From a virus (lineage: Duplodnaviria; Caudoviricetes), in IMG/VR virus record IMGVR_UViG_3300019752_000008, positions 1 through 60,812 of that record: 60,812 nt of DNA, one strand, 5' to 3'. The position numbers and the translations under genes were made by a program. How positions within the stretch are numbered: the stretch's first letter is position 1; each line of letters starts with the position of its first letter. The notes beneath the pieces were generated by a model. The model did not search any database and was not told where the DNA came from. It saw only the letters and a list, made by a program, of their open reading frames with translations. Of this stretch, positions 1 to 60,812 are shown piece after piece.

Positions 1-186
1 CATATACCGCTCCTTGAAAACCTTTGGCTCCTGAGTTTCCTAATGATAAATCTATGTAGGTTACTGAATTGTCTGTAGTGTCTAGTATGGCTGTTATACC
101 ATGATGTACGCCATTATTATCTGGCACATAATACACATATCTGCCGTCATATACCGCTCCTTGAAAACCTTTGGCTCCTGAGTTAC
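1..186. repeat. 147-bp tandem repeat units (left part)
   Basis: CATATACCGCTCC recurs at 1 and 148. Confidence 0.95.
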
Positions 187-748
187 CTGCACTTACTGGT
201 CTTTCAGACTGATTAATTAGATTTCTATATCGTATAGAACCATATTTTTTTAAACTCGCTACTCCATCAAGAGAAGTTTTAAAGTCACTTTTTTTTGCAT
301 TATGTCTTGAATTTATCAAATCCGTTTCAGACACTCCACTTTCAGCCCAATCTTCATTATCCTCTGATGGTTCAGAAGTTGTCACATCTGCCAAGTTTAC
401 ATTTAGTATCCATATTTTGTTTTTATGCTTTGCACTTGCAGGCTTATTTAATACTCCCACAAGTGACGAATATAGTCCTTTGTAATGAGCAGATGACAAT
501 GCAACATTTGCTGAATCTTCTGCCTTTATTGCATTTTCATTAACTTCTTCTATTGCTGGATTCATTTTTCCTATTGTATGATTAATTTCATCTACTGCAT
601 CATTAAATTCCCCCGCCCTTTTAGGGAACCCATCTTCTGATGCGAAATGCTGTATGTTTTCTGGTTGATTTTTTGAACCTACCACTATTTCTTTTCCTGC
701 TTCTGTAGGACTTACTGTTGTCGTTATTACTGGTATCTCTTCTGCCAT
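1..748 (-). CDS. Tail fibre / receptor-binding protein, N-terminal part (continues across the window end into 60769-60363; 384 aa if joined)
   Basis: Hand-translated, absent from the ORF track: ATG at 748 after AAGGAT RBS, open to base 1. Contains LNKPASAKH..W.L..NLADVT seen in phage fibre N-termini, then GAVYDGRYVYYVP repeats. Follows the tail genes. Confidence 0.8.
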   Translation of the reverse strand, partial: MAEEIPVITTTVSPTEAGKEIVVGSKNQPENIQHFASEDGFPKRAGEFNDAVDEINHTIGKMNPAIEEVNENAIKAEDSANVALSSAHYKGLYSSLVGVLNKPASAKHKNKIWILNVNLADVTTSEPSEDNEDWAESGVSETDLINSRHNAKKSDFKTSLDGVASLKKYGSIRYRNLINQSERPVSAGNSGAKGFQGAVYDGRYVYYVPDNNGVHHGITAILDTTDNSVTYIDLSLGNSGAKGFQGAVY

Positions 749-752
749 TTTT

Positions 753-1937
753 TTATCCTTCTGTAAATTCTCTTACATCTATTTGTATATTTGATTTTGT
801 GCTATTTGACGTAAGTGTTGGAGTTGCTCTCGTTACTGCACCATACAAAACAAGAGATTGAAATACTGGGTCGTCCGTATTTTCCCCTATTGCTAGTATT
901 CTTCTATTTATTATTTTAGCCGTTACTTCTGAGTACAAGTCATACTTCGGTGTGTCTATAAATATATCCAGTTGCATAGTTCTCCATACTCTTGTCGGGT
1001 CACCCTCTCCATCAAGGACTATCTCTCCACTGTCAAGTTTTATTATCTCAGAGTCCGTCTCAGTTGGTGTAGGGACTCCATCTTTCGAGACTCCACCATC
1101 CGCAAATCTTCCAACTAAAATCTCTCCTACCTCTGGCAACTCAGCGACATTATTGACTGTCATTTTAACTATCACTTCACCTAAATAGTAAAAATCTGGG
1201 GTAAATATAACTTTCTTATTGTATTTTGGATCTTCCAATGATGAATCGAACCACTCTCTAAAACTTGTAAAGTCCAACATTATGGAGCTTTGCGTTTCTG
1301 CTACTATTTCTACATCATCTGATTTTCTTCTTATTTCTATTTTTATAGTTTCTGCTTTCACATTATACAAAACAAAAGAACTCACATTTTTTGTCTCAAA
1401 CTCTTGCCAAAACGATGTTGCGTTTTTGGATGAAGTTTTATTTATTGCTTTTGCTACAGATGCTGTTCTATTTGAAGCACCTAAATCTTTCCATTTTAGG
1501 GTTGATTCTGTTGGAATATAATAGTCGTGTCTCAGCGAAAAATCTGTCACTTCATCGAAATGTTGTGGTTGAGCATGATCTTCGTCTATAAAACTTATGG
1601 TTCCCGTGAATTTTGAAATATAGTATTTTTCACTAGACACAACATAAACTGTTGTTTCACCGCTTACGATAGGTACAGCACTTCCATCGTCTGTCGTGTC
1701 AGTTAAGGTGGTTGTATTATAGTTATTTTGTGGGTCTGCATCATTCCATATGTAGATTACTAGCTTTTTTGTGCTTGCTTTTGACTGATAAACCCTATCG
1801 TTATATTGCCTTACTACACCCGCACCGCTTATCGTTTCCGACCTACTCCAAGGTGTATTTGTAGTGCCGTCTGCATTTTCATACTCTCCTATATTGCTAT
1901 TTGATATTGTCAAGTCATAAGGAATCAAATATCTCAT
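753..1937 (-). CDS. Tail tip / baseplate protein
   Basis: 394 aa, lies between tape measure and fibre; W.DLG.SNR and EVGE...G motifs typical of post-TMP siphovirus proteins. Confidence 0.65.
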   Translation of the reverse strand: MRYLIPYDLTISNSNIGEYENADGTTNTPWSRSETISGAGVVRQYNDRVYQSKASTKKLVIYIWNDADPQNNYNTTTLTDTTDDGSAVPIVSGETTVYVVSSEKYYISKFTGTISFIDEDHAQPQHFDEVTDFSLRHDYYIPTESTLKWKDLGASNRTASVAKAINKTSSKNATSFWQEFETKNVSSFVLYNVKAETIKIEIRRKSDDVEIVAETQSSIMLDFTSFREWFDSSLEDPKYNKKVIFTPDFYYLGEVIVKMTVNNVAELPEVGEILVGRFADGGVSKDGVPTPTETDSEIIKLDSGEIVLDGEGDPTRVWRTMQLDIFIDTPKYDLYSEVTAKIINRRILAIGENTDDPVFQSLVLYGAVTRATPTLTSNSTKSNIQIDVREFTEG

Positions 1938-4900
1938 TATGCAACTACCTTTGTTCTGAATGGTCTTGATGTTTTCGCACTGTCCAATATTCCATTTATG
2001 GATTTAGATATATTTTCAACACTTGCAAGTCTTGCATCAATTCTTCTTAATTCCACAATTATATCTTTATTATTATTTGATGTCAAATTGTTTGTATATA
2101 TTCTATTTTCTCTTGCTGTTAATACTCTTTCGTCTTTATGAAGTTCTGCTCTGTATCCATCAAATGGTACATTTGCTAGACCGCTGTAGTGTGACCCATC
2201 TAGTGCTTTGTATCCTGCTTCTTCTAAATACCATCTTGCATTTTCTAACAGATTTTCTACCTGAGCTTCGGAATATTGATACCCTCCTAATTCTTTTATT
2301 CCGTCTGCATATGCTTTCCATGCACTCAATTCTGTATTTAATCCGCCATGAAAATCTTCTATACTATCCAATATTTCTTGATTCAGCATACTGGAATCAA
2401 ATGTACCACTCGTGTATGCACTTGTATAGAAGCCCATATGTTCTTTCATGCTCTTAAACCCCTCATCTGCGTAAGCAGTCATGAAGTCTTTTAATGCTTC
2501 TAAATTCCAAAACCTTCCCTCTTCTTGAAGCTTTGAAGCATCCATGTATTTTAACAACTCATCAAAATTCATATACTTTTTTGCATAATCTTCATATCCT
2601 ACTAGATTTGCATTTAATATGTCTCTATAATCTTCAAAAGTATCACTCATAAAATCTTCGTCTTGCAATGCTCCTGACTTTGCAAAACCTTCAAAATCTC
2701 CAGATGATATTAAATTATTCCAATTTGATATCATATCTACTGTTTTTATTTCTTGTGGGATTTCCCCCATAGATGTAAAAAATTCTATGATATTTTTATA
2801 ACCTACATTATTTGCGGACGATAAATCTGTTAAAAAGTCTGTAGTATTTACTGTTTCTAGCGATAAATATGCTAAGTTTACTCTTAAATCTTCTAGCTCT
2901 TTTGAAAATGTAGATGCTGATTCTGCCTGAAATGATTGTCTAAATGCTATCTCATCTGCTGTAGACAACAGACCACCTGCTTTAAAATCTGAAAATTCTA
3001 GCGTAGAATCTTGTGTAAGTTTTTCAGCTATTGTTCTGTTGTATTCTGCCATATTTTTAGATAATTCAGTAAGTACACCATCTGTTGATACATCTATATC
3101 TTGCCCTGATGCTGTTACGATTTGAGCTTTTAGTATTTGGTTGTCAAAATTCAACTCATTTTGCAAATATGAAAGTTCATTTACTAGCTCGCCTGTGATT
3201 TGCGTGTTGTCGCCTATATTTGCATTTTGTATATTTGTAGATAGTCCTTGAATATCTCCTATAAGTGCTTGAAGTCTTCTTGATTCTGTATCTGTTAAGT
3301 CTCCATCTTTAGCAAGTAACAACTCAGTTTCTGCTTTTTTAGCCCAAAAAGTTTGTATCAATACATCTTGAGCATCTGCACTGTCCGAAGCCCCTAATAA
3401 ACTTGCTATCGTATCATCTATAGAATTTATCATGTTGTCGAAAGTATTTGACAAGTTTCTGACTGCATCTATTGCAGTATTGAAAAATCCTAATTGTTCT
3501 TCTTGATATTTTTCTCTTAGGGAAGCCAATTCTAAAGCATTATCTCTTTCGTCATCTAAAAGTGATTTTGCTTGGTCTGAAAGTTCTGCGAATCCATCTG
3601 AAAGAAGCAATACTCTTCCATACAGCTCTTGTCCTGCCTCTGTTGAGATATCTATACCTTCTACTAGGTCTTTAAATCCGTTTGATCCTACTGGCATTGC
3701 TAAATTTAGTTTTTTAAACTCATTATTCATTTTTTGTGTAGATAATACTAGTTTGTCGTTATCATTTATAAAGTTTTCATAGTAGTTTGACATAGCATCT
3801 GATAACTCTTCAAGTCCTCCTGCTCCTAAAAGCATTTGAGATGTTAGATAAGTTGCATCCTGACCCATAAGAGATAGTTGATCTCTTAAATCATTAAACG
3901 CTTCATATGTCTCAAACACATCTTCTGCTGATGTGTTTATCATGTCTATCATTTGAACTACTGAGTTGTTTGCACCATATACTGATTCGTCATATTTTAT
4001 AATTGACTGTGTAAGTGCCTCTATCGAAACTACACCTTGTTTATTTACTATGTCAAGATATTCTGCATCTTCAAAATCATATCCTAGTCTATTTATAAAA
4101 TATTCAGCCTGCTCCATACCTGCTGAAACTCTTGTTAGCGTCTCAAACATACCCTCGCCTATCTTTTGGAAAGACTCTAAAACAGGAAAAGCCTCAAGTG
4201 CCATCTCGTCCCCTACTTTTCCAAATATGTTAGTTAAAGTTTCTTGTATCTCCTCGCCTGTTTTACCTTTTAGAGATATTTTTCCAAGTTCCACATAGAA
4301 GTCTGAAAGTTCTGCTTTTACATCTTCTGTTGCTACGTCTAATGCTCCACCTGATGTAATTACCGTGTCATATAATGATCCAAGCACTAACTCGAATTGT
4401 CTTTTTGTTTCTCTTTCTAAACCTCTTAGCTGAGTATTATAAATATTTGTTACTGAATCAGAACCAAACCATCCGCCGTCTTTTTCTATTCTAGTTAATA
4501 TTGTTTGATACGATTTACCTTGTAGATTTCCTATAGCTGCCTCTATTAGTTGAGATTGAAATGTAAGTCCTGCATCTGCTAATGTTCTTGATGTTGATGA
4601 TCCTCCCCCAAACAACCCTCCAAGTATTGTATTTGTTATTCCTCCTGTTAAGTCATTAAAGATATCTCCCGCTTGAGATATTGTTCCTAAAAATGGTGAT
4701 ATCTTATCTATTGTCCCCCATATCTTTTCTACTGTCAAATCTTGACCTGTAGAACTCTCAAAACCTACGTATCCTTCACCTACTGCAAACCCTGCTGCTT
4801 TTAAAATATTCGCTGATAGTCCACCTATTTTTTTATCTATAGATGCTAAGTGGTCTGCCATTTGCGAAGTAAGTCTATGTTGTGGCACTGCCATATCTTC

Positions 4901-7900
4901 TAGTATAGACAGTGAGTTCGATATAGATTCACTTGCTTGGTCTGAGTCACCTAGTACTGAACCTGTGCCTATATTTGCTACTTGTGAAGCGTGTGCATCG
5001 TATGATGATGATACTGATGTTGTTCCTGCTCCAAACGCTATCCCTGCTTGAGACAGTGTTGTTGCTACCATTGCAGCTACTGCTATTGCTCTTGGTATTG
5101 CTGTATATACATCACCGCTTGACATCTGATGTACTACTGCTGTTGCACCTTCAACTACTGCAAGTGCTGATTGAACCGCTTGCAGTCCTGCTGCTTCTCG
5201 ACTGCCTTGTTCAAATAAAGCTGATGATGCACCTGCTATTTGACCTATCATTTTAAGTTCGTTTTCTTTGCCTTCTACTTTATCTCTTTGATACTGTGCT
5301 GTTATATCCGCAAAGCTCATTAGTACTTGTGCTTCTTTTTTTATACCTGAATCAGATGATGATATGATTGAGTTCATATCATTTATATCATCTATTATTT
5401 TATCCATTCCTTCTAGTTTTATTTTTATAGGATCGATTCTTATTTTTTTAAACTCTGACTCTATTTTATTTATCCATTTCAAAAGGTCATTTTCTTGATC
5501 TGAGCCTTCATATATATCAAACAGTCCTGCGAACATTTCTCCTCTTGTTTCTGGACTCATACCGAACGTGTCTATATCTCTTGTTATATTTGCCACAGAT
5601 TGAGACTTAGCTATACTTTTTTCTATTTTGTCAAAATTATCAGCAAGACTTAAACTTTCTTTATTAGACTTTGCTAATTCTTTAGACATGGTTTCAAATT
5701 TAGTAATTATATTATCTGGGTCTGCTTCCTGTGCGGATATTCTCTCTGCTTCCATTTCATCTCTGAAATCTTTTAGTGTTTTTTTCTTTTTATCAGCGGT
5801 TTCTTTATTTATTTTTGCAATGTCTTTTTGTAGCTCTTTGATAAGTTCTAAAGCTTCTATTTGCTCTTTTTTGTATTCCTTTTTAGACTCTTTATCTGAC
5901 GATTGAAGTATTGCTTTGTCCGTATCAGATATAAACTTTCTTACTTTAGCTATCTCTTGATCTATCTTCCATATCTCGCCTTTTCTTTCTATAGTGGCTT
6001 CTTCGATTTTTTTTCTTACATCGTCATCAAATCCGATTGAAGCTTCCAGTTGTGTTTTCTTTTTAAGTGCCTTTACTCTTTTGTTTGCCTCTTCTATTTG
6101 CTCAGGAACATTATTTATTCTGTCTTGTATCTCGTCAAAGGCTTTATTATATGCACTTATATTTTCTATATGAGTCTGAATAAAAGACTTTTCAAGAGTG
6201 CCATATCTATCATATCCTTTCGTGATGACATCTGTAGATACTTTTATTCTATCACTTATGCTTTGCCTTTCACTTATCAGGTCGTCTCTCGAAGCACCTT
6301 TTTTATATTCTGATACTAAACTTTTTGACCAGTCTACTTTTCTTTCTTCTTGTATTGCAGTTTTATAATCATGAAATTCTTTTAATAAAACAATAACTCC
6401 TGTAATTCCAGCAGCCCATAATGTAAAAGGATTAGGAAAAGGATTTATAGCTGAAAACACATCTTTTATTTTATCTATTTTTCTTACTTTTTTTAGTGTT
6501 CCATCCGCGTTTTTGCCTGCTAGTTCCCAATATCCTGCAAATGTTTTTACACCATCTACTGCTCTTGACCCTATCTCGAACCCTGCTCTTGTTGCTTGAA
6601 AACCTTTATATGCTACAAACATCTCTATTAGTGTTTTAACATAAGGCTCTGCATCTTTTACAAACTGATATGCACTTCTAAAAGTATCTCTTATCTCTGC
6701 ACCATTTTCTTTTAGTATTTGCAACAACTCTTTTGCGGAATCTTTAATATCATCAAAAAGAGGTTTTGCAGAATCCATCATTAGCTCTTGCCACTCTGCT
6801 TTTAGCTTATCCATTGCTCTTTGATAGGTGTCTATATGTTTAAGATTCTCAAACATTTTAAGTCTATCTTTCATTACGTTATAAACTGCACCCACGCTAT
6901 CTTCTGCGTTTTTCTTTGCGTCTTTTATTGCTTTGTTTGCTTGTGTCGGAGTTCCAAATAATAATATTGCAAGTTTTGAATCTCTTGATACGTCTCCCGA
7001 AAATAACGATCTTGCTTCCTCTAATACTAGCTCTGCATTCATTCCTACTGCACTACCCATATTTGTAAGCGATGATGTTATTTCTATTGTGTTATCTATG
7101 ATATCTTGAGTTGTTTTACCAAACCCTTGACCCATCTTTAAAGCGAATCCTATTGACTGTTGAAATACACTTGAAAGCTCTGGAAAGGTTGCTGATGTCT
7201 CTTTTGCAGCATCTTTTAAGTCTAGCATTGTTTTTTGCGAAAGCGAAAGCGAAGCATTAAATCTATCAGTTCCGTTTCCTACTTCGCCTTGGCTATCTAC
7301 AAGTTTTGTATTTGTTGCTATAAGTGCGGCAAGACCAAATGAATTATTTTCTATAGTTTTGTTAAGCTCAACACCCATTCCAATAGTAGCACGATATGCA
7401 CTTACCAGTGCGTATATTCCTATTGCTAAAGTTTCCACTTGTCTTAAATGTCTTACTAATGTATTTGTTGCACTACCCGTAGCTTTTGAGTGTGCCTTTT
7501 GTGCTAAAGTTGCCTCTTTTAGCCTAGCTTTTTCTTTTTCTAGTGCAGTAGCGTATTTTTCTCCCCCTATAGCTCCTGCTTTTTTCATAGTGTTTAGTTT
7601 TTTTACTGCTGAATTATAATTATTTGTTGCTGTTGTGTTTTCGTATAACCGTTGATATTCTTCTTTTAGTGATTTTTTATTTAGTTCTGTTTCTTCTCTG
7701 GCTTTTCTTTTTGCTATTGTTTCTTTATTTAGTGATTGTATTTTTTCTTTTTGTAGCTTTTCAAGAGTGTTTGATGCCTCTTTTTCTATTTGTATTTGCT
7801 TGTCTAGCAGTGTTTCTGCTTCTGCTATTTGATTTTGTTTTGTTTTAAGTTCGCTATTTGCGAAACTTCTAATTTTATTGTTTTTTTCTTTTAATTGGTC

Positions 7901-8443
7901 TAACTCTTGTTTTATTGCCTGTTCTTGTTTTGCGTAAGTTGTTCTAATTCTGCTTGCATCTATTGCTAATAAATCTGATGTTAGTTTTTCTTTTTGTGCA
8001 ATAATCCTTTCGTTTAATTTTTTACTTTGTTCTATATCTGAAACTAAAGACGTAGATGGCATTGCTCCTGATGCTGTTGAAACTTTGTGTTGTTTCATAA
8101 GTGATTCCATCTTTTGATGATTCTTTAATTCTAGACTTTCTATTTGTTGAAGCTGTATTTTTTTGTTGTTAACTTGCTTATTAAGCTCTGTTTTTTGAGC
8201 CTTTGTGTATCCTGAAAGTGTAGTTGATAGTGTAAGTATATCTTTTCTTCTGTTGTTTGTTAATTCTTTTAAAGCAGACGTTAAATCTCTTTCGGATTTC
8301 TCCATAGTTTTATTATCTGCTTTAAAAGTATCAGCAGTTTTTTGATGGACAGACCTGTACTCTTCAAGTGTTTTACTTATTGCTTTTATATCTTTTGTTG
8401 CTAGGTCTTTTACTTTTAGCGTTGTGGTTATATCTGCCATCAA
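1937..8443 (-). CDS. Tail tape measure protein
   Basis: 2168 aa, helical/coiled-coil; C-terminal GSHYSGLANVPFDGYRAELHKDERVLT motif; follows the chaperone pair. Confidence 0.92.
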   Translation of the reverse strand: MMADITTTLKVKDLATKDIKAISKTLEEYRSVHQKTADTFKADNKTMEKSERDLTSALKELTNNRRKDILTLSTTLSGYTKAQKTELNKQVNNKKIQLQQIESLELKNHQKMESLMKQHKVSTASGAMPSTSLVSDIEQSKKLNERIIAQKEKLTSDLLAIDASRIRTTYAKQEQAIKQELDQLKEKNNKIRSFANSELKTKQNQIAEAETLLDKQIQIEKEASNTLEKLQKEKIQSLNKETIAKRKAREETELNKKSLKEEYQRLYENTTATNNYNSAVKKLNTMKKAGAIGGEKYATALEKEKARLKEATLAQKAHSKATGSATNTLVRHLRQVETLAIGIYALVSAYRATIGMGVELNKTIENNSFGLAALIATNTKLVDSQGEVGNGTDRFNASLSLSQKTMLDLKDAAKETSATFPELSSVFQQSIGFALKMGQGFGKTTQDIIDNTIEITSSLTNMGSAVGMNAELVLEEARSLFSGDVSRDSKLAILLFGTPTQANKAIKDAKKNAEDSVGAVYNVMKDRLKMFENLKHIDTYQRAMDKLKAEWQELMMDSAKPLFDDIKDSAKELLQILKENGAEIRDTFRSAYQFVKDAEPYVKTLIEMFVAYKGFQATRAGFEIGSRAVDGVKTFAGYWELAGKNADGTLKKVRKIDKIKDVFSAINPFPNPFTLWAAGITGVIVLLKEFHDYKTAIQEERKVDWSKSLVSEYKKGASRDDLISERQSISDRIKVSTDVITKGYDRYGTLEKSFIQTHIENISAYNKAFDEIQDRINNVPEQIEEANKRVKALKKKTQLEASIGFDDDVRKKIEEATIERKGEIWKIDQEIAKVRKFISDTDKAILQSSDKESKKEYKKEQIEALELIKELQKDIAKINKETADKKKKTLKDFRDEMEAERISAQEADPDNIITKFETMSKELAKSNKESLSLADNFDKIEKSIAKSQSVANITRDIDTFGMSPETRGEMFAGLFDIYEGSDQENDLLKWINKIESEFKKIRIDPIKIKLEGMDKIIDDINDMNSIISSSDSGIKKEAQVLMSFADITAQYQRDKVEGKENELKMIGQIAGASSALFEQGSREAAGLQAVQSALAVVEGATAVVHQMSSGDVYTAIPRAIAVAAMVATTLSQAGIAFGAGTTSVSSSYDAHASQVANIGTGSVLGDSDQASESISNSLSILEDMAVPQHRLTSQMADHLASIDKKIGGLSANILKAAGFAVGEGYVGFESSTGQDLTVEKIWGTIDKISPFLGTISQAGDIFNDLTGGITNTILGGLFGGGSSTSRTLADAGLTFQSQLIEAAIGNLQGKSYQTILTRIEKDGGWFGSDSVTNIYNTQLRGLERETKRQFELVLGSLYDTVITSGGALDVATEDVKAELSDFYVELGKISLKGKTGEEIQETLTNIFGKVGDEMALEAFPVLESFQKIGEGMFETLTRVSAGMEQAEYFINRLGYDFEDAEYLDIVNKQGVVSIEALTQSIIKYDESVYGANNSVVQMIDMINTSAEDVFETYEAFNDLRDQLSLMGQDATYLTSQMLLGAGGLEELSDAMSNYYENFINDNDKLVLSTQKMNNEFKKLNLAMPVGSNGFKDLVEGIDISTEAGQELYGRVLLLSDGFAELSDQAKSLLDDERDNALELASLREKYQEEQLGFFNTAIDAVRNLSNTFDNMINSIDDTIASLLGASDSADAQDVLIQTFWAKKAETELLLAKDGDLTDTESRRLQALIGDIQGLSTNIQNANIGDNTQITGELVNELSYLQNELNFDNQILKAQIVTASGQDIDVSTDGVLTELSKNMAEYNRTIAEKLTQDSTLEFSDFKAGGLLSTADEIAFRQSFQAESASTFSKELEDLRVNLAYLSLETVNTTDFLTDLSSANNVGYKNIIEFFTSMGEIPQEIKTVDMISNWNNLISSGDFEGFAKSGALQDEDFMSDTFEDYRDILNANLVGYEDYAKKYMNFDELLKYMDASKLQEEGRFWNLEALKDFMTAYADEGFKSMKEHMGFYTSAYTSGTFDSSMLNQEILDSIEDFHGGLNTELSAWKAYADGIKELGGYQYSEAQVENLLENARWYLEEAGYKALDGSHYSGLANVPFDGYRAELHKDERVLTARENRIYTNNLTSNNNKDIIVELRRIDARLASVENISKSINGILDSAKTSRPFRTKVVA

Positions 8444-8826
8444 TCTTCCTTTTTATTATTGTAATATTCACTTAGACATTCATCTAAGTATTCTATTGCC
8501 CATCTTATATCATCTAGGTCTGTGAGTTCCATAAATTCATCTTTGTAGTTCAAATAAGACAGATTTATTTCCGCCCTATCTAATCCAGCAAACCCCATCA
8601 TTGAACTTTTAAATTTACTTGATGCTTTGCTTATGAAAAACATAGCTTCTTGTGATTTTAGCTGTGTTGGGATTGGTGGTGAAGAATCTTCAAGCCTCTT
8701 ATTGAATCTTTCAAGTTCTTCACCTTTTAATCTTTTTCTTTTTCTATCTGCTGTTTTACTTAGTCCAGCATATATGTTTATATTCTCACTTGATTTCCAT
8801 TCTATATAAAGGGCTAGTTCTTTTCC
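8440..8826 (-). CDS. Tail assembly chaperone GT portion (-1 frameshift product)
   Basis: Overlaps the end of the upstream chaperone in the -1 frame at G GAA AAG (8826-8820). Confidence 0.65.
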   Translation of the reverse strand, partial: GKELALYIEWKSSENINIYAGLSKTADRKRKRLKGEELERFNKRLEDSSPPIPTQLKSQEAMFFISKASSKFKSSMMGFAGLDRAEINLSYLNYKDEFMELTDLDDIRWAIEYLDECLSEYYNNKKED

Positions 8827-9344
8827 AGATAAGTGCTCTGTCTTGAAAGTGCTTTGTCTACAAAAAGAGACTTCTCCCATTCTGTAAGAGCATTATAGTC
8901 ATCACTATCTTTTACCCCATAAAACTCTGCTAGTTTATCTGCCTTCTCAGAAGTAGATAAATCTTTTAAATCACCTAATGTTGTAAAATCTCTTGCTTTT
9001 AATTTTGTAATCATTTTATTGTTATCATAAAAATCCAAGTCTTTAGATTTGTTTGTATCTAAGTCTATAAGGTGAGTGATTTTTCTTGCTACAAGCAGTG
9101 CAAATTCCATATAAATCTCTGGATTGTTTTCTCTCTCATCTAAATCCATATCTAGTAATTTTGGGTCAACAAAATCACATATCATATTTATTCCAAATCC
9201 TGTAGAAACTTTATCAGCCTCATCACCTGTATCAATACCAACTATACTAAGTATAATTGATGGTGTATTTTCATCTGGTCTATTTGTTACTGTTTTGTAC
9301 GCTTCTCTCATCTCTTTTGGGAATTTTTTTAATTCTTTTAACAT
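8814..9344 (-). CDS. Tail assembly chaperone G
   Basis: Position between tail tube and TMP; slippery site at the 3' end. Confidence 0.7.
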   Translation of the reverse strand: MLKELKKFPKEMREAYKTVTNRPDENTPSIILSIVGIDTGDEADKVSTGFGINMICDFVDPKLLDMDLDERENNPEIYMEFALLVARKITHLIDLDTNKSKDLDFYDNNKMITKLKARDFTTLGDLKDLSTSEKADKLAEFYGVKDSDDYNALTEWEKSLFVDKALSRQSTYLEKN

Positions 9345-9410
9345 TTTTTTATCCTTTTATTTATTTGTTTTTATCCTTTTATTTATTTGTTTTACACTAT
9401 AAAGTGTGGG

Positions 9411-9448
9411 GTACAAATACGGTGGATTTACCAAACCCCACTACTTTT
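9411..9448 (-). terminator. Stem-loop after the tail tube gene
   Basis: AAAGTAGTGGGGT...ACCCCACACTTT inverted repeat. Confidence 0.5.
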
Positions 9449-10650
9449 TACTTAAAAGCTACTGCTGTTGAGTGACCTTCGTACTGCAATGCACTTCCAT
9501 CACCTGCCTTGTATTCTGCTGCATATGTAGGTGCTAACATTACTGTTTCATTTGAAAAGTCTGGCTCATCTTTTGACAATTTAATATGAGGTAGTTTATA
9601 CTCTAAATACTCACCATTACCCATATCCATAGTTACTACCGCTTCTTGAGTTGTTACTCCATCCATTTGACCAAAGATTACTGCATCGAACATTGCGTCT
9701 ACACTCCCCGTTACGGTTCTTTTTCCTGAGTATATACACTTAGTGTTATTTCCATTGTCTTTAGATAGTAAATTCTTGCTTTCTACGCTGTTATCAATAG
9801 TCATAGAGAATGATGATACGTAATCAGACGTTGCACCATTTAAAGTAAAGTCAATATCGCTTTGCTTAATATATACTCCATTTTCAAGTTCAAGTTTTGA
9901 ATTTCCTATGATTGTTTCAAAGTCTTTATAAGCAGAATCTATTGTTCCATCTGACTTAATGTTTGTCTCAGATATTGCACCAACAACAGCCAAGTCTGTT
10001 TTCATCATACTTGCATCTTTTGCGAATGTATATGCAGCTGAACCACAAACACAGTCTAGTTTTCTAAAGTAGTATGTATCCGCTGAACATTCTGCTGTTA
10101 CTTTTACCTCAATAGCAAATCTTGTTTGACATTGCTCAATACCACCAGTAGTTTTATTAATAACTGCTTTTCTTACTTTCCATACAATTTCATTGTCAAC
10201 TATAGTATCTCCGTCTGCAAGAGATGTTGTATCTGGTGCTGTTGCCCCGCTTGTTCCAGTACCAACTATCGAATCAACCACTAGGTCATCTGTTGCAGGT
10301 GTTGTTCCATGCACTACTTGTCCTACCGTATATACAGTAGAAGCACCCCATGTATCACTTGTTAAGTCAACTGTTGTCCCTGAACCAATCGCTATCTCAT
10401 TTACAAATGCCATAAGTGCATATTGCATATTAAAAGAGATATTTCCTGCAATATCTTCGATACCTGATAGAAAACTACCTGTTGGCTCTCCACCTGCTGA
10501 AAGTGAATCTATATCAATAAATGATTCACTTGCTTTTACATTACAGCTTGCTGCTGGTAGTGTAAACCATTTTGGATTTGAGTTTAGTTCCCCTAATGTT
10601 GACTGAACCGAAATTCTTATCTCGTCCGCTCTAAATGTTTTTGCTGCCAT
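9448..10650 (-). CDS. Major tail tube protein
   Basis: 400 aa; S.F.MTIDN and GKRTVTGSVDAMF tube-like motifs; position in the tail module. Confidence 0.85.
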   Translation of the reverse strand: MAAKTFRADEIRISVQSTLGELNSNPKWFTLPAASCNVKASESFIDIDSLSAGGEPTGSFLSGIEDIAGNISFNMQYALMAFVNEIAIGSGTTVDLTSDTWGASTVYTVGQVVHGTTPATDDLVVDSIVGTGTSGATAPDTTSLADGDTIVDNEIVWKVRKAVINKTTGGIEQCQTRFAIEVKVTAECSADTYYFRKLDCVCGSAAYTFAKDASMMKTDLAVVGAISETNIKSDGTIDSAYKDFETIIGNSKLELENGVYIKQSDIDFTLNGATSDYVSSFSMTIDNSVESKNLLSKDNGNNTKCIYSGKRTVTGSVDAMFDAVIFGQMDGVTTQEAVVTMDMGNGEYLEYKLPHIKLSKDEPDFSNETVMLAPTYAAEYKAGDGSALQYEGHSTAVAFK

Positions 10651-10788
10651 CTATTTTTCCTTCTTTTCATATTTTGCTATTTTTCTTGACACTAAGTCAT
10701 CCGCTGTATCTTTGTGAACTTTTAATGGATCACCTTTTTTATATTCTTTTCCGTTTATCTTATGGCTTTTTAAAAAAATTATTGACAT
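10651..10788 (-). CDS. Small 45-aa protein of the tail module
   Basis: Hand-translated MSIIFLKSHKINGKEYKKGD...; GAGGT RBS; stop codon abuts the tube gene start. Confidence 0.7.
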   Translation of the reverse strand: MSIIFLKSHKINGKEYKKGDPLKVHKDTADDLVSRKIAKYEKKEK

Positions 10789-10795
10789 TTTTACC

Positions 10796-11272
10796 TCACT
10801 TTTTTATTGGAACTACTGTCTCTAATGTGAGTTGCAAAGTTCCCTTAAATTCATTCAATCCTATTTGTACTTCATCTGGTCTAAATAGTTCTTGAACCAC
10901 TGGAATACAAATATTTGCTTTGTCTTGTATTCTTTTTGATACTAAAGTAGCCCACTCAGATAATCTGAAATAATCCTTGTACTCTACTGTATCGCCATCC
11001 ACTACCTCGACAATTTCATCTACCTCAAATGAGAAGTCTATATCTATCTGAATAGTGTTCATGTGTTTTTTGTTTTGACCAATATCATTTATAAAAATAT
11101 ACGGTCTACTATAGTTGCTTTTATTTATCGCTACTTGGTTTGAAACAGTTGGTTTTGACCCAAAATGTGTTAAAGCATATTGAGTTACTGGGTTTGTTTC
11201 CACTGTAGCCACTTCAAAGCTTCTTAAGGCTTCTTTTATTGCTAAACATATTTTATATGAGTCTATTGTCAT
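10796..11272 (-). CDS. Putative tail terminator
   Basis: Size and synteny only. Confidence 0.5.
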   Translation of the reverse strand: MTIDSYKICLAIKEALRSFEVATVETNPVTQYALTHFGSKPTVSNQVAINKSNYSRPYIFINDIGQNKKHMNTIQIDIDFSFEVDEIVEVVDGDTVEYKDYFRLSEWATLVSKRIQDKANICIPVVQELFRPDEVQIGLNEFKGTLQLTLETVVPIKK

Positions 11273-11991
11273 ACTGCTATCCTTGTAGGTTTTACTACTA
11301 TGCTATTTGCTGCTTTTTGTATTTGAGAATCGTGTAATTTTTTTATCGTTGCAAGTGCATCAGTTCTGCTATTTTGTCTTGCTCTTTTTACGAAAAATCT
11401 ACCCTCAAATTCGATCGTTGTTGGCACTTGCTTCCAATTTCTGAAATAATAAGTGCCTTTTTTTGTTTTTGTAACAGTATTAGCTAAAGCTCTTCTTTGT
11501 TTTCCTGAAAGATTTCTCTTTTCGCCTTGGTCAAGCTTTGTTAATATTGCTAAAGTTTCTTTAGATGTGGCAGTTTGCCTTTTTCCAAAAGCACCTACGT
11601 CTACACCATTTTTGTAATCTCTTGGCTGAAATGATTTGTGACCACCACCAACTACTGCATATAAGCCTGTTAAATGTGGTGGAACATAAAAAGTCACATG
11701 GTCTTTTATGTTTCCATGTCTCTTTTTGCTACTGATAATCTTTTTACCAGTTCTATCGCTATGCTTGTCACCAAACCTATCTTTTCTATCATTTAAAGAA
11801 ACATAACCTTTGCCATTTAAACTTGCTCTACCCCACTCTGATGGAGTCTCTTTTGCAATCTCTATTTTGTACTGTTTTGCTACTTTTGCTGATGCCTGTT
11901 GCAGTCCTTGTTTTACTAAGCCTAAACTTCTTTTACTCAGTTCAAGCATAAAGTCAGTACCTTCGTCCATAAAATCCATTCTAGTTTTCAT
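11269..11991 (-). CDS. Putative neck / tail completion protein
   Basis: Basic 240-aa protein with C-terminal GRFFVKRA; synteny. Confidence 0.5.
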   Translation of the reverse strand: MKTRMDFMDEGTDFMLELSKRSLGLVKQGLQQASAKVAKQYKIEIAKETPSEWGRASLNGKGYVSLNDRKDRFGDKHSDRTGKKIISSKKRHGNIKDHVTFYVPPHLTGLYAVVGGGHKSFQPRDYKNGVDVGAFGKRQTATSKETLAILTKLDQGEKRNLSGKQRRALANTVTKTKKGTYYFRNWKQVPTTIEFEGRFFVKRARQNSRTDALATIKKLHDSQIQKAANSIVVKPTRIAV

Positions 11992-12371
11992 AGATGAAAC
12001 TTTTTATTTGGCATTGGTATTGATTGACTATTTGCGGTGCATACAAGTACTAATTCTACATCTTCATCTTCTGCTGTCACTACATACCAAATCTTACCAT
12101 CATAAGAAATAGTATCATTCTTTTTAGCTGACTTGTTTAGAAATTCTAATTTGTCATCAATAGTGATATGCCTTGATATTATAAATTCTCTTGCATCGTG
12201 CAAAATCTCATCTTCTACCTTGTAGTTTTTAAGAGATTTTGTAGTTGCAAAAGTATTTGTAACCTCAGTTATTGATGAATTTGTTCTGTGTTGATATATA
12301 ATAGAAGGTGCAATTGCAGTACTTGATAGTGCTACAATACTTTGCATTTGTTCTATTATATTATCTAGCAT
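11988..12371 (-). CDS. Putative head-tail joining (closure) protein
   Basis: 127 aa; KKND.I.YDGK.W.V gpFII-like pattern. Confidence 0.55.
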   Translation of the reverse strand: MLDNIIEQMQSIVALSSTAIAPSIIYQHRTNSSITEVTNTFATTKSLKNYKVEDEILHDAREFIISRHITIDDKLEFLNKSAKKNDTISYDGKIWYVVTAEDEDVELVLVCTANSQSIPMPNKKFHL

Positions 12372-12865
12372 TACTTAGTCTCTGCAAGTTTCGCTTTTAA
12401 AGTATCTAGCTTCCATTTTACAGAAGCACCTTGAACACCTTTAGCTTGAAGCTTTTCAACTAGTGTTCTTTTTTCTTCAAGTTCGTCATCTGTTCCACGT
12501 GGAACATCTGGTGTCTCTTCTTTTTTTTGAACTTCCTTAGTCTCTTCTTTTTCTTCTAAGATCTCCTCTTGTTTTGCTCTTACCATATCTTCCAATACAG
12601 ACTGAGAAATAGAATCATCAAAGTTTATATCAAGGTCTGTTGCAATTTTAGCGAGGTCACTATCTATGTTTTTTACATTTTCAGTAGCTGATATAATTAT
12701 CCCTGCCTTTACTCTGTTTTTGAATTTTTTTGTTTCTTTAATCCAAATATGACCACCTCTTCTTAGTTCTGCATCTGAGTACATTCTGTTGTTTATTTGA
12801 GAAATAAAGGTATTTTCATCTGTTTTTTTCCCCACAAACTTTACCCTTTTTTTAAAAACTATCAT
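12371..12865 (-). CDS. Hypothetical head-module protein
   Basis: After the capsid gene; short helical C-terminal W.LDTLKAKL motif. Confidence 0.6.
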   Translation of the reverse strand: MIVFKKRVKFVGKKTDENTFISQINNRMYSDAELRRGGHIWIKETKKFKNRVKAGIIISATENVKNIDSDLAKIATDLDINFDDSISQSVLEDMVRAKQEEILEEKEETKEVQKKEETPDVPRGTDDELEEKRTLVEKLQAKGVQGASVKWKLDTLKAKLAETK

Positions 12866-12905
12866 TGTTATCCTTTCTATTTGTTTTTATGATTAAGAGA
12901 CGCTT

Positions 12906-13898
12906 TTACACATCTCTTGTTTCAAACATATTTGCTCTCATTATTTGAGTACCAAGCACCTGCATAGTGTATGCAACTGATGCAATTTCATTTTTAATAT
13001 CAAATCCCCAATCAGTTTTGCTTCCTTGAAGCCCTGCTCTTTTTGGAGAGTTTGGAATCTCCAAAGAGATATAGTTTTTGGCAAAAACTCCAATCATCAT
13101 AACCTTGTAAGTTGCACCGTTTCCATCCTGAGGAGTAATTAAATCCATTCCAGCATCTTCTTCAAAAGTTACTTTGTAACCATTTTTTGTAACCCAATAC
13201 TTAATAACTTCAAGAACTGTTTTGTTTTCCATAGGATTACCCGTAGTATTTACAAACTCTTTTGTCATCAACACTCTCATAGTCACAGTAGGAATTTTTA
13301 CTGTCACATTTAATGCACTTGGATTTATTGGTCTAACAGACGTGTCATCATTTATAGAATCATAATATCCAGTAATAAATTCTTTTAAATCTTCAAGAAT
13401 ATCCGCCGCTGTATTTGCAGAATATATCCCTGTAAGAGATGACGAATCATGCACTACTTGTGGATTTGTTACAAGCCCGTAGATTCCTTGGTTTAAATAT
13501 TTTCCTACATTTCCGTACACCATATCATCAAGAGCATAATACTGTTGATACATTAAGGCTTTTAAATCATCTTTTACTTGTGTCTCTTGATCTTTACCTA
13601 CTAGATTATCTAACAGTGACAATACAATTTGACCTTGAGTGATTCCTCCTGTTTTAACATCTAGCGTTGCAGACTTTGTGCTTCCTATAATTGGTATATT
13701 GTTGTTTGCATTTAAGCTAGATAGCTCAATGTCTCCATGGATCGCTTGACTTTCTGTTGTATTTTTAAGTTTTTGTCTCCAATCTTTCGACTCATTTATA
13801 ATACCTTTAAGCATAGTAGGAGTGTATACACTGCTATCTTGGCTTACCTCTGTTTTAATCCCATTTTCGTTAGCTAATACGACTTTTTTAAAATCCAT
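12906..13898 (-). CDS. Major capsid protein (DUF2184/encapsulin-like HK97 fold)
   Basis: 330 aa; YGN....GIYGLVTNP motif; position. Confidence 0.8.
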   Translation of the reverse strand: MDFKKVVLANENGIKTEVSQDSSVYTPTMLKGIINESKDWRQKLKNTTESQAIHGDIELSSLNANNNIPIIGSTKSATLDVKTGGITQGQIVLSLLDNLVGKDQETQVKDDLKALMYQQYYALDDMVYGNVGKYLNQGIYGLVTNPQVVHDSSSLTGIYSANTAADILEDLKEFITGYYDSINDDTSVRPINPSALNVTVKIPTVTMRVLMTKEFVNTTGNPMENKTVLEVIKYWVTKNGYKVTFEEDAGMDLITPQDGNGATYKVMMIGVFAKNYISLEIPNSPKRAGLQGSKTDWGFDIKNEIASVAYTMQVLGTQIMRANMFETRDV

Positions 13899-13910
13899 AT
13901 CTTACCATCC

Positions 13911-14480
13911 TTACTTAATATTCATTATGATGAAATTTTCACCAAGAGCGTCTGAATCTGCACCCCATGTAAGTCCTGTCAAAACAAGTGCTTCATCTGC
14001 AACTGCTGTTTTCCCAAAACCACCTAAAACTTTTCCTGTTGGAACATCTACATTTGCAACTCTTAAAGTTACTGGGTCACCTGCTACTACTGCTTCTTCT
14101 GAGATAGCTCCCATATATCCAACTACCATAATTCCTTGCACAGTGTTTTCTTCTGCGAACCATATGTCATCTCTACCTACTGGTGAAGCTAGTGTTGGCA
14201 TAGGTACTGCACCACTTAGCTCATAATCTTCTCTTGCGATTTCAAATGCCTTCAGAATCCCAACAAACTTGTTAGCTTCATCTGACGTAGCACCATTTCC
14301 AAGCAAGTTGCCTCTATCTGGTACTTGAACCTCTTGGTCGCCTACTCTTATAACTCCTCTACCAAAAGATGTGTCTGATGCTATAATCATGTGATTCTCT
14401 ATTAGCTGACCATCCCATTTTTTAGCAAGATATCCCTCTCTTGCTTTTTTTGTAGTTATTCTTGGTGTTTTAATTGCCAT
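13911..14480 (-). CDS. Capsid cement / decoration protein
   Basis: FGRGV...FVGI...GDPVTLR motifs; between protease and MCP. Confidence 0.7.
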   Translation of the reverse strand: MAIKTPRITTKKAREGYLAKKWDGQLIENHMIIASDTSFGRGVIRVGDQEVQVPDRGNLLGNGATSDEANKFVGILKAFEIAREDYELSGAVPMPTLASPVGRDDIWFAEENTVQGIMVVGYMGAISEEAVVAGDPVTLRVANVDVPTGKVLGGFGKTAVADEALVLTGLTWGADSDALGENFIIMNIK

Positions 14481-15616
14481 TATTCATTTCCTCCTATTCC
14501 TGTATCTTGATTATTTTCGTATTCTGAATAATCATCACCGCTATCTCTATGATTCTGACCACCTTGCGGTGCAGAACTTGCCAAAGTTGCTTTCAATAAA
14601 GCATTTTCAAAACTTGCTTTGTCAAAAGTACCATCATTTAATAATTTAACTGTACCTAAAACTGTTTCTTTATCTGTTGCACTCATTGCTGAGTATGTAG
14701 AGTCAGTTGCCATTTTTAGAACAGTTTTCATGCTATCATTTGCTGAAACCATTGCTTTTTCAAATGCTAAGCCATTATCTTTTAATTTTTGTTCAAAAGT
14801 TGATGATTGATTAGATAATTTTGTTATCTCATCTGTCTTCAATTTTAGTGCCACCTCATCCACTGCTCCTGCTGATTGCAAGATAAGTGCCTTGTCTGTA
14901 CTGTTTGCTGTTGATATGAAGTTGATCACGTCTGCCAATTTTACTTCCATATTTTCTTCCTTTTGTTGAATTTGGTTTAAACCTTCGAGGATTTGCGTTA
15001 TATCCTCTCTTGTATTGTCGTCCTTTTTATAATTTCTAAGACACTGTTCTGAATTTCTAGCATCACACGCTGTTTTTTGTTGCTTGAAATTTAATATTGT
15101 CTCTTTCTTGGATGAACTTACATCTTTTCCAGACTCTCTAATTTCCGTTGCAAATCCCTTGTCTAGTATTTCTTTCCCAAAAAACCATGTCTCATCATCT
15201 AGTTCTTTTTCAATCTCTGAACTATCTCTGCCTGATACTTTTGCATATTCTCTCATAGCAATATCCGTAACACTTCTTAGTAATTCTGAATTTTTGGACA
15301 TAACTCTATAATCGCCCCAAGCTCCTTTAGAAGCATTGTGTATCATATATGTAGAGTTGTCGTATACTATTCTATTTTTACCCGCTAAAAATATGTAGCT
15401 AGATATAGAAATAGCTTGACTCATTATTACTGTTGTAATCTCACCTTTTGTGTAATTTTTAAGAAGATTAAAAATTCTTACTCCCTCAAAAACGTCACCA
15501 CCATCTGATGATATCTCTACAGTGATATCTCCACTTGCTGACTTTAATTTTCTGTCTATACTGTCAGCACTTATTCCATACCAAGGTGATATATCATCAT
15601 CTATCAGTATTCTCAT
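14480..15616 (-). CDS. ClpP-type head maturation protease fused to scaffold
   Basis: S.GGDVFEG, AISISS, MIHNA, ETWF..KE....GFA motifs. Confidence 0.9.
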   Translation of the reverse strand: MRILIDDDISPWYGISADSIDRKLKSASGDITVEISSDGGDVFEGVRIFNLLKNYTKGEITTVIMSQAISISSYIFLAGKNRIVYDNSTYMIHNASKGAWGDYRVMSKNSELLRSVTDIAMREYAKVSGRDSSEIEKELDDETWFFGKEILDKGFATEIRESGKDVSSSKKETILNFKQQKTACDARNSEQCLRNYKKDDNTREDITQILEGLNQIQQKEENMEVKLADVINFISTANSTDKALILQSAGAVDEVALKLKTDEITKLSNQSSTFEQKLKDNGLAFEKAMVSANDSMKTVLKMATDSTYSAMSATDKETVLGTVKLLNDGTFDKASFENALLKATLASSAPQGGQNHRDSGDDYSEYENNQDTGIGGNE

Positions 15617-17190
15617 TATTTTTCAACCTCCTTATCTTTGGTTTCTGAAACTTCAACATCTATGACAGTTTCATCTAAAACTATATTATTGTTTTCATCA
15701 AGCTTGAATCTCATTCCCAATTCTGCACCCTTTTCATTTACTTCTTTGAGTTTTTTTATTATTTTTTCCAACTCTTCTAGTTCTTTTAGTTTTGCCCTAG
15801 TATTGTTTTCTATTACAGTATCATAATCATTTCCTAGTTGAAGTGCTGACTGATAAGGGTCTATAGTTTTATTTGCTAAGTTTAATTTTCTAGCATTTGC
15901 AGATTTTACTTCATCTAGCTCTGTTTTAGTCCCAAGCGTTATTTGATACTGATAGTAATATTTGTATTTATCATCATAAAAATCATCTGTACTTATTCCC
16001 CAATTTGAATAGTTTGTAAGTATAAAATTATTTATAATATCATCTACAAGTTTATTTATAAGATTGTTTCTCTCTATTCCAAATCTTGTTTCATTTTCTT
16101 GTTTTTGGGCTTTTACTACTGCAAATACTGCTTTTCCTTCGCCTTTCAAGATTGTATTGTTTGATATATTGAAGTTTGATGCTATTACATTGTCGTGATT
16201 ATCTAAAAATGAATTATATGTAGAGTCTCTGTTGCCTTTATTTAATACATTTAGCTCTTCATCTAGTCCAATATATGCAGTTGGACTATTTGACTGGTCT
16301 TCTGTGCTAAAGTCAGTAATGCTTGCAAACTCATTAGTATTAAATCTACTTTTCCACCAAGCATCTTGTTTTTCTCTTAGTGGTTTAATGAGTGGTGTTT
16401 TATGCACAAACTGAGACTTTGCTGTTTTGCTTGCTGTCTGAAGCTCTGTATCAGTGTACGTCATAGTGTTTTGAATTGTTGATATTACTCCACTAAGTTG
16501 TGATATACCTCTTTTTTGGTTTATTCTTAAGTGAGGATTGAAGTATAGCGTATATTGACCTTCTTTATAAAAAATAGAGTTTGCTTTCTCTTGACTGTCA
16601 TATACCCATATTCCTATATGTTCCTCGTAGTCTCCAAGCTCTATACCGCCAACTATTGCGTTTTTTGTTTTGTTGTTTTTTTCATCGTACTCAGCATGTC
16701 TATCTTTGCTTATATCTATCATTGATGTTTCTACTAACTTAGTAGTATATTTGAACTTTTTAGACGGGTCAAATATGTGAAGTAACAATACTTCTCCTTC
16801 TGTTCCTTTTTCTGCTCTGACTACTTGTCTTAAAGTATCAACAAAGTGAGACATTTTATCTGCTGAAAAAAACTCTTTTTTACAAAACAGTTTCCAATCT
16901 TTTTCAGCTTTATCGTTCTTTTTTCTATCCAAAATACCTTTTTTGTCTTTAAATTTAAACTGAACATCTCCATCTATTCCTACAACACCAGCTTCAAATG
17001 TTTGAATAATCGCCTGTATTGAACTGATGTTTGCATTCATATATCTTGTTTTATCTGTTAATGTTGTCTTTTCATCTATTATTGAGTTTATATCTTTGTT
17101 TTCTGCATCTGCTGCTTGTGCTTTTGCACCTAGTGTTGCAGATTGAAGATAATTTGCTGTTGATCTACTTAAATATAATGGAGTATTCAT
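15616..17190 (-). CDS. Portal protein, lambda family
   Basis: 524 aa; IVGGIE, RINQKRGIS, D.VK.A.A motifs. Confidence 0.85.
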   Translation of the reverse strand: MNTPLYLSRSTANYLQSATLGAKAQAADAENKDINSIIDEKTTLTDKTRYMNANISSIQAIIQTFEAGVVGIDGDVQFKFKDKKGILDRKKNDKAEKDWKLFCKKEFFSADKMSHFVDTLRQVVRAEKGTEGEVLLLHIFDPSKKFKYTTKLVETSMIDISKDRHAEYDEKNNKTKNAIVGGIELGDYEEHIGIWVYDSQEKANSIFYKEGQYTLYFNPHLRINQKRGISQLSGVISTIQNTMTYTDTELQTASKTAKSQFVHKTPLIKPLREKQDAWWKSRFNTNEFASITDFSTEDQSNSPTAYIGLDEELNVLNKGNRDSTYNSFLDNHDNVIASNFNISNNTILKGEGKAVFAVVKAQKQENETRFGIERNNLINKLVDDIINNFILTNYSNWGISTDDFYDDKYKYYYQYQITLGTKTELDEVKSANARKLNLANKTIDPYQSALQLGNDYDTVIENNTRAKLKELEELEKIIKKLKEVNEKGAELGMRFKLDENNNIVLDETVIDVEVSETKDKEVEK

Positions 17191-17417
17191 TAGATATCCT
17201 CCATTCTAAAAAGTGTGTTTTTTTCTTCATTTAATAGTTTTTGCAGCTGAGGAAGTGTTGCTTTTTCTAGCCTTGTAGTTCCTTGCTCAAACTTGTGTAC
17301 ACCGCCTGTAGCTCTTGCTTGAGATACTGCTGTTTTCAATGCAGTTATTAAATCTTTTTGTTCTTGGATTTCTTCTTTTGTGTAAGCCATTATTCGATAA
17401 TAAATAATGCTAAACAA
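17190..17417 (-). CDS. gpW-like head-tail adaptor (ATG probably near 17390)
   Basis: Small; RLEKATL..L motif; directly before the portal. Confidence 0.7.
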   Translation of the reverse strand: MFSIIYYRIMAYTKEEIQEQKDLITALKTAVSQARATGGVHKFEQGTTRLEKATLPQLQKLLNEEKNTLFRMEDI

Positions 17418-17597
17418 AACAAGGAGAGTAATTTTATATCTAGCATTATATTCCTTTTAAAAGTGTGATTTCAACTTTTGTTAGTATTTGCCTATCTTGT
17501 TGTGCAAGTGGTCTTGATGGTTGTATTTTATATATTTTAATATTAAATCTTGCTTACGTGATATATAATGTTGTATTTAAATTTTAAGGAATGAAAA

Positions 17598-18353
17598 ATG
17601 ACAGAATATAAACATGAACTAGCAATGGGTAGAGTTTCAGGTAAGTTTGTAAAAGGCAAATACGGTCTTAATTCAGATGTAGATACTGGGGGATGGGAAG
17701 TTATCTGGAATGGTGGTGGGTCAGAATATACAGGATTTAACGCTGTCGAAGCACAGACTTTTAGACTTGCATCTTCTAATGATGAAGATAAGCCAAGCGG
17801 TACTGGTCTTGGATACATTCGTATGTTCTATTTGGATGAAAACTATAATCCACAAGTAGCAGACGTTGAACTTAATGGGCTTACACCTGTTGTCACTACT
17901 TTTTCAGGAATTAGATGTGATACACTAAAAGGAATTGCAAATAGCGAAGAAAATAGCAAACGTAAAAACCTTGGGGAAATTACAGTTTCTCAATCTGTTG
18001 ATACTGCCAATGTTTTTGCAGTAGTTCCTATCGAGCATAATTCTACTATGATATCTTGCTACACTGTTCCTGCTGGACATACTGCACTTATGGAAGATTT
18101 GTATGCTTTCTTCTCTGGACAAAATAGAGGAGTAGCACAAGTTAGGCTAAAAATAAGAGAATACGGCAGTGTTCCTATTGTTGCAGGACAAGGGTCTATC
18201 TTAGCAGATGGTACGAGCTTCATACATAGAGATTTAGAATATTTCTCATCTCCTATCCCTGAAAAAACTGATATATGGATAGAGGCTAATGCTGATACTA
18301 ATAATTTATCTATAACAAGTGGATTCACTTTGGTCGTAGAAAAAAACAGATAA
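17598..18353 (+). CDS. Conserved phage hypothetical protein, inverted within the head module
   Basis: 251 aa beta-rich; AAGGA RBS; convergent terminator. Confidence 0.8.
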   Translation: MTEYKHELAMGRVSGKFVKGKYGLNSDVDTGGWEVIWNGGGSEYTGFNAVEAQTFRLASSNDEDKPSGTGLGYIRMFYLDENYNPQVADVELNGLTPVVTTFSGIRCDTLKGIANSEENSKRKNLGEITVSQSVDTANVFAVVPIEHNSTMISCYTVPAGHTALMEDLYAFFSGQNRGVAQVRLKIREYGSVPIVAGQGSILADGTSFIHRDLEYFSSPIPEKTDIWIEANADTNNLSITSGFTLVVEKNR

Positions 18354-18358
18354 TATTG

Positions 18359-18391
18359 TTGAGTGGCAAGTTTTTAACTTGCTCACTTCAA
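18359..18391. terminator. Bidirectional stem-loop between convergent genes
   Basis: TTGAGTGGCAAGTT-TTT-AACTTGCTCACTTCAA. Confidence 0.6.
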
Positions 18392-18402
18392 TGCCTAGCT
18401 AT

Positions 18403-20454
18403 CTAAAAGTGGTCATTTTCTGATACATTTGGTGTGTGATATTGGACATTTTTACTATCCATTAGTCTTATTTCTCTTTTTGTTAACTCTCTTGGTTTTT
18501 CTACTAGATGATAACTTAACGAGTGCCATCTAGTAACACTTGAAACAATACAGTCATACAAGTCATTTCTTACTGATTCGTTTATCTTTTGATAAGATTT
18601 GAAATTATCTGTTTTTCCTGTTTCTGGATTCGTATGATATATATAATGTTCAGATGTCATCATTCTTTCAAAGTCTTCTCTTTTTGATGATATATTTTTC
18701 TCTATCCTCTCGTCAAATAGTCTCACGGGCTTATTGTTTATCCAAAACATTCTTTCTTTATAAAGTTGCGATTCTTCAAACCCTACTTCGCCGTCATCAT
18801 GTTTAATCCTTTCTATACTTCTATTTATCATATCTGTAAGTTCTAGTTTTGCTTGAAGATTGTTTATTTTCAGTATCTTTGTAGTTGTTCCTTTTATAGT
18901 TCTAAAATCAAACATGGGTATCATTTTTTGACCACTTTCTCCCTCTGAAGCATATATATAATCTGGTCGCCCCACCTCTTTGTCTATTAATTGTACCCAC
19001 TCAAGAACCAGCTTTGTTCTTTCTTTTACACCTCTACTATCTATTGTTACGTGATCTACATATCTTATTTGACCATGCCTATCTGTGAGTAGTTTTTTTC
19101 TTATGATGTCAAGCTCTTCAAAGGATTCTGCTCTTCCATAGTCCACTACATTACATATTGACCCGTATTGCCATGCTGTTATAGTAAACCAAAAATGCGT
19201 AAGCTGAGTATCAATGTCCATAAATATTTTATATGTATCATCTGGTATTATGTTCTCTTCAAGCCCGTTTGATATTCTTAATATATCACTCTTTTTAACA
19301 GTTTCCTTTATCTCTTCTTCGTATGGTTCGTTGTAGTATCCTTCAAAGTGTTCTTTTAGTGCATCTCTTCTTAGTGCAGGGTCTTTTAGAACTATAGCTT
19401 CTAAATAAGATGTTGCGATATCTTCAAAACTTAAAAAATAAGACAAAAACGAATTTGCACTAAAGCCTACTGTTTTAGGGTCTTTTTTGTTTCCTTTAAC
19501 TATCCATTCTATTTTATTTTCTTTTATTTGCATATCTTTTTGTTCGCTAGTTATTGATTCACCACATGAATTACATTCGTAGTATGCTAAACTTTGAGCC
19601 AATGGGATATATTTTTCCGACATTATCTCATCTGTAAATGTATCGTCATCATATCCATAAGTGTCTTTAAACTCTCCTATTTCCATTATTCTAAATTGAG
19701 TCCATACCACTTCTATCAAGTCTGAGCAATGAGGGCAATACATCCCTAGAAAGTTTTTTTGTTCACAACTATTAAAACTCTGGGTAATTGTTCCGTTTTT
19801 GGTCTTCTTTGTTGATGCAATCACCATCATTGCACCAACTTTTAGAAATGTTTTTGCTCTTTGCCATAAAGGAGCTATTGCAGCTAATCCGTCTATTTCA
19901 TCTGCTTCATCTACAAGTATAAGTTTTGCTGTAATAGACTTTTTATCATCATCTACTTTTGACCCAATAAGAAATGTGTGTGACCCTCCGTGCGACAATT
20001 CACCTATTTTGTTAGCACTCCTGTTTTCTTCTATCCTTGCTTCTTCTATCATGTTTCTCAAATGAGGACTTACATTTATGTGGGAATCTATCTTTGCTTT
20101 TTGGTATTTAGAGACTAATTTGTCTTTACTTATCATCCATACACAATCTTTACCGTCCATCTTTGCATTTTTTGCAAAAATTATAAACAGAACTGTAGTT
20201 TTTGCCATTTGAGAAGCAAACATTAGTGTTATTTTTTGCGTTCTTCCGTTATCCACTGATTCTAATACTTTTATTAAATGTGGCGTTAAATAAAAACTTA
20301 TCAATTCTCTTGCATTAAATGGAGAATTTGATGGTAGATGCACATACTTCTCTGCGAATTCCTTAAGACTTATGGATTTAGCCCATTTAAGCATCCTAGT
20401 AATTATAGGTATATTTGATAATAGTTCTTTTCTTCTTTTTTTTGAAATTTTCAA
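18403..20454 (-). CDS. terL: Terminase large subunit, lambda GpA family
   Basis: Walker A-like ASQMAKT, LVDEADE, CPHC/CNSC Zn motifs, DIDTQ nuclease motif. Confidence 0.93.
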   Translation of the reverse strand: MKISKKRRKELLSNIPIITRMLKWAKSISLKEFAEKYVHLPSNSPFNARELISFYLTPHLIKVLESVDNGRTQKITLMFASQMAKTTVLFIIFAKNAKMDGKDCVWMISKDKLVSKYQKAKIDSHINVSPHLRNMIEEARIEENRSANKIGELSHGGSHTFLIGSKVDDDKKSITAKLILVDEADEIDGLAAIAPLWQRAKTFLKVGAMMVIASTKKTKNGTITQSFNSCEQKNFLGMYCPHCSDLIEVVWTQFRIMEIGEFKDTYGYDDDTFTDEIMSEKYIPLAQSLAYYECNSCGESITSEQKDMQIKENKIEWIVKGNKKDPKTVGFSANSFLSYFLSFEDIATSYLEAIVLKDPALRRDALKEHFEGYYNEPYEEEIKETVKKSDILRISNGLEENIIPDDTYKIFMDIDTQLTHFWFTITAWQYGSICNVVDYGRAESFEELDIIRKKLLTDRHGQIRYVDHVTIDSRGVKERTKLVLEWVQLIDKEVGRPDYIYASEGESGQKMIPMFDFRTIKGTTTKILKINNLQAKLELTDMINRSIERIKHDDGEVGFEESQLYKERMFWINNKPVRLFDERIEKNISSKREDFERMMTSEHYIYHTNPETGKTDNFKSYQKINESVRNDLYDCIVSSVTRWHSLSYHLVEKPRELTKREIRLMDSKNVQYHTPNVSENDHF

Positions 20455-20456
20455 GT

Positions 20457-20657
20457 CTAGTATCTGACCTCTGTTTCTTTAAGTGAATCTTTCCTTGTCT
20501 TCTTCTGGTTCTCTTTTTCGTCTGCTATTCTGCCCCATCCTTTTCGATACCCTTTCATTGAAAACCCAAATCCTATCATAAATATAGTCACGGTATATGC
20601 TATAAATCCGATTACATATAAAATTGTCTCCATCTTAAAACTCCACCTTTTTCCCAT
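20457..20657 (-). CDS. Small membrane protein
   Basis: One hydrophobic helix; in operon. Confidence 0.55.
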   Translation of the reverse strand: MGKRWSFKMETILYVIGFIAYTVTIFMIGFGFSMKGYRKGWGRIADEKENQKKTRKDSLKETEVRY

Positions 20658-20964
20658 CTGTTTTCATCATAGAGTATCTAAACTCTTTATCTTCATGTAA
20701 TTTTACCATAAGGTTTTTATATTTTATCTCTAACATCCTTATCTTTAGTACATTTTCCACACTTTCTTTTATATCATCATTGCCTTCCAACGTTTTAGCT
20801 ATCATTCCATCTAAAAGTATATTCTTAACTACGTCTGTATCAATATATTTATCTGATAGTCCTTCTTTTATTGTTTTCTTATGGTTTTCCACTACATTTT
20901 GCACCCATAAGAATTGTGTATCTATTTTCGCAAATTTTTCTGCTAGTTTTATGTCTATTATCAT
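20635..20964 (-). CDS. Hypothetical protein
   Basis: AAGGAG RBS; operon packing. Confidence 0.65.
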   Translation of the reverse strand: MIIDIKLAEKFAKIDTQFLWVQNVVENHKKTIKEGLSDKYIDTDVVKNILLDGMIAKTLEGNDDIKESVENVLKIRMLEIKYKNLMVKLHEDKEFRYSMMKTDGKKVEF

Positions 20965-20965
20965 T

Positions 20966-21364
20966 TTAAAACTCCTTTTCAGTCCATCTCTTCGTCTTAT
21001 CCCTTGTATTTATACCCACATACTCGTCACTATATCTAGCTAAAAACATCTTTTGTCTCATTCTTGTAGGTTCAGTGAGCATGCCTTTTGCATCATCTGC
21101 TACAAATTCCCATCCATCATCTGTTTTACGCTCATATACAAAGTCAATCGTGTATGTGATAGGTTGTTTTTTCTTGCCTTTATGTGTAAATCCATCAAAT
21201 ACTACAAAGTTTTTTTGAAGCGTTAGGTTTCTTATTTTTCCTGCTCTCAACATTAAATATAAGTAGTCGTACCTTCTTGCCTCTAGTTTACTATCAAACT
21301 CTACCCATTCTTCGTTTATTCTCCTGAGGTCTTTTTCATTTTTGTGTTTATTTTGTTTTTTCAC
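20966..21364 (-). CDS. DUF1064-family PD-(D/E)xK endonuclease
   Basis: FDSKLEARRY, Y..DF.Y, D.KG..T motifs. Confidence 0.85.
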   Translation of the reverse strand: MKKQNKHKNEKDLRRINEEWVEFDSKLEARRYDYLYLMLRAGKIRNLTLQKNFVVFDGFTHKGKKKQPITYTIDFVYERKTDDGWEFVADDAKGMLTEPTRMRQKMFLARYSDEYVGINTRDKTKRWTEKEF

Positions 21365-21817
21365 TTAACTAGAAGCCCATTTTTTTAATGCTCCAAAGTT
21401 TTTAACCCACCATTTGCCTATGCTTCTTTTTATCTTAATCTCTAAAGTCTTAAGCCAACTCATATTTTGTTTTTTAACTACCAATACTATATTTGAATCT
21501 TTAAATGTTTTTGCACGTTCTATTACGCCTTGAGGTGCTTTGCAATTATCCATTATAATATTTTTCACAGATATGACTTTCATTTTTGTATACTCATCGT
21601 TACTATATACTATTATTCTTGCACCATTATTTAATGTTAAAGTATTTCTTGTTACATCTTTTACGTCAAATTTACATACTAGTTTTTGTCTTATTAATTC
21701 TCCTATTTTATTCGCTTTAAAATCTGACACAAATAACACAGTCTCTTTTTTATCTGTTATTTTCTTAATTATTTCTATTGCTTTTGTTGTTTTATATTTG
21801 GCTTCTATTGTTATCAT
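21365..21817 (-). CDS. Hypothetical protein resembling a degenerate ATPase fragment
   Basis: LNNGARIIVYS...IIMDN. Confidence 0.5.
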   Translation of the reverse strand: MITIEAKYKTTKAIEIIKKITDKKETVLFVSDFKANKIGELIRQKLVCKFDVKDVTRNTLTLNNGARIIVYSNDEYTKMKVISVKNIIMDNCKAPQGVIERAKTFKDSNIVLVVKKQNMSWLKTLEIKIKRSIGKWWVKNFGALKKWASS

Positions 21818-21828
21818 TTGCTATCCTT

Positions 21829-22575
21829 TTATTCTATAATTTCGACATCTTCTATATCTTCATAATTACTCTTCATCATATCAAAAAACTCTATCATAGT
21901 ATCTGTGTCTACTTCTTTGAAAAGTGTTCTTGTAGAGTGTTTATACATAGTATCAAAATACGAGTCTGCTACTTCTTTGAGTTGCTTTATACCCTCTTCT
22001 TTTAGTTTTGGATCAACTATATTTTTTTCTATAAGTTTTTCTAGTTGAGCCAGAGGAAGTTGATCCCTCATTCCTGTGATATTATTATGAATAATCGCCA
22101 TAAACTCACTCATGAGCGTATCAAGTTCTCCTACTACTATATACTTCTTCTCTTCTACTTGTTGCTTATGTGACTTAGCTATAATATCTTCTGCAATTTT
22201 TAGTGCATCAAGAAATTCTGCTCCGCCTTGAGTTTTTGCTATTATATTTAAATGCACTCTATTTTTAAGATTTATTTTGCTTACATCAAGTCCACCTATA
22301 GTTGTATCTTCTATTGGTAAGTTATCTGATGGTGGAGCTACACTTACCTCTCTACCTTTTGGATTGAATTTATCCTTTAGTGTTTTCTTAAACTCTAAAA
22401 CCTGCACAAAGTCATAGAACTTAGCCTTTTCTCCATATACCTCAACTTCTTCTGGGAATCCGTCTTTTTTTTTCCACGATGTTACTGTTGATTTTCCTAC
22501 TGAAAAGTATTTTTGTATTCCTTCTGATGATATTAATAGTCTTTGCTTGTCTATGAAAGTTTTTTGTTCTAGCAT
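21829..22575 (-). CDS. terS: Terminase small subunit (Nu1-like)
   Basis: N-terminal winged HTH (FSVGKSTVTSWKK.DGFP...YDF) then helical region; upstream of terL. Confidence 0.75.
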   Translation of the reverse strand: MLEQKTFIDKQRLLISSEGIQKYFSVGKSTVTSWKKKDGFPEEVEVYGEKAKFYDFVQVLEFKKTLKDKFNPKGREVSVAPPSDNLPIEDTTIGGLDVSKINLKNRVHLNIIAKTQGGAEFLDALKIAEDIIAKSHKQQVEEKKYIVVGELDTLMSEFMAIIHNNITGMRDQLPLAQLEKLIEKNIVDPKLKEEGIKQLKEVADSYFDTMYKHSTRTLFKEVDTDTMIEFFDMMKSNYEDIEDVEIIE

Positions 22576-22579
22576 ATTT

Positions 22580-22780
22580 TTAAAATCCTTGAATGCAAGG
22601 TTTTATACTTATCTCATATGCTACCATCTGTCCCCCTGCAATTAAAGATACATGGTTATTTTCTATCTCTGCATTAAAGTAAAAATCTTCTTTATGTTTC
22701 TCGCCTAACTCTAGTAGTATTTTAGATATTTTTTGCTCTGCTTGTTTTATATCCTCTTTAACTTCTTTTATGTCTATCAT
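22580..22780 (-). CDS. Hypothetical protein
   Basis: AAGGA RBS. Confidence 0.6.
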   Translation of the reverse strand: MIDIKEVKEDIKQAEQKISKILLELGEKHKEDFYFNAEIENNHVSLIAGGQMVAYEISIKPCIQGF

Positions 22781-22800
22781 TTTCTGTCCTTTTGTAGTAT

Positions 22801-22965
22801 CTATACTATTTTATTAAATCCAAAAACTATTATATTCATTAGTGTTAATGGAAACACAATAAAAATAGCAATAATTTCAGCGTCATCCTTCTCTGTAAAG
22901 AAAATTACAAAAAGCACAAAAAATATATCAAAATATACTGTTGCAACAGTTTGTAATGTATACAT
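22801..22965 (-). CDS. Small 2-TM protein (54 aa)
   Basis: Hand-translated; AAGGATGAG upstream; fills the operon gap. Confidence 0.5.
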   Translation of the reverse strand: MYTLQTVATVYFDIFFVLFVIFFTEKDDAEIIAIFIVFPLTLMNIIVFGFNKIV

Positions 22966-22969
22966 TATC

Positions 22970-23212
22970 TCATCCTTTTATTTTGGCAGATAATCTTACC
23001 TGATCCACTATATCTTCAATCGTTAAATTTGACTCTTCCAATATCTTCTTTATAAATGTTCCATATATTAGTATCTCATAGAAGTTGAAGTTGCTTATTC
23101 TTCTATACGTCTTGTAGAATCCACTCCACTCTTTGCCTATCCTTGACGATATCTCTTTAGGGGTGGTGCTTAGTTTAGACTCTAACTCTTCAAATGCTGT
23201 TTTATCTTCCAT
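22970..23212 (-). CDS. Hypothetical protein, possible HTH
   Basis: GAGGT RBS; first gene after the cos-like site. Confidence 0.55.
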   Translation of the reverse strand: MEDKTAFEELESKLSTTPKEISSRIGKEWSGFYKTYRRISNFNFYEILIYGTFIKKILEESNLTIEDIVDQVRLSAKIKG

Positions 23213-23276
23213 TTTTGACCTCTATGGTTGTTTTTATTTCCAAATAATATCACTAAAAGTCTTAATTTTTCCTTAC

Positions 23277-23477
23277 TTTTTGGTATATTTGCCAATATAG
23301 TCATACTAGTTGTTTTGTATCTCTTTTTTTGGCATATTTGACTATTTGGTGTATTTGCCATTATTTACTATATTATTATTGTTCACTCAGTTCAAACCTA
23401 TTTAAAAAATTTTGTTCTGAGGAAAGTGACGGGGCTTCGAACACCCTTATCTTAAGTTTCGTTTCAATATAGTACCT
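23277..23477 (-). other. Putative cos packaging site (cosQ-like, cosN-like, three cosB-like repeats)
   Basis: AGGTACT (23477-23471); GC-rich dyad centred on TTCGAA (23431-23446); three TTTGG.RTATTTG.C repeats (23277-23360) toward terS. Confidence 0.6.
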
Positions 23478-23534
23478 TTTCCTTTTTAAAAGGAACTAAA
23501 AAATACAATTTCTTTCATATTTGATACAAAATAC

Positions 23535-23563
23535 TTGACATTGGTTTGTAATTCATATATAAT
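23535..23563 (+). promoter_or_regulatory. Consensus sigma70 promoter of the early region
   Basis: TTGACA-N17-TATAAT exact. Confidence 0.85.
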
Positions 23564-23640
23564 TACAGTACAAAAAGAGATTAAAACATCTTGACCCCTC
23601 AAAATAACGGCTTCACCTTTTTAAATCAAAAGGCTTAATT

Positions 23641-23847
23641 ATGAAAAACATTATTGAAAGACTATTACTTATAACAACTGTTGCTATTGTGCTTATCTTT
23701 CTAGTTATGGCAGGTGTTAGCCCTACTGCTCCATTAGAGATTAAAGAAATATTTATTAATATACTGTTATTTGGTATAGCTATTTGGCTTTTGCTTATAG
23801 TTTTGTTTCATAGTGACTTTATAAACAAAAATGTAATACACAGATAA
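23641..23847 (+). CDS. Small 2-TM membrane protein
   Basis: First ORF after the promoter; two hydrophobic helices. Confidence 0.6.
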   Translation: MKNIIERLLLITTVAIVLIFLVMAGVSPTAPLEIKEIFINILLFGIAIWLLLIVLFHSDFINKNVIHR

Positions 23848-23952
23848 ATAAATTCATAGAGTACTTACATGAAGTATTCTATGAATTTATAGAGGTTAGT
23901 TATAGCTATGTTTATAGTTAGAGAATAAGAAAAAACAAGGATAAAGACAAAA

Positions 23953-24609
23953 ATGCAAGAAGTATTAAAAGATTTAAATAGCAAATTAGGCGAATTAGTT
24001 GGAAGCGGTAAAACTTTAGATAGTAAAGAATGTAAAGAAGTATTAAAAGGTATTAAAGCATTAAAAGATAAAGAGACTTTTCTTATTGATACATTTGGTA
24101 AAGATATAGATATATTTGATACCTTTGTATCAATCAAAGATGCTAACTTTGATTATATTATGGATTTTGCTACTAAAGATATACTTTTGGATATGTTTTT
24201 ACATAATGGTAACGGATTCTATGCAGATAAAAGCGAAATACCGAGGGGTTATACTAATCAAAAGCTAGGGAATAAGTTAGGGCATTTTAAACTTTCTTTT
24301 GATGATTATTTCGGATTAAGTATTGATGGTAAAATTAAATATAAAGATACATTCTTGGGGGTATGGATTAAAATAAAAGACTCTAAGCAATTATTCCATA
24401 TTTCTGGAGATAGAACAGATTTCAGAGGTGGGTACAAAATAGATAATTGTAAACTTCATACCCGTGATTTACAATTTAATAGCGATTTTAAATCTATAAG
24501 ATGGGGTCGAGGATCAGACACTTCTTATAATAGTTTTTGCAAATATCCAACAACAACAACGCTTAAGGAGTGGCTAAAATTAAACAAAGAAGTTTTAACA
24601 CAACATTAG
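23953..24609 (+). CDS. Hypothetical early protein
   Basis: 218 aa; AAGGAT RBS. Confidence 0.75.
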   Translation: MQEVLKDLNSKLGELVGSGKTLDSKECKEVLKGIKALKDKETFLIDTFGKDIDIFDTFVSIKDANFDYIMDFATKDILLDMFLHNGNGFYADKSEIPRGYTNQKLGNKLGHFKLSFDDYFGLSIDGKIKYKDTFLGVWIKIKDSKQLFHISGDRTDFRGGYKIDNCKLHTRDLQFNSDFKSIRWGRGSDTSYNSFCKYPTTTTLKEWLKLNKEVLTQH

Positions 24610-24657
24610 AATAGTAATTAATAGTTACTATTCTTAAAAAATAAAAAAGGAAACAAA

Positions 24658-24918
24658 ATGCAAGTAATACAAGCACAAACAATAGCTTTTAAATTATTAA
24701 AAGACAAGATCAAAATAACGGATACAAGATTTAAACAAAGTAAATCTATAAAATTTAATACGGATGATAACTTTAAAACATTTATAGAAAATTGGATGAA
24801 AGAAAAAAGTAAAAGAACAACACTTAATATACTTAGCTATTCATGTATAAATGATGATCTTTATCATTTTCATGTTAATTTCGGAGATAGTGGAGAATTT
24901 AACAATATATTTCTTTAA
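24658..24918 (+). CDS. Hypothetical early protein
   Basis: AAGGA RBS. Confidence 0.7.
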   Translation: MQVIQAQTIAFKLLKDKIKITDTRFKQSKSIKFNTDDNFKTFIENWMKEKSKRTTLNILSYSCINDDLYHFHVNFGDSGEFNNIFL

Positions 24919-24977
24919 ACTGTATTATCTTTAGTACAGTTTATGAAAGTATATTTCATATACAAAAAATTTAAAAG

Positions 24978-25172
24978 GTGGATATTATGGATGAGATTCT
25001 AGAAAGTATAGAAAATGGTCAAAGAAAACAAGCATTTGAACAAATGAAAGATAACAATATATCTTTAGAAGAGGTATTGCACGAGCTTAAAAATTATGGA
25101 GATATGGACGAGATGATAACAATGATCAAAATTGCTTTTAGTACTGGATACATTACGAGTGAATTTGAATAG
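24978..25172 (+). CDS. Small acidic early protein
   Basis: AAGGTGG RBS before MDEILE. Confidence 0.65.
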   Translation: MDIMDEILESIENGQRKQAFEQMKDNNISLEEVLHELKNYGDMDEMITMIKIAFSTGYITSEFE

Positions 25173-25338
25173 GGAGGTTAATAATTCTTATGATTATGAA
25201 GATATAAGATGTGATTTAAAAATAGGTTCTTAAGTTTTGGTTAGCTCTTATTTTTTTATAGGAGCTATAGCCACATTATTTTTAGTTTATTTATGTGCTT
25301 TTTGAGTATATAAATTAGTTAAAATCAAAGGGGAAATT

Positions 25339-25476
25339 ATGAAAAAGTTCACAGGTAAACGGTTAAAAGAGTTGGAATTATTTCGATCTCATCATGTGGG
25401 ATTCAAGAAAAAAAGTATTTTTCAACGGATTAAAAACAATAGAATTAGTCTATATGACTTTAAAATAGCTAAGTAG
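25339..25476 (+). CDS. Small basic early protein (45 aa)
   Basis: Hand-translated; AAGGGG RBS. Confidence 0.5.
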   Translation: MKKFTGKRLKELELFRSHHVGFKKKSIFQRIKNNRISLYDFKIAK

Positions 25477-25637
25477 ATCAATTAAAGGGTTTTCATGGTT
25501 AGAATAGTAAGAAGATACGGTTATAATTTTCTAGAGGTTGATAGTAGTAAATATACTTTTAAAAATAATAGGTATGCTTTTATAAGTAAAAAAGACTTAT
25601 ATAAGCATAAAAAATAGTTAAAATTAAAGGGGATAAA

Positions 25638-25853
25638 ATGGAAAAAGTAATAACATTAAAGTTTTTAGATGGTGTAAAAGCAGAAGTTAAGTCAGATGGT
25701 AGCGTTGAGATAAGTTTCAATACTAATGACACTAAGAGGGATTTATGGCTTAATCAAATTGATATTTGGAGTAAAACAAACGATAAATTAAAAGAATGTG
25801 GGTATTTAAGGCTTGAAAATAATGATAGACTTAAATTAGTAAAGAATAGATAG
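25638..25853 (+). CDS. Hypothetical early protein
   Basis: AAGGGG RBS. Confidence 0.65.
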   Translation: MEKVITLKFLDGVKAEVKSDGSVEISFNTNDTKRDLWLNQIDIWSKTNDKLKECGYLRLENNDRLKLVKNR

Positions 25854-25916
25854 TTAAGTTATAAAATAAATATATCCCTTTTTAACCTATTGGGATTTTA
25901 AAAGAAAGGTAGAGTT

Positions 25917-26138
25917 ATGGCAAATATGGAGAATTTGAAAGTAGGAACAAAAGTAAAAGTAAGTGAACAACAAAAAAAGGATAATTATTATTGCATGAAT
26001 TGGGTACATGATGATTTAATTATTACTCATACTCACAAAGATAATGAGGGTATAGGATTGCTTTATAGTTTTGATAGTATTTCAAGTGATCGTGAAATTA
26101 CATGTAGCTTGTACGGTTGGGAACTGGAGTTAATTTAG
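25917..26138 (+). CDS. Hypothetical SH3-like small protein
   Basis: LKVGTKVKV...ELELI pattern. Confidence 0.65.
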   Translation: MANMENLKVGTKVKVSEQQKKDNYYCMNWVHDDLIITHTHKDNEGIGLLYSFDSISSDREITCSLYGWELELI

Positions 26139-26267
26139 TCACGTTTAGAGGTAGTAGCATACCCCATCATTTTTTTAGATTTTTTTATGGATTCTTTGAA
26201 TTTATATATAAGCTTAGAGGTTGGTTGTTCCATGTGGAATTTGAAAATTTTTACTGAGGAGTAAATT

Positions 26268-26969
26268 ATGTTAGAAAATGTTACATTAGAAGAGTTGAGA
26301 GAAAATGCAAAAAGAGTTTATCCAGCTAGCTTAAAAGAAGTAAAAGCAAATAAGTATAAAGTGAATGGATATGATGGATATTTATTATTAGATGATACTA
26401 AGGATAATAAAGTACCACAATTATTTTATTGTGGAAAATGGAGGGAGAATACTATTCACCTACAAGAAGATCAAAAAGCTATAGTAGAAGCTCCCATCAA
26501 TTTTTCCAAAAATATACAAGAAAAGAAAGTCACGATAGATACTCATGTTTACACTTTATCTAAGCATAGAGATGATGTCTTTTCTATGCTAGTATATAGA
26601 TTAAAAGATGGTATTAATGAGGGCTATGACAAAAGAGGAACTCTAAACGATATAATACAAGATTTTCCTATCACTAAAGATAATATACATCTTTATTATG
26701 AGTTTATGAGTGATGAAGATAAAAACGCTCATATTGAACTTATTGATGGTATTCTTTACAGTAGATTATATATAGTTATTACTGATAAGTTAAAAATTGA
26801 AAACTTTTCAAGATTCTTAAATAAGACATATGGTAAAGATACTGCATCTTTTATTGCTTATGATTTCTTTGGAGTAAAAGACACATTAAAACCTATAGAT
26901 GAGTATATAGAAGAGATAAAAGCATCTATTGAGTATAAAGAGTATATAGCAAATAAGTCTATACAGTAG
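26268..26969 (+). CDS. Hypothetical early protein
   Basis: 233 aa; GAGGAG RBS. Confidence 0.75.
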   Translation: MLENVTLEELRENAKRVYPASLKEVKANKYKVNGYDGYLLLDDTKDNKVPQLFYCGKWRENTIHLQEDQKAIVEAPINFSKNIQEKKVTIDTHVYTLSKHRDDVFSMLVYRLKDGINEGYDKRGTLNDIIQDFPITKDNIHLYYEFMSDEDKNAHIELIDGILYSRLYIVITDKLKIENFSRFLNKTYGKDTASFIAYDFFGVKDTLKPIDEYIEEIKASIEYKEYIANKSIQ

Positions 26970-27044
26970 AACACAAAAATGTTAAAAGTGTGTAGTAGTG
27001 TATACCACCACTTTTGGAAAAATTAGAAATTAAAAGGAAAAATT

Positions 27045-27314
27045 ATGATATATGGGAAAGAAGATATAATACAAGGATTGAGTGAGTTAATTATAGATAG
27101 TGATATGCTACAAGTTAATATATTTGAAGATGGAAAATATCTAATATTAGAAAAAGAAGTAATTAAGCAAAGTGATTTAATATCTTATTTTGAAAATTTA
27201 GATTTTAAAACTAATGGTGGGCAAGATATATTTGAATTTTGTATAATTTACAAAAATAAAGATTTAACTATACAAATATCCGAATTAGAAACAGTTGATA
27301 AGCTAGATATATAG
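27045..27314 (+). CDS. Acidic early protein
   Basis: AAGGA RBS. Confidence 0.65.
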   Translation: MIYGKEDIIQGLSELIIDSDMLQVNIFEDGKYLILEKEVIKQSDLISYFENLDFKTNGGQDIFEFCIIYKNKDLTIQISELETVDKLDI

Positions 27315-27406
27315 TAAGTAGAAAGCATCTACTAAATAAACCTTAGTAGATGTAGCACGAAAATTTGATAGTAAGACTATCGACCAATTTTTTTAAAGGA
27401 AAAACT

Positions 27407-27589
27407 ATGAATTTAGGTAAATATTTTTTAAACAATGCGATTGAAAACAACAAGAAGGTTAGGGAAGGTAAAATCTCCAATAATCTATCCAAAGATGAAC
27501 TTAAAGCCTATAATACTGGTGAAATACCTAACAGTCCAAACTACAAAAAAAGAGGTAAGATAGAAAGTCTTAAAGAAAGAACACAATAG
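27407..27589 (+). CDS. Hypothetical early protein
   Basis: ATG at 27407 after AAGGA. Confidence 0.6.
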   Translation: MNLGKYFLNNAIENNKKVREGKISNNLSKDELKAYNTGEIPNSPNYKKRGKIESLKERTQ

Positions 27590-27653
27590 AAGGGAATATT
27601 ATGCAAAAGTTACTACTAGAATTAGCAACAATTTTTTAAAAAAAGGATAAGTT

Positions 27654-27899
27654 ATGTGTATGATTACAGACAATAGTGACATGAAAAAGATAAAGAATAC
27701 TAAGCATTTAGAGATAGTTCAACACAATCGTATCTTAGGAGTGTTTTATGATGTTTCCTACGGGTTATATTATGTTTCTAAGCTTGATATGCACTTGAAC
27801 CCTTTAAGGCTATATGATGGCTCTAAAGAGCAGATTGATAAGTTCTGGAAATTATATATAACTAAGTGTAAATTAGATTGGAGTTTACTAGATGACTAA
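27654..27899 (+). CDS. Hypothetical early protein
   Basis: AAGGATAA RBS. Confidence 0.6.
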   Translation: MCMITDNSDMKKIKNTKHLEIVQHNRILGVFYDVSYGLYYVSKLDMHLNPLRLYDGSKEQIDKFWKLYITKCKLDWSLLDD

Positions 27900-28062
27900 A
27901 TTTACAAAGCCCGAAAAAAGAACAGGATTAAAAGTTGTTAAGAAAAGTTGTGTTGAAAGCTTAAACACTGATACACAAAAATTGAGACATAAAAAAAGAG
28001 TTAATTGTTGGGATGCGATAGTAGATCGTGCCTTAAGTTTTGAAAATGATAAAGAAGGATAA
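27892..28062 (+). CDS. Small basic protein (56 aa)
   Basis: Hand-translated; GGAG RBS; overlaps the previous stop. Confidence 0.5.
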   Translation: MTKFTKPEKRTGLKVVKKSCVESLNTDTQKLRHKKRVNCWDAIVDRALSFENDKEG

Positions 28063-28145
28063 AAAACGTAGATGATACGCAAATGGTGATAAAGTTCTAG
28101 CATGGGCTTCACCAATTTTTTAAAAACAAACAAAGGATAAATAAA

Positions 28146-28427
28146 ATGGATAGCAATTACAAACATGTAAATTTTCTAAGAAAATATAATTTTACTGAAA
28201 ATCAAAGGACATTAAAGATAGCAAGAGAGCTGAGTAATAAAGAGGAACTTACACTATACAATTTTATATATAGCACTTTGAAACAGGAGCAGATAAGTGA
28301 AATGAGCAATACTAATTCGCTTTATTTAACAAGACTAAAAAAAAGAAATGCTTTTATATTTGAGTCCATCAAAGAGAAATGTGTGAGATTAATAATTAAA
28401 GATTTAGAAGGAGTAAATCATGAATAA
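28146..28427 (+). CDS. Hypothetical protein
   Basis: AAGGATAA RBS. Confidence 0.65.
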   Translation: MDSNYKHVNFLRKYNFTENQRTLKIARELSNKEELTLYNFIYSTLKQEQISEMSNTNSLYLTRLKKRNAFIFESIKEKCVRLIIKDLEGVNHE

Positions 28428-29205
28428 ATTTATAAAACAATGCAAGGCTACAGATGCAGATAAGTTAAGTATTAGTGGCAATACTATGGTTTTAGTTAGC
28501 AAAAAGTATTATGGTGTATATATTCAGATACACAAAACTGGGAAAAATGTAACCTTTTATACTTCAGGCGGTAAAGAATTTACATGCAAACTAGGGGTTA
28601 ATTTTCAAGAGCTGCCTTTTGATTTCAAGATAGAAACAGAATATATCATTAATGAAGGTAAGTTTAATATTTTAGAGCTTGCACAAGCAGATAATGAGAT
28701 CAAAAAGGTTGTAAAAGATAATTCTTTTAATCTTACTGGAAAATTTATGATATTTGATAGTATTGAGTTTGAGCAAAATGCAAGACATAGACTTGATGAT
28801 CTTCAATGTTTTCATTTTGGAGATCGCGATATTTTCCAAGTGGTAGAAAATATTTACGTGCCTTATTCTTTTTGCAAAGAGGAACTTATTAGAGTTCAAG
28901 GAGAAGGATATGAGGGCTTAGTTGCGAAAAAACCTAGCCATATGCACATAGAGGGTAAAAAATCTACTGATTCGTTTAAAATTAAACCTTACTATTCTGT
29001 AGATATACCAATCACAAGTGTTGTTAAAAAAATGCTTTGGTGCACTGATAAAGAAGGTAGAATTGCCAAAGTTTCAGTAGGAAAAGATGTATTGGAATTT
29101 GCCAAAGTTGGTGATATTGTAGAGGTAAAATATGAACAGATACACAAAACTTATGTCCAAGCTGTTTATATTCGGCATAGATTTGATAAAATGGAGGTAA
29201 ATTGA
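28420..29205 (+). CDS. lig: Minimal ATP-dependent DNA ligase
   Basis: Motif I-like KYYG, III ETE, IIIa FMIFD, IV EGLVAK, V FKIKP; OB domain VEVKYE. Confidence 0.8.
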   Translation: MNKFIKQCKATDADKLSISGNTMVLVSKKYYGVYIQIHKTGKNVTFYTSGGKEFTCKLGVNFQELPFDFKIETEYIINEGKFNILELAQADNEIKKVVKDNSFNLTGKFMIFDSIEFEQNARHRLDDLQCFHFGDRDIFQVVENIYVPYSFCKEELIRVQGEGYEGLVAKKPSHMHIEGKKSTDSFKIKPYYSVDIPITSVVKKMLWCTDKEGRIAKVSVGKDVLEFAKVGDIVEVKYEQIHKTYVQAVYIRHRFDKMEVN

Positions 29206-29274
29206 TATGTTAAGCATTGGTGCAACAATATTGTTAGTTGGTTTAGTTATGGGCATTATTTAAAAGGATATGCT

Positions 29275-29493
29275 GTGAAAATATTAAAAAATGTAGGTTT
29301 GCTGATGGTATATATCCCGTTTAATTATGCGGACGAGATACAGGCTATAAAAAATGAAATTATAGAAGAAGTTACATCTATGCAAAATTCTATTTATAGG
29401 CAAACAAAACAGATTGAAAAATCTCAAGCTATGATTAGTGAGTATAGATTAAAAATTGATGAACTAGAAGACAAATTAAAGGATAAAAAATGA
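29275..29493 (+). CDS. Coiled-coil hypothetical protein
   Basis: AAGGAT RBS; GTG start. Confidence 0.55.
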   Translation: MKILKNVGLLMVYIPFNYADEIQAIKNEIIEEVTSMQNSIYRQTKQIEKSQAMISEYRLKIDELEDKLKDKK

Positions 29494-30590
29494 TATGTAA
29501 AAACTGTAAAAAACAAAATAGTTGCAACATAAAAGACAATGTAGTTGCAAGAGGGTTGCCAATATTTAGCTGTAGTGAAAAAGTTATAGTAGATAGTGCC
29601 ACATCTTCTTCTAGTAGGTTTAAACCTAATGTTAAGTTTGCTATACCTACTGATGCAGACATAAATAAGTTAGTTAAAATTTTAGGGAAAAATGTATTAT
29701 GGTTTGGGTTTTGGTATACTTCTGTTAAAGGTGATAGTTTACATAAAGTAGATGGTGGTAGAGTTTTTGACTTTAACGCTTTTGAAAAACTACAAATTCC
29801 AGAAGTATCTATATATGAAGCTATACCAGAATTAGTTCCTAAAGAGATGAGGTATGATAAAGAAACTGATAGTTTGGTTCAAGATATACCTGATGATGCT
29901 GAAAGTTCTGTTGGATGGGTAGAAAGAAATGTTATTCCATTCTTACCGTCTCTTCCTTCTTATAACAAAAACCTTAAAAAGTACAAAAAAGCTTTTATTG
30001 ATTCTTTAAAAGATGAAATTTATTGTAAAGGTATTTCAAATACAGAAATACATGATACTAGTGTATTAGATATCTTTGAAGACAAAAAGCATAATGGATT
30101 TTACTATTTTAATAAAGATGGCGTAAAAACTTATATTGCTAGAAAGTATTTTACTAAAGTTTTGGACAACAAAAATAAGTTGCAAAAAGATTTTGATGAC
30201 ATTCATGGGCTTGATACTCTTTCTTATTTGATGAGTTCTTCAACTGGTAAAACAAACTCTCTTTCTCTTGATATGTTAAGACTTGTATCTGATTTAACAG
30301 AAGAGCCACATACTACTGACTCTAGCAATGTTTTAGAAAAGTTTTGCACTGGTTATTTTGATGATTTTGAAAAGGACACGATCACTTTTTCTAACACTGC
30401 GTTTAGTATCGATGTTTTAACTTCACAAATAGTTGATGTTGTTGTTTCAAAAGATGCTTATACTATCAATGAAATAAATAATGATATCCTAATTGCAGGA
30501 AAGTTATCAGACGAAAATGTGTTGGCTTTACACAAGGCAAATATTAGTATTTTCTACACAGATGGAGAAGGATTTATAAACCATGAGTAA
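29490..30590 (+). CDS. Hypothetical protein (366 aa, N-terminal CxxC)
   Basis: Long ORF coupled to its neighbours. Confidence 0.75.
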   Translation: MICKNCKKQNSCNIKDNVVARGLPIFSCSEKVIVDSATSSSSRFKPNVKFAIPTDADINKLVKILGKNVLWFGFWYTSVKGDSLHKVDGGRVFDFNAFEKLQIPEVSIYEAIPELVPKEMRYDKETDSLVQDIPDDAESSVGWVERNVIPFLPSLPSYNKNLKKYKKAFIDSLKDEIYCKGISNTEIHDTSVLDIFEDKKHNGFYYFNKDGVKTYIARKYFTKVLDNKNKLQKDFDDIHGLDTLSYLMSSSTGKTNSLSLDMLRLVSDLTEEPHTTDSSNVLEKFCTGYFDDFEKDTITFSNTAFSIDVLTSQIVDVVVSKDAYTINEINNDILIAGKLSDENVLALHKANISIFYTDGEGFINHE

Positions 30591-30774
30591 TGAAGTAAAA
30601 TATCTTATAGTCCAACCTAATGGGCTAGAAGATTTAGCGATAATAAAAAAGTGCAAAAGTAGAAATGAAGTTATAAGATTTCATTCTAAAAATGCAGATG
30701 CAAAATATCCAGAGCAGGACTTATTTGTAGTTCCTGCTACTAGTTTGGATGATTTTGTTAAGAAAAATATTTAA
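30583..30774 (+). CDS. Hypothetical protein
   Basis: Overlap coupling. Confidence 0.6.
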   Translation: MSNEVKYLIVQPNGLEDLAIIKKCKSRNEVIRFHSKNADAKYPEQDLFVVPATSLDDFVKKNI

Positions 30775-30783
30775 GGAGATGTC

Positions 30784-31086
30784 ATGGAGCATATTCAATT
30801 TATATCAAAACTTGACCATAATGTTGCAAACAGTAGTGTTTTTAAATTTAGCTTTAATGTGATTGATTTTCTTATGTTATCTTTTGAAGAAACGGACAAT
30901 CTCGAAACATTAGAATACAATCAAAATGCTTTGAAACTAACTATAAATGAATTTGTAAAAACCTGTAATATTAAAAAATATTCAGTTAAAAATGGTGTTA
31001 TTTATCATAATAAAAAAGCAACACTCTATCAAAGAGGTTATATGACTGGATTCATAACTTCTTTTTTTGCATTCGGTGGAATTTAG
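30784..31086 (+). CDS. Hypothetical protein
   Basis: AAGGAG RBS. Confidence 0.65.
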   Translation: MEHIQFISKLDHNVANSSVFKFSFNVIDFLMLSFEETDNLETLEYNQNALKLTINEFVKTCNIKKYSVKNGVIYHNKKATLYQRGYMTGFITSFFAFGGI

Positions 31087-31087
31087 A

Positions 31088-31348
31088 ATGAACTACTTGG
31101 ATATTAAAACTAGAGTTTTAGAATGCATGAAAGACAATACAGGTTATAGACCAAGCGATATTGGTTATTTCGTGTTTGGTGTTTGGAAAAACGAAAGTCT
31201 AGGTATTCCATACAGTCCTCAGGCTCATGCACTAATGATTGGAAAATACTTAAAAAAGATGAAAGATGAAAAATTATTGATTCAAACACTTGATTATTCA
31301 GAAACAGGCAGACCATTTAGGTGGTTTAAATTAATAAAAAAGCTATAG
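31088..31348 (+). CDS. Possible winged-helix protein
   Basis: RPSDIG...IGKYLKKMKDEKLL pattern. Confidence 0.5.
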   Translation: MNYLDIKTRVLECMKDNTGYRPSDIGYFVFGVWKNESLGIPYSPQAHALMIGKYLKKMKDEKLLIQTLDYSETGRPFRWFKLIKKL

Positions 31349-31455
31349 CCTTTAGATGATGTGGCAAAATCCATAGTAGCCACGTCCACCAATTTTTTGC
31401 AAAGCCATAGTAGGCTTTGCCACCAATTTTTACAAAACAAATAAAGGAGAATGCT

Positions 31456-31623
31456 ATGACTTATGTTTTGCCACCCACTCTAAGAAATGACTTTTTTGAT
31501 TTAAATACTATGTTTAAAACGCACGGATTTAAACCTCAAAAAAATAAAAGAAAGACTAAAAAGATACTTAAGAAAATTAAATATCTAGCTATAGATACGA
31601 CTGTACATACAAAAACAATTTAG
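31456..31623 (+). CDS. Small basic protein
   Basis: AAGGAG RBS. Confidence 0.55.
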   Translation: MTYVLPPTLRNDFFDLNTMFKTHGFKPQKNKRKTKKILKKIKYLAIDTTVHTKTI

Positions 31624-31685
31624 GATTTAATTGCTCTTTTTTTTATGCACTATTAAGTATATTTGAAAGTTTTTAATGTTATCAT

Positions 31686-31782
31686 CGGGGCTGAAAAATG
31701 CTTCGGCAAGTCGCAAGACAAATTTCTGGGTTGGTCTTTCTGATAGACTATTTTAGCTACTCTTAACGGAGTAGCTTTTTTT
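31686..31782 (+). ncRNA. Putative small structured RNA
   Basis: TGnTATCAT promoter; TGC-TTCG-GCA and GTC-GCAA-GAC tetraloop hairpins; intrinsic terminator. Confidence 0.55.
31755..31782 (+). terminator. Intrinsic terminator ending the early region
   Basis: AGCTACTCT-TAAC-GGAGTAGCT followed by a T run. Confidence 0.85.
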
Positions 31783-32098
31783 ATGCACTATTTAAAATCA
31801 AATATACTATGGAGATACTCACCACAATATATAGTATTGGATACCCTACTTTTAAGAACTTTCCTAAGATGCTATGTTCGTAGTATCTGTGGCAAAAACT
31901 GCATAGAGTTATTAAATCTTTCAGTTTCTCCTTGTAATAGCCCCTATACTTTCCATGATGCATATGAAGATTCTTTTTTGACCCACAAGAGGTGCAAGTG
32001 TAGTTATCTCTTTTCAGGACTGCTTCTCGTAGTTTTAGCCAGTATGGTTCTTTTAGGTATTTTTGATAGGAGAGTTTGGCATGGTTTTTATTTTTCAC
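31781..32098 (-). CDS. HNH endonuclease with C-terminal TM helix
   Basis: RD.Y.CxxCG...LH.HH...L.TLCxxCH plus hydrophobic tail. Confidence 0.85.
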   Translation of the reverse strand: MKNKNHAKLSYQKYLKEPYWLKLREAVLKRDNYTCTSCGSKKNLHMHHGKYRGYYKEKLKDLITLCSFCHRYYEHSILGKFLKVGYPILYIVVSISIVYLILNSA

Positions 32099-32370
32099 TA
32101 CACTACTTCTTTGTTCACTTTTTTATTCAAAACTATCATTTGATTTATAAACTCTTTTTTTGCATATTCTTCATATGTTATTTTTCTTCCAAATATTATA
32201 TCTATAAAGCTCCATTCATTTTCGTATATACGGAAAAATAACAACCATCTATCTATTTTATTATCTTTAAACTCTATCTGGTATTTATTACGTTCTCCAT
32301 CAATTTTTACTAGTCTATATTTCTCTTTGTATTGCTCTTTAAATTGTTCGTATTCTTCATGTATTGTCAT
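32098..32370 (-). CDS. Hypothetical protein
   Basis: AAGGATAA RBS. Confidence 0.6.
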   Translation of the reverse strand: MTIHEEYEQFKEQYKEKYRLVKIDGERNKYQIEFKDNKIDRWLLFFRIYENEWSFIDIIFGRKITYEEYAKKEFINQMIVLNKKVNKEVV

Positions 32371-32373
32371 CTC

Positions 32374-32598
32374 TTATCCTTCTATTGGATTATTTTTTAT
32401 CCACTCGTAAGCCATGTTTACATTCTTTTTCTTAGATACAGCTCTTCCAAATGTTTTTACAGGTTTTGCATTTTCATTATCTTTCATAATATCTTCTATT
32501 GTGTAAATTTCTGCAAATCCCCATCCTGATACTGCCATTCCGCTTGCTATTATATATCCTAAGTCGTATGCCTTTTGCTCTATCTTTTTTATTTTCAT
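32374..32598 (-). CDS. Hypothetical protein
   Basis: GGAG RBS. Confidence 0.6.
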   Translation of the reverse strand: MKIKKIEQKAYDLGYIIASGMAVSGWGFAEIYTIEDIMKDNENAKPVKTFGRAVSKKKNVNMAYEWIKNNPIEG

Positions 32599-32818
32599 CT
32601 TTTATTCTCCAATTTATACCAAGGGTACTTTTTATTAAATTCGTATATCAAAACTAGATGCTTATATGCTCTATCTTTGAATGATTTTGCTACTGCATCT
32701 CTTCTTGTATCGTCTTGTGATTTATTTGACATTCTTTTTTATCCTTTATATATTATTATTATCCCTACACATACAGATAGTATGTATAGAGTTGCTATTG
32801 TTAGTTTTTGTGCGTTAG

Positions 32819-33139
32819 TTATAATTTAGAAGCACTCACTAATTTTTCATATCCTTGCTCCCATGCAGGACAATCATTATCCTCGTATTCTTTTAACCAG
32901 TGAGGCACTACTACATCATTACTACATATATGTTGGTCATCTATTCTTTCGTAAACACATGAATAGCAACTTTGATTATTTTTTATTACTGTAGTTGTAT
33001 TCAATATGTCATATTTCTTAAATTGTTCGAATAAATATTGCGATAAAAATCTATATTTAAATAGCATCTTTAATATTTTTACTGTATCGTTTTTATACAT
33101 AGCACTTATAAACTGTCTTTTTAACTTACTATTCATCAT
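32819..33139 (-). CDS. Hypothetical Cys-containing protein
   Basis: AAGGAG RBS; CxxC...C...C. Confidence 0.6.
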   Translation of the reverse strand: MMNSKLKRQFISAMYKNDTVKILKMLFKYRFLSQYLFEQFKKYDILNTTTVIKNNQSCYSCVYERIDDQHICSNDVVVPHWLKEYEDNDCPAWEQGYEKLVSASKL

Positions 33140-33825
33140 CTTCTCCTTGTTATTATATTTGTTGGCTCTAGTGTGCCACTGTACGGCTCTATTTTATTAT
33201 CAAACGGCTTTATATGGCTAGTGACTTTTCCTTTTTTAAGGTGTGCTTGTATCATCTTTTCACTGTCTGACAACTCTTTGCTTTTTGCTTCTCTTGCTTT
33301 TTGTTCTTTTGCCATCTTCTCTATTTTTTCTATAGTCGTCAGTTTTCTTTCAGGCTTTTTTTCTTCAAAAAGTTTTGGCTCTTCTTTTATCACTTCTACT
33401 TTTTTAGGCTTCTTTGGTGGTGTTTTTTTAGGGGCTTGTTTTTTAACTTCCTTTTTTGATGTAGCTTTTTTTGGCTTTGGCTTTACGTAAGTTTTTTCTT
33501 TTATTTTTCTATTTCTTTCTCTATTATATTCTAGTGTACAGGGATAGCAAGTGTATGTTTTTCCTAATTTTTCTGTACCATCTTTTGTTTTGTATTTTTT
33601 ATAATGCGTGTTTTCTTCTGTGAGTGGCTTTTCGCATTTGTTGCAAATATTTTCCTTTTCTTTTGTTTGCCGAAAACTTAATTGGTATTTATTGTAGCAA
33701 GGTCTGCACTTATTTCTTAATTTTTCAATATCATTTTTTACTGATACTATTGACTTGTTTTCTTCCGTTATTGGATTTGGACAGTCTTTACAGATGTCTC
33801 CGATTTCTATTTTCTTTTTAGTCAT
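33136..33825 (-). CDS. Double Zn-finger basic protein
   Basis: Four CxxC pairs; Lys/Pro linker. Confidence 0.7.
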   Translation of the reverse strand: MTKKKIEIGDICKDCPNPITEENKSIVSVKNDIEKLRNKCRPCYNKYQLSFRQTKEKENICNKCEKPLTEENTHYKKYKTKDGTEKLGKTYTCYPCTLEYNRERNRKIKEKTYVKPKPKKATSKKEVKKQAPKKTPPKKPKKVEVIKEEPKLFEEKKPERKLTTIEKIEKMAKEQKAREAKSKELSDSEKMIQAHLKKGKVTSHIKPFDNKIEPYSGTLEPTNIITRRR

Positions 33826-34082
33826 TAAGTAGTCCTTTTTATATTTTCTATTTTTCCATGATCCACGACAATATGCTCACTTTTCACAAAAATGCTCATC
33901 ATGTACCACCCGCTATCAATAGCAATAAATGGTCTTGCGTAAAATATTTTAAATCCTATTTTTATAAACTTTGGAGCTAACATAAAAGATGTATCTCTAG
34001 AAATATCTAGTTTATATTTTTTGTTTATTTCTCTCATACAGTATGACCAATAGTTGTCTTTATATAAATCAATCTTGCTCAC
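33825..34082 (-). CDS. Hypothetical protein
   Basis: AGGAG RBS; GTG start. Confidence 0.55.
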   Translation of the reverse strand: MSKIDLYKDNYWSYCMREINKKYKLDISRDTSFMLAPKFIKIGFKIFYARPFIAIDSGWYMMSIFVKSEHIVVDHGKIENIKRTT

Positions 34083-34083
34083 A

Positions 34084-34821
34084 CTATACTCCTATTTTTT
34101 CTTTTAGTGTTTCGTAGTCTGTAACACCAGCATATTTTATATATCCAAATAAGTCCAGCTCTGTTTCATCAATTTTTTTTAATATTTCTTTCGGGAGAAT
34201 GTCTCTCAGTTCTGCCTCTTTGCTTATATTGTTATCTTTTTTATATTTAGCTCCGCTCATTCCTAGTGCCTTCATATTTATAAGCGTTGATATGTTTTGA
34301 TATGCAAATTTTTTAGCATTATCACTTTCTTGACTTGGAATATAAGTATCTTTTATTGCTTCTGCAAGTGGAATGAAGTGTATTTTAGTGTTGGAACGCT
34401 CTATCTTAAGTTCATTTGAATGAGTGATTAATTTCTCTATAAAGTCATCCATCATTATTTCAAAGTCCATATCAATCCATCTTAAAAAATGTAAAATTAC
34501 TTTTGAATGTATCCATGTTCCAGAGTTGTATTTTCCTCTGACTGTTTTTGTTAGTTTTAAATATGTAGTTTTTCCCATATTTAAAAGCTCTTCTTTTTTC
34601 CGAATATATTCTTTTGTCGATTCTCTTCTCATATACTCATTTATATTTTTGCTATACATTTTTGCTATTTGAGTAGCATTGAAAAATGCACTGTCTGAAT
34701 TTATTGGCTCTTTAAGTAATTGCTTTATATCTATTTCTAGCTCACCTTTTGGTGTTTTCAATGATAAGAATTTGCTACTTAAAGTAACTTTTGAGAAATC
34801 TGTTGTTATAATACTTTCCAT
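34084..34821 (-). CDS. KilA-N domain DNA-binding protein
   Basis: FNATQIAK...RG...GTWIH....HFLRWI; start MESII after AAAGGAG. Confidence 0.88.
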   Translation of the reverse strand: MESIITTDFSKVTLSSKFLSLKTPKGELEIDIKQLLKEPINSDSAFFNATQIAKMYSKNINEYMRRESTKEYIRKKEELLNMGKTTYLKLTKTVRGKYNSGTWIHSKVILHFLRWIDMDFEIMMDDFIEKLITHSNELKIERSNTKIHFIPLAEAIKDTYIPSQESDNAKKFAYQNISTLINMKALGMSGAKYKKDNNISKEAELRDILPKEILKKIDETELDLFGYIKYAGVTDYETLKEKIGV

Positions 34822-34885
34822 AAGTATCTCCTTTGTATTTTGTTTCAATCTAATTGTACATTAGAGATACTTAAAGTATTCTTGC

Positions 34886-35083
34886 TTACAATTCACTCCA
34901 CCCTAAAACATATTTCTCCTCTATATATTCATTCTCAAAATAACACATATTCCACTTTCCTTCATACATATCTATCTGAGGATTTGCATATGCAAATTTA
35001 TTATCTGCACCGCTCCATTGAGCTACTCTTTTGCCTTCTTTTGTTTCTATAACTATTGGTCTGTTTTTTGGTATTTCTTTCAT
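34886..35083 (-). CDS. DUF551-like small protein
   Basis: PK.RP....V..W.EL pattern. Confidence 0.5.
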   Translation of the reverse strand: MKEIPKNRPIVIETKEGKRVAQWSGADNKFAYANPQIDMYEGKWNMCYFENEYIEEKYVLGWSEL

Positions 35084-35092
35084 TTGCTATCC

Positions 35093-35635
35093 TTAATACT
35101 TAACTTTACTTACGAATAATTCCGCTATATCATACTCGTGCTTCGGTCTTATTCCTTTAAGTTCCATGTTTTCGCATATTCCACCATATAACATTTCTGA
35201 GTCTTGGAAGTCTTGTACTATTTTGTATGGTTTAGCTTTTCTTTTTCTATCTATGCCTGCATCTATGAAAGCTACTGCTAGAAGTTCAAGATTTACTACT
35301 TTATCTGTATTTGATACGTAGTCTATAAATTTCACTATAGATTTTTCTACTTTTGCTTCTATGGCTCTTAAATCTCTATAGTCTATCATATTTAAAATTC
35401 TATCTCTTCTTGACGTTAGTTTGTCTAAAATCTTTCTAAATTTAGAATATAGTTTATGATTTTTATTTTTGTGTAGTGTTCTTATTTCTCCACAAACATT
35501 TTTCTCATTTATTGCTACATGAAACACTGATATTCCTACATTTATAAACACTGTATCCATTATAAAGTCTTTTCTTGCTTTGTCTGACGGATGAGTTATT
35601 TTTGTTGGTTTTGTTATATTGTATGGTATGCACAT
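35093..35635 (-). CDS. Hypothetical protein
   Basis: GGGAG RBS. Confidence 0.65.
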   Translation of the reverse strand: MCIPYNITKPTKITHPSDKARKDFIMDTVFINVGISVFHVAINEKNVCGEIRTLHKNKNHKLYSKFRKILDKLTSRRDRILNMIDYRDLRAIEAKVEKSIVKFIDYVSNTDKVVNLELLAVAFIDAGIDRKRKAKPYKIVQDFQDSEMLYGGICENMELKGIRPKHEYDIAELFVSKVKY

Positions 35636-35636
35636 A

Positions 35637-35933
35637 TTATTTTTTCTCCCAATTGTTGCAAAAAAACGATTCCCCTAGTGTTAATGTCTGCATTTTAATT
35701 TCTAGTTCTATTTCTTCATATGGCATTTGATTAGCCCATTCTTCTTCATTTACCACTTCCCTTAGTTCTTCTATAGGACATTCCACTGTTCTTTGAAGCT
35801 TGCAACTATTGCAACTCATCCCTTCTATCTGTTGTTTTAAATAAAAAAGACTTTGTAGTGCATTTACATTATATTCGTCTTTTTCTTCTATGTACTTTAT
35901 ATTTTTTTCTATATCTTCATGTATTGCTTTCAT
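35637..35933 (-). CDS. Hypothetical protein
   Basis: Operon packing. Confidence 0.6.
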   Translation of the reverse strand: MKAIHEDIEKNIKYIEEKDEYNVNALQSLFYLKQQIEGMSCNSCKLQRTVECPIEELREVVNEEEWANQMPYEEIELEIKMQTLTLGESFFCNNWEKK

Positions 35934-35935
35934 AT

Positions 35936-36343
35936 CTACTCTTTAACCTCAAAAACAATTTCAAAGCCATTTCTTGCCATCTCTATGAAGTATTTACAAT
36001 CCATTACTATATTATATTCTTCGCCCCTTGTTCCATCCAATTGATATCTCATAAACACTAAATAATCTTCTCTATGTTCATGTTCTATATCGTCTGGATA
36101 AGGAATAATGCAAAATTTGTTTACTAGACTAAGAGAGTCAATGTGCTCTTGCAGTTCTTCTCGATCTTTACTTTTTTCAAGTTTACAATACTCTAACTCT
36201 TCTTTTGCTATACACTTCACAATGCCTATATCACCAAGCCTTACATTTTCAAACAACTTACAGTAAATCTTCCATCTCTCATCTTCTTTTATACATATCT
36301 CGTTTATATATTCAAGACCTTCTTTCATTTGTTTTAAATTCAT
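35936..36343 (-). CDS. Hypothetical protein
   Basis: ATGA overlap. Confidence 0.6.
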   Translation of the reverse strand: MNLKQMKEGLEYINEICIKEDERWKIYCKLFENVRLGDIGIVKCIAKEELEYCKLEKSKDREELQEHIDSLSLVNKFCIIPYPDDIEHEHREDYLVFMRYQLDGTRGEEYNIVMDCKYFIEMARNGFEIVFEVKE

Positions 36344-36603
36344 ATCAAATACTCCGTATCTTCATCTTTTGATTCAATCACTTCTATACACATAAGTTGA
36401 TTTGCTCTACCATTTGGATCAATATCAAATTCGTATTTATTGTCATCTTCATCCCTTAGTACTATTTTGTTTGGTTCATAATATGCAGTACATTTTATCT
36501 TGCCAGTTTCAGTTTCTATGCCTACTTCAATCTTAGCCATTTCATAGTCTAGTTTTACTTTATCATTTTCTCTTACTGTATCGTAGTTTTTATCAAATAT
36601 CAT
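36340..36603 (-). CDS. Hypothetical protein
   Basis: GGAG RBS. Confidence 0.6.
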   Translation of the reverse strand: MIFDKNYDTVRENDKVKLDYEMAKIEVGIETETGKIKCTAYYEPNKIVLRDEDDNKYEFDIDPNGRANQLMCIEVIESKDEDTEYLI

Positions 36604-36926
36604 TATATTCTCCCCATTAATTCAATCCAAAATTCTCTTGTATCGCACAAAATATAACTTTCGCATAAGCCATGTACATGTATATCTTCATCTATTACTT
36701 TAAAGCTAAGTTCTACTTCCTGATTGCTTGTAAAATGACCGTCAAAAATCACTTGCATTGTATTTTCTTCTATATTATAATCATACGCTAAATCATACGG
36801 GTCAATTTCATTTTCTATAAATCTTGTTATCTTTTCTATCTCTTCTTTATTCATTATCTCTTCTCTTCTTTTTCGCATTTGTCTGTAGCTTTTACTAGAC
36901 CTTTTGGTTGGTCTGGGTTTGTGCAT
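36603..36926 (-). CDS. Hypothetical acidic protein (true start probably internal MNKEE)
   Basis: Operon packing. Confidence 0.55.
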   Translation of the reverse strand: MHKPRPTKRSSKSYRQMRKRREEIMNKEEIEKITRFIENEIDPYDLAYDYNIEENTMQVIFDGHFTSNQEVELSFKVIDEDIHVHGLCESYILCDTREFWIELMGRI

Positions 36927-36995
36927 ATGTAGTTGTTTCCTATGTCTTTTTGTTTTGGTATCATTGAGCTTTTACAGTTTATACATTTTGTCATA

Positions 36996-37580
36996 CTATA
37001 TTCTTTCTAGTTCTATATAGGCTATATATTCGTTTCTTTCAATATCAAATTGCTTAAAGAATATTTTAAACAGTCCTATTCCCCATACTTTCATGATATC
37101 TTCAGTTGATAAACAATCTGCTTGCATTATCTTTATATCTTTTATTTTATATTTAAACCTGCTTGGTTTAAAAGTCATTGATTCTTTAGTATTCCAAATA
37201 AAATCATCCCTAGAGAAAGATTCACCGCTATCGAAGTAAACTAGCCCTTCTTCGTCAAAATCACAATCTATTAAAACATTGCCTTTTATCTCTACGTATT
37301 CTTCTTGCAAATACACAATATCATCCATCTGATAAGGCAACCCGATATACTCTAAAAACTCTTCCTTAGTGAAGTCTTGCCAACCACCACCCTCTTCCCT
37401 GATGCAATGATTACTTTTCTTATACCAATCATTTTCTGGCTCTATTCTTATAGCTTGTTCGCTTCTATCTCTGTAGTATTTGCAAGGATGTTCTATCTTC
37501 TCAATAAAAGCCATAGCACCATTTGTTATTAGTTCGTGTGTGGCTTTATTTACTTTTAGTGGTTTTGTATTATCGTTCAT
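36996..37580 (-). CDS. ASCH/PUA-like phage protein (paralog of 38718-39314)
   Basis: PY..DD.VYLQE...W....M....SR...I.DI motif. Confidence 0.6.
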   Translation of the reverse strand: MNDNTKPLKVNKATHELITNGAMAFIEKIEHPCKYYRDRSEQAIRIEPENDWYKKSNHCIREEGGGWQDFTKEEFLEYIGLPYQMDDIVYLQEEYVEIKGNVLIDCDFDEEGLVYFDSGESFSRDDFIWNTKESMTFKPSRFKYKIKDIKIMQADCLSTEDIMKVWGIGLFKIFFKQFDIERNEYIAYIELERI

Positions 37581-37947
37581 TTGTTTTTGCCTCGTACTGC
37601 ACTATTCCGCTTTTGTAACAACCTAGTCTTTCATTGAATTGTAAGATATTCCAAACAAAGTTGCTTTCTCTTTTTAATCCCCATTTTAGTTTATCCATTC
37701 TTCCAATCATTGACCAATAATCATTTTCTAATTCAAATACTTCTTTTGGGTTAAATCTATCACAGCTTATTGCATTACATAAAGGGAAGCATTTTAAATT
37801 TAATAATTTTTTATTTTCTCGACATTCATTCCATTCAACATTATCGTAATCTCCAAAATCTCTAAAATAATTAGAACAAGCTGAACATACCTTTTTATAC
37901 CATTTTGTTATTTTTATTTCATGTATTGGTTCTAAACTATTATCCAT
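37570..37947 (-). CDS. Cys-rich hypothetical protein
   Basis: AAGGATAA RBS. Confidence 0.6.
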   Translation of the reverse strand: MDNSLEPIHEIKITKWYKKVCSACSNYFRDFGDYDNVEWNECRENKKLLNLKCFPLCNAISCDRFNPKEVFELENDYWSMIGRMDKLKWGLKRESNFVWNILQFNERLGCYKSGIVQYEAKTNER

Positions 37948-38031
37948 GTTTTATCCTTTGATGTATTATTGTAGCTATATGAGCTATTATTAGTTCTATT
38001 ATCAGTACTATTCCTAGTGCTGTTTCTAGTA

Positions 38032-38397
38032 TCATTTTTGTATACCTGTTATTTTTATGTTGTAGTCTTCTATATCGTTTCTTTTTACTTCGCACCACAT
38101 TTTACTATTAAAATCTACTATTATTCTAAACTGATTGTGTTCTCTATTGTATATGCACACTCCCTTGGTTGTTTTACTCCCGCCTCTTCCATCTTCCTGA
38201 AGAGATGCAAATATTGGATTGTTTTCACTGTCTATCATATCATTAAAGTGTATTGACCTTGTTTCAGGTTCACATTCTATCCATAGGTCGCCTTTAAGCA
38301 GATATAGCATATCTCCTATCCATTTTATACTGTTGCTTATTACGTACTTTTCTGAGTATACGTGCTTTGCTCTGTGCAGTTCTTTATTAATAATCAT
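38032..38397 (-). CDS. YopX-like protein
   Basis: HRAK...PET......D....PIF....ITG pattern. Confidence 0.55.
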   Translation of the reverse strand: MIINKELHRAKHVYSEKYVISNSIKWIGDMLYLLKGDLWIECEPETRSIHFNDMIDSENNPIFASLQEDGRGGSKTTKGVCIYNREHNQFRIIVDFNSKMWCEVKRNDIEDYNIKITGIQK

Positions 38398-38716
38398 TTA
38401 ACATCTCCTTTACTTTTTTTACTATATTCTTGTCATGCTCTTTAGGCATTGATCTTTTAGATTTATATACTGGCTTAATTAGTCCTGTCGTATCTGTTCT
38501 TGTATCATTATAACTAACTGCGTGTATTGCACCTATAGTTACGTGCTTAAAGTTTGGAGGTATTTTATCTAGCTCACATATTACTTTATGTTGAAATGCT
38601 TGTTTTATTCTTAAGTTTTTCTCATCCAAGTATGTCTTTAAATCCTCTAATTTAGTTGCTATAATATTATATGTTCCCATATCTGTTGCTACGTTGTATT
38701 TTTTAAACTTTGCCAT
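38387..38716 (-). CDS. Hypothetical protein
   Basis: AGGAG RBS. Confidence 0.6.
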   Translation of the reverse strand: MAKFKKYNVATDMGTYNIIATKLEDLKTYLDEKNLRIKQAFQHKVICELDKIPPNFKHVTIGAIHAVSYNDTRTDTTGLIKPVYKSKRSMPKEHDKNIVKKVKEMLNDY

Positions 38717-38717
38717 C

Positions 38718-39314
38718 TTATTCTCCTATTGTTCCACATGGAACATTTGTTTTTACTTCTATTAAAAATATGTAGTCGTTATCATCGTATGTTCTGTTTA
38801 TGTTTTGTTCTTCTAATTGGGTGTTGTAATATTTATAGAACATTAATCCATTATTAAATAAAAATTCTTTAGGTATAATATCTCCTACAATTCTCCATGA
38901 TTCTTTTGCTGTTATGTCACGTACTCTAACAACACGAACATCTATACACTCACTTAAAGAGTATCTGCTTTGTTCTTTTGTCATTTTTGAAGCTGATTGA
39001 TAGATTTCATCTTTAAAGTGTTCATTATTATCTCCTTTATATATTATACTGTACACTTTACCTGATGGATAAGTTACCTCTAAAAACTCTTCTTTTACAT
39101 ATATATCTTTATCGCCTTTATCTATTGGAAATTTAACCTGTGCAGTACTATTGTCTCTCTTATCTATAAACCAACCGCAATAATCATCTATATCGTAATC
39201 TATAAAATCCAACTTCATCCCGTCTGGAATACATATAGGAACTACAAACATCGTTGCACCATTTTCTAGTGCTTCTATTTGTATTGGTGTAAATTCTATG
39301 CTTTTTTTTTTCAT
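38718..39314 (-). CDS. ASCH/PUA-like phage protein
   Basis: GD..IYVKE...SASKM.KE.SR....DVRVVRV.DIT. Confidence 0.65.
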   Translation of the reverse strand: MKKKSIEFTPIQIEALENGATMFVVPICIPDGMKLDFIDYDIDDYCGWFIDKRDNSTAQVKFPIDKGDKDIYVKEEFLEVTYPSGKVYSIIYKGDNNEHFKDEIYQSASKMTKEQSRYSLSECIDVRVVRVRDITAKESWRIVGDIIPKEFLFNNGLMFYKYYNTQLEEQNINRTYDDNDYIFLIEVKTNVPCGTIGE

Positions 39315-39324
39315 GTGTTATCCT

Positions 39325-39513
39325 TTAATAATTTTCTGCAATATATTCTGCAACTTGTTTAAAACTTCTGTCTTTTAGTTTTTCGTATCTTAAATGATTA
39401 TATACAGTAACTACATTTATTAATGATTCTGTTGCTATCTGATAAGCATCCATCTCTTTGCCGTTGTATTTTTTCCTTAAATATTTTTCTATTCTAGTTG
39501 CCTGACACATCAC
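39325..39513 (-). CDS. Small hypothetical protein, possible HTH
   Basis: AYQIA.E....V.TVY. Confidence 0.5.
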   Translation of the reverse strand: MMCQATRIEKYLRKKYNGKEMDAYQIATESLINVVTVYNHLRYEKLKDRSFKQVAEYIAENY

Positions 39514-40638
39514 ATCTCACCGCATTCCACTAGTTTTCCATCTTCTAGCTTATACCAAGCATTTTCTTTTATATTTTTTCCATCAACAAAAGCACTTGCA
39601 AAATCTATAATATTCAAGTTATTGTCTCTTTCTATTAGTGTTATTACTGTTCCTATCTTTGCTTTTACTATACTTTTATTTTCAGCAACTACTATACTGT
39701 TATTCCCTGATGATATTTTTGCATTATATCCTGATGATATTGTTGCATAATCTTCTGATGATATTTTTGCATTATATCCTGATGATATTTTTGCATTATA
39801 TCCTGATGATATTGTTGCATTATATCCTGATGATATTGAGTCTTTTAAATTGTTTTTTATCCATTTTTTCAAATTTAACACACTTAACTTCAAATCAAAA
39901 TTAAATTTAACATTCATACTTGTATCAAAATCGAAAATGTCAAACTTATCCCACAATCTCATATCATCTTTATTTTTCAATTTATTAATATCTTCTTTAT
40001 AAAAATACTTATCATTGTAAAGTTTTCCGAAATCAAAATCATTTTTTAAATCTTCAATATTTACATATCCAATATTTTTCATCTCATTGTCTCCGACTTT
40101 CATCCCTACTTCTTCAAGAAATGCTACAACGTAAGATATATATTTAGGGTTTATATTTCCGTTTCCTTTGCCTTTTATTTGTTGATTTTCTTCCATTGTG
40201 CAATGTGGCACATTATCCTTGTCTCTTAAAGAATATATATCAGTTTCTGTCCCAAAATATGAGGCTACACAATGTCTCATTAAAAACCCTTCTCTCTTAA
40301 ACGCATTTTCTCCGACTAGTTTAACAATTTTGAAACCATCTTTGAAATCTTTTATTATTTCAATATCTGATTCAGTCTCACTTATTTTGATTCCTTTTTT
40401 TTATTAAAGATTTGTTCCATTTTTCTGTATTCTTTTTTGCTTCGCTATAAGACATTTTTTTAAGTCTTTTTGGAGCATCTTCTGAAATAAGATAATCAAT
40501 GATATGCTCTATTTCTGTTTGATTTTCTAAATTTTTTGTTCCATATTTACCTATGTAATTCTTTAAATTAGTGTTAATCCATTTTAACACTTCCTCTCTT
40601 GCACTTAAATGTTTTGCATACCCTATATATTTGTCCAT
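39510..40638 (-). pseudogene. PcfJ-like protein split by a 1-nt frameshift in an A8 tract
   Basis: Removing one A at 40395-40402 joins ...WNKSLIKK to GIKISE...DGFKIVKL...REGFLMRHCVASY. Confidence 0.7.
39706..39838 (-). repeat. 24-bp tandem repeat encoding ISSGYNA(K/T)
   Basis: About 5.5 units. Confidence 0.9.
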
Positions 40639-40661
40639 TTTATTCTCCTATTTTTTTAAAT

Positions 40662-40832
40662 TCACACAAAACTACCTATTCCTTTATCGAATATCTACGG
40701 ATTAAACATTCGCTATATAAATTAAATAATAATATATAACATCAAAGTTATAATTCAGACTATAGGGCTAGGATACTTTACCTTTCTTCTCCTATAGAAT
40801 ATGATTCTAGGCAGTTCTCTATGAACTTGTGA
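40662..40832 (-). ncRNA. Putative structured 5' leader of the leftward operon
   Basis: Several nested helices whose G-U pairs work only on the minus strand. Confidence 0.4.
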
Positions 40833-40953
40833 TAAAAGTATGACGTATTTAAACTTAAATTTGTATTAATTTTATTAGTACATTGTATTTAATTTGTATT
40901 TAAGCAATATTTATTTATACTTCTTTTATAACTTTACAAAGGAGGTTTACTTT

Positions 40954-41118
40954 ATGTCAAATATGACTACTATTACTATACGGATAGATAAGGAAATTAA
41001 AGAGAAGATTGAAAAAGCTTGTAAGATTGACAGTGGCAACACTTTAACAAGATTTATGACTATTGCTTCATCTGAAAAAGCAGATGAGTTTATTAAAAAA
41101 GAAGAGAAAGGAAAATAG
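40954..41118 (+). CDS. Ribbon-helix-helix regulator
   Basis: TTITIRIDKEIKEKIEKAC; AAGGAGG RBS; first gene of the divergent operon. Confidence 0.75.
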   Translation: MSNMTTITIRIDKEIKEKIEKACKIDSGNTLTRFMTIASSEKADEFIKKEEKGK

Positions 41119-42489
41119 ATGAGTAAAGAACTAACAACTGTAGAAAACGAAACTGGTGTGTTGGATTCAATACAAAACCTAGATAGTCTTAGTGCTATTA
41201 TAGAAAAAGAAAAAGATATTAAAGCAAGTGCTTCTGTATATCTCAATGGTGATGAATTCAATTTTATCGTAACAGAAAATAATGCAAGTGACGCAACAAC
41301 TAAGATTGCAGATATTAATAAGACTAAAAAGTCTTTTAAAGAGATGATTAAGCCTATCATAGATAAAGAATCTTCTGATATTCAGAAAGTGGAAAGTTTA
41401 GCAAAAGATATTGTTGATATGATGACCGCTAAATACAACAATAGAAAAGATGAGATATCGCAAGCACTTGAAAAAACTTTTATTGCACGTGAGAATTGGA
41501 TAAAAGAATATTTTATAAAACTAATAAGCAAGTGTATTATAGATATTGATATTAAATCTTTTGAGTCTTGTTGTAAAGCAAACAGAAACAAAACAACTTG
41601 GAAACTAAATGCAGATGGCACACCAAATAAAACTGCACTTGATAAAATAACAGCAGAGTTTGACACTATTGCCAATCCTTTGATTGAAGCAAAACTTGAG
41701 AAAGATAGAAAGGATGAAGAGTTAAGAGTTTTAAACGAGCAGAAACAAAAAGAAGAATTATTTTTATATAATCAACTTAAAGACATCAAGACTAGCGGGA
41801 CTGATGATGAGTTAAACAATTCTCTTGAAAAACTTAAGGATATTGACTCTAATATTGATACTTTATATACTTCTATTGCTACAGAAGCCAAAAGACAAGT
41901 TTCAAACATAATGGCTTTTGTAAACAATGGTCTTGAAACTAATAAAAAACACAGAGAAGATGTTGCTAGAAAAGAGGAAGAGTTAAGATTGAAAGAAGAG
42001 GAAAAGATTAAAGAGCAATTTGAGCCACGTTGGACTGAAAACAAAATCAGAAGTATTTTTGAAAAGCCTTATGGTCAAATGAATTTGTCTCTCGAAGATG
42101 CAGGTATGCACATGGACACAATCTCTAGCTATAACTTTGAACAGTTTGGAGACTTAAAGCAATTTGCTATAAATATTGCTAATCGTCAGATTTCTATTCT
42201 TGATAAGATTAGATATGCTATTGAAAAAAGACTTGAAAGTGAAGGTGAAAAAACTCCTGCACCAAAAACGGATGAGGGATATACTATATATAATATTCTA
42301 GTTACTTTAAAAGGTAATGAATTTGTAAATAGTCAATATATTGCAGCCCTTGAAAGTTCTACTAATATTTTATCATTAAAAATCAAAGACCCATATGGAA
42401 TAGATGAAGAGCAAGTTAAAACTCTAGCTAGAAACAAAATACTTAGTGATAGATGTGATGATGCTATTGAAAGTATTGAGGTTATTTAG
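41119..42489 (+). CDS. DUF1351-like coiled-coil protein
   Basis: VTEN....A...IADINK..K pattern; in the recombination module. Confidence 0.55.
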   Translation: MSKELTTVENETGVLDSIQNLDSLSAIIEKEKDIKASASVYLNGDEFNFIVTENNASDATTKIADINKTKKSFKEMIKPIIDKESSDIQKVESLAKDIVDMMTAKYNNRKDEISQALEKTFIARENWIKEYFIKLISKCIIDIDIKSFESCCKANRNKTTWKLNADGTPNKTALDKITAEFDTIANPLIEAKLEKDRKDEELRVLNEQKQKEELFLYNQLKDIKTSGTDDELNNSLEKLKDIDSNIDTLYTSIATEAKRQVSNIMAFVNNGLETNKKHREDVARKEEELRLKEEEKIKEQFEPRWTENKIRSIFEKPYGQMNLSLEDAGMHMDTISSYNFEQFGDLKQFAINIANRQISILDKIRYAIEKRLESEGEKTPAPKTDEGYTIYNILVTLKGNEFVNSQYIAALESSTNILSLKIKDPYGIDEEQVKTLARNKILSDRCDDAIESIEVI

Positions 42490-42894
42490 ATGAAGGATTA
42501 TGCTATATGGGATGAAGACCATAAGAAATGGATTGATTTGTCTAAAAATCAAATAGTTTTAAACTTGTGTAATGGCGGTCTTAAAGGTCTTTTTGGTGGT
42601 GATGGATATATGTCTTCTTGGAAGCTGTTCGAAGGCATAGGACTGAAAGATATAAACGATAAGCCTATATATGCTGATAGTAGTATTTTTGAGTTTGATT
42701 ATTTTGGAGATATTTTAACTGGATATTTTACATATGATAAAAAGTACCTATCTTTTCTTATTAGAATATTAACAATAGGTGAGTGTGCAGTAATGAGTTT
42801 CGCAGATAAAGTCTGGAATAATTCAATTAAAAATTTTAAAATCATAGACACTATACAAGAAAATAGTATGGGTCTTATAAAGGATAATATATGA
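42490..42894 (+). CDS. YopX family protein
   Basis: AIWD...GLKDINDKPIY...IIDTIQEN. Confidence 0.8.
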   Translation: MKDYAIWDEDHKKWIDLSKNQIVLNLCNGGLKGLFGGDGYMSSWKLFEGIGLKDINDKPIYADSSIFEFDYFGDILTGYFTYDKKYLSFLIRILTIGECAVMSFADKVWNNSIKNFKIIDTIQENSMGLIKDNI

Positions 42895-43082
42895 CAGCAA
42901 GAGAGTTAATAAAAGAACTTATTAGTCTAAAAGATATAGATAAGGAAATAAAACTTTACAGCTTAATTGATACTGAAAATATTGATAAAGATGTGTCACA
43001 ATTTGAATTTGTAAGTGATAGCATTGACGAAATTGACGAAGTTGATGAGCAAGGCGTTATTTATATTGTAGGGAGTTATTGA
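42891..43082 (+). CDS. Small acidic protein
   Basis: MTARELIKEL motif. Confidence 0.65.
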   Translation: MTARELIKELISLKDIDKEIKLYSLIDTENIDKDVSQFEFVSDSIDEIDEVDEQGVIYIVGSY

Positions 43083-43083
43083 T

Positions 43084-44016
43084 ATGATGACTATAACAGA
43101 TGATGACCTAAATGAAGTAAATATGTTTTCAAATGGGGATTTGGAGCAGATATCAGAGCATGAAGAAAAACATGATAATTTATTTGATGAATCTGATATT
43201 ATAAACACTAAAGATGCAAAAGAAGGTATTTTTTACGATATGCTAAATAGTGACTATCATGAGGCAGATGGTATTAGCTCAACGCAGTTTAAAGATTTAG
43301 ACTTGAGTGTTGCTGTTTTTGACAACAGACGATATTTTCAAACTACCAAAGGTTGCTTCAATATCGGGGATTGCAACCATGTCTTTCTTTTGGAGCCACA
43401 TAAAAAACATATCTTTATTGAATCTACTACTGCTACTTTTGATACAAAAGCCACTAAGCAGATGATAGGGGACAATCCAGACAATGTAATTGTTCCACAA
43501 GGAACACTAGAGGTTGCAGATGAAAGAGCTAAAAAAGTTAAACTTATTTTTGGAAAGTATTTAAATAGTTCAAAAATGGAGGTTAGTATTTTAGTATATT
43601 GTGAAGAAACTCAAATGTATCATAAGTGCAGAACTGATATCTGGATGCAAGAGCAAGGGATAATCTTAGACTATAAAACTTCTAAAGAAGATACTCCTGT
43701 TGGATTCATAAATACTATTGAAAAATATGACTATGATTTATCTGCTGCATGGTATATAGATACTGTAAATATGGCTATAGAAAAGTTTAAACTTCCTTTT
43801 CCTAAAGTTACTCAGTTTGGTTGGATAGTTAGCCCAAATATTGCACCCCATAAGCCTTATGGTGTTTTTTGTAGTGATGAACTTGCAGAAAATGGTCGTG
43901 CCAAATACGCTAATCTTTTAGATAAACTAATGTCTGTTAGACGTGGTGAAGAAGAAAATTTATTCAAAACTGCATTTAGTAGAGAATATATAAACGATCT
44001 TAATAAGGATTTTTAG
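43084..44016 (+). CDS. RecE/exonuclease VIII-like PD-(D/E)xK nuclease (DUF3799)
   Basis: YH...ISS, KCR.D, DYKT, Y.LSAAWY. Confidence 0.88.
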   Translation: MMTITDDDLNEVNMFSNGDLEQISEHEEKHDNLFDESDIINTKDAKEGIFYDMLNSDYHEADGISSTQFKDLDLSVAVFDNRRYFQTTKGCFNIGDCNHVFLLEPHKKHIFIESTTATFDTKATKQMIGDNPDNVIVPQGTLEVADERAKKVKLIFGKYLNSSKMEVSILVYCEETQMYHKCRTDIWMQEQGIILDYKTSKEDTPVGFINTIEKYDYDLSAAWYIDTVNMAIEKFKLPFPKVTQFGWIVSPNIAPHKPYGVFCSDELAENGRAKYANLLDKLMSVRRGEEENLFKTAFSREYINDLNKDF

Positions 44017-44607
44017 ATGGATAATAAAAAAATTATTGGCATATTGGTCAAGATTCAATCTGAATTAAAAGTTAAGAAGAATCAGTTTAATGATTTTGGT
44101 GGATACAAGTATAGAAGTGCAGAAGATATATTAGAAGCACTCAAGCCTATTCTTAAAAAACATGATTGTGTTGTCCTAATAACAGATGAGATTAAGCAAG
44201 TAGGTGAAAGATACTATATCGAGGCTACCGCATCCCTTGAAAACGACCAAGGCAGTGTATCTTCCAAAGGGATAGCAAGAGAACAGCTATCTTTAAAAGG
44301 AATGACAGAAGCACAGATTACAGGAGCTTGCTCTAGTTATGCTAGAAAGTATGCACTTAATGGTCTGTTTGCTATTGATGATGCGGTTGACGATGACAGT
44401 AACAACATCGGTGACCCCGAACAGCCTAAAAGTTTCGATATAAAAGAACTTGAAAAACTTATAACTAAGACTTCTTCTAGTAAGCTAAAACTGTGTAATG
44501 CTTACGGAATAAATAAGTTGGATGATATTTATGACCCTAACTTATTTAATGAAATCAAGAGAGTTTTAGAACTTAAACTTTCTAAGCTAGAACAACAAAT
44601 AAAATAG
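44017..44607 (+). CDS. erf: ERF ssDNA annealing protein
   Basis: N.FGGYKYRSAEDIL; Q.TGA.SSYARKYALNGLF.IDD. Confidence 0.93.
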   Translation: MDNKKIIGILVKIQSELKVKKNQFNDFGGYKYRSAEDILEALKPILKKHDCVVLITDEIKQVGERYYIEATASLENDQGSVSSKGIAREQLSLKGMTEAQITGACSSYARKYALNGLFAIDDAVDDDSNNIGDPEQPKSFDIKELEKLITKTSSSKLKLCNAYGINKLDDIYDPNLFNEIKRVLELKLSKLEQQIK

Positions 44608-44953
44608 CATAGTATAAATATACTGTGAAAAGAAGGGTCAAATATGAAAATACTTATTTTAAATTTAAAAGCAGAGTATTTTAACGAAATAAAAGAAGGT
44701 AAGAAGCCTTATGAATATAGACTGTATAATGAATATTGGAAAAAAAGACTTGTTAATAGAGAATATGATGAAGTTCACTTTAAACTTGGTTATCCTAGAA
44801 ATGATGAAAGTCATAAAATAATTAAAAAAGAATATTTAGGATGGGAGCTAAGAGGTATCAGACATAATCATTTTAATAATACAGGTGCAACAGATAGACA
44901 AGTAGATGTGTTCGCAATAAGGACATATGGAAAAATAGCATAGTATAAATATA
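44601..44953 (+). repeat. 22-bp perfect direct repeat flanking the ASCH gene
   Basis: AAAATAGCATAGTATAAATATA at 44601-44622 and 44932-44953. Confidence 0.9.
44644..44943 (+). CDS. ASCH domain protein
   Basis: YF.EIK.G.K..EYR....YW.KRL...GYP. Confidence 0.85.
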   Translation: MKILILNLKAEYFNEIKEGKKPYEYRLYNEYWKKRLVNREYDEVHFKLGYPRNDESHKIIKKEYLGWELRGIRHNHFNNTGATDRQVDVFAIRTYGKIA

Positions 44954-44968
44954 TGAAAGGATTAAAAT

Positions 44969-45160
44969 ATGACACAAATGATAGCATTTCAGTTTGATAA
45001 TAAAACATTTACTATAAATATAGAAAAAATTACAACTATTACATTTACTAAGGCAAATGAATTAACGATTGTCTTTGATAACGGTTATAGTTATGTAAAC
45101 AAAAAAGATAATGCAAAAACAATTTATCAAGGTCTCGCGAAGGCACTTGGAATAAAATAG
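44969..45160 (+). CDS. Hypothetical protein
   Basis: AAGGA RBS. Confidence 0.6.
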   Translation: MTQMIAFQFDNKTFTINIEKITTITFTKANELTIVFDNGYSYVNKKDNAKTIYQGLAKALGIK

Positions 45161-45184
45161 TATAGACATTATGAAAGGCAAGAG

Positions 45185-45649
45185 TTGAAAACAGGACTAT
45201 CAAAAGAACAACAACTAAAAAAGAACAAAGACCCCACAGAAAAGATACCGTGGGGTATGAGAAAAAGCAAAGGTGGTTTTGGTACTAAAAAGTATCATTT
45301 AAAAAAAAGAAGTGACAAGACTCAGAGTGAGAAGATTGAAAAGTCGAATCCTTTTTATGATTGGATTCATAATTCAGGTCAAGTTTGTGCTGTGTGTGGG
45401 TGTAGTGATATAGACATACACCATATCACAGACTTAAAAAATATAAAGGGTAAGCGTAGATCATGGGATAGAGTGATTGTCTTGTGCAAGGCACATCATA
45501 AAGGTGATAGTTTATATCACTATAATGGTAATGCTATACATGTATTAAGTAAAGAAAGGTTTTATGCTACTGTTATGAGCTTTGAAGAGATGATGAGACA
45601 TAGTGATAGTATATATGAAGAATATTTAAACTATAAGGAAATAAAATGA
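45185..45649 (+). CDS. HNH-like (Ref/DUF968-type) nuclease
   Basis: CAVCG...IHHI...VLC..HH. Confidence 0.75.
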   Translation: MKTGLSKEQQLKKNKDPTEKIPWGMRKSKGGFGTKKYHLKKRSDKTQSEKIEKSNPFYDWIHNSGQVCAVCGCSDIDIHHITDLKNIKGKRRSWDRVIVLCKAHHKGDSLYHYNGNAIHVLSKERFYATVMSFEEMMRHSDSIYEEYLNYKEIK

Positions 45650-45858
45650 CAGATAGAGACTTAGAAAAAGCAAAAGAACTACAAATGAAAATCAAAAGAT
45701 TTACTGCTTGTAAAGATAACAACTTTCAAATTAAAATAGAAAATTGGACTGATGGAAATATTGAAGATAAGGATTTAAGACCAGAAACACAAGCAAAAAT
45801 GAAACAGCTTTTAATAGGCGAATTAGAGTTTTTAGAAAAAGAATTTGAAGAGATGTAA
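45646..45858 (+). CDS. Hypothetical protein
   Basis: ATGA overlap; AAGGA RBS. Confidence 0.6.
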   Translation: MTDRDLEKAKELQMKIKRFTACKDNNFQIKIENWTDGNIEDKDLRPETQAKMKQLLIGELEFLEKEFEEM

Positions 45859-45885
45859 ATAGGTGTCTCACTACATATAGATGTA

Positions 45886-46140
45886 GTGGGATTGGGAAGA
45901 TATATTAAAAAAGGAAACAAAATGAAACTTAGTGAACTTCTTAGAGAATATGGGGATGACAATTATAAATTTCAAAGTTTAGACACTTCTGCTCTTGGGT
46001 TTGATGCAAAGAAAGCACATACAGAAATAAAATTTGGAACTACCGAGACTTTTCATGTCGATAAAACAGTAAAAATGGGGATAGTTATATGGCTAGATAG
46101 AGATAAAGTGCAACAAATTATGGATAATAAAAATGTATAA
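45886..46140 (+). CDS. Hypothetical protein (start probably MKLSELL)
   Basis: AAGGA RBS before the internal ATG. Confidence 0.6.
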   Translation: MGLGRYIKKGNKMKLSELLREYGDDNYKFQSLDTSALGFDAKKAHTEIKFGTTETFHVDKTVKMGIVIWLDRDKVQQIMDNKNV

Positions 46141-46672
46141 CAAAGTGATTATGATAGGAAACCTAACAAGAGATATTGAACTTAAATATCTTCCAAGTGG
46201 AAGTGCAATTGCTAAAGGTGCAATTGCTACTAGCCACAAATATAAAACACAAACAGGTGAGCAAAAAGATGAAGTTTGTTTTCTTGATTTTACTGTATTT
46301 GGAAAAGGTGGGGAGATCTTAAATCAATATGTACGTAAAGGTTCTAAAGTTATGCTTGAAGGTAGACTTGCATTTGAGCAATGGCAAGCACAAGATGGTT
46401 CAAATAGAAGTAGACATGCATTAATTGTATCTGAATTTAAATTTTTAGATACTAAATCAGATAATGCACCACAAGCAGGTGGTCATCAACAGCCAAATCA
46501 ACAGATGCAAGGAAACCAACAATATCAACAAAACGTGCAACAAGGTCAGCAGATGATGGATAATCACTATAATCAGCCACAGCGACAGCAACAAAACAGT
46601 GGTATGCAACAAAACTCTTATGAGCAAAATATACCAACAATAGATATAAACTTAGATGAAATTCCATTTTAA
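46133..46672 (+). CDS. ssb: Single-stranded DNA-binding protein
   Basis: NKVI.IGNLTRD, KGSKV..EGRL, C-terminal IDINLDEIPF. Confidence 0.96.
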   Translation: MYNKVIMIGNLTRDIELKYLPSGSAIAKGAIATSHKYKTQTGEQKDEVCFLDFTVFGKGGEILNQYVRKGSKVMLEGRLAFEQWQAQDGSNRSRHALIVSEFKFLDTKSDNAPQAGGHQQPNQQMQGNQQYQQNVQQGQQMMDNHYNQPQRQQQNSGMQQNSYEQNIPTIDINLDEIPF

Positions 46673-46846
46673 TTTTTTTAAACCTATAGAGTGGGGTTTT
46701 CATATTGAACTTGCTGATTATTCAAAAAGCGTAAAAGTATTCGTGAGTCAAGTTTTCGATAAAAGACCTATAAATAATCCAATACAAGGAAGATGTTATT
46801 AAAAACATTTTTCTTGACATATATCAATTTTTTATCGAATCTTTTT

Positions 46847-46855
46847 TGCTATAAT
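46847..46855 (+). promoter_or_regulatory. Extended -10 promoter
   Basis: TGCTATAAT upstream of a structured leader and the dUTPase operon. Confidence 0.6.
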
Positions 46856-47071
46856 TTTATATAACTTATCAAGAATCGGTGATAAAATAATTTTAAGTTT
46901 CGAATATATCATGTCTAATCAGGGATATGTGTTGGTATTGATAAGTTTTCAAAAAAGGACTGTTATGAGAATAATTAAAATGAAAAGAATATATAAGTTG
47001 TTGAGGTTTTTATCTTTTAATGAACTTGACGATTTATATATTTTAATAAAAAGACAATATGGAGTAGAATA

Positions 47072-47671
47072 ATGTTTAAAGCTGTAAATGGTGGTAAACT
47101 ACCAATGAAAGGTTCAGAATTTAGTGCTTGTGTAGATTTATATTCAAGAAAAAATGTTGTTATTGGTGCAGGCGAAACTGTTTTAGTTCCACTTGGCGTA
47201 AGTATAGATTTAGATAAATTGAAACAAATATCTGATAAAGATATGGAAAATACTTTTGGCATGTCTTTTGATGAGATACCAAAAATTGATGGGGATGAAG
47301 GAGATATTTACTTCGACAACTTTTTAAAGTCTCACCAATTAAACCTACATATAAGAAGCAGTATGAGTGCAAAGCACGGACTTATTATTGCAAATGGTAC
47401 TGGTGTTATTGATATGGATTATGATGGTGAGATTATTATTTGTTTACATAAGCCATGGGATGGGGAATATGCAAATCAAGACTTTTTAAATCAGCATGGC
47501 TTTCTCAAATGTGATGCTATCAAAAAGAAATATACAATTAAGAAAGGTGACAGGATAGCACAAATAAGTCTATCAGAACACAAGTCATATCTTTTCGATA
47601 TTGAAACTACAGATAAAAGAATTGGTGGGTTTGGCTCTACAGATGACCAAAAATCAAACACTAGCAACTAA
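47072..47671 (+). CDS. dut: Trimeric dUTPase
   Basis: SA.VDL, RSS, GVID.DY.GEI, GDRIAQ, R.GGFGST. Confidence 0.93.
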   Translation: MFKAVNGGKLPMKGSEFSACVDLYSRKNVVIGAGETVLVPLGVSIDLDKLKQISDKDMENTFGMSFDEIPKIDGDEGDIYFDNFLKSHQLNLHIRSSMSAKHGLIIANGTGVIDMDYDGEIIICLHKPWDGEYANQDFLNQHGFLKCDAIKKKYTIKKGDRIAQISLSEHKSYLFDIETTDKRIGGFGSTDDQKSNTSN

Positions 47672-48005
47672 AATATTTAGAGCTACAAAAGCAAGGAAGT
47701 TAAAAAATATGGAACTAAATGATTTAGACATATCAGTATATACACCAAATACAAGTTTTAAAAATATCAAGATAACATATCATAAAGTTAACAATCAAGA
47801 CTGCTTTATGGTATGTGTTGATGATAAATTTTATCTTAGAAATTTTGGGGATGGAGTTTTAAAGTTTATACCTAGTAAAGAAATGGCTACTTTTTTTACA
47901 TCTAGTCCTAATAAGCCAAACTTAGTTCATAGGGCTACTGAGTGTTTAGGATTGATTCTAAGTGGTCAATTTCCAATTGAGGTGAATCTTGATAAAGCGA
48001 AATAG
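47601..48005 (+). CDS. Hypothetical protein
   Basis: Operon packing; start probably MTKNQ. Confidence 0.55.
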   Translation: MKLQIKELVGLALQMTKNQTLATKIFRATKARKLKNMELNDLDISVYTPNTSFKNIKITYHKVNNQDCFMVCVDDKFYLRNFGDGVLKFIPSKEMATFFTSSPNKPNLVHRATECLGLILSGQFPIEVNLDKAK

Positions 48006-48137
48006 TGACTGTGAAAAATGTGTCCTTGAGTTTAAAGGACGACTAATAGAAGAAAAACATCCGATAACTGGTAAAGATATTGTTATTTGTGATAATTGTT
48101 GGGCTTTAATGTTGAGAGAGATTGATAAGGACAAAAA

Positions 48138-48758
48138 GTGAAAAAGAAATTTTTAAATCTATATGGCGGTATTGGTGGAAATGTAAAACTTTTAGATAGA
48201 AATGAGTTTAATATTACTACTGTTGAACTTGATGAAAATATAGCATCAGTTTATCGTGATATGTTTCCAAATGATACTTTAATTATAGGAGATGCACATC
48301 AATATTTATTAGAAAATTTTGATAAGTTTGATTTTATTTGGGCTAGCCCTCCTTGTCCTACTCATAGCAAACTTAGAACCTTAAACGAAAACAAAGTTTT
48401 TCCTGATATGAAACTGTATGAGGAAATTATTTTTTTAAAACACTGGTTTAAAGGAAAATATGTAGTGGAAAATGTAGAACCATATTACGATTATCTTATT
48501 AAGGCTACTAGAGTAATACATCGTCACCCCGTTTGGTGTAACTTTGAAATTTCAAATAAGCAATTTAAAAATCTTAAAACTTGCAAGATTGAAAACGAAA
48601 GGGAGTTTTTAGAAAAAGAATTTGGCTATGATCTTTCCAAATATAAAGGTATCGACAAAAGAAAAGTCTTGCGAAACTGTGTAGTTCCTGAACTTGGTAA
48701 ACATATAGTTGGATGTGCATTTGGCAAAAATACCATAGAAGAAGGTTACCTTTTTTAA
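48138..48758 (+). CDS. Short C5-cytosine DNA methyltransferase
   Basis: LYGGIGG, SPPC, ENV, RNCV. Confidence 0.88.
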   Translation: MKKKFLNLYGGIGGNVKLLDRNEFNITTVELDENIASVYRDMFPNDTLIIGDAHQYLLENFDKFDFIWASPPCPTHSKLRTLNENKVFPDMKLYEEIIFLKHWFKGKYVVENVEPYYDYLIKATRVIHRHPVWCNFEISNKQFKNLKTCKIENEREFLEKEFGYDLSKYKGIDKRKVLRNCVVPELGKHIVGCAFGKNTIEEGYLF

Positions 48759-49203
48759 TGAAAACCAAAAACGATAAAAACCCATCTAGTATATTTTGTG
48801 CCAATTGTGGCGATGAGCTCCCAAACTATACAGAATCTATAAAAAGAAGCTACTGCTACAAGAAAGAGTGCTGTGTTGCTAGAAAAGCAAATAATAAAAG
48901 AAAAAAGAGCAAGTAAAATAATACTCACTCTTTTTCTGACTGTAAATTTAAAAATACCAAAGGATTAAGTAAGTATATCTTATTTTGTTTTTTTGTGTCA
49001 AGGAGAAAAATATGAGCGATTACAATTTTGAAGATGAAGGTAACAGAGAATTAAAAATAGCTATTGCAATAGTAGTTGTTTTTATATTTGTTATTAATGT
49101 GGTTTTTAGGTAGTGTTTTAAGTATGGCTTTATTTTTATGTTGCTATACTTTTATTTTAACGAGCAAAGTCTTAAGTATTTATACTTTTGTACTTTGTTA
49201 ATT

Positions 49204-49339
49204 TTTTTGAATTACTTAGTAGGTGTCCAGCCGAAGTAGCCTTATCTCTTGATAGGGCATCTACTAAGGGATTTAAAAATGTAGACTTTGACTGGACACC
49301 AAAAATCTACACCTTAATTTTATTGTTCCGAAAGATACT
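49204..49339 (+). ncRNA. Structured leader/antisense RNA, copy A (c4/CI-like architecture)
   Basis: Alternative helices 49215-28/49255-68, 49239-46/49251-58 and 49222-37/49285-300; covaries with copy B. Confidence 0.65.
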
Positions 49340-49993
49340 ATGAAAAATATAGTGCAAGTTAGAGATGATAAACTTTTAGTGTCTATCAAAGATATTGCAA
49401 AGTTTAGTGGTGTAGAATATGAATCTACTCAAAGACTCGTGAGAAAGTCAAGAGATGAGTTCTTAGAACTTGGCTTAAGCATACCTAAAGAGTCGGATTT
49501 CAAATCCGTCTTATTTGATGAATATCAAGCTTCTTTTTTGATTACCCTTATGAAAAATACTCCTATTGTAAAAAGATTTAAGCTTGACTTGGTAAAACAG
49601 TTTAAAACATTAAACCTTGAGAGATGTGATAACAATAAAAAAGTTTTAGAATCAAAACAATACCAACTAAAACTATCTCAAAAAGAAACCGAAAAAGCTA
49701 AAAGACAAAAATATGCAACTGCTGGAGATGATGAGTTTTGTAATGTTCACAGATTTAGAATAGATCATGAACTTGACATATCAGATGAAGAACTAAACAA
49801 TATCTTTATAGATGAAAATATCCTTGGTCAAAAACTTGTGAATAGATATGTACCCTGCCCTACTGGTGAATTTTCTAAATATGATGGAACTTCTGTAGTT
49901 TTAAATATAAGAAAAATGCTAGATATTTGTGACAAGAGAAATATTAAGAAGATAGATGAAGAGTTGAATTTGTTTAATATGGAGCAATCATGA
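49340..49993 (+). CDS. Rha-family regulator / antirepressor-like
   Basis: E.QA.FL.TLMKN...V..FK..LVKQF. Confidence 0.8.
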   Translation: MKNIVQVRDDKLLVSIKDIAKFSGVEYESTQRLVRKSRDEFLELGLSIPKESDFKSVLFDEYQASFLITLMKNTPIVKRFKLDLVKQFKTLNLERCDNNKKVLESKQYQLKLSQKETEKAKRQKYATAGDDEFCNVHRFRIDHELDISDEELNNIFIDENILGQKLVNRYVPCPTGEFSKYDGTSVVLNIRKMLDICDKRNIKKIDEELNLFNMEQS

Positions 49994-50190
49994 AAAAGAT
50001 ATTTAATCTAAGTGTTCTAGGATACGGATTCAAAATTAGCTACTTTGGTTATGATAAAAACGAAAACTACGATGGAAGTCTGAGCAAGTGGGGAATAGGT
50101 AAACATTGGTCAAAATGGAATAATCCTCATATAACTTTTTTTATTAATTATAGATGGCTTTGCTTTCATCTGTTATTAAATAGAGACTAA
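49990..50190 (+). CDS. Hypothetical protein
   Basis: ATGA overlap. Confidence 0.5.
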   Translation: MKKIFNLSVLGYGFKISYFGYDKNENYDGSLSKWGIGKHWSKWNNPHITFFINYRWLCFHLLLNRD

Positions 50191-50212
50191 ATTAATACAA
50201 AAGGAGACATAA

Positions 50213-50548
50213 ATGATAAATAAAGAATTAATAAAGCAAAGAAAAGAGCAATATGGCTCAAACTTTAAAGACATAGAAGACAAATGGAACGAATATCTAC
50301 AACAAAACAAAGGCTTAGAATATCTAGTAACCATAATGGATGTATGTAATCTTATGGCACTTATGAAAACTGCTAGAATAGAAGCTATTGAGTTAAAAAT
50401 ACAAGAACTTAATGAACTAGAAAAAGGTTCATCTAGGTGTACTGATAGGATATATGACAAACTTCAAGAGTCTTTGAAAGACAGTATTGAAGACAGGAGT
50501 AATTATCTTTGGATAGCTAATAATTTTAAAGAATATGAGGAGATGTAA
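50213..50548 (+). CDS. DUF6378-like protein
   Basis: R..QYG..F..I...W...DV..LM.L.K.AR...DS..D...Y. Confidence 0.65.
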   Translation: MINKELIKQRKEQYGSNFKDIEDKWNEYLQQNKGLEYLVTIMDVCNLMALMKTARIEAIELKIQELNELEKGSSRCTDRIYDKLQESLKDSIEDRSNYLWIANNFKEYEEM

Positions 50549-50937
50549 TGAGCAAATGCAAACCACAAGGTATAAAAATAAAAGTAAGTGACTTTAAACA
50601 AGCACTTTTAAATAAAAAGTCAATTGATAGCAAACTATATATTCAACTAATTGAATCAACAATAGACAAAGTTCAAAAGCCCTCTATATTGAATCTTTGG
50701 AACTTATGGGGTGTAGAAGACAGAACAAGTATCGAAATAAACATTAACAAAGCTATCAAAAAATCTACAAATAAATTTATGATGTTCTATGATTTTGTAT
50801 CTATTGATTCTATTTATTGGGGAGAGCCAAACTTTAATTATTTTGAAGACCAATTGAAAATATGTGAAATTATACAAGATGAATTTATGTGGGTAGATAT
50901 GGATACTGCTGAGTTTGTTAGTAAGTATTGCGATTAG
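50548..50937 (+). CDS. Hypothetical protein
   Basis: GAGGAG RBS. Confidence 0.6.
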   Translation: MSKCKPQGIKIKVSDFKQALLNKKSIDSKLYIQLIESTIDKVQKPSILNLWNLWGVEDRTSIEININKAIKKSTNKFMMFYDFVSIDSIYWGEPNFNYFEDQLKICEIIQDEFMWVDMDTAEFVSKYCD

Positions 50938-50949
50938 AAGGGTGTATGA

Positions 50950-51942
50950 ATGACAAATAAACCAATACATAAGTTAGGACTTCCTTATATGGGTAGCAAA
51001 AGAAAGTTAGCAAAACCAATAATTGATTATATATTAAAACATAATCTAAATACTAAATATTTTTATGATGTATTTGGCGGTGGCGGTGCCATGAGTTTAG
51101 AAGCTATTCAAAGACCCAAAATAAAAGAAGTTTTTTATAATGATTTTAATACAGGTATAACTGAGCTTTTAAAAAAACTTGCCAAAGATGGTGTAGTAGG
51201 TGAGATGTATAAGTGGATAGATAGAGATACTTTTAAAAAGCATAAAGATGATGATACTTGGTATGGTGGATATTTAGCTACTGTTTGGAGTTTTGGAAAT
51301 AATAAAGATAAAGGGTATCTGTACGGAGCAGATATAGAAGAGGACAAAAAACTACTCCATAAAATTATAGTTTTTTCTTGCCAAGACTCTCTTAATATTT
51401 TAAATAACAAATATAATATTGGTATAAATCTTAATAATGGTATTTTTAAAGAAGATGTCATCCAAAGAAGACTTAGAATTGTTTCGGAAATTAAATCCTT
51501 TATTTGCTCTGATAATAGCAATCCTCTGGTGCAACATCTTATTATGATAGAGTCTTTAACACGACTACAGAACCTACAGAACCTACAGAACCTACAGAAC
51601 CTACAGAACCTACAGATATCGAATCTAAGCTACGAAAAAGTAAACATAACTACTGATCCTAAAGAAACTATAATATTTCTTGATCCACCTTATATAGATA
51701 CTGCAAAATACACTAAAGGAATTTGCCATAAGGAACTTTATGATTGGATTGAGCAACTTACCGATAAAGGATATAAAGTTTATCTTACAAGCTACGAAAG
51801 TCCTTTAATATGTGTAAAAGAATTTAAACATAGAAGTACGCTATCTGCAACTGCTAACAATGAGGTAACCGAGAAACTATTTAGTAATTTTAAGGATGTT
51901 ATAGAGCCTGAAAAAGTTATGACACAGGGGAGTCTATTTTAA
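50950..51942 (+). CDS. D12-class N6-adenine DNA methyltransferase
   Basis: PYMGSK, DVFGGGG, DPPY. Confidence 0.9.
   Translation: MTNKPIHKLGLPYMGSKRKLAKPIIDYILKHNLNTKYFYDVFGGGGAMSLEAIQRPKIKEVFYNDFNTGITELLKKLAKDGVVGEMYKWIDRDTFKKHKDDDTWYGGYLATVWSFGNNKDKGYLYGADIEEDKKLLHKIIVFSCQDSLNILNNKYNIGINLNNGIFKEDVIQRRLRIVSEIKSFICSDNSNPLVQHLIMIESLTRLQNLQNLQNLQNLQNLQISNLSYEKVNITTDPKETIIFLDPPYIDTAKYTKGICHKELYDWIEQLTDKGYKVYLTSYESPLICVKEFKHRSTLSATANNEVTEKLFSNFKDVIEPEKVMTQGSLF
51565..51615 (+). repeat. 9-bp tandem repeat CTACAGAAC (LQN)n
   Basis: 5 units plus a partial unit, in frame. Confidence 0.95.
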
Positions 51943-52154
51943 TGCAAACAAAAACTAAAAGCTTTATAGAAGCTAATACAAATACATTTATAGGATTTAT
52001 TGTTTCTTATATACTAGCACTAACTGTTTTGCCTTTATATGGTGTAGAACAATCGTTTAGCGTAAGTCTTGAGATTACTTTGATATATACTGTTGCTTCA
52101 AGTGGAAGGAATTATTTTGTCAGAAGGTATTTTAATAAAAACCAAATAAACTAG
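51942..52154 (+). CDS. Small 2-TM phage membrane protein
   Basis: QTK..S.IE...N..IG...R.Y.VRR.FN. Confidence 0.7.
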   Translation: MQTKTKSFIEANTNTFIGFIVSYILALTVLPLYGVEQSFSVSLEITLIYTVASSGRNYFVRRYFNKNQIN

Positions 52155-52279
52155 GCGACCGCACCATTGGAAACCTAGCTTAAAATATCTATCAAGGAGA
52201 TGTAAAATTATATCTAAAAACACCCATCATGTCAATATTTATTTTAACTTGATTTTTTATTTTATTTATTGTATAATGG

Positions 52280-52421
52280 TTTTAATATTCTTAATGAGCG
52301 TCCAAACTCATCTATGCTCTAGCACTTGCTAGGGCGTTCATTAAGGTTATTAATTTTTATGATAGATAGTTTGGACGCATTCAATCATAAAACCTTAAAA
52401 TTTATTGTTCCGAAAGAAAAC
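52280..52421 (+). ncRNA. Structured leader/antisense RNA, copy B (c4/CI-like architecture)
   Basis: Helices 52290-303/52332-45, 52316-23/52328-35 and 52298-315/52362-78; TATAAT at 52272. Confidence 0.65.
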
Positions 52422-53099
52422 ATGAACGAACTTTCCAAAGTTTTTAATGGTACACCGATAAAGGTGCAAGAAACTAATGGTGAACTGTTTTTTGACATAA
52501 GTGGTGTATCTGGAAGATATAAGAAGAATATCACTGATTGGAAAAACAGCAAAGAAACCTTAAATTACATTGAAGAGTTAGAAAAATCTAATCCTTTAGA
52601 TTATATTAAGGTTATCAAAGAAAGAGGCTCGCAACCAAAAACATTTATTCATAAAAAATTACTTATGCTATTTGCAAGATTTATAAATGTTAAATTTGCT
52701 ATATGGTGTGATGAAATTATTGAGTCAATACTAATAGGTGAAAAATCTTTAATCAACAATCAGCTACTCATGAAAGAAACTCAACTTAAAAATGCACAAA
52801 AACAACTAAGTGAAGTATCTAAAAATAATATGAAAACATATAAAGATGGATTCATGTCTCTTAGAAAATATATAAAAGATAGAAACATTAAAATCAGTCA
52901 AGATTTAGCTATAGAAAAATTACTTGAAAATAAGATCATAGACTACAAAGAGGTTGTAATAAATAAGCAACAACTTATAGAATCTTACTACGGATATCAA
53001 GAAAGTGAAGGTACAGGTATAAAGTTTAATCCTCGTGCTTTAGATGAGTTGTTTGTTTATGAGAATGAAGCTAGTTTATTTGATATGGGAGAATCTTGA
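52422..53099 (+). CDS. KilA-N domain antirepressor-like protein
   Basis: FNGT.I...W.....T..YI..L...TFIH..L...FARFI...FAIWCD; start by analogy with copy A. Confidence 0.85.
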   Translation: MNELSKVFNGTPIKVQETNGELFFDISGVSGRYKKNITDWKNSKETLNYIEELEKSNPLDYIKVIKERGSQPKTFIHKKLLMLFARFINVKFAIWCDEIIESILIGEKSLINNQLLMKETQLKNAQKQLSEVSKNNMKTYKDGFMSLRKYIKDRNIKISQDLAIEKLLENKIIDYKEVVINKQQLIESYYGYQESEGTGIKFNPRALDELFVYENEASLFDMGES

Positions 53100-53929
53100 T
53101 GATTGATTTATATAAAGGTGACTGTTTAGAGGTTATGGATGAGCTTATAGCTAAAGGTGTAGTTGTAGATGCAATAATTACAGACCCACCTTATGGTACA
53201 ACTGCTTGTAAGTGGGATTCAGTTATACCTATGCCTGATATGTGGCTCAGACTAAATAAACTCATCAAATCAAATGGTGCAATAGTACTTTTTGGAAGTG
53301 AGCCTTTTAGTAGTACTTTAAGAATGAGTAATATTAAGAACTATAAGTATGATTGGATTTGGGAGAAACAATATGCCACTAACTTCATGGGAGCTAAAAA
53401 TGCACCATTGAAGTATCACGAGAATATATCTGTTTTTAGTAACAATAAGCACTTTTACAATGGGCAACAATATAAAGTTATTGAATTAGAAGAAATACAA
53501 AATATGGATAAAAAATCATTATTGTCTTTTTTTACAGATAGGCTTTATGATAGGTTTGCAAAAGTGGACAGAAGAAAAAATGTTAACAATATAGAAGATA
53601 GGGGGGAATGTCACTTAGGAAAAGTAAAACACACTAGAAAAATAGATGATGGTTTTAGAAATCCAAAAAGTGTTATTAAAATAAATGGAAGTAAAAATAA
53701 TAATGTACATCCAACACAAAAACCAGTAGCACTAATGGAATATCTAATAAAAACATATACAAATGAGGGTGAGTTAGTTTTAGACTTCACTATGGGTAGT
53801 GGAACGACGGGTGTAGCTTGTAAGAACTTAGGTCGTGACTTTATCGGTATAGAGATGAATGATAAGTATTTTGACATAGCGAAAAAGCGTATAGAAGATA
53901 CAGTAGTAGAGAAAGGGTTGATTGACTAA
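53096..53929 (+). CDS. N4/N6 DNA methyltransferase (beta class)
   Basis: TDPPYG, HPTQKP, DFTMGSGTTG. Confidence 0.93.
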   Translation: MMIDLYKGDCLEVMDELIAKGVVVDAIITDPPYGTTACKWDSVIPMPDMWLRLNKLIKSNGAIVLFGSEPFSSTLRMSNIKNYKYDWIWEKQYATNFMGAKNAPLKYHENISVFSNNKHFYNGQQYKVIELEEIQNMDKKSLLSFFTDRLYDRFAKVDRRKNVNNIEDRGECHLGKVKHTRKIDDGFRNPKSVIKINGSKNNNVHPTQKPVALMEYLIKTYTNEGELVLDFTMGSGTTGVACKNLGRDFIGIEMNDKYFDIAKKRIEDTVVEKGLID

Positions 53930-53964
53930 TAGCTAATCTAACAGTCAAATAACCACTACCAAAA

Positions 53965-54792
53965 ATGGATTCTAAAAACTCCAATACCATACTATTGTCA
54001 AAAAAATGGGATAGACTAAAGGCTATTAAAAAAGCTAATAAGTCTAAACTCCATGACTTTTATTATCTTAGAGATAAGAGCATATCTAGTGGATTAAAAC
54101 AATTAATGCTAACATTCACTTATAAAGATGACGATAAATACTTCAAGATGGATGTAATCAACCATATAAAGAATTATGTTACCAAACAGTTAAGAAACTA
54201 TGGTATTAAATATTATGCAACGATTGAAGTTGGAAGTGACTATGACAACCCTCATGCTCATTTTCAAATATACTATGATGATATATCAAAAATAAACCAC
54301 ATTAAAGATGCCACAGTTGAGCGATATGGTCTTTTCTCTGAATATAGTACTACTACTATACCTAAATGTAAAGATGTACGATATGACTATGTAGTAAAAG
54401 ACTATAAGATACAAGACGATAATCAATTGTTACTATTAGATGATGTTAAGAGGGACTATAGATCTAAACTACATAAGAACATAAGGTTTACATCGTTTAG
54501 CAAGGAAAAGTATTCTAAGGCTATTTATAAGAAAGCATATAGTCATGGAATACTTAAGCAAAATGTTGATTGGTTGATTGATAATTGTATAATTAGTAAG
54601 GATATTGAGGTTACTGATTATAGAGTTATTTATTGGTTTGAGATGATGGTTTATTATTATTTTCAGTCATTTAGTATAATAATAGAACTAGTAAGTATGT
54701 CTACGACATTGATGTCGGAGACATATGGAATTAAAAAAGCCACACATCAAACAAAACAAAAGATATGTTTTGAGATATATGGCTTTTCATAG
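53965..54792 (+). CDS. HUH (rolling-circle Rep-like) endonuclease
   Basis: Motif 1 MLTFTY, motif 2 E......PHAHF, motif 3 YVVK. Confidence 0.75.
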   Translation: MDSKNSNTILLSKKWDRLKAIKKANKSKLHDFYYLRDKSISSGLKQLMLTFTYKDDDKYFKMDVINHIKNYVTKQLRNYGIKYYATIEVGSDYDNPHAHFQIYYDDISKINHIKDATVERYGLFSEYSTTTIPKCKDVRYDYVVKDYKIQDDNQLLLLDDVKRDYRSKLHKNIRFTSFSKEKYSKAIYKKAYSHGILKQNVDWLIDNCIISKDIEVTDYRVIYWFEMMVYYYFQSFSIIIELVSMSTTLMSETYGIKKATHQTKQKICFEIYGFS

Positions 54793-54939
54793 TGTGCGTC
54801 ACTAACAAACTGTAAGAGAATTATAGCGTAATTTTATAAAATTACTTCTATACGATGTAAACTTAACCTAAATGTAAAGATTTAAGTTTATTTTAATACA
54901 TTTATGTTAATATTTTAATATAACAAAAAAGGATATGAA

Positions 54940-55314
54940 ATGTTTTTAAATCAATCAGTTTATTACAATGATGGGATAGATACTTATCCTGTGGAAATTA
55001 AAAAGTGTAGCCCCAAGATGGTTTGGATCGATTTAGACGGACAAATCAAAAGAGTTAAAAAAACTAGTTGTCACTATCAAGAAACAGACGGCGGTTTTAT
55101 TTGTGTTGATAAGTTGGATAGGCTAATTTCTTGTAATAGTTCTAAAATCCCCGACTATACGATCATGAAAGATAGTGTTGTTAGCTGGCAAGGCTTTTCT
55201 TTTATTAAAGAAAGAAAAGCAACAGACGAGGATTATTCTATATATCCTCAAACTGTAGATAAGCGATATATTAGATGGTCTAATTGGACTAGTGAAGATG
55301 AAAAAGGACTATAG
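54940..55314 (+). CDS. Hypothetical protein
   Basis: AAGGAT RBS. Confidence 0.65.
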   Translation: MFLNQSVYYNDGIDTYPVEIKKCSPKMVWIDLDGQIKRVKKTSCHYQETDGGFICVDKLDRLISCNSSKIPDYTIMKDSVVSWQGFSFIKERKATDEDYSIYPQTVDKRYIRWSNWTSEDEKGL

Positions 55315-55621
55315 CATGATATTTGAATATGTTACAAAAAAAGAAATTCCATCCGAAGTACTTGAAGCTATAGATATCTTAAGGGCTAAAAATAACTCTT
55401 CAAAGCTTGATTCTTTAAAGGGTACTAAAATACTGCTACATGAAAATCACAGTACTAAAAGTCATTTTATTCTATCTGGTGAATTACCTTGGAGCGGAAA
55501 TTATTTTGCTAATTTTACACTAAATTTAAAAGGTTTGCACTTGGAAACGAGTTGTCATATAAAGTTACTAAATCATATTAAACTTTATTACGATTTAAAG
55601 GATAAACATGACAAGAGATAA
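55292..55621 (+). CDS. Hypothetical protein
   Basis: AAGGA RBS before MIFEY. Confidence 0.55.
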   Translation: MKMKKDYSMIFEYVTKKEIPSEVLEAIDILRAKNNSSKLDSLKGTKILLHENHSTKSHFILSGELPWSGNYFANFTLNLKGLHLETSCHIKLLNHIKLYYDLKDKHDKR

Positions 55622-55823
55622 ATTTTACGAAAAATTAAAAGCAAACAATATATCAAGAAAAGAGTTTTTTACGAACTTGCTTGGTAAAAAAACTGATTGT
55701 ATAAGTAGATACGGGAAATATGGTGAAATACCTAAGTTGTATGATAGGATTCTAGAGCTTTATATTTTTAAAAAGAAGTATGATATTTTGCAAGAAATAT
55801 TAGTAAGAAAGGATACCGAATGA
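55608..55823 (+). CDS. Small XRE-like HTH protein
   Basis: F.EKLK..NISRKEF...LG.....IS.YG...IP. Confidence 0.55.
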   Translation: MTRDKFYEKLKANNISRKEFFTNLLGKKTDCISRYGKYGEIPKLYDRILELYIFKKKYDILQEILVRKDTE

Positions 55824-56173
55824 GTGAAATAACAATAAGTAAAGAGTTAGTGAGTGAGGTTTTAAATATAAATTACGATTCTATAGATATTAGAAACAAT
55901 GTATTGTATATAACTTATAATGTTAAAAAATATTTCGATGGTAATGTAAAGGAAATCAACCTCTGCGAGTTCATACATAAGAACTGTAAAGAGTGGGCGT
56001 TAAACAAAGGGTTTTATTGGAGCATTAATTATGATTCAAAATACGTATGCGTAGAAATTCTAAAAGGAAGCATAAATAGAGAAGACGGAGAATGGAATCA
56101 ATCTATTTCTAAAACTGAAGAGGAAGCAATAATAAAAAATTGTGAATGGATACTAAAAAAACATAAAGGATAA
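55820..56173 (+). CDS. Hypothetical protein
   Basis: ISKELVSEVL...TE.EAIIK.CEWIL. Confidence 0.65.
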   Translation: MSEITISKELVSEVLNINYDSIDIRNNVLYITYNVKKYFDGNVKEINLCEFIHKNCKEWALNKGFYWSINYDSKYVCVEILKGSINREDGEWNQSISKTEEEAIIKNCEWILKKHKG

Positions 56174-56216
56174 AAAATGAGTAGTTGTTGTGAAGCCAAA
56201 GTAGTTTGGTATAAAG

Positions 56217-56429
56217 GTGGGTATGTTTGTAGTTGTTGTGGTATGCCACATCGTAAAGTTTTGGAATGATGAAATTATGGAAGAAGAAATAAGCTATGAA
56301 GAGTTTTTATGTTTTTGTGAGCAATGGAACATAGAGCCTTTGGATGAAAGTTCTGATTGGGAACAACAATATAGAGACAATGTTGAATATATGCAAACAG
56401 GAGAAGGCTACCCTACTGGGTTAAGATAA
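56217..56429 (+). CDS. Small acidic protein (start probably MEEEIS)
   Basis: Operon packing. Confidence 0.45.
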   Translation: MGMFVVVVVCHIVKFWNDEIMEEEISYEEFLCFCEQWNIEPLDESSDWEQQYRDNVEYMQTGEGYPTGLR

Positions 56430-56453
56430 AATAGTATAGATACTACAAAAGGA
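56426..56453 (+). promoter_or_regulatory. 28-bp palindrome+RBS element, identical inverted copy at 22787-22814
   Basis: ATAAAATAGTATAGATACTACAAAAGGA. Confidence 0.7.
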
Positions 56454-56458
56454 TAAAA

Positions 56459-57154
56459 GTGGAAAAGATTAAATTTCTAGAACTATATGCAGGAAGTGGA
56501 GGCATGGGTGATATTGCCCGTGCTTTAGGATATGAGGTTTTTAGTATAGATTGGGAGGATTATGAAAATGTTGACTTGCAAATGGATATCGCTAAGTTAA
56601 AGATTAGTGATTTACCTTGGATTCCTGATATTGTTCATATGAGTCCCGACTGTACAACATATAGTATTGCTGCTATTTCGACTCATAGAAATAAACATGA
56701 CAGAAGTGGAAAAACAGAATATGCAAAGCAATGTGACGCTACTAATTTGCATACTCAAAACCTGTTAAAAGAGTTGTTAATTTTAAATCCAAATTTGGTT
56801 TACTATATTGAAAATCCTAGAGGTGGTATGAGAAAGATGGATTTTATGGATTATTATCCTATTAGACATACGGTTTGGTATTGTCAGTATGGAGATGATA
56901 GAGCTAAGCCTACTGACATTTGGACTAACAATAAAGGCTGGATTCCTCGCCCTATGTGTCATAATAAGAAAAAAGATAAAGACGGTAATGTTATCCATCA
57001 TTGCCATCACGAGTCTGCTCCTAGAGGGTCTAAGACTGGAACTCAAGGGAAAAATTTGAGTTACGAAAGAAGTAAGATACCTCTTCAATTATGTGCTGAG
57101 ATTTTGATATCTCCCAGAATGCCCGTAGATAAAAAAGAAGGTGTCTTGTTTTGA
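56459..57154 (+). CDS. C5-cytosine DNA methyltransferase-like
   Basis: LELYAGSG, SPDC, IENP, YCQYG...KPT.IW, RSKIP. Confidence 0.85.
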   Translation: MEKIKFLELYAGSGGMGDIARALGYEVFSIDWEDYENVDLQMDIAKLKISDLPWIPDIVHMSPDCTTYSIAAISTHRNKHDRSGKTEYAKQCDATNLHTQNLLKELLILNPNLVYYIENPRGGMRKMDFMDYYPIRHTVWYCQYGDDRAKPTDIWTNNKGWIPRPMCHNKKKDKDGNVIHHCHHESAPRGSKTGTQGKNLSYERSKIPLQLCAEILISPRMPVDKKEGVLF

Positions 57155-57164
57155 CACTTCTTTT
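57133..57164. terminator. Bidirectional terminator
   Basis: AAAGAAGGTGTC-loop-GACACTTCTTT between convergent genes. Confidence 0.7.
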
Positions 57165-57810
57165 ATTTTGACATCTCCAAGTGGGACATTCTATTGTCCC
57201 ATCCGCTTAAATATCTACCGTATTTGTCTGGATTTGATTTCCATAATTTTATATATATAGATTTCATATTTGATAACATTCTTGTTTCAAAGTGATACCC
57301 TTCGCTTTCTAGGCTAGTTATAAAATCTAGTCCATTCTTTGTTTTTTCACCATACGAGCCATCTATTGATGATAAGTTGCTAGGAAAGTTAAATATTACA
57401 CTCATTTCCAATAGAGCTTCTTGCACTGCTTTCCATGCGTTTTTAGGGCTATTTGTATACATAGAGTACATAGCTACTTGACATTCTTTTGGAAATAGTT
57501 CCATATGTGCATCTTTTAAAAAGTCTCTGTAGAACCCTTCTGCTAGTTGTTGCACACCATAAGCTGATTTCTCAACTAGACTATTTACTATTTTTATATC
57601 ATCATTATTCCACTCTTTTGTATCTTTGTCTATATCTAAACTTTCAGCTAACTCCACTATATACTGATACATTCTTGAATTTGGTTTTAGATATATACCA
57701 TATGGACAAGTTATGTCCTCTTCACCTTCATTTCGGTGAACTAGTTTACTTTCTACTTCACCTATGTATTTTACTACTTCTTTTATATCTTTCATTTTAT
57801 ATTCCTGCAC
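57163..57810 (-). CDS. Endolysin, GH108-like with PG-binding C-terminus
   Basis: E......T.PYGI, IDGSYGEKT, GWDNR. Confidence 0.8.
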   Translation of the reverse strand: MQEYKMKDIKEVVKYIGEVESKLVHRNEGEEDITCPYGIYLKPNSRMYQYIVELAESLDIDKDTKEWNNDDIKIVNSLVEKSAYGVQQLAEGFYRDFLKDAHMELFPKECQVAMYSMYTNSPKNAWKAVQEALLEMSVIFNFPSNLSSIDGSYGEKTKNGLDFITSLESEGYHFETRMLSNMKSIYIKLWKSNPDKYGRYLSGWDNRMSHLEMSK

Positions 57811-58066
57811 TGTTTATTATTTTAAATTCGTAGCTTTTTTTAAGCATTTTAAACGACTCGTAGTATATTGAATTTTCCTCTATATGTAATTCTATTTCTC
57901 TTATCGCTTGTCCTATTTCATCCATAGTTAACAAAGGACTTATTAAAACTTGACCTACCTCTTCGATATACATTTCTTCAATCTTTTCTCTGGCACTTTT
58001 TGCATTATCTATCCTAGCTTGTTTAGCTACCATTCCATCTATTGCATCCTGCTCAAGTATTGGCAT
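57797..58066 (-). CDS. Hypothetical lysis-operon protein (89 aa)
   Basis: ATG just after the holin stop. Confidence 0.55.
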   Translation of the reverse strand: MPILEQDAIDGMVAKQARIDNAKSAREKIEEMYIEEVGQVLISPLLTMDEIGQAIREIELHIEENSIYYESFKMLKKSYEFKIINSAGI

Positions 58067-58070
58067 TGTG

Positions 58071-58625
58071 TTATATTCTTTTACTATCAGCTTCTGTTTT
58101 GCTTGATCCAAAATAGAATGCAAGAACATATCCAAGAGACAGTGTTAGTGAGTTGTTTATACCTACTATTACTGTTTGATTTAGTTCTTCCGTAGCTCCT
58201 ATAAGCATTGAAAACCATAGTCCAAAAGTAGATACTACTACAAAAATTGCTATTATACTGCCTGTATTTCTTACTAGCCAATCTTTTGATGACTGTAGAT
58301 TTACGTTCATTTTTCTTGATGAGTCTTTGTCTTTTAACACTTCTGATGTATTAAATTCATCATGACGATTATCTTCTTTTTTATTTTCAAGTGCTAATTT
58401 TTCTAATTCTATTTTATCACTTGATTCTAGCTCTTGAAGTTTTACTATCTGCTCATTTGTTAAGCCGTTTTTTTTCACATCTTCTGATGATAGGTCGATA
58501 CCTGTTTTTTTTGATACATAATCTATCGCTTTATCTGCTCCACCTTCTATTGCGTTTTTTACTACATTTAGTCCTTTGTCTGCTAACATTGAAGTTATTG
58601 CTGCTATTGCTCCTGCTATTATCAT
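58071..58625 (-). CDS. Holin (GTA 3TM-like)
   Basis: D..S.R.M, two C-terminal TM helices, YFGSS. Confidence 0.8.
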   Translation of the reverse strand: MIIAGAIAAITSMLADKGLNVVKNAIEGGADKAIDYVSKKTGIDLSSEDVKKNGLTNEQIVKLQELESSDKIELEKLALENKKEDNRHDEFNTSEVLKDKDSSRKMNVNLQSSKDWLVRNTGSIIAIFVVVSTFGLWFSMLIGATEELNQTVIVGINNSLTLSLGYVLAFYFGSSKTEADSKRI

Positions 58626-58628
58626 CTA

Positions 58629-59102
58629 TTACCCTTTCTTTATTAATTCTATTGCTACTTTTACTAAGTCGTTAGCAATTCTTAGTTTTTTAAAAACATC
58701 ATCGTCACAGTCAGTTTCTTTTTTAACTATCATCTCTTCTATTTTATTATATATCTTTCCTATATCTATAATCGGTTTTTTTACTATAGATATACACTCT
58801 ATTCCTTCATAGTTACAAAGAAGATCACTGTATGCAGACATTATCACTATAGGTATTACTTTTATATGTTTTTTACTCATTACATATTCTATTAAATCTG
58901 ACCCTGTTCCAAATCCGTTTACTGTTGGCATATTAATATCCGTGATAAGCACATCAATGTTTTCTTTCTCTATAATATCCCTTGCTTCACTTCCATCATT
59001 TGCTCCAATTACTGTACAATACAACTTTTTAAGTTCTCTCTCTAAAGATAGCCTTACTATTGCTTCATCTTCTGCTATGAGTATCGTTAGATTCTTTTTC
59101 AT
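58629..59102 (-). CDS. Stand-alone CheY-like response regulator receiver domain
   Basis: ILIAEDE, LITDINMP, IMSAY, KP all intact; ATGA overlap at 59102. Confidence 0.9.
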   Translation of the reverse strand: MKKNLTILIAEDEAIVRLSLERELKKLYCTVIGANDGSEARDIIEKENIDVLITDINMPTVNGFGTGSDLIEYVMSKKHIKVIPIVIMSAYSDLLCNYEGIECISIVKKPIIDIGKIYNKIEEMIVKKETDCDDDVFKKLRIANDLVKVAIELIKKG

Positions 59103-59452
59103 TTTAAAATCCATGTTAAAACCGCTGTTATCACTATAGACAACAATGTTCCAAAAATTGTAAGTATTTTAGTAATCTTTCCATAATCACTTCTCTCTAC
59201 AATTAATTTAACCTGATTCTCTAGCTTTTCTCTTGCTTCATCTGTATTTAGATACGCTTGAACCTCTTTTAAAGCTCTTTTTTTAAACTCATCATCTAGG
59301 TCATTGTTGTTTTTTATCAAGTCCAAAACTTCTTCTTTAAAGTTTTTTCTCCATTCCAAAAGCTCTTGATACTTTTCTTCTAGTCTTGGAACTTCGCTTG
59401 TGTTTTTGGATATTTCAGTTAGTATGTCAAGTAGTTTTTCATCTTCGTTCAT
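59099..59452 (-). CDS. Coiled-coil protein with C-terminal TM helix
   Basis: Hydrophobic ILTIFGTLLSIVITAVLTW tail. Confidence 0.7.
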   Translation of the reverse strand: MNEDEKLLDILTEISKNTSEVPRLEEKYQELLEWRKNFKEEVLDLIKNNNDLDDEFKKRALKEVQAYLNTDEAREKLENQVKLIVERSDYGKITKILTIFGTLLSIVITAVLTWILK

Positions 59453-59943
59453 TAGAACTCTTTCCTTAATCCAAATTTAGCCACGGACACTTTAGGTGTG
59501 ACCATCCCGTCCATGTAAAAATATTCTCCAAATCTAAGCCCTATAGTAGCTCCTACAGCTAAACCTGAATTTTTCTCACCTTCTTTGCATCTATGAAGAT
59601 TTATACCACCACAATATCCCTCTTGATATCCTATGTATCCTGTTGTGTTTATGGCTATTGTGTCGTTTATTTTATACTCTAGCTCGTGTACAGTGCCCCA
59701 GTATTCCGTTGGTGCTTCGTAAGAGTTTCGTTCCATCTTATAGTGCGACAAGCCGTAAGAGTAGTATTTGTTGTATCTTTTAAATATAGATATTCCTCTT
59801 CCTTTGTTATCAAAGCCTTCTAGGAGGTTCATGTCTTTTAATTTATCGCTATGTTTTGAATAACTAACTAAATCTTTTTTTACGTGATAATTACTTGCAA
59901 AACTTGATGCAATTATTCCGAATAATAAAATTAACTTTTTCAC
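59452..59943 (-). CDS. Exported small outer-membrane beta-barrel, PagP-like
   Basis: Signal peptide, amphipathic strands, terminal Phe, H...G.G...NSY pattern. Confidence 0.55.
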   Translation of the reverse strand: MKKLILLFGIIASSFASNYHVKKDLVSYSKHSDKLKDMNLLEGFDNKGRGISIFKRYNKYYSYGLSHYKMERNSYEAPTEYWGTVHELEYKINDTIAINTTGYIGYQEGYCGGINLHRCKEGEKNSGLAVGATIGLRFGEYFYMDGMVTPKVSVAKFGLRKEF

Positions 59944-60335
59944 TTATCTAGCACCTCTATAGCTTCTAATCTTAACCTTGTTACTTCTTCAGGAACAGCA
60001 ATGCCTCTTTCAACTAATCTTTCTATATACCATCCAGTATCTGAAAGATACTTTTCTGCCTCTGTCCTTTTCTTTTTTAACTTCAGACTATTTATTCCTT
60101 CAGATATATCATCATTAGTCATTTTTGATATATCTTCTGTGAAAATACAACCCTCAATTTCAGTATTCTCTGAAATTAAGTGCAACTTTCTTTCACTTAT
60201 AATTTTTCTTTCACTCTCGTTTTCGCCTAAGCTTCTTACTTCAATTTTTTGTTGCAAATCTGGAAAATATGCTATCACCTCATCAAGGCTGTGTGCGTAC
60301 ATTAAAAATTCTTTCTCGGTATTATATATTTTCAT
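59940..60335 (-). CDS. Tail fibre assembly chaperone-like protein
   Basis: A..YL..T.WY..R..E.G..VPE.V...R..A; follows the fibre gene. Confidence 0.65.
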   Translation of the reverse strand: MKIYNTEKEFLMYAHSLDEVIAYFPDLQQKIEVRSLGENESERKIISERKLHLISENTEIEGCIFTEDISKMTNDDISEGINSLKLKKKRTEAEKYLSDTGWYIERLVERGIAVPEEVTRLRLEAIEVLDK

Positions 60336-60362
60336 CCCTATTCCTTTCGTTGCCTATTTAAG

Positions 60363-60812
60363 TTACAGCCCGCTAATTGATACATAATTAGGTCTTTTAT
60401 TAATTGCTGTCAATATGGCTGTTATTCCATGATGTACCCCATTATTAAACGGCACATAATACACATATCTGCCGTCATATACCGCTCCTTGAAAACCTTT
60501 GGCTCCTGAGTTTCCTAATGATAAATCTATGTAGGCTACTGAATTGTCTGTAGTGTCTAGTATGGCTGTTATACCATGATATACCCCAGTGTAAAAAGGA
60601 ACATAATACACATATCTGCCGTCATATACCGCTCCTCTGAAACCCCTAGCATTTGAGTTTCCTAATGATAAATCTATGTAGGTTACTGAATTGTCTGTAG
60701 TGTCTAGTATGGCTGTTATTCCAAAATATGCCCCATTGTAATAAGGAACATAATACACATATCTGCCGTCATATACCGCTCCTTGAAAACCTTTGGCTCC
60801 TGAGTTTCCTAA
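60363..60812 (-). CDS. Tail fibre, C-terminal part with 49-aa GAVYDGRYVYYVP (beta-propeller-like) repeats
   Basis: Same repeat and same frame as 1-748 once the 43-bp overlap is merged; followed by a fibre-chaperone-like gene. Confidence 0.8.
   Translation of the reverse strand, partial: LGNSGAKGFQGAVYDGRYVYYVPYYNGAYFGITAILDTTDNSVTYIDLSLGNSNARGFRGAVYDGRYVYYVPFYTGVYHGITAILDTTDNSVAYIDLSLGNSGAKGFQGAVYDGRYVYYVPFNNGVHHGITAILTAINKRPNYVSISGL
60413..60812. repeat. 147-bp tandem repeat units (right part); last 43 bp identical to bases 1-43
   Basis: CATATACCGCTCC at 60476, 60623 and 60770 (147-bp period). Confidence 0.95.

Follow-up and report, generated by a model that had tools for sequence, protein, structure and literature searches.

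The question raised by this locus is how two leaders that differ in sequence but share one architecture, each lying directly 5' of a gene, may act on the genes behind them. A preliminary description of the window (the whole stretch of DNA analysed, 60,812 nt) had read them as twin RNA switches with different specificity sequences, controlling two antirepressor-type genes by c4- or CI-like antisense pairing or immunity.

All four parts of the architecture given in that description were recovered in both leaders (Table 1). The 14-bp stem (S1) is present in each, with two G·U pairs per stem at the same positions, and so is the 8-bp competing hairpin (H); since the GGGC at the 3' side of H is also part of the S1 3' arm, H and S1 compete. 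The downstream complement of 16-17 nt (LR) was likewise found in leader 1 and leader 2, and its 3' partner lies inside the loop of another hairpin (D) in both. An identical 17-mer precedes both genes as described, but its distance to the ATG is 4 nt at both genes, not the 5 nt claimed. No purine-rich Shine-Dalgarno sequence stands 5' of either ATG, and AAGGAG-type sites occur at neighbouring genes. The sequence TTTATTGTTCCGAAAGA was found exactly twice in the window, with no other site at three or fewer mismatches. In leader 1, LR appeared as a reverse complement with 2 mismatches, and none of 100 shuffles gave 2 matches. The folding Z-scores of the two leaders were -4.80 and -5.03, and none of 200 shuffles was as good. 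Promoter-like sites scoring at least 9/12 were present upstream of 7 of 13 leaders, compared to 10% of random windows.

Table 1. Features of the two leaders and the genes behind them (window positions).
Feature	Position	Strand	Evidence and remarks
Promoter-like site, leader 1	49157..49186	+	TTAACG-18-TATACT, 9/12, consensus scan; weak
Leader 1	49215-49339		sequence; directly 5' of gene 1
Leader 1 S1, 5' hairpin	arms 49215-49228/49255-49268	+	encloses H; duplex -21.8 kcal/mol, p=0.000; family covariation
Leader 1 hairpin H	49239-49258	+	sequence
Leader 1 LR	49222-49237/49285-49300	+	duplex -25.1 kcal/mol, p=0.000
Leader 1 hairpin D	49280-49285/49306-49311	+	LR 3' strand in loop
Leader 1 P5	49265-49269/49312-49316	+	with D forms second hairpin, 49265-49316
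Leader 1 start module	motif 49319-49335, TTG 49323-49325	+	uORF MFRKIL* 49323-49343, TGA overlaps ATG 49340
Gene 1, Rha-like DNA-binding protein, 217 aa	49340..49993	+	Pfam Rha 20.5 bits, below cut-off 29.9; phrog_2657 E=7e-08
Promoter-like site, leader 2	52249..52277	+	TTGATT-17-TATAAT, 10/12, consensus scan
Leader 2	52290-52421		sequence; directly 5' of gene 2
Leader 2 S1, 5' hairpin	arms 52290-52303/52332-52345	+	encloses H; duplex -21.1 kcal/mol, p=0.000
Leader 2 hairpin H	52316-52335	+	sequence
Leader 2 LR	52298-52315/52362-52378	+	one bulge; duplex -24.7 kcal/mol, p=0.000
Leader 2 hairpin D	52357-52363/52384-52390	+	-8.3 kcal/mol, p=0.003; LR 3' strand in loop
Leader 2 P5	52341-52348/52391-52398	+	-8.3 kcal/mol, p=0.007; with D forms second hairpin, 52341-52398
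Leader 2 start module	motif 52401-52417, TTG 52405-52407	+	uORF MFRKKT* 52405-52425, TGA overlaps ATG 52422
Gene 2, KilA-N domain protein, 225 aa	52422..53099	+	Pfam KilA-N 43.2 bits, cut-off 23.8; phrog_129 E=4.1e-15

Pattern scans of viral and metagenome contigs brought the family to 14 leader-gene junctions with 13 different leader sequences. In the window, a covariance model detected only the two leaders, at 140.4 and 107.8 bits, the next match scoring 13.4 bits. A single copy was present in 4 of the 5 other phage records searched, and a leader scan of genome contigs showed the leader architecture at none of the loci among the matches listed. Rfam gave no match at gathering score over the whole window; over 48900-52600, with E up to 10, it gave five chance matches, to snoRNA and miRNA families and none below E=1.5. 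The families that the preliminary description had named for comparison, c4, c4-a1b1 and isrK, were matched at neither threshold. Literature searches with the motif letters returned primer-type matches only, and those listed were unrelated. The accessible part of the text of PMC10690425 names no such motif, and its 10,006 supplementary candidates may include the element. The leaders belong to a small, undescribed RNA family outside Rfam.

Covariation in homologues, which the preliminary description had asked for, was seen for S1 and for LR plus H. The alignment used, of 11 leaders, was made with MAFFT and blind to structure. In it, S1 was 90.9% paired, with both sides changed in 8 of 15 pairs (slid controls, 36-49% paired), and LR plus H was 85.6% paired, with both sides changed in 9 of 19 pairs (slid controls, 31-52%). 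None of 500 shuffles reached the S1 result, and none of 500 the covariation score of LR plus H, a type of control that overstates significance in a family so small and made up of relatives. When cognate and non-cognate duplex energies of the 11 leaders were compared over 5000 permutations, none matched the observed value for the variable part of LR, the lower S1 stem or D (p=0.0000 each), and P5 gave p=0.0028. Among 154 S1 cells, the mismatches were 29 G·U versus 2 A·C, and the structure is therefore read on the sense strand. Furthermore, three-way covariation was noted: where the shared 5' strand had changed from C to U, the LR partner had changed from G to A in all three cases, and the S1 partner was altered in one of the three.

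On this comparative evidence, the leader RNA has two mutually exclusive folds, both of which covary. Fold A comprises the 5' hairpin S1 and the second hairpin D/P5; fold B comprises the long-range helix LR and the full hairpin H. Fold B was the unconstrained minimum-free-energy structure in all 12 leaders folded, its ensemble energy lay 5-16 kcal/mol below that of fold A, and the predicted direct-path barriers from A to B were 18.6-26.7 kcal/mol. When growing transcripts were folded, the top of S1 was within the minimum-free-energy fold in 9/12 leaders and was missing in 3/12, and LR took over within 0-2 nt of the end of GGAC in 12/12. The leaders thus combine what defines a bistable leader, namely a strand shared by two covarying helices, S1 coming first in 9 of the 12 and the later LR, part of the stabler predicted fold, taking over in all of them. 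Compared with fold A, the unpaired probability at -15..-5 was higher in fold B by a mean of 0.08 (higher in 9/12 leaders), and the gain around the start codon was +0.01. As the predicted accessibility of the start region is nearly equal in both folds, the ON/OFF assignment rests on geometry, not computation. A single pseudoknotted state holding both the lower S1 stem and LR was rejected, for their 5' strands adjoin directly and leave no room for a linker.

The invariant motif before the genes reads TTTA-WTG-TTC-CGA-AAG and holds a start codon, ATG or TTG; its sole variable base gives ATG at 7 junctions and TTG at 7. At 8/14 junctions, this start begins a uORF of six codons with a TGA that overlaps the ATG of the gene; at 2/14, a stop is followed by the gene start 0 or 3 nt on. 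At 10/14 junctions, then, the stop of a short frame overlaps the gene start or adjoins it, and the remaining 4 are in-frame fusions of the motif start with the gene. In the overlap cases, A follows the ATG in 8/8, against a background of 0.50 (352 ORFs; P about 0.004). No Shine-Dalgarno sequence precedes the WUG. The distance from the motif to the start codon of the gene is constant, 17-18 nt, in 13/14 junctions. At the level of sequence comparison, the covariation of both folds, the sense-strand structure and the family-wide start-codon arrangement are established.

Fifteen of the 16 motif bases are invariant, and UUC-CGA-AAG is without synonymous change, for which neither fold nor coding alone accounts. 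In the divergent subfamily, the peptide is different (MSE...) and the bases are still similar. A conserved peptide as the sole cause of the motif was rejected, given the lack of synonymous changes and the different peptide of that subfamily. No complement of the motif was found elsewhere in the window. On the minus strand at about 48966-48890, a promoter-like site is combined with a terminator hairpin; this candidate small RNA was rejected as a partner of the motif, its duplexes being no better than those of shuffles (p=0.18-0.94). A mini-ORF starting from the D 5' arm behind UAAGG was also discarded, for its start codon is absent in 3/13 leaders and its length runs from 1 to more than 20 codons. 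GAAAG may be a Shine-Dalgarno sequence for the ATG of the gene, from which it lies 5-7 nt in 13/14 junctions; it would pair only with a 16S rRNA tail of CUUUC.

Regarding the genes, the term antirepressor-type proved loose: gene 2 has a KilA-N match above the cut-off, and the Rha match of gene 1 falls below it. Gene 1 shares 52% identity with the Rha-family gene that follows the L030 leader, and a peptide-pattern search gave no close relatives of it. In relatives, the leaders precede winged-helix proteins, a DUF6291 protein, a primase-helicase, a radical-SAM-like protein and unknowns; the leader is therefore not tied to antirepressors. The phage has neither a tyrosine integrase nor tRNA genes, and a scan of 40 window ORFs brought up no recognisable repressor module. 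Among the six leader-bearing records, no phage-encoded regulator is shared, the only common gene being the unspecific SSB (5/6). The best terminase match was 29.9% identical (Thiohalocapsa phage), followed by Nitratiruptor phages at 25%.

We propose, with a probability of about 0.5, that the leaders form a family of self-contained, cis-acting bistable elements joined to a portable start module. They stand at the front of early or replication gene blocks of AT-rich phages and would act in cis; no second match to either LR strand occurs in the window. In fold A, S1 would form a stem of 14-16 bp that includes the two conserved G·U pairs, the D/P5 loop would display the LR 3' strand, and D/P5 would end 6-12 nt 5' of the start module. 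To reach fold B, a predicted three-way junction, the S1 5' strand would quit its G·U-weakened partner and join the D loop in a 16-17-bp Watson-Crick LR, by which S1, D and P5 would be dissolved and H completed. The predicted energies suggest that S1, made first, is a kinetic trap, that fold B is the ground state, and that fold B is favoured once the GGAC of the LR 3' strand has been transcribed. With such a trap and such a ground state, transcripts would partition between A and B by kinetics. Ribosomes would initiate at the WUG of UUUA-WUG-UUC-CGA-AAG, and the gene would then be reached via in-frame fusion or by termination-reinitiation at the overlapping AUGA. The fold may set ribosome loading, for fold A would put a hairpin at the would-be Shine-Dalgarno position and fold B would leave about 35 nt of open A/U-rich RNA. 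Which fold is ON, translation as the output, and what biases the choice are all three points that we infer.

We also speculated, tentatively and with far less confidence, that promoter, bistable leader and Shine-Dalgarno-less module make up a portable cassette moving between unrelated phages, read by the host and taking an all-or-none operon decision. Such a cassette could be used before any gene through the AUGA overlap or an in-frame fusion. On the host side, the reader of its invariant module would be the ribosome or an RNA-binding protein, and the translation state of the host might be signalled through the rare codons UUC, CGA and AAG. On that reading, the two-state leader would then commit a whole early or replication operon.

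Control of the c4 type works by an antisense segment whose pairing covers the ribosome-binding site of the frame it regulates. The trans-antisense reading of the present leaders, in which a short antisense RNA comprising S1, similar to those of P1/P7 c4 and P4 CI, is set free and pairs in trans with D-loop targets for copy-specific repression or immunity, seems improbable to us. It draws on an upstream hairpin RNA in the same transcript whose exposed bases complement a downstream site, on loop-to-loop complementarity typical of antisense pairs, and on the orthogonality of the two copies in their variable bases. Nevertheless, the target would end 22-26 nt 5' of the WUG and 39-43 nt 5' of the ATG (LR 3' strand ends, 49300/52378; WTG, 49323/52405; ATG, 49340/52422), leaving the start region uncovered, so the overlap with the ribosome-binding site seen in c4 is absent. 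Each full transcript also has its own cognate 5' strand in cis, and the genome has no further target for either LR strand. A T-rich run follows S1 in 6/11 leaders, but this U-tract is inconsistent: the 9 nt after S1 hold 3 to 7 T across the 11 leaders, and only 3-4 in 4/11. The terminator scan flags none within the leaders, which speaks against release of S1 and likewise against an intrinsic-terminator attenuator; moreover, the S1 base is A/U-rich, and since the competing strand lies downstream, it cannot block termination in cis. The lack of Rfam c4 and isrK matches, downstream genes that are mostly other than antirepressors, the absent tyrosine integrase and the single leader copy in most other records also argue against the trans-antisense reading. 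As for orthogonality, the variable helix parts of the copies do not cross-pair (cognate duplexes, -5.9 and -6.9 kcal/mol; crossed, -0.2 and -3.3). The differing specificity sequences are of the kind that ordinary compensatory drift in a cis structure yields, and nothing calls for trans action or immunity. What stands of the preliminary description is RNA-level structure with covariation and alternative pairings, and what lacks support is the c4/CI-type immunity RNA.

A factor acting in trans (a host protein, the ribosome or a small ligand) might, instead of folding kinetics alone, choose the fold of the same two-state RNA and so make it a factor-responsive riboregulator, which we regard as possible but unlikely, and the same holds for its supposed binding site, either the conserved S1 top plus H (GAGCGUCC...CACUUG...GGGCGUUCA) or the invariant 16-mer. 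D and P5 covary, yet near equilibrium LR would precede transcription of the D 3' strand, so something must keep S1 closed in some molecules; in addition, the 16-mer and the S1 top are conserved beyond pairing needs. Leader-bearing phages share almost nothing except SSB, and a common regulator would therefore be host-derived. However, the need of one strand to fit two partners can account for a conserved S1 top, and all invariant positions outside the start motif belong to the strands of S1, H and LR. No Rfam riboswitch or aptamer match was obtained, and no conserved junction stretch was seen, unlike in known ligand pockets, which also speaks against a metabolite riboswitch. Furthermore, among the matches listed, the motif was never a ribosome-binding site without the leader architecture, in 195 distinct contexts. 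The T7 and lambda N-leader structures are RNase III processing sites, and the predicted stacking of the 16-17-bp LR directly on the 8-9-bp H would give about 25 bp of near-continuous double-stranded RNA as a substrate. That the leaders are such a site is quite improbable in our estimate, and we rate it equally improbable that a cut there detaches the downstream genes from upstream read-through transcripts. Both leaders do lie within a long same-strand gene block, where read-through is likely, but processing leaves both the covariation of the alternative fold (S1 lower stem, D, P5) and the invariant start module unaccounted for. Least probable is an element acting as DNA, be it an operator, a promoter or an origin-like inverted repeat. 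In some copies GGAC[GA]C, 16-18 nt and TAAAAT resemble a -35/-10 pair, TGGACG-18-TAAAAT of leader 2 scores 9/12 as a promoter-like pair, and the leaders adjoin replication genes. Against this, the excess of G·T over A·C on the sense strand is unexpected from the symmetry of double-stranded DNA, TAAAAT is replaced in L479 and in the divergent subfamily with compensating changes in the partner strand, and the distance from motif to start codon is constant.

The bistable leaders can be compared with several known systems. P1/P7 c4 (icd-ant; Rfam C4, c4-a1b1) is alike in placing a structured RNA upstream in a phage regulator transcript, with short segments complementing a downstream site and compensatory differences between copies. 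The leaders differ in having no Rfam match, a target off the ribosome-binding site and diverse downstream genes, and their phage differs in having neither a tyrosine integrase nor a recognised immunity region. In P4 CI RNA (seqA/seqB/seqC), pairing leads to premature termination and to immunity in trans. One strand fits two sites there as well, here the S1 5' strand fitting the S1 3' arm and the LR 3' strand, but in the leaders the partners compete for one strand intramolecularly, and no terminator-like element follows. The hok/sok-type mRNAs of type I toxin-antitoxin systems have metastable 5' hairpins, long-range refolding and coupling to the overlapping mok. They are the closest functional likeness, with an early hairpin later displaced by a stabler long-range helix and a gene reached via an overlapping upstream reading frame. 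In contrast, the leaders have no toxin gene, no antisense RNA gene was found, refolding would do without 3' processing, and the genes behind are regulators and replication proteins. The 5' leader of the MS2 maturation gene has a kinetic folding window, and long-distance pairing closes its ribosome-binding site. Folding order during synthesis, not a ligand, governs expression there, as we propose for the leaders; however, LR removes the start-adjacent hairpin here, and the start region is unpaired in both predicted folds. The likeness to hok or MS2 is one of working, and no family membership is implied. In the rpoS leader, DsrA activates as an anti-antisense. An inhibitory hairpin is likewise opened there by an RNA strand pairing with its arm or loop, whereas the present leaders carry the activating strand within themselves, where S1 in turn sequesters it.

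To our knowledge, bistable mRNA leaders with covariation for both folds are rare and are usually confined to one gene family at a time. The present leader is compact, about 125 nt, with a built-in toehold made of the variable LR bases, which two loops expose, and the decoy partner of the LR strand is weakened by two conserved G·U pairs. One fixed start module joins it to many unrelated genes, and the first gene of leader operons probably starts at a non-canonical site missed by gene callers. If the proposed mechanism is true, the leaders would be a natural case of strand-displacement logic in gene control and a ready-made part for RNA engineering, and they would offer phages a route to time or gate their replication genes without a protein repressor.

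The two leaders of the window precede a Rha-like gene (leader 1) and a KilA-N gene (leader 2), and the features ascribed to them in a preliminary description, namely a stem, a competing hairpin, a long-range complementarity, and a shared motif, were all borne out in the sequence. As shown in the table, each leader has a 5' hairpin (S1) of 14 bp, of which two are G·U pairs at identical positions in both leaders. The 3' GGGC of the competing hairpin (H) doubles as part of the S1 3' arm, and the loop of another hairpin (D) contains the 3' strand of the long-range helix (LR). Beside D, a short helix (P5) is formed by AAGG(TT) right after S1 and (AA)CCTT right after D. S1 with D/P5 constitutes fold A, and LR with the full H constitutes the mutually exclusive fold B. 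An identical 17-mer occurs at only two places in the window, ending 4 nt 5' of each gene ATG. The leaders folded more stably than their shuffles (z = -4.80 for leader 1 and -5.03 for leader 2), with 0 of 200 shuffles being equal.

Window positions of the leader features and of four DNA methyltransferase-like genes
Feature	Leader 1	Leader 2	Gene position	Remark
S1 5' arm	49215-49228	52290-52303
S1 3' arm	49255-49268	52332-52345
Hairpin H	49239-49258	52316-52335
LR 5' strand	49222-49237	52298-52315
LR 3' strand	49285-49300	52362-52378
17-mer motif	49319-49335	52401-52417
Gene ATG	49340	52422
Methyltransferase-like, C5 type			48138-48758	only first third of Pfam model matched
Methyltransferase-like, D12 (N6-adenine)			50950-51942
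Methyltransferase-like, N4/N6			53096-53929
Methyltransferase-like			56459-57154	phrog_757

Pattern scans of viral and metagenome contigs, together with a covariance model, yielded 14 leader-gene junctions with 13 distinct leader sequences among them. The exact 16-mer scan of the viral contigs gave 40 stretches, with contigs L016 and L030 as true members; gapped and motif patterns (103 stretches from the motif scan) added L046, L078, L233, L263, and L342 among the matches listed. The metagenome scan gave 10 stretches, one false and nine true (L479, L482, and L487 new, five duplicates, and one incomplete). A pattern for the S1 side recovered 10 stretches of the viral contigs, five false and five duplicating known members. 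In the window, the covariance model found the two leaders only (140.4 and 107.8 bits; next match, 13.4 bits). Among five other whole phage records, it found a single copy in four and a second, divergent copy in G002, the sole two-copy record. The divergent motif TTTTATTGTCGGAAAG matched 55 stretches of the viral contigs, the members being the G002 copy and L514. The two G002 leaders, L030 1158-1306 (the same as L499 1501-1649) and L030 4408-4555, belong to different subfamilies with the cores GGGTCG/CGACCC and GCGTCC/GGACGC; the first core is that of the divergent copies, in contrast to the second in the other leaders. A pattern scan of genome contigs revealed the leader architecture in none of the matches listed and thus pointed to no host. 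The motif letters retrieved only unrelated primer matches from the literature.

Covariation was tested on a structure-blind MAFFT alignment (A2) of 11 leaders. In S1, 90.9% of the cells were paired and 8 of 15 pairs had changed on both sides, compared to 36-49% pairing in slid controls; for LR plus H, the values were 85.6% and 9 of 19 pairs, compared to 31-52%. The covariation was matched by 0 of 500 shuffles in both cases, a statistic inflated by the small size of the family and the relatedness of its members. An alignment-free test, in which each leader's own strands were compared with those of the other ten, showed a cognate preference for the variable part of LR, the lower S1 stem, and D that 0 of 5000 permutations reached (printed p = 0.0000), and likewise for P5 (p = 0.0028). 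The apical part of H, for which the window of this test was badly placed, gave p = 0.87; H is predicted to form in every leader (-5.2 to -13.1 kcal/mol). Since the stem mismatches were G·U (29 of 154 cells) and not A·C (2 cells), the pairing is that of the sense-strand RNA, and a DNA-level reading was not supported.

One 5' strand is common to S1 and LR, and its two partners differ by exactly two transitions (G-C and U-A to G·U and U·G). In the three leaders with a C-to-U change in this strand, the LR partner had become A each time and the S1 partner had changed once. The comparison of the leaders thus argues that there are two mutually exclusive folds, both under selection.

The invariant motif, TTTA-WTG-TTC-CGA-AAG, has a sole variable base, which gives ATG at seven junctions and TTG at the other seven. 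At 8 of the 14 junctions, the WTG opens a six-codon frame (MFRKxx) whose TGA overlaps the gene ATG; at four, it is in frame with the gene with no intervening stop, and at two, a stop is followed by the gene start 0 or 3 nt on. The base 3' of the ATG was A in all eight overlap cases, against a background of 0.50 (352 ORFs from six phages; P ~0.004). No Shine-Dalgarno sequence was found before the WTG or the ATG, yet 50 of the 90 long ORFs of the window phage have one. We infer that the WUG is where ribosomes enter, with the gene being reached either directly or through reinitiation. Alternatively, GAAAG, which lies 5-7 nt 5' of the gene start at 13 of the 14 junctions, may act as a weak Shine-Dalgarno sequence for the gene ATG. 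A purely coding explanation of the motif was also considered; against it stand the lack of synonymous changes in the three conserved codons and the fact that, in the divergent subfamily, similar bases encode MSE....

For all 12 leaders examined, the predicted minimum-free-energy structure was fold B (LR, H, and a weak third hairpin), whose predicted ensemble energy was lower than that of fold A by 5-16 kcal/mol; the predicted barriers to direct refolding from A to B were 18.6-26.7 kcal/mol, which are upper bounds. The S1 internal loop and the D loop are predicted to expose complementary variable bases, in the model a toehold or kissing-contact geometry. In predictions for growing transcripts, the S1 top was in the best fold once its 3' arm had been made in 9 of 12 leaders, and in all 12 the best fold changed to LR 0-2 nt from the GGAC end, with the start module still 25-30 nt away. 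Near equilibrium, D and P5 would therefore never form. Since they nevertheless covary, some molecules would remain in fold A, or would do so under some conditions.

We propose that the leader is a cis-acting kinetic switch. S1 would form first and sequester the strand able to open the D/P5 hairpin; the emerging LR 3' strand would then displace the G·U-weakened S1 partner to give fold B, or D would close around it to give fold A. In fold A, the D/P5 hairpin would end 6-12 nt 5' of the WUG, the usual Shine-Dalgarno place, and in fold B approximately 35 nt of A/U-rich RNA 5' of the WUG would be left free; fold B is thus taken as ON. This assignment is the weakest step of the mechanism, as computed accessibility barely differs between the folds (unpaired probability, fold B minus fold A, +0.08 at -15..-5 and +0.01 at the start). 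Another possible output is decay of the mRNA by way of its 5' end; fold A would pair this end, and fold B would leave it free. S1 as a terminator was not supported by the terminator scan.

The window is a complete virus record of 60,812 bp (~31% G+C). Its ends share an exact 43-nt overlap (1-43 and 60770-60812), and a circularly closed assembly fits this "direct terminal repeat" as well as true terminal repeats do. The terminase, portal protein, and 2168-aa tape-measure protein are encoded on the minus strand. Both leaders lie within a long plus-strand block (~41 to 57 kb) with genes for an ERF recombinase, a PDDEXK nuclease, SSB, dUTPase, several DNA methyltransferases, and a Rep-like protein; tRNA genes in the window numbered 0. 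Heading this block is a 456-aa ORF (41119-42489) whose Pfam match, the colicin E5 ribonuclease domain (residues 291-320), scored below the cut-off (21.9 vs 25 bits), and which matched no PHROG family. Four methyltransferase-like genes lie within 9 kb (48138-57154), a cluster that probably serves restriction evasion. The D12 gene contains a perfect 9-bp tandem repeat, CTACAGAAC (51565-51616; 5.8 copies, 100% matches), which is in frame, giving LQN repeats that may be a length-variable linker. A perfect match to the sigma-70 consensus, TTGACA-17-TATAAT (12/12), lies on the minus strand (52235-52207); facing away from leader 2, it would read into a DUF7220 gene (51942-52154) from the 3' end, and this predicted promoter would yield an antisense transcript or drive a 41-aa frame (52098-52223). 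Also on the minus strand, at 49001-48890, a promoter-like TTGACA-18-TATACT (11/12) is followed by a 15-bp hairpin and T-run (48936-48901), marking a candidate small RNA that would be ~70 nt long and fold at -16.6 kcal/mol (z = -3.72), and whose complementarity to the leaders was not significant (p = 0.18-0.94).

The preliminary description had interpreted the leaders as RNA switches forming two orthogonal control or immunity circuits; the switch with its covariation stood, and an antirepressor immunity circuit of c4 type did not. The Rfam search did not support membership in c4, CI, or IsrK. Nor was action in trans supported: further targets were absent from the genome, and each transcript brings a cognate strand of its own. 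An immunity role likewise found no support, given the single copy in four of the five other phage records and the search of the window for a tyrosine integrase, which found none. Moreover, the downstream genes are diverse: they encode Rha-like proteins in two cases (that of L030 at 33.6 bits, above the Pfam cut-off), KilA-N, winged-helix proteins in two cases, a DUF6291 protein, a CHC2-primase/AAA helicase, a radical-SAM-like protein (below cut-off), a 54-aa membrane peptide followed by an HTH/Rep-O-like protein, and three proteins without any family. One leader sequence (L046 5643-5786 and L482 1166-1309) even precedes two unrelated genes, for 203-aa and 74-aa winged-helix proteins. The point at which these sequences begin to diverge, a few bases 3' of the invariant motif, suggests that the start module marks a recombination boundary. 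Promoter-like sites (at least 9/12) within the 66 nt up to the S1 start were present in 7 of 13 leaders, compared to 10% of random windows, and the leader-bearing phages share almost nothing else, SSB alone being common (five of six records).

Judged from its sequence, the element represents a family of bistable leaders whose start module is portable and lacks a Shine-Dalgarno sequence. The family is undescribed as far as Rfam and the literature matches to the motif letters go, and it may be among the 10,006 candidate phage RNAs listed with PMC10690425. Given the diverse downstream genes, the promoter-like sites, and the little else shared, it is not an antirepressor-specific device and behaves as a portable promoter-leader-start cassette heading early or replication genes.

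Follow-up and report, generated by a model that had tools for sequence, protein, structure and literature searches.

Results

A response-regulator receiver is encoded among lysis genes

The window, the whole stretch of DNA that was analysed, is a phage genome of 60,812 bp (denoted G000; 100% complete). It carries a group of genes encoding a tail-anchored coiled-coil protein (CC-TM), a single-domain response-regulator receiver, a membrane protein that we designate TM184, a short helical protein and an endolysin (Table 1). Directly upstream of CC-TM in the window is a gene for a secreted protein, which is not kept beside the receiver and CC-TM genes in other phages and for which no family was matched in Pfam, PHROG and NCBIfam searches. 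No tRNA genes were found in the phage genome, and the phage terminase is at most 30% identical to the terminases of known phages.

Table 1. Features of the receiver locus, with their positions in the window.
Feature	Position	Strand	Basis or remark
Secreted outer-membrane-barrel-like protein, 163 aa (context only)	59452..59943	-	signal peptide; ends ...KEF
Tail-anchored coiled-coil protein (CC-TM), 117 aa	59099..59452	-	ORF and hydropathy
Single-domain response-regulator receiver, 157 aa	58629..59102	-	PF00072 match, PDB receiver matches
Membrane protein TM184, holin candidate, 184 aa	58071..58625	-	phrog_1544; neighbour genes of relatives
Soluble helical ORF, 89 aa	57797..58066	-	between TM184 and endolysin; 112 aa from TTG at 58135
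Endolysin, GH108-like muramidase with PG_binding_3-like C-terminal part	57163..57810	-	relatives and fold
Terminator-like hairpin	57139..57159	both	consensus scan

The ORF of the receiver spans 161 codons (58629-59114, minus strand). The ATG at 59102 yields the 157-aa protein, and the homologues begin at the Met equivalent to this start. Pfam family PF00072 matched residues 11-118 of the 161-aa form with 55.4 bits (E 8.1e-15; curated cut-off 30.2), and a genome-wide PF00072 search recovered the protein again, at 55.6 bits, as the sole receiver of the genome. A PDB sequence search returned 26 receiver sequences at E<=1e-5. The phospho-site residues E11-D12, the phosphoacceptor D55 (within TDINMP; codon 58938-58940), S89 and K109-P110, in the numbering of the 157-aa form, occupy the same positions as in the PDB receivers, bearing out the initial annotation, which had described a CheY-like protein with all key residues in place. 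The protein also has a 4-residue insertion after the DxxMP loop and an extra helix of ~35 amino acids at its C-terminus. An AF2 model of moderate confidence (mean pLDDT 66, pTM 0.64) contains beta1-5, alpha1-3, alpha5 and the extra helix (136-156); in this model residues 90-102, where alpha4 is expected, are of low confidence and non-helical. No NCBIfam equivalog cut-off was reached by the receiver: its matches to 84 families all run through the receiver domain alone and fall far short; the best score was 46, for PleD, and CpdR scored 39.8, where 474 and 180 are required.

Searches with HATPase_c and HisKA gave no match at E<=1 in the window or in a related-module genome, G001 (94% complete), while their controls matched in 14 and 13 of 14 genomes, respectively. 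The receiver is thus an orphan, with no cognate kinase encoded by the phage, as had been noted before. Residues E11, D12, D55, S89, K109 and P110 are invariant in all five close family members at ~50% identity, and so are C96, C103 and C132; the phospho-site residues are kept in 18/18 aligned phage receiver-only sequences. Among the matches listed in genome and metagenome contig scans with receiver alignments, there were only ordinary cellular regulators of 26-47% identity. A GenBank phage tblastn with the receiver gave weak or contaminant matches only, a GenBank phage blastn gave nothing useful, and IMG/VR scans that used a single protein as query (receiver, TM184 or endolysin) found nothing. 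Judged by its conservation, the receiver is intact, and is neither a stray nor a decaying host pickup: its phospho-site residues are invariant in 5/5 members, it stays with its partner on 5/5 contigs, and the pair stands at the head of lysis genes.

The receiver and CC-TM make up a two-gene module

CC-TM has a cytoplasmic helical part of ~90 amino acids and a C-terminal transmembrane (TM) segment, with nothing beyond it. The initial annotation had pointed to an ATGA overlap of the receiver gene with a gene for a C-terminally anchored coiled-coil protein. The codons read directly agree, the ATG of the receiver (59100-59102) lying over the TGA of CC-TM (59099-59101), as does the hydrophobic stretch at residues 91/92-117. 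A CC-TM homologue is encoded at the L082 locus (27% identity over 110 amino acids, E 1e-12), and there, as in the window, the CC-TM and receiver genes are adjacent and overlapping. The CC-TM family comprises four clusters, and all six aligned members are 117 amino acids long. Both proteins are encoded together on 5/5 contigs of the close family, and members of the two families lie on Logan contigs of equal size (three contigs of 16,859, 11,663 and 3,949 bp). A third, diverged pair is present in L202, where the receiver is 33% identical (E 3e-18) and a remote CC-TM homologue was detected (hhalign probability 79%, E 1.5e-5). The window and G001 have only four proteins in common at E<1e-4, namely Erf, SSB, CC-TM and the receiver, suggesting that the module moves as a unit. 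Together, the alignments and the overlapping codons indicate that the receiver and CC-TM are a conserved, translationally coupled module of two genes.

Pfam holds no family for CC-TM, and the XhlA family (PF10779) was not among its matches at E<=0.1. An Atlas feature search scored CC-TM at 0.88 to a cluster with XhlA in 43% of its members, which, given the tool's bar of 0.9, is a lead only. We rejected CC-TM as a His-phosphotransfer (DHp-like) protein: the family has no conserved His, and the CC-TM of the window has no His at all. Among the N-anchored partners of receivers in Alteromonas phages, described below, every protein carries a His behind its TM segment; these His do not align. Complex prediction for the receiver with residues 1-92 of CC-TM gave an ipSAE of 0.01 in both runs, which were made without controls.

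A holin candidate and an endolysin gene follow the receiver gene

The stop codon of the receiver gene (58629-58631) and the start codon of TM184 (58623-58625) are separated by 3 nucleotides, the spacing reported initially. TM184 consists of a long charged N-terminal part followed by a C-terminal part with two hydrophobic segments (~120-146; 152-170 or beyond) and a charged tail. Its only match is phrog_1544 (E 8.6e-10), a PHROG family of unassigned function; Pfam holin families gave no match at E<=0.1 for TM184 or for any of 40 relatives. We found 175 relatives at E<=1e-3, 143 of them in IMG/VR; GenBank phage tblastn with TM184 returned one relative. Neighbouring genes were counted at 80 IMG/VR loci with relatives, of which 73 had a next ORF. 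Peptidase_M15_3 was matched by this directly downstream ORF in 54/73 cases, GH108 in 7/73 (PG_binding_3 in 8) and GH19 in 5/73, and the TM184 relative in MW202484 is directly upstream of a GH19 gene. With its TM segments, charged C-terminal tail and association with endolysin genes, TM184 has both the architecture and the context of a holin. We regard TM184 (phrog_1544) as a well-supported holin candidate, by association. The holin call of the initial annotation is therefore strengthened as to the role, through the endolysin genes downstream of the relatives, while no named holin family stands behind it. The 125-aa membrane protein of L082, tried as a further relative of TM184, showed no significant similarity (E 0.021).

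An endolysin gene had also been placed behind the holin. It is there, identified by relatives and fold and with no Pfam match of its own, but an 89-aa ORF that had been missed lies in between. This ORF gave no significant family in Pfam and PHROG, and no counterpart of it was seen in L083, L178 and L202, where the endolysin comes directly after the holin candidate. The endolysin is the last gene of the late operon and has 215 amino acids from GTG 57810 or 210 from ATG 57795. It has 15 homologues. PG_binding_3 (PF09374) is matched by 13 of the 16 aligned family members and PF05838 by none of them; the window copy matches neither at E<=0.1. The family motif E...E-x-D-I-T-x-P-Y-G-I is invariant, with a putative resemblance to the GH108 motif. 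In a Foldseek search with the AF2 model (pLDDT 89.3), the top 10 PDB matches were all of GH108 type (Sen1395, TtsA, NMB1012, SagA), with E 2.3e-3 to 6.6e-2, probability 0.98-1.00 and target-normalised TM 0.44-0.66. By its predicted fold, the endolysin is GH108-like. The NCBIfam holin-associated N-acetylmuramidase matched it weakly (E 0.0017, far below the cut-off), GenBank phage tblastn found no relative of it, and PDB sequence searches with the endolysin family profile and with the L083 partner returned nothing relevant. The late operon end is marked by a terminator-like hairpin between the endolysin gene and a convergent methyltransferase gene on the plus strand; the consensus scan found 3 such sites, compared with 1.4 expected.

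Receiver genes adjoin lysis genes in other phages

The initial annotation had called for a survey of the neighbourhoods of phage receiver-only genes. Of the 17 receiver-seeded phage loci, 14 have such a gene beside lysis-type genes, those of the cultured Alteromonas phages V22, A5 and R9Y1 among them; the 14 amount to ~6 lineages, and the sample is small and partly redundant. L200 and L202-204 are biased, because they were found through the holin query. Burkholderia phage vB_E427 (annotated CDS of ~230 aa) and L194 (231-aa ORF) were left out of the receiver-only set, since their regulators are longer than receiver-only genes. At three loci (L084-L086, high GC) no lysis gene was seen nearby; these records gave no GH108 or Phage_lysozyme match, the GH108 search having matched in none of its controls.

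The genes that follow the module vary. In the window they are TM184 and, past the 89-aa ORF, the GH108-like endolysin gene; in L083, an ATGA-coupled TM184-like gene and then a GH108-like gene; and in L202, a TM184-like gene and then an M15-type ORF. L082 has genes for a 241-aa membrane protein, the 125-aa membrane protein and an Amidase_2 (72.4 bits), so that a 155-nt gap and the 241-aa gene stand between the receiver and the holin-like gene. These gene orders support the view that the module heads lysis genes of varying endolysin type in phages that share almost nothing else.

V22 gp30 (MN877442), A5 gp11 (OP481051) and R9Y1 gp12 (OM287554) are receiver-only proteins of 147-150 amino acids with a C-terminal extension. 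As in the window, a gene for a membrane-anchored helical protein of ~120 amino acids comes before the receiver, spanin-, holin-like or endolysin genes come after it, and tail-fibre genes lie upstream. In V22-like loci, the N-anchored helical protein and the receiver are followed by an Rz-like spanin (phrog_4297, 3.1e-5), a lipobox ORF, a 2-TM ORF and an endolysin (phrog_894, 2.9e-22); in A5-like loci the same two genes precede genes similar to the V22-like set, and in R9Y1 a GH108 lysozyme gene (85 bits). The similarity of these receivers to that of the window is marginal (BLAST E 0.14-0.54, small database). The anchors are N-terminal whereas that of the window is C-terminal, there is no detectable similarity between them, and the downstream lysis genes differ. 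Across lineages the receivers are 23-33% identical to one another, compared with 35-38% to the best cellular matches among those listed; as they are no closer to one another than to cellular receivers, common descent of a 'lysis receiver' is not established. The comparison supports analogous receiver-plus-anchor pairs in three lineages of Alteromonas phages, each pair standing at the head of a lysis cassette.

Our literature search found no description that links a PF00072 receiver to phage lysis, in agreement with the premise of the initial annotation that standard lysis cassettes contain no receiver. CheY-like genes so placed have, however, been published for phages V22 and A5, where they are read as auxiliary metabolic genes of a host-recognition module; in the A5 paper (PMC10579305), the CheY-like gene forms a group with the fibre, chaperone and adjoining genes that V22, A5 and P24 have in common. 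The published grouping, and the position of the pair downstream of fibre or baseplate genes in all loci inspected, would suit an accessory gene with no part in lysis, either of the tail-fibre/host-recognition module or a generic moron, which travels horizontally with the fibre genes and adjoins lysis genes incidentally. We consider this quite unlikely, given that the fibre-side neighbours change from phage to phage (OMP-like gene; 93-/94-aa ORFs; 2-TM ORF; chaperone; C92-like amidase; none) whereas the lysis side is tightly coupled, by the 3-nt gap, ATGA overlaps or overlaps of 26-35 nt (annotated or called), and that the window and G001 have the pair in common and not the fibre genes.

Single-domain receivers can act as phosphate sinks. 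The pair might accordingly be a membrane-tethered sink or decoy that, late in infection, drains the two-component signalling of the host or blocks it (e.g. envelope-stress, chemotaxis or abortive responses) and is co-expressed with lysis genes while exerting no control over the holin; the orphan receiver keeps its phospho-site intact and lacks an output domain, and the anchor would put it at the membrane, beside host sensor kinases. Such a sink is in our estimate unlikely, as it leaves unexplained both the place of the pair before holin, spanin or endolysin genes at 14/17 loci, with overlapping stop and start codons, and its persistence there when the endolysin type changes.

The receiver is present at only 4/80 loci with TM184 relatives and at 1/8 loci with the GH108-like endolysin. 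Such an optional gene is more in keeping with a regulator than with a core component of lysis. In prophage PBSX of Bacillus subtilis, XhlA is encoded just upstream of the holin XhlB and is required together with XhlB and the endolysin XlyA (PMC5589764, PMC10630273). As described there, XhlA of PBSX and the XhlA-type genes of Enterococcus phage cassettes have the architecture of CC-TM, an N-terminal coiled coil and a C-terminal anchor; these cassettes have no receiver and belong to Gram-positive hosts, whereas the host here is probably diderm. The shared architecture, with the Atlas lead, would be in keeping with a structural lysis factor independent of phosphorylation, in which an XhlA-like anchor helps the holin and the receiver is a constitutive adaptor with a pocket that binds a metal or a partner; the invariant C96, C103 and C132, too, hint at another type of switch. 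This we hold to be very unlikely. The phosphorylation residues are invariant across ~50% divergence and kept in every one of the 18 sequences, full retention of the phospho-site is unusual for pseudo-receivers, and, at 4/80 loci, the receiver is too rare to be structurally required in general.

Discussion

We propose that the receiver-anchor pair is a phosphorylation-gated accessory regulator of the phage lysis cassette, a reading to which we give slightly less than an even chance; its phosphorylation, its binding and its effect on the holin are what we infer. Late in infection, the anchor, the receiver, the holin candidate, the 89-aa protein and the endolysin would be transcribed from the end of the structural operon. 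The anchor would keep its cytoplasmic coiled coil at the inner membrane, and a host donor, presumably a histidine kinase or acetyl phosphate, would phosphorylate the kinase-less receiver on Asp55. The phosphorylation state may then set the docking of the receiver on the anchor, on the long cytoplasmic N-terminal part of TM184, or on both, probably through the extra C-terminal helix. Docking would advance or delay holin triggering, thereby tying the time of lysis to host signalling or the energy state of the host. The initial annotation had likewise suggested a host kinase or acetyl phosphate as donor, with the TM protein as a possible antiholin or adaptor. XhlA-XhlB of PBSX offers a precedent by analogy for a tail-anchored coiled-coil accessory that acts with a holin. 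Accessory ('moron') genes commonly occupy the slot between the tail-fibre genes and the lysis genes, and adjacency alone is therefore weak evidence.

The phage receiver resembles CheY, Spo0F, DivK and CpdR, which work through protein contacts and not DNA binding, in consisting of a receiver domain only, with the full acidic pocket, phospho-Asp, Ser/Thr and Lys-Pro. It differs from them in that its genome encodes no kinase, it carries an extra C-terminal helix, it is coupled to an anchor and it lies in a lysis cassette. Antiholins and lysis-timing regulators include lambda S107, T4 RI/RIII and P1 LydB. Like the proposed pair, they are additional products, encoded within or close to the lysis cassette, by which holin triggering is delayed or tuned. 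The lysis regulator gp62 of phage N4 also faces the cytoplasm (PMC12642591). Neither it nor lambda S107, T4 RI/RIII or P1 LydB is known to have a two-component receiver domain. We rejected the 'Receiver domain' of N4 as a PF00072 precedent, the term being the authors' label for a pinholin region (PMC12642591). The staphylococcal LytSR pathway, which acetyl phosphate can likewise drive, is reported to be linked to the holin/antiholin-like membrane proteins LrgAB/CidAB (PMC4830213). LytSR is cellular, has a kinase of its own and acts on transcription through a DNA-binding regulator, whereas the phage receiver has neither kinase nor DNA-binding domain.

More broadly, a kinase-less receiver together with a tethered coiled coil could represent an undescribed class of lysis regulator, in which a phospho-switch fed by the host gates the lysis clock. 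Such a class would have arisen repeatedly, by assembly with anchors that are unrelated to one another (C-terminal, N-terminal and one with a periplasmic CxxCH domain), and would read the phosphorylation or energy state of the host to set holin firing. We advance this generalisation tentatively and, on balance, lean against it.

The timing of lysis determines both the burst size and the fitness of a phage, and the lysis regulators known so far (antiholins and T4 lysis inhibition) react to the energy of the membrane or to superinfection. If the proposal is true, a receiver placed among the lysis genes would connect host two-component or acetyl-phosphate signalling directly to the lysis decision, a link that we did not find described in the literature. 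A direct test of the idea is within reach, since cultured Alteromonas phages whose hosts are known (V22, A5, R9Y1) have the same layout. Until now, their receiver gene has been interpreted as an auxiliary metabolic gene. The large unnamed family of phage membrane proteins to which TM184 belongs (phrog_1544) gains a functional label, that of holin candidate. The same layout in several unrelated phages suggests that host signalling may help to time lysis.

Results

The receiver in the late operon

The window (60,812 bp, the whole virus record; 31.1% G+C) carries on its minus strand a late operon that runs from the terminase and portal region, past a putative tape-measure ORF of fitting size (2,168 aa), to a repeat-rich fibre gene spanning the record's ends. 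Downstream of the fibre gene every intergenic gap is at most about 30 nt, and a terminator-like hairpin follows the gene of the 215-aa protein, facing a convergent methyltransferase gene. The lysis-operon order of the initial annotation stands for the receiver, the 184-aa membrane protein (TM184) and the 215-aa protein, but it had overlooked an 89-aa ORF, and its labels "holin" and "endolysin" were guesses.

Features of the window and of compared IMG/VR loci
Feature	Location	Strand
Window
Fibre-like gene, crossing the record's ends; repeated units of about 45 aa	1-748 and 60363-60812	-
131-aa ORF	60335-59940	-
163-aa secreted ORF, outer-membrane-barrel-like	59943-59452	-
117-aa coiled-coil protein with C-terminal hydrophobic anchor	59452-59099	-
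Receiver	59102-58629	-
TM184	58625-58071	-
89-aa ORF	58066-57797	-
215-aa protein (endolysin candidate)	57810-57163	-
Terminator-like hairpin	57139-57159	
DNA methyltransferase (phrog_757, 7.5e-29)	56459-57154	+
DNA methyltransferase (phrog_56, 1e-43)	50950-51942	+
Other loci
174-aa partner, L083 (IMGVR_UViG_3300007776_000030)	7474-7998	+
241-aa membrane protein, L082	8627-9352	+
266-aa membrane protein, L202	1585-2385	+
Lipobox ORF, L186	4744-5034	+
Lipobox ORF, L188	4744-5043	+
Lipobox ORF, L189	4723-5055	+

Both ends of the record carry an exact 43-nt repeat that sits within the fibre-gene repeat units, and the same 40-mer recurs at 60476; the apparent direct terminal repeat may reflect the gene's internal repeat, and the number of fibre units is uncertain. 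The 163-aa ORF, which matches no family of Pfam, PHROGs or NCBIfam, starts with a signal peptide and ends in ...KEF. These features resemble a small, moron-like outer-membrane barrel, which suggests a diderm host.

The receiver is CheY-like with intact motifs, as first described: it matches PF00072 at 55.4 bits (cut-off 30.2), hits 26 receiver sequences in the PDB (E<=1e-5) and keeps E11-D12, D55 in TDINMP, S89 and K109-P110 (157-aa numbering). The ATGA overlap with the upstream 117-aa gene and the 3-nt spacer before the TM184 gene can both be read directly in the window. HATPase_c and HisKA are absent from the genome at E<=1 (controls positive in 14/14 and 13/14 genomes), bearing out the first observation that no histidine kinase is recognisable in it. 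The phospho-site residues are invariant, together with three cysteines, in 5/5 close homologues, and the phospho-site is kept in 18/18 aligned phage receivers; that the protein is a phosphorylation-independent adaptor seems to us quite improbable. The cysteines (C96, C103 and C132) are missing in the receivers of L083, L202 and the Alteromonas phages. They could make up a redox or metal site, and it is precisely around them that the AF2 model has low confidence.

Holin and endolysin candidates

TM184 matches only phrog_1544, to which PHROGs assigns no function, and neither it nor any of 40 relatives matches a Pfam holin family. A search of 1.84 billion representative proteins gave 175 relatives (E<=1e-3), and scanning IMG/VR with a narrow TM184 alignment gave 143, from which 80 loci were kept. 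The next downstream ORF, callable in 73 of these and mostly overlapping the stop codon, matches Peptidase_M15_3 in 54, GH108 in 7 (PG_binding_3 in 8) and GH19 in 5; in GenBank MW202484 a relative lies immediately 5' of a GH19 gene. TM184 is a membrane protein that has two hydrophobic segments near its C terminus and a charged tail, and its family directly precedes endolysins of three unrelated enzyme classes; it is very probably a holin, a label drawn from gene association and not from a Pfam family.

The 215-aa protein has no Pfam match of its own. It has 15 homologues, and PG_binding_3 is matched by 13 of the 16 aligned members. The AlphaFold model from this alignment (pLDDT 89.3) has GH108-type muramidases (Sen1395, TtsA, NMB1012, SagA) as its best ten PDB matches, at probabilities of 0.98-1.00 and modest E-values (2.3e-3 to 6.6e-2). 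These relatives and this predicted fold lead us to class the protein as a divergent GH108-like endolysin, in line with its first label.

Receiver and anchor as a module

Close receiver homologues form only two clusters among 5.8 billion clustered proteins (55% identity), with one more (52%) at locus L082, where the receiver is overlapped upstream by a 117-aa protein 27% identical to the window anchor over 110 residues, ungapped. An anchor profile search returned four clusters, with 117 aa in 6/6 aligned members; their Logan contigs (16,859, 11,663 and 3,949 bp) have the sizes of the receiver-homologue contigs. Receiver and anchor thus occur together on 5/5 contigs, the pairing in three being drawn solely from equal size in bp. 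The L082 phage genome (41,940 bp at 94% completeness, 30.6% G+C, encoding Baseplate_J) has just four proteins in common with the window at E<1e-4, namely Erf, SSB, anchor and receiver, indicating from sequence comparison that the pair moves as a unit. With the anchor as tether, the receiver might be a membrane-tethered phosphate sink, which we consider rather unlikely.

In L082 the pair follows baseplate/fibre-region genes and precedes 241-aa and 125-aa membrane proteins and an Amidase_2 endolysin (72.4 bits). The L083 receiver (209 aa, 32% identical to the window's, PF00072 83.7 bits) is ATGA-coupled to a TM184 relative followed by a GH108-like endolysin, and is preceded by a 174-aa protein that has a coiled coil at its N terminus and a single TM segment (59-80). 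The C-terminal part of this partner has a CxxCH motif; a weak Pfam Cytochrome_CBB3 match (E 0.0011, 19.7 bits) lies under the cut-off of 27, and no match was found among PDB sequences. It may be a periplasmic haem-binding sensor.

L202-L204 were reached through the TM184 query and not the receiver query. In L202 the anchor family is matched (hhalign probability 79%, E 1.5e-5) by a 136-aa coiled-coil protein with a tail anchor, whose gene overlaps that of a 161-aa receiver (33% identity, E 3e-18); a TM184 relative and an M15-type ORF come next. L203 and L204 have the same sizes of receiver, TM184 relative and next ORF, L202 alone having been examined in detail. The 241/266-aa membrane protein (phrog_9573; weak DUF7338 match) adjoins the module 3' in L082 and 5' in L202, and may belong to an extended cassette. 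A receiver occurs in 4/80 loci with TM184 relatives and 1/8 with a GH108-like endolysin; as judged from these loci, it is optional there.

Alteromonas phages and locus count

Cultured Alteromonas phages V22 (MN877442) and A5 (OP481051) were reached via the literature, and their GenBank records and related IMG/VR loci were compared. V22-like loci have fibre, chaperone, a weak C92-like amidase, a 120-125-aa N-terminally anchored helical protein, receiver, an Rz-like spanin (phrog_4297, 3.1e-5) and a 2-TM ORF, followed in L186 and L187 by an endolysin (phrog_894, 2.9e-22); an overlapping lipobox ORF was called in L186, L187 and L188. The A5-like order is anchored protein, receiver, spanin-like gene (lipobox ORF overlapping in L189), 2-TM ORF and annotated endolysin. 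R9Y1-like loci (OM287554) have fibre, a 121-aa anchored protein, receiver and a GH108 lysozyme (85 bits) overlapping the receiver stop codon. The lipobox ORFs, which overlap the Rz-like spanin gene at its 3' end as in Rz/Rz1-type pairs, are o-spanin candidates missing from the V22 and A5 GenBank annotations. Similarity of these receivers to the window's is marginal (E 0.14-0.54), and their anchors have no detectable relationship to the window anchor. Fibre genes are recurrent neighbours; that the pair is a fibre-module accessory or moron is nevertheless unlikely.

Loci found by the receiver query with a receiver-only gene numbered 17 (window, L082-L086, V22/L185, L186-L189, A5, R9Y1, L190-L193). 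In 14, which make up about six lineages and so a small sample, the gene adjoins lysis-type genes, but L084-L086 (high G+C, one a provirus) have no recognisable lysis gene. In the phage collection many receiver matches come from short contigs lacking annotation, or from records annotated with common bacterial regulators such as NtrC, OmpR or CreB; such records (OR84xxxx, Listeria, Staphylococcus and Enterococcus "phage" contigs; CAKLQ...; AFYI01000005) look like bacterial DNA under phage names.

Discussion

We tentatively read the pair as a phosphorylation-gated lysis regulator, with somewhat less than even confidence, because it is tightly coupled to holin, spanin or endolysin genes and stays in place through changes of lytic enzyme. 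That the pair is dispensable argues for a regulator rather than a core lysis part. All three kinds of anchor domain are predicted to lie in the cytoplasm by the positive-inside rule, which is consistent with this reading, as is, by analogy, the tail-anchored holin helper of PBSX, XhlA, with its holin XhlB, described in PMC5589764 and PMC10630273.

In our literature search no paper connected phage lysis with a PF00072 receiver; the "Receiver domain" of N4 (PMC12642591) is unrelated to that family. The words holin and endolysin are absent from the main texts of the V22 and A5 papers (A5, PMC10579305). The existence of the gene in Alteromonas phages is already published, and its link to lysis, as suggested by gene neighbourhoods, would be new: the receiver-anchor pair would regulate phage lysis, gated by phosphorylation of the receiver.
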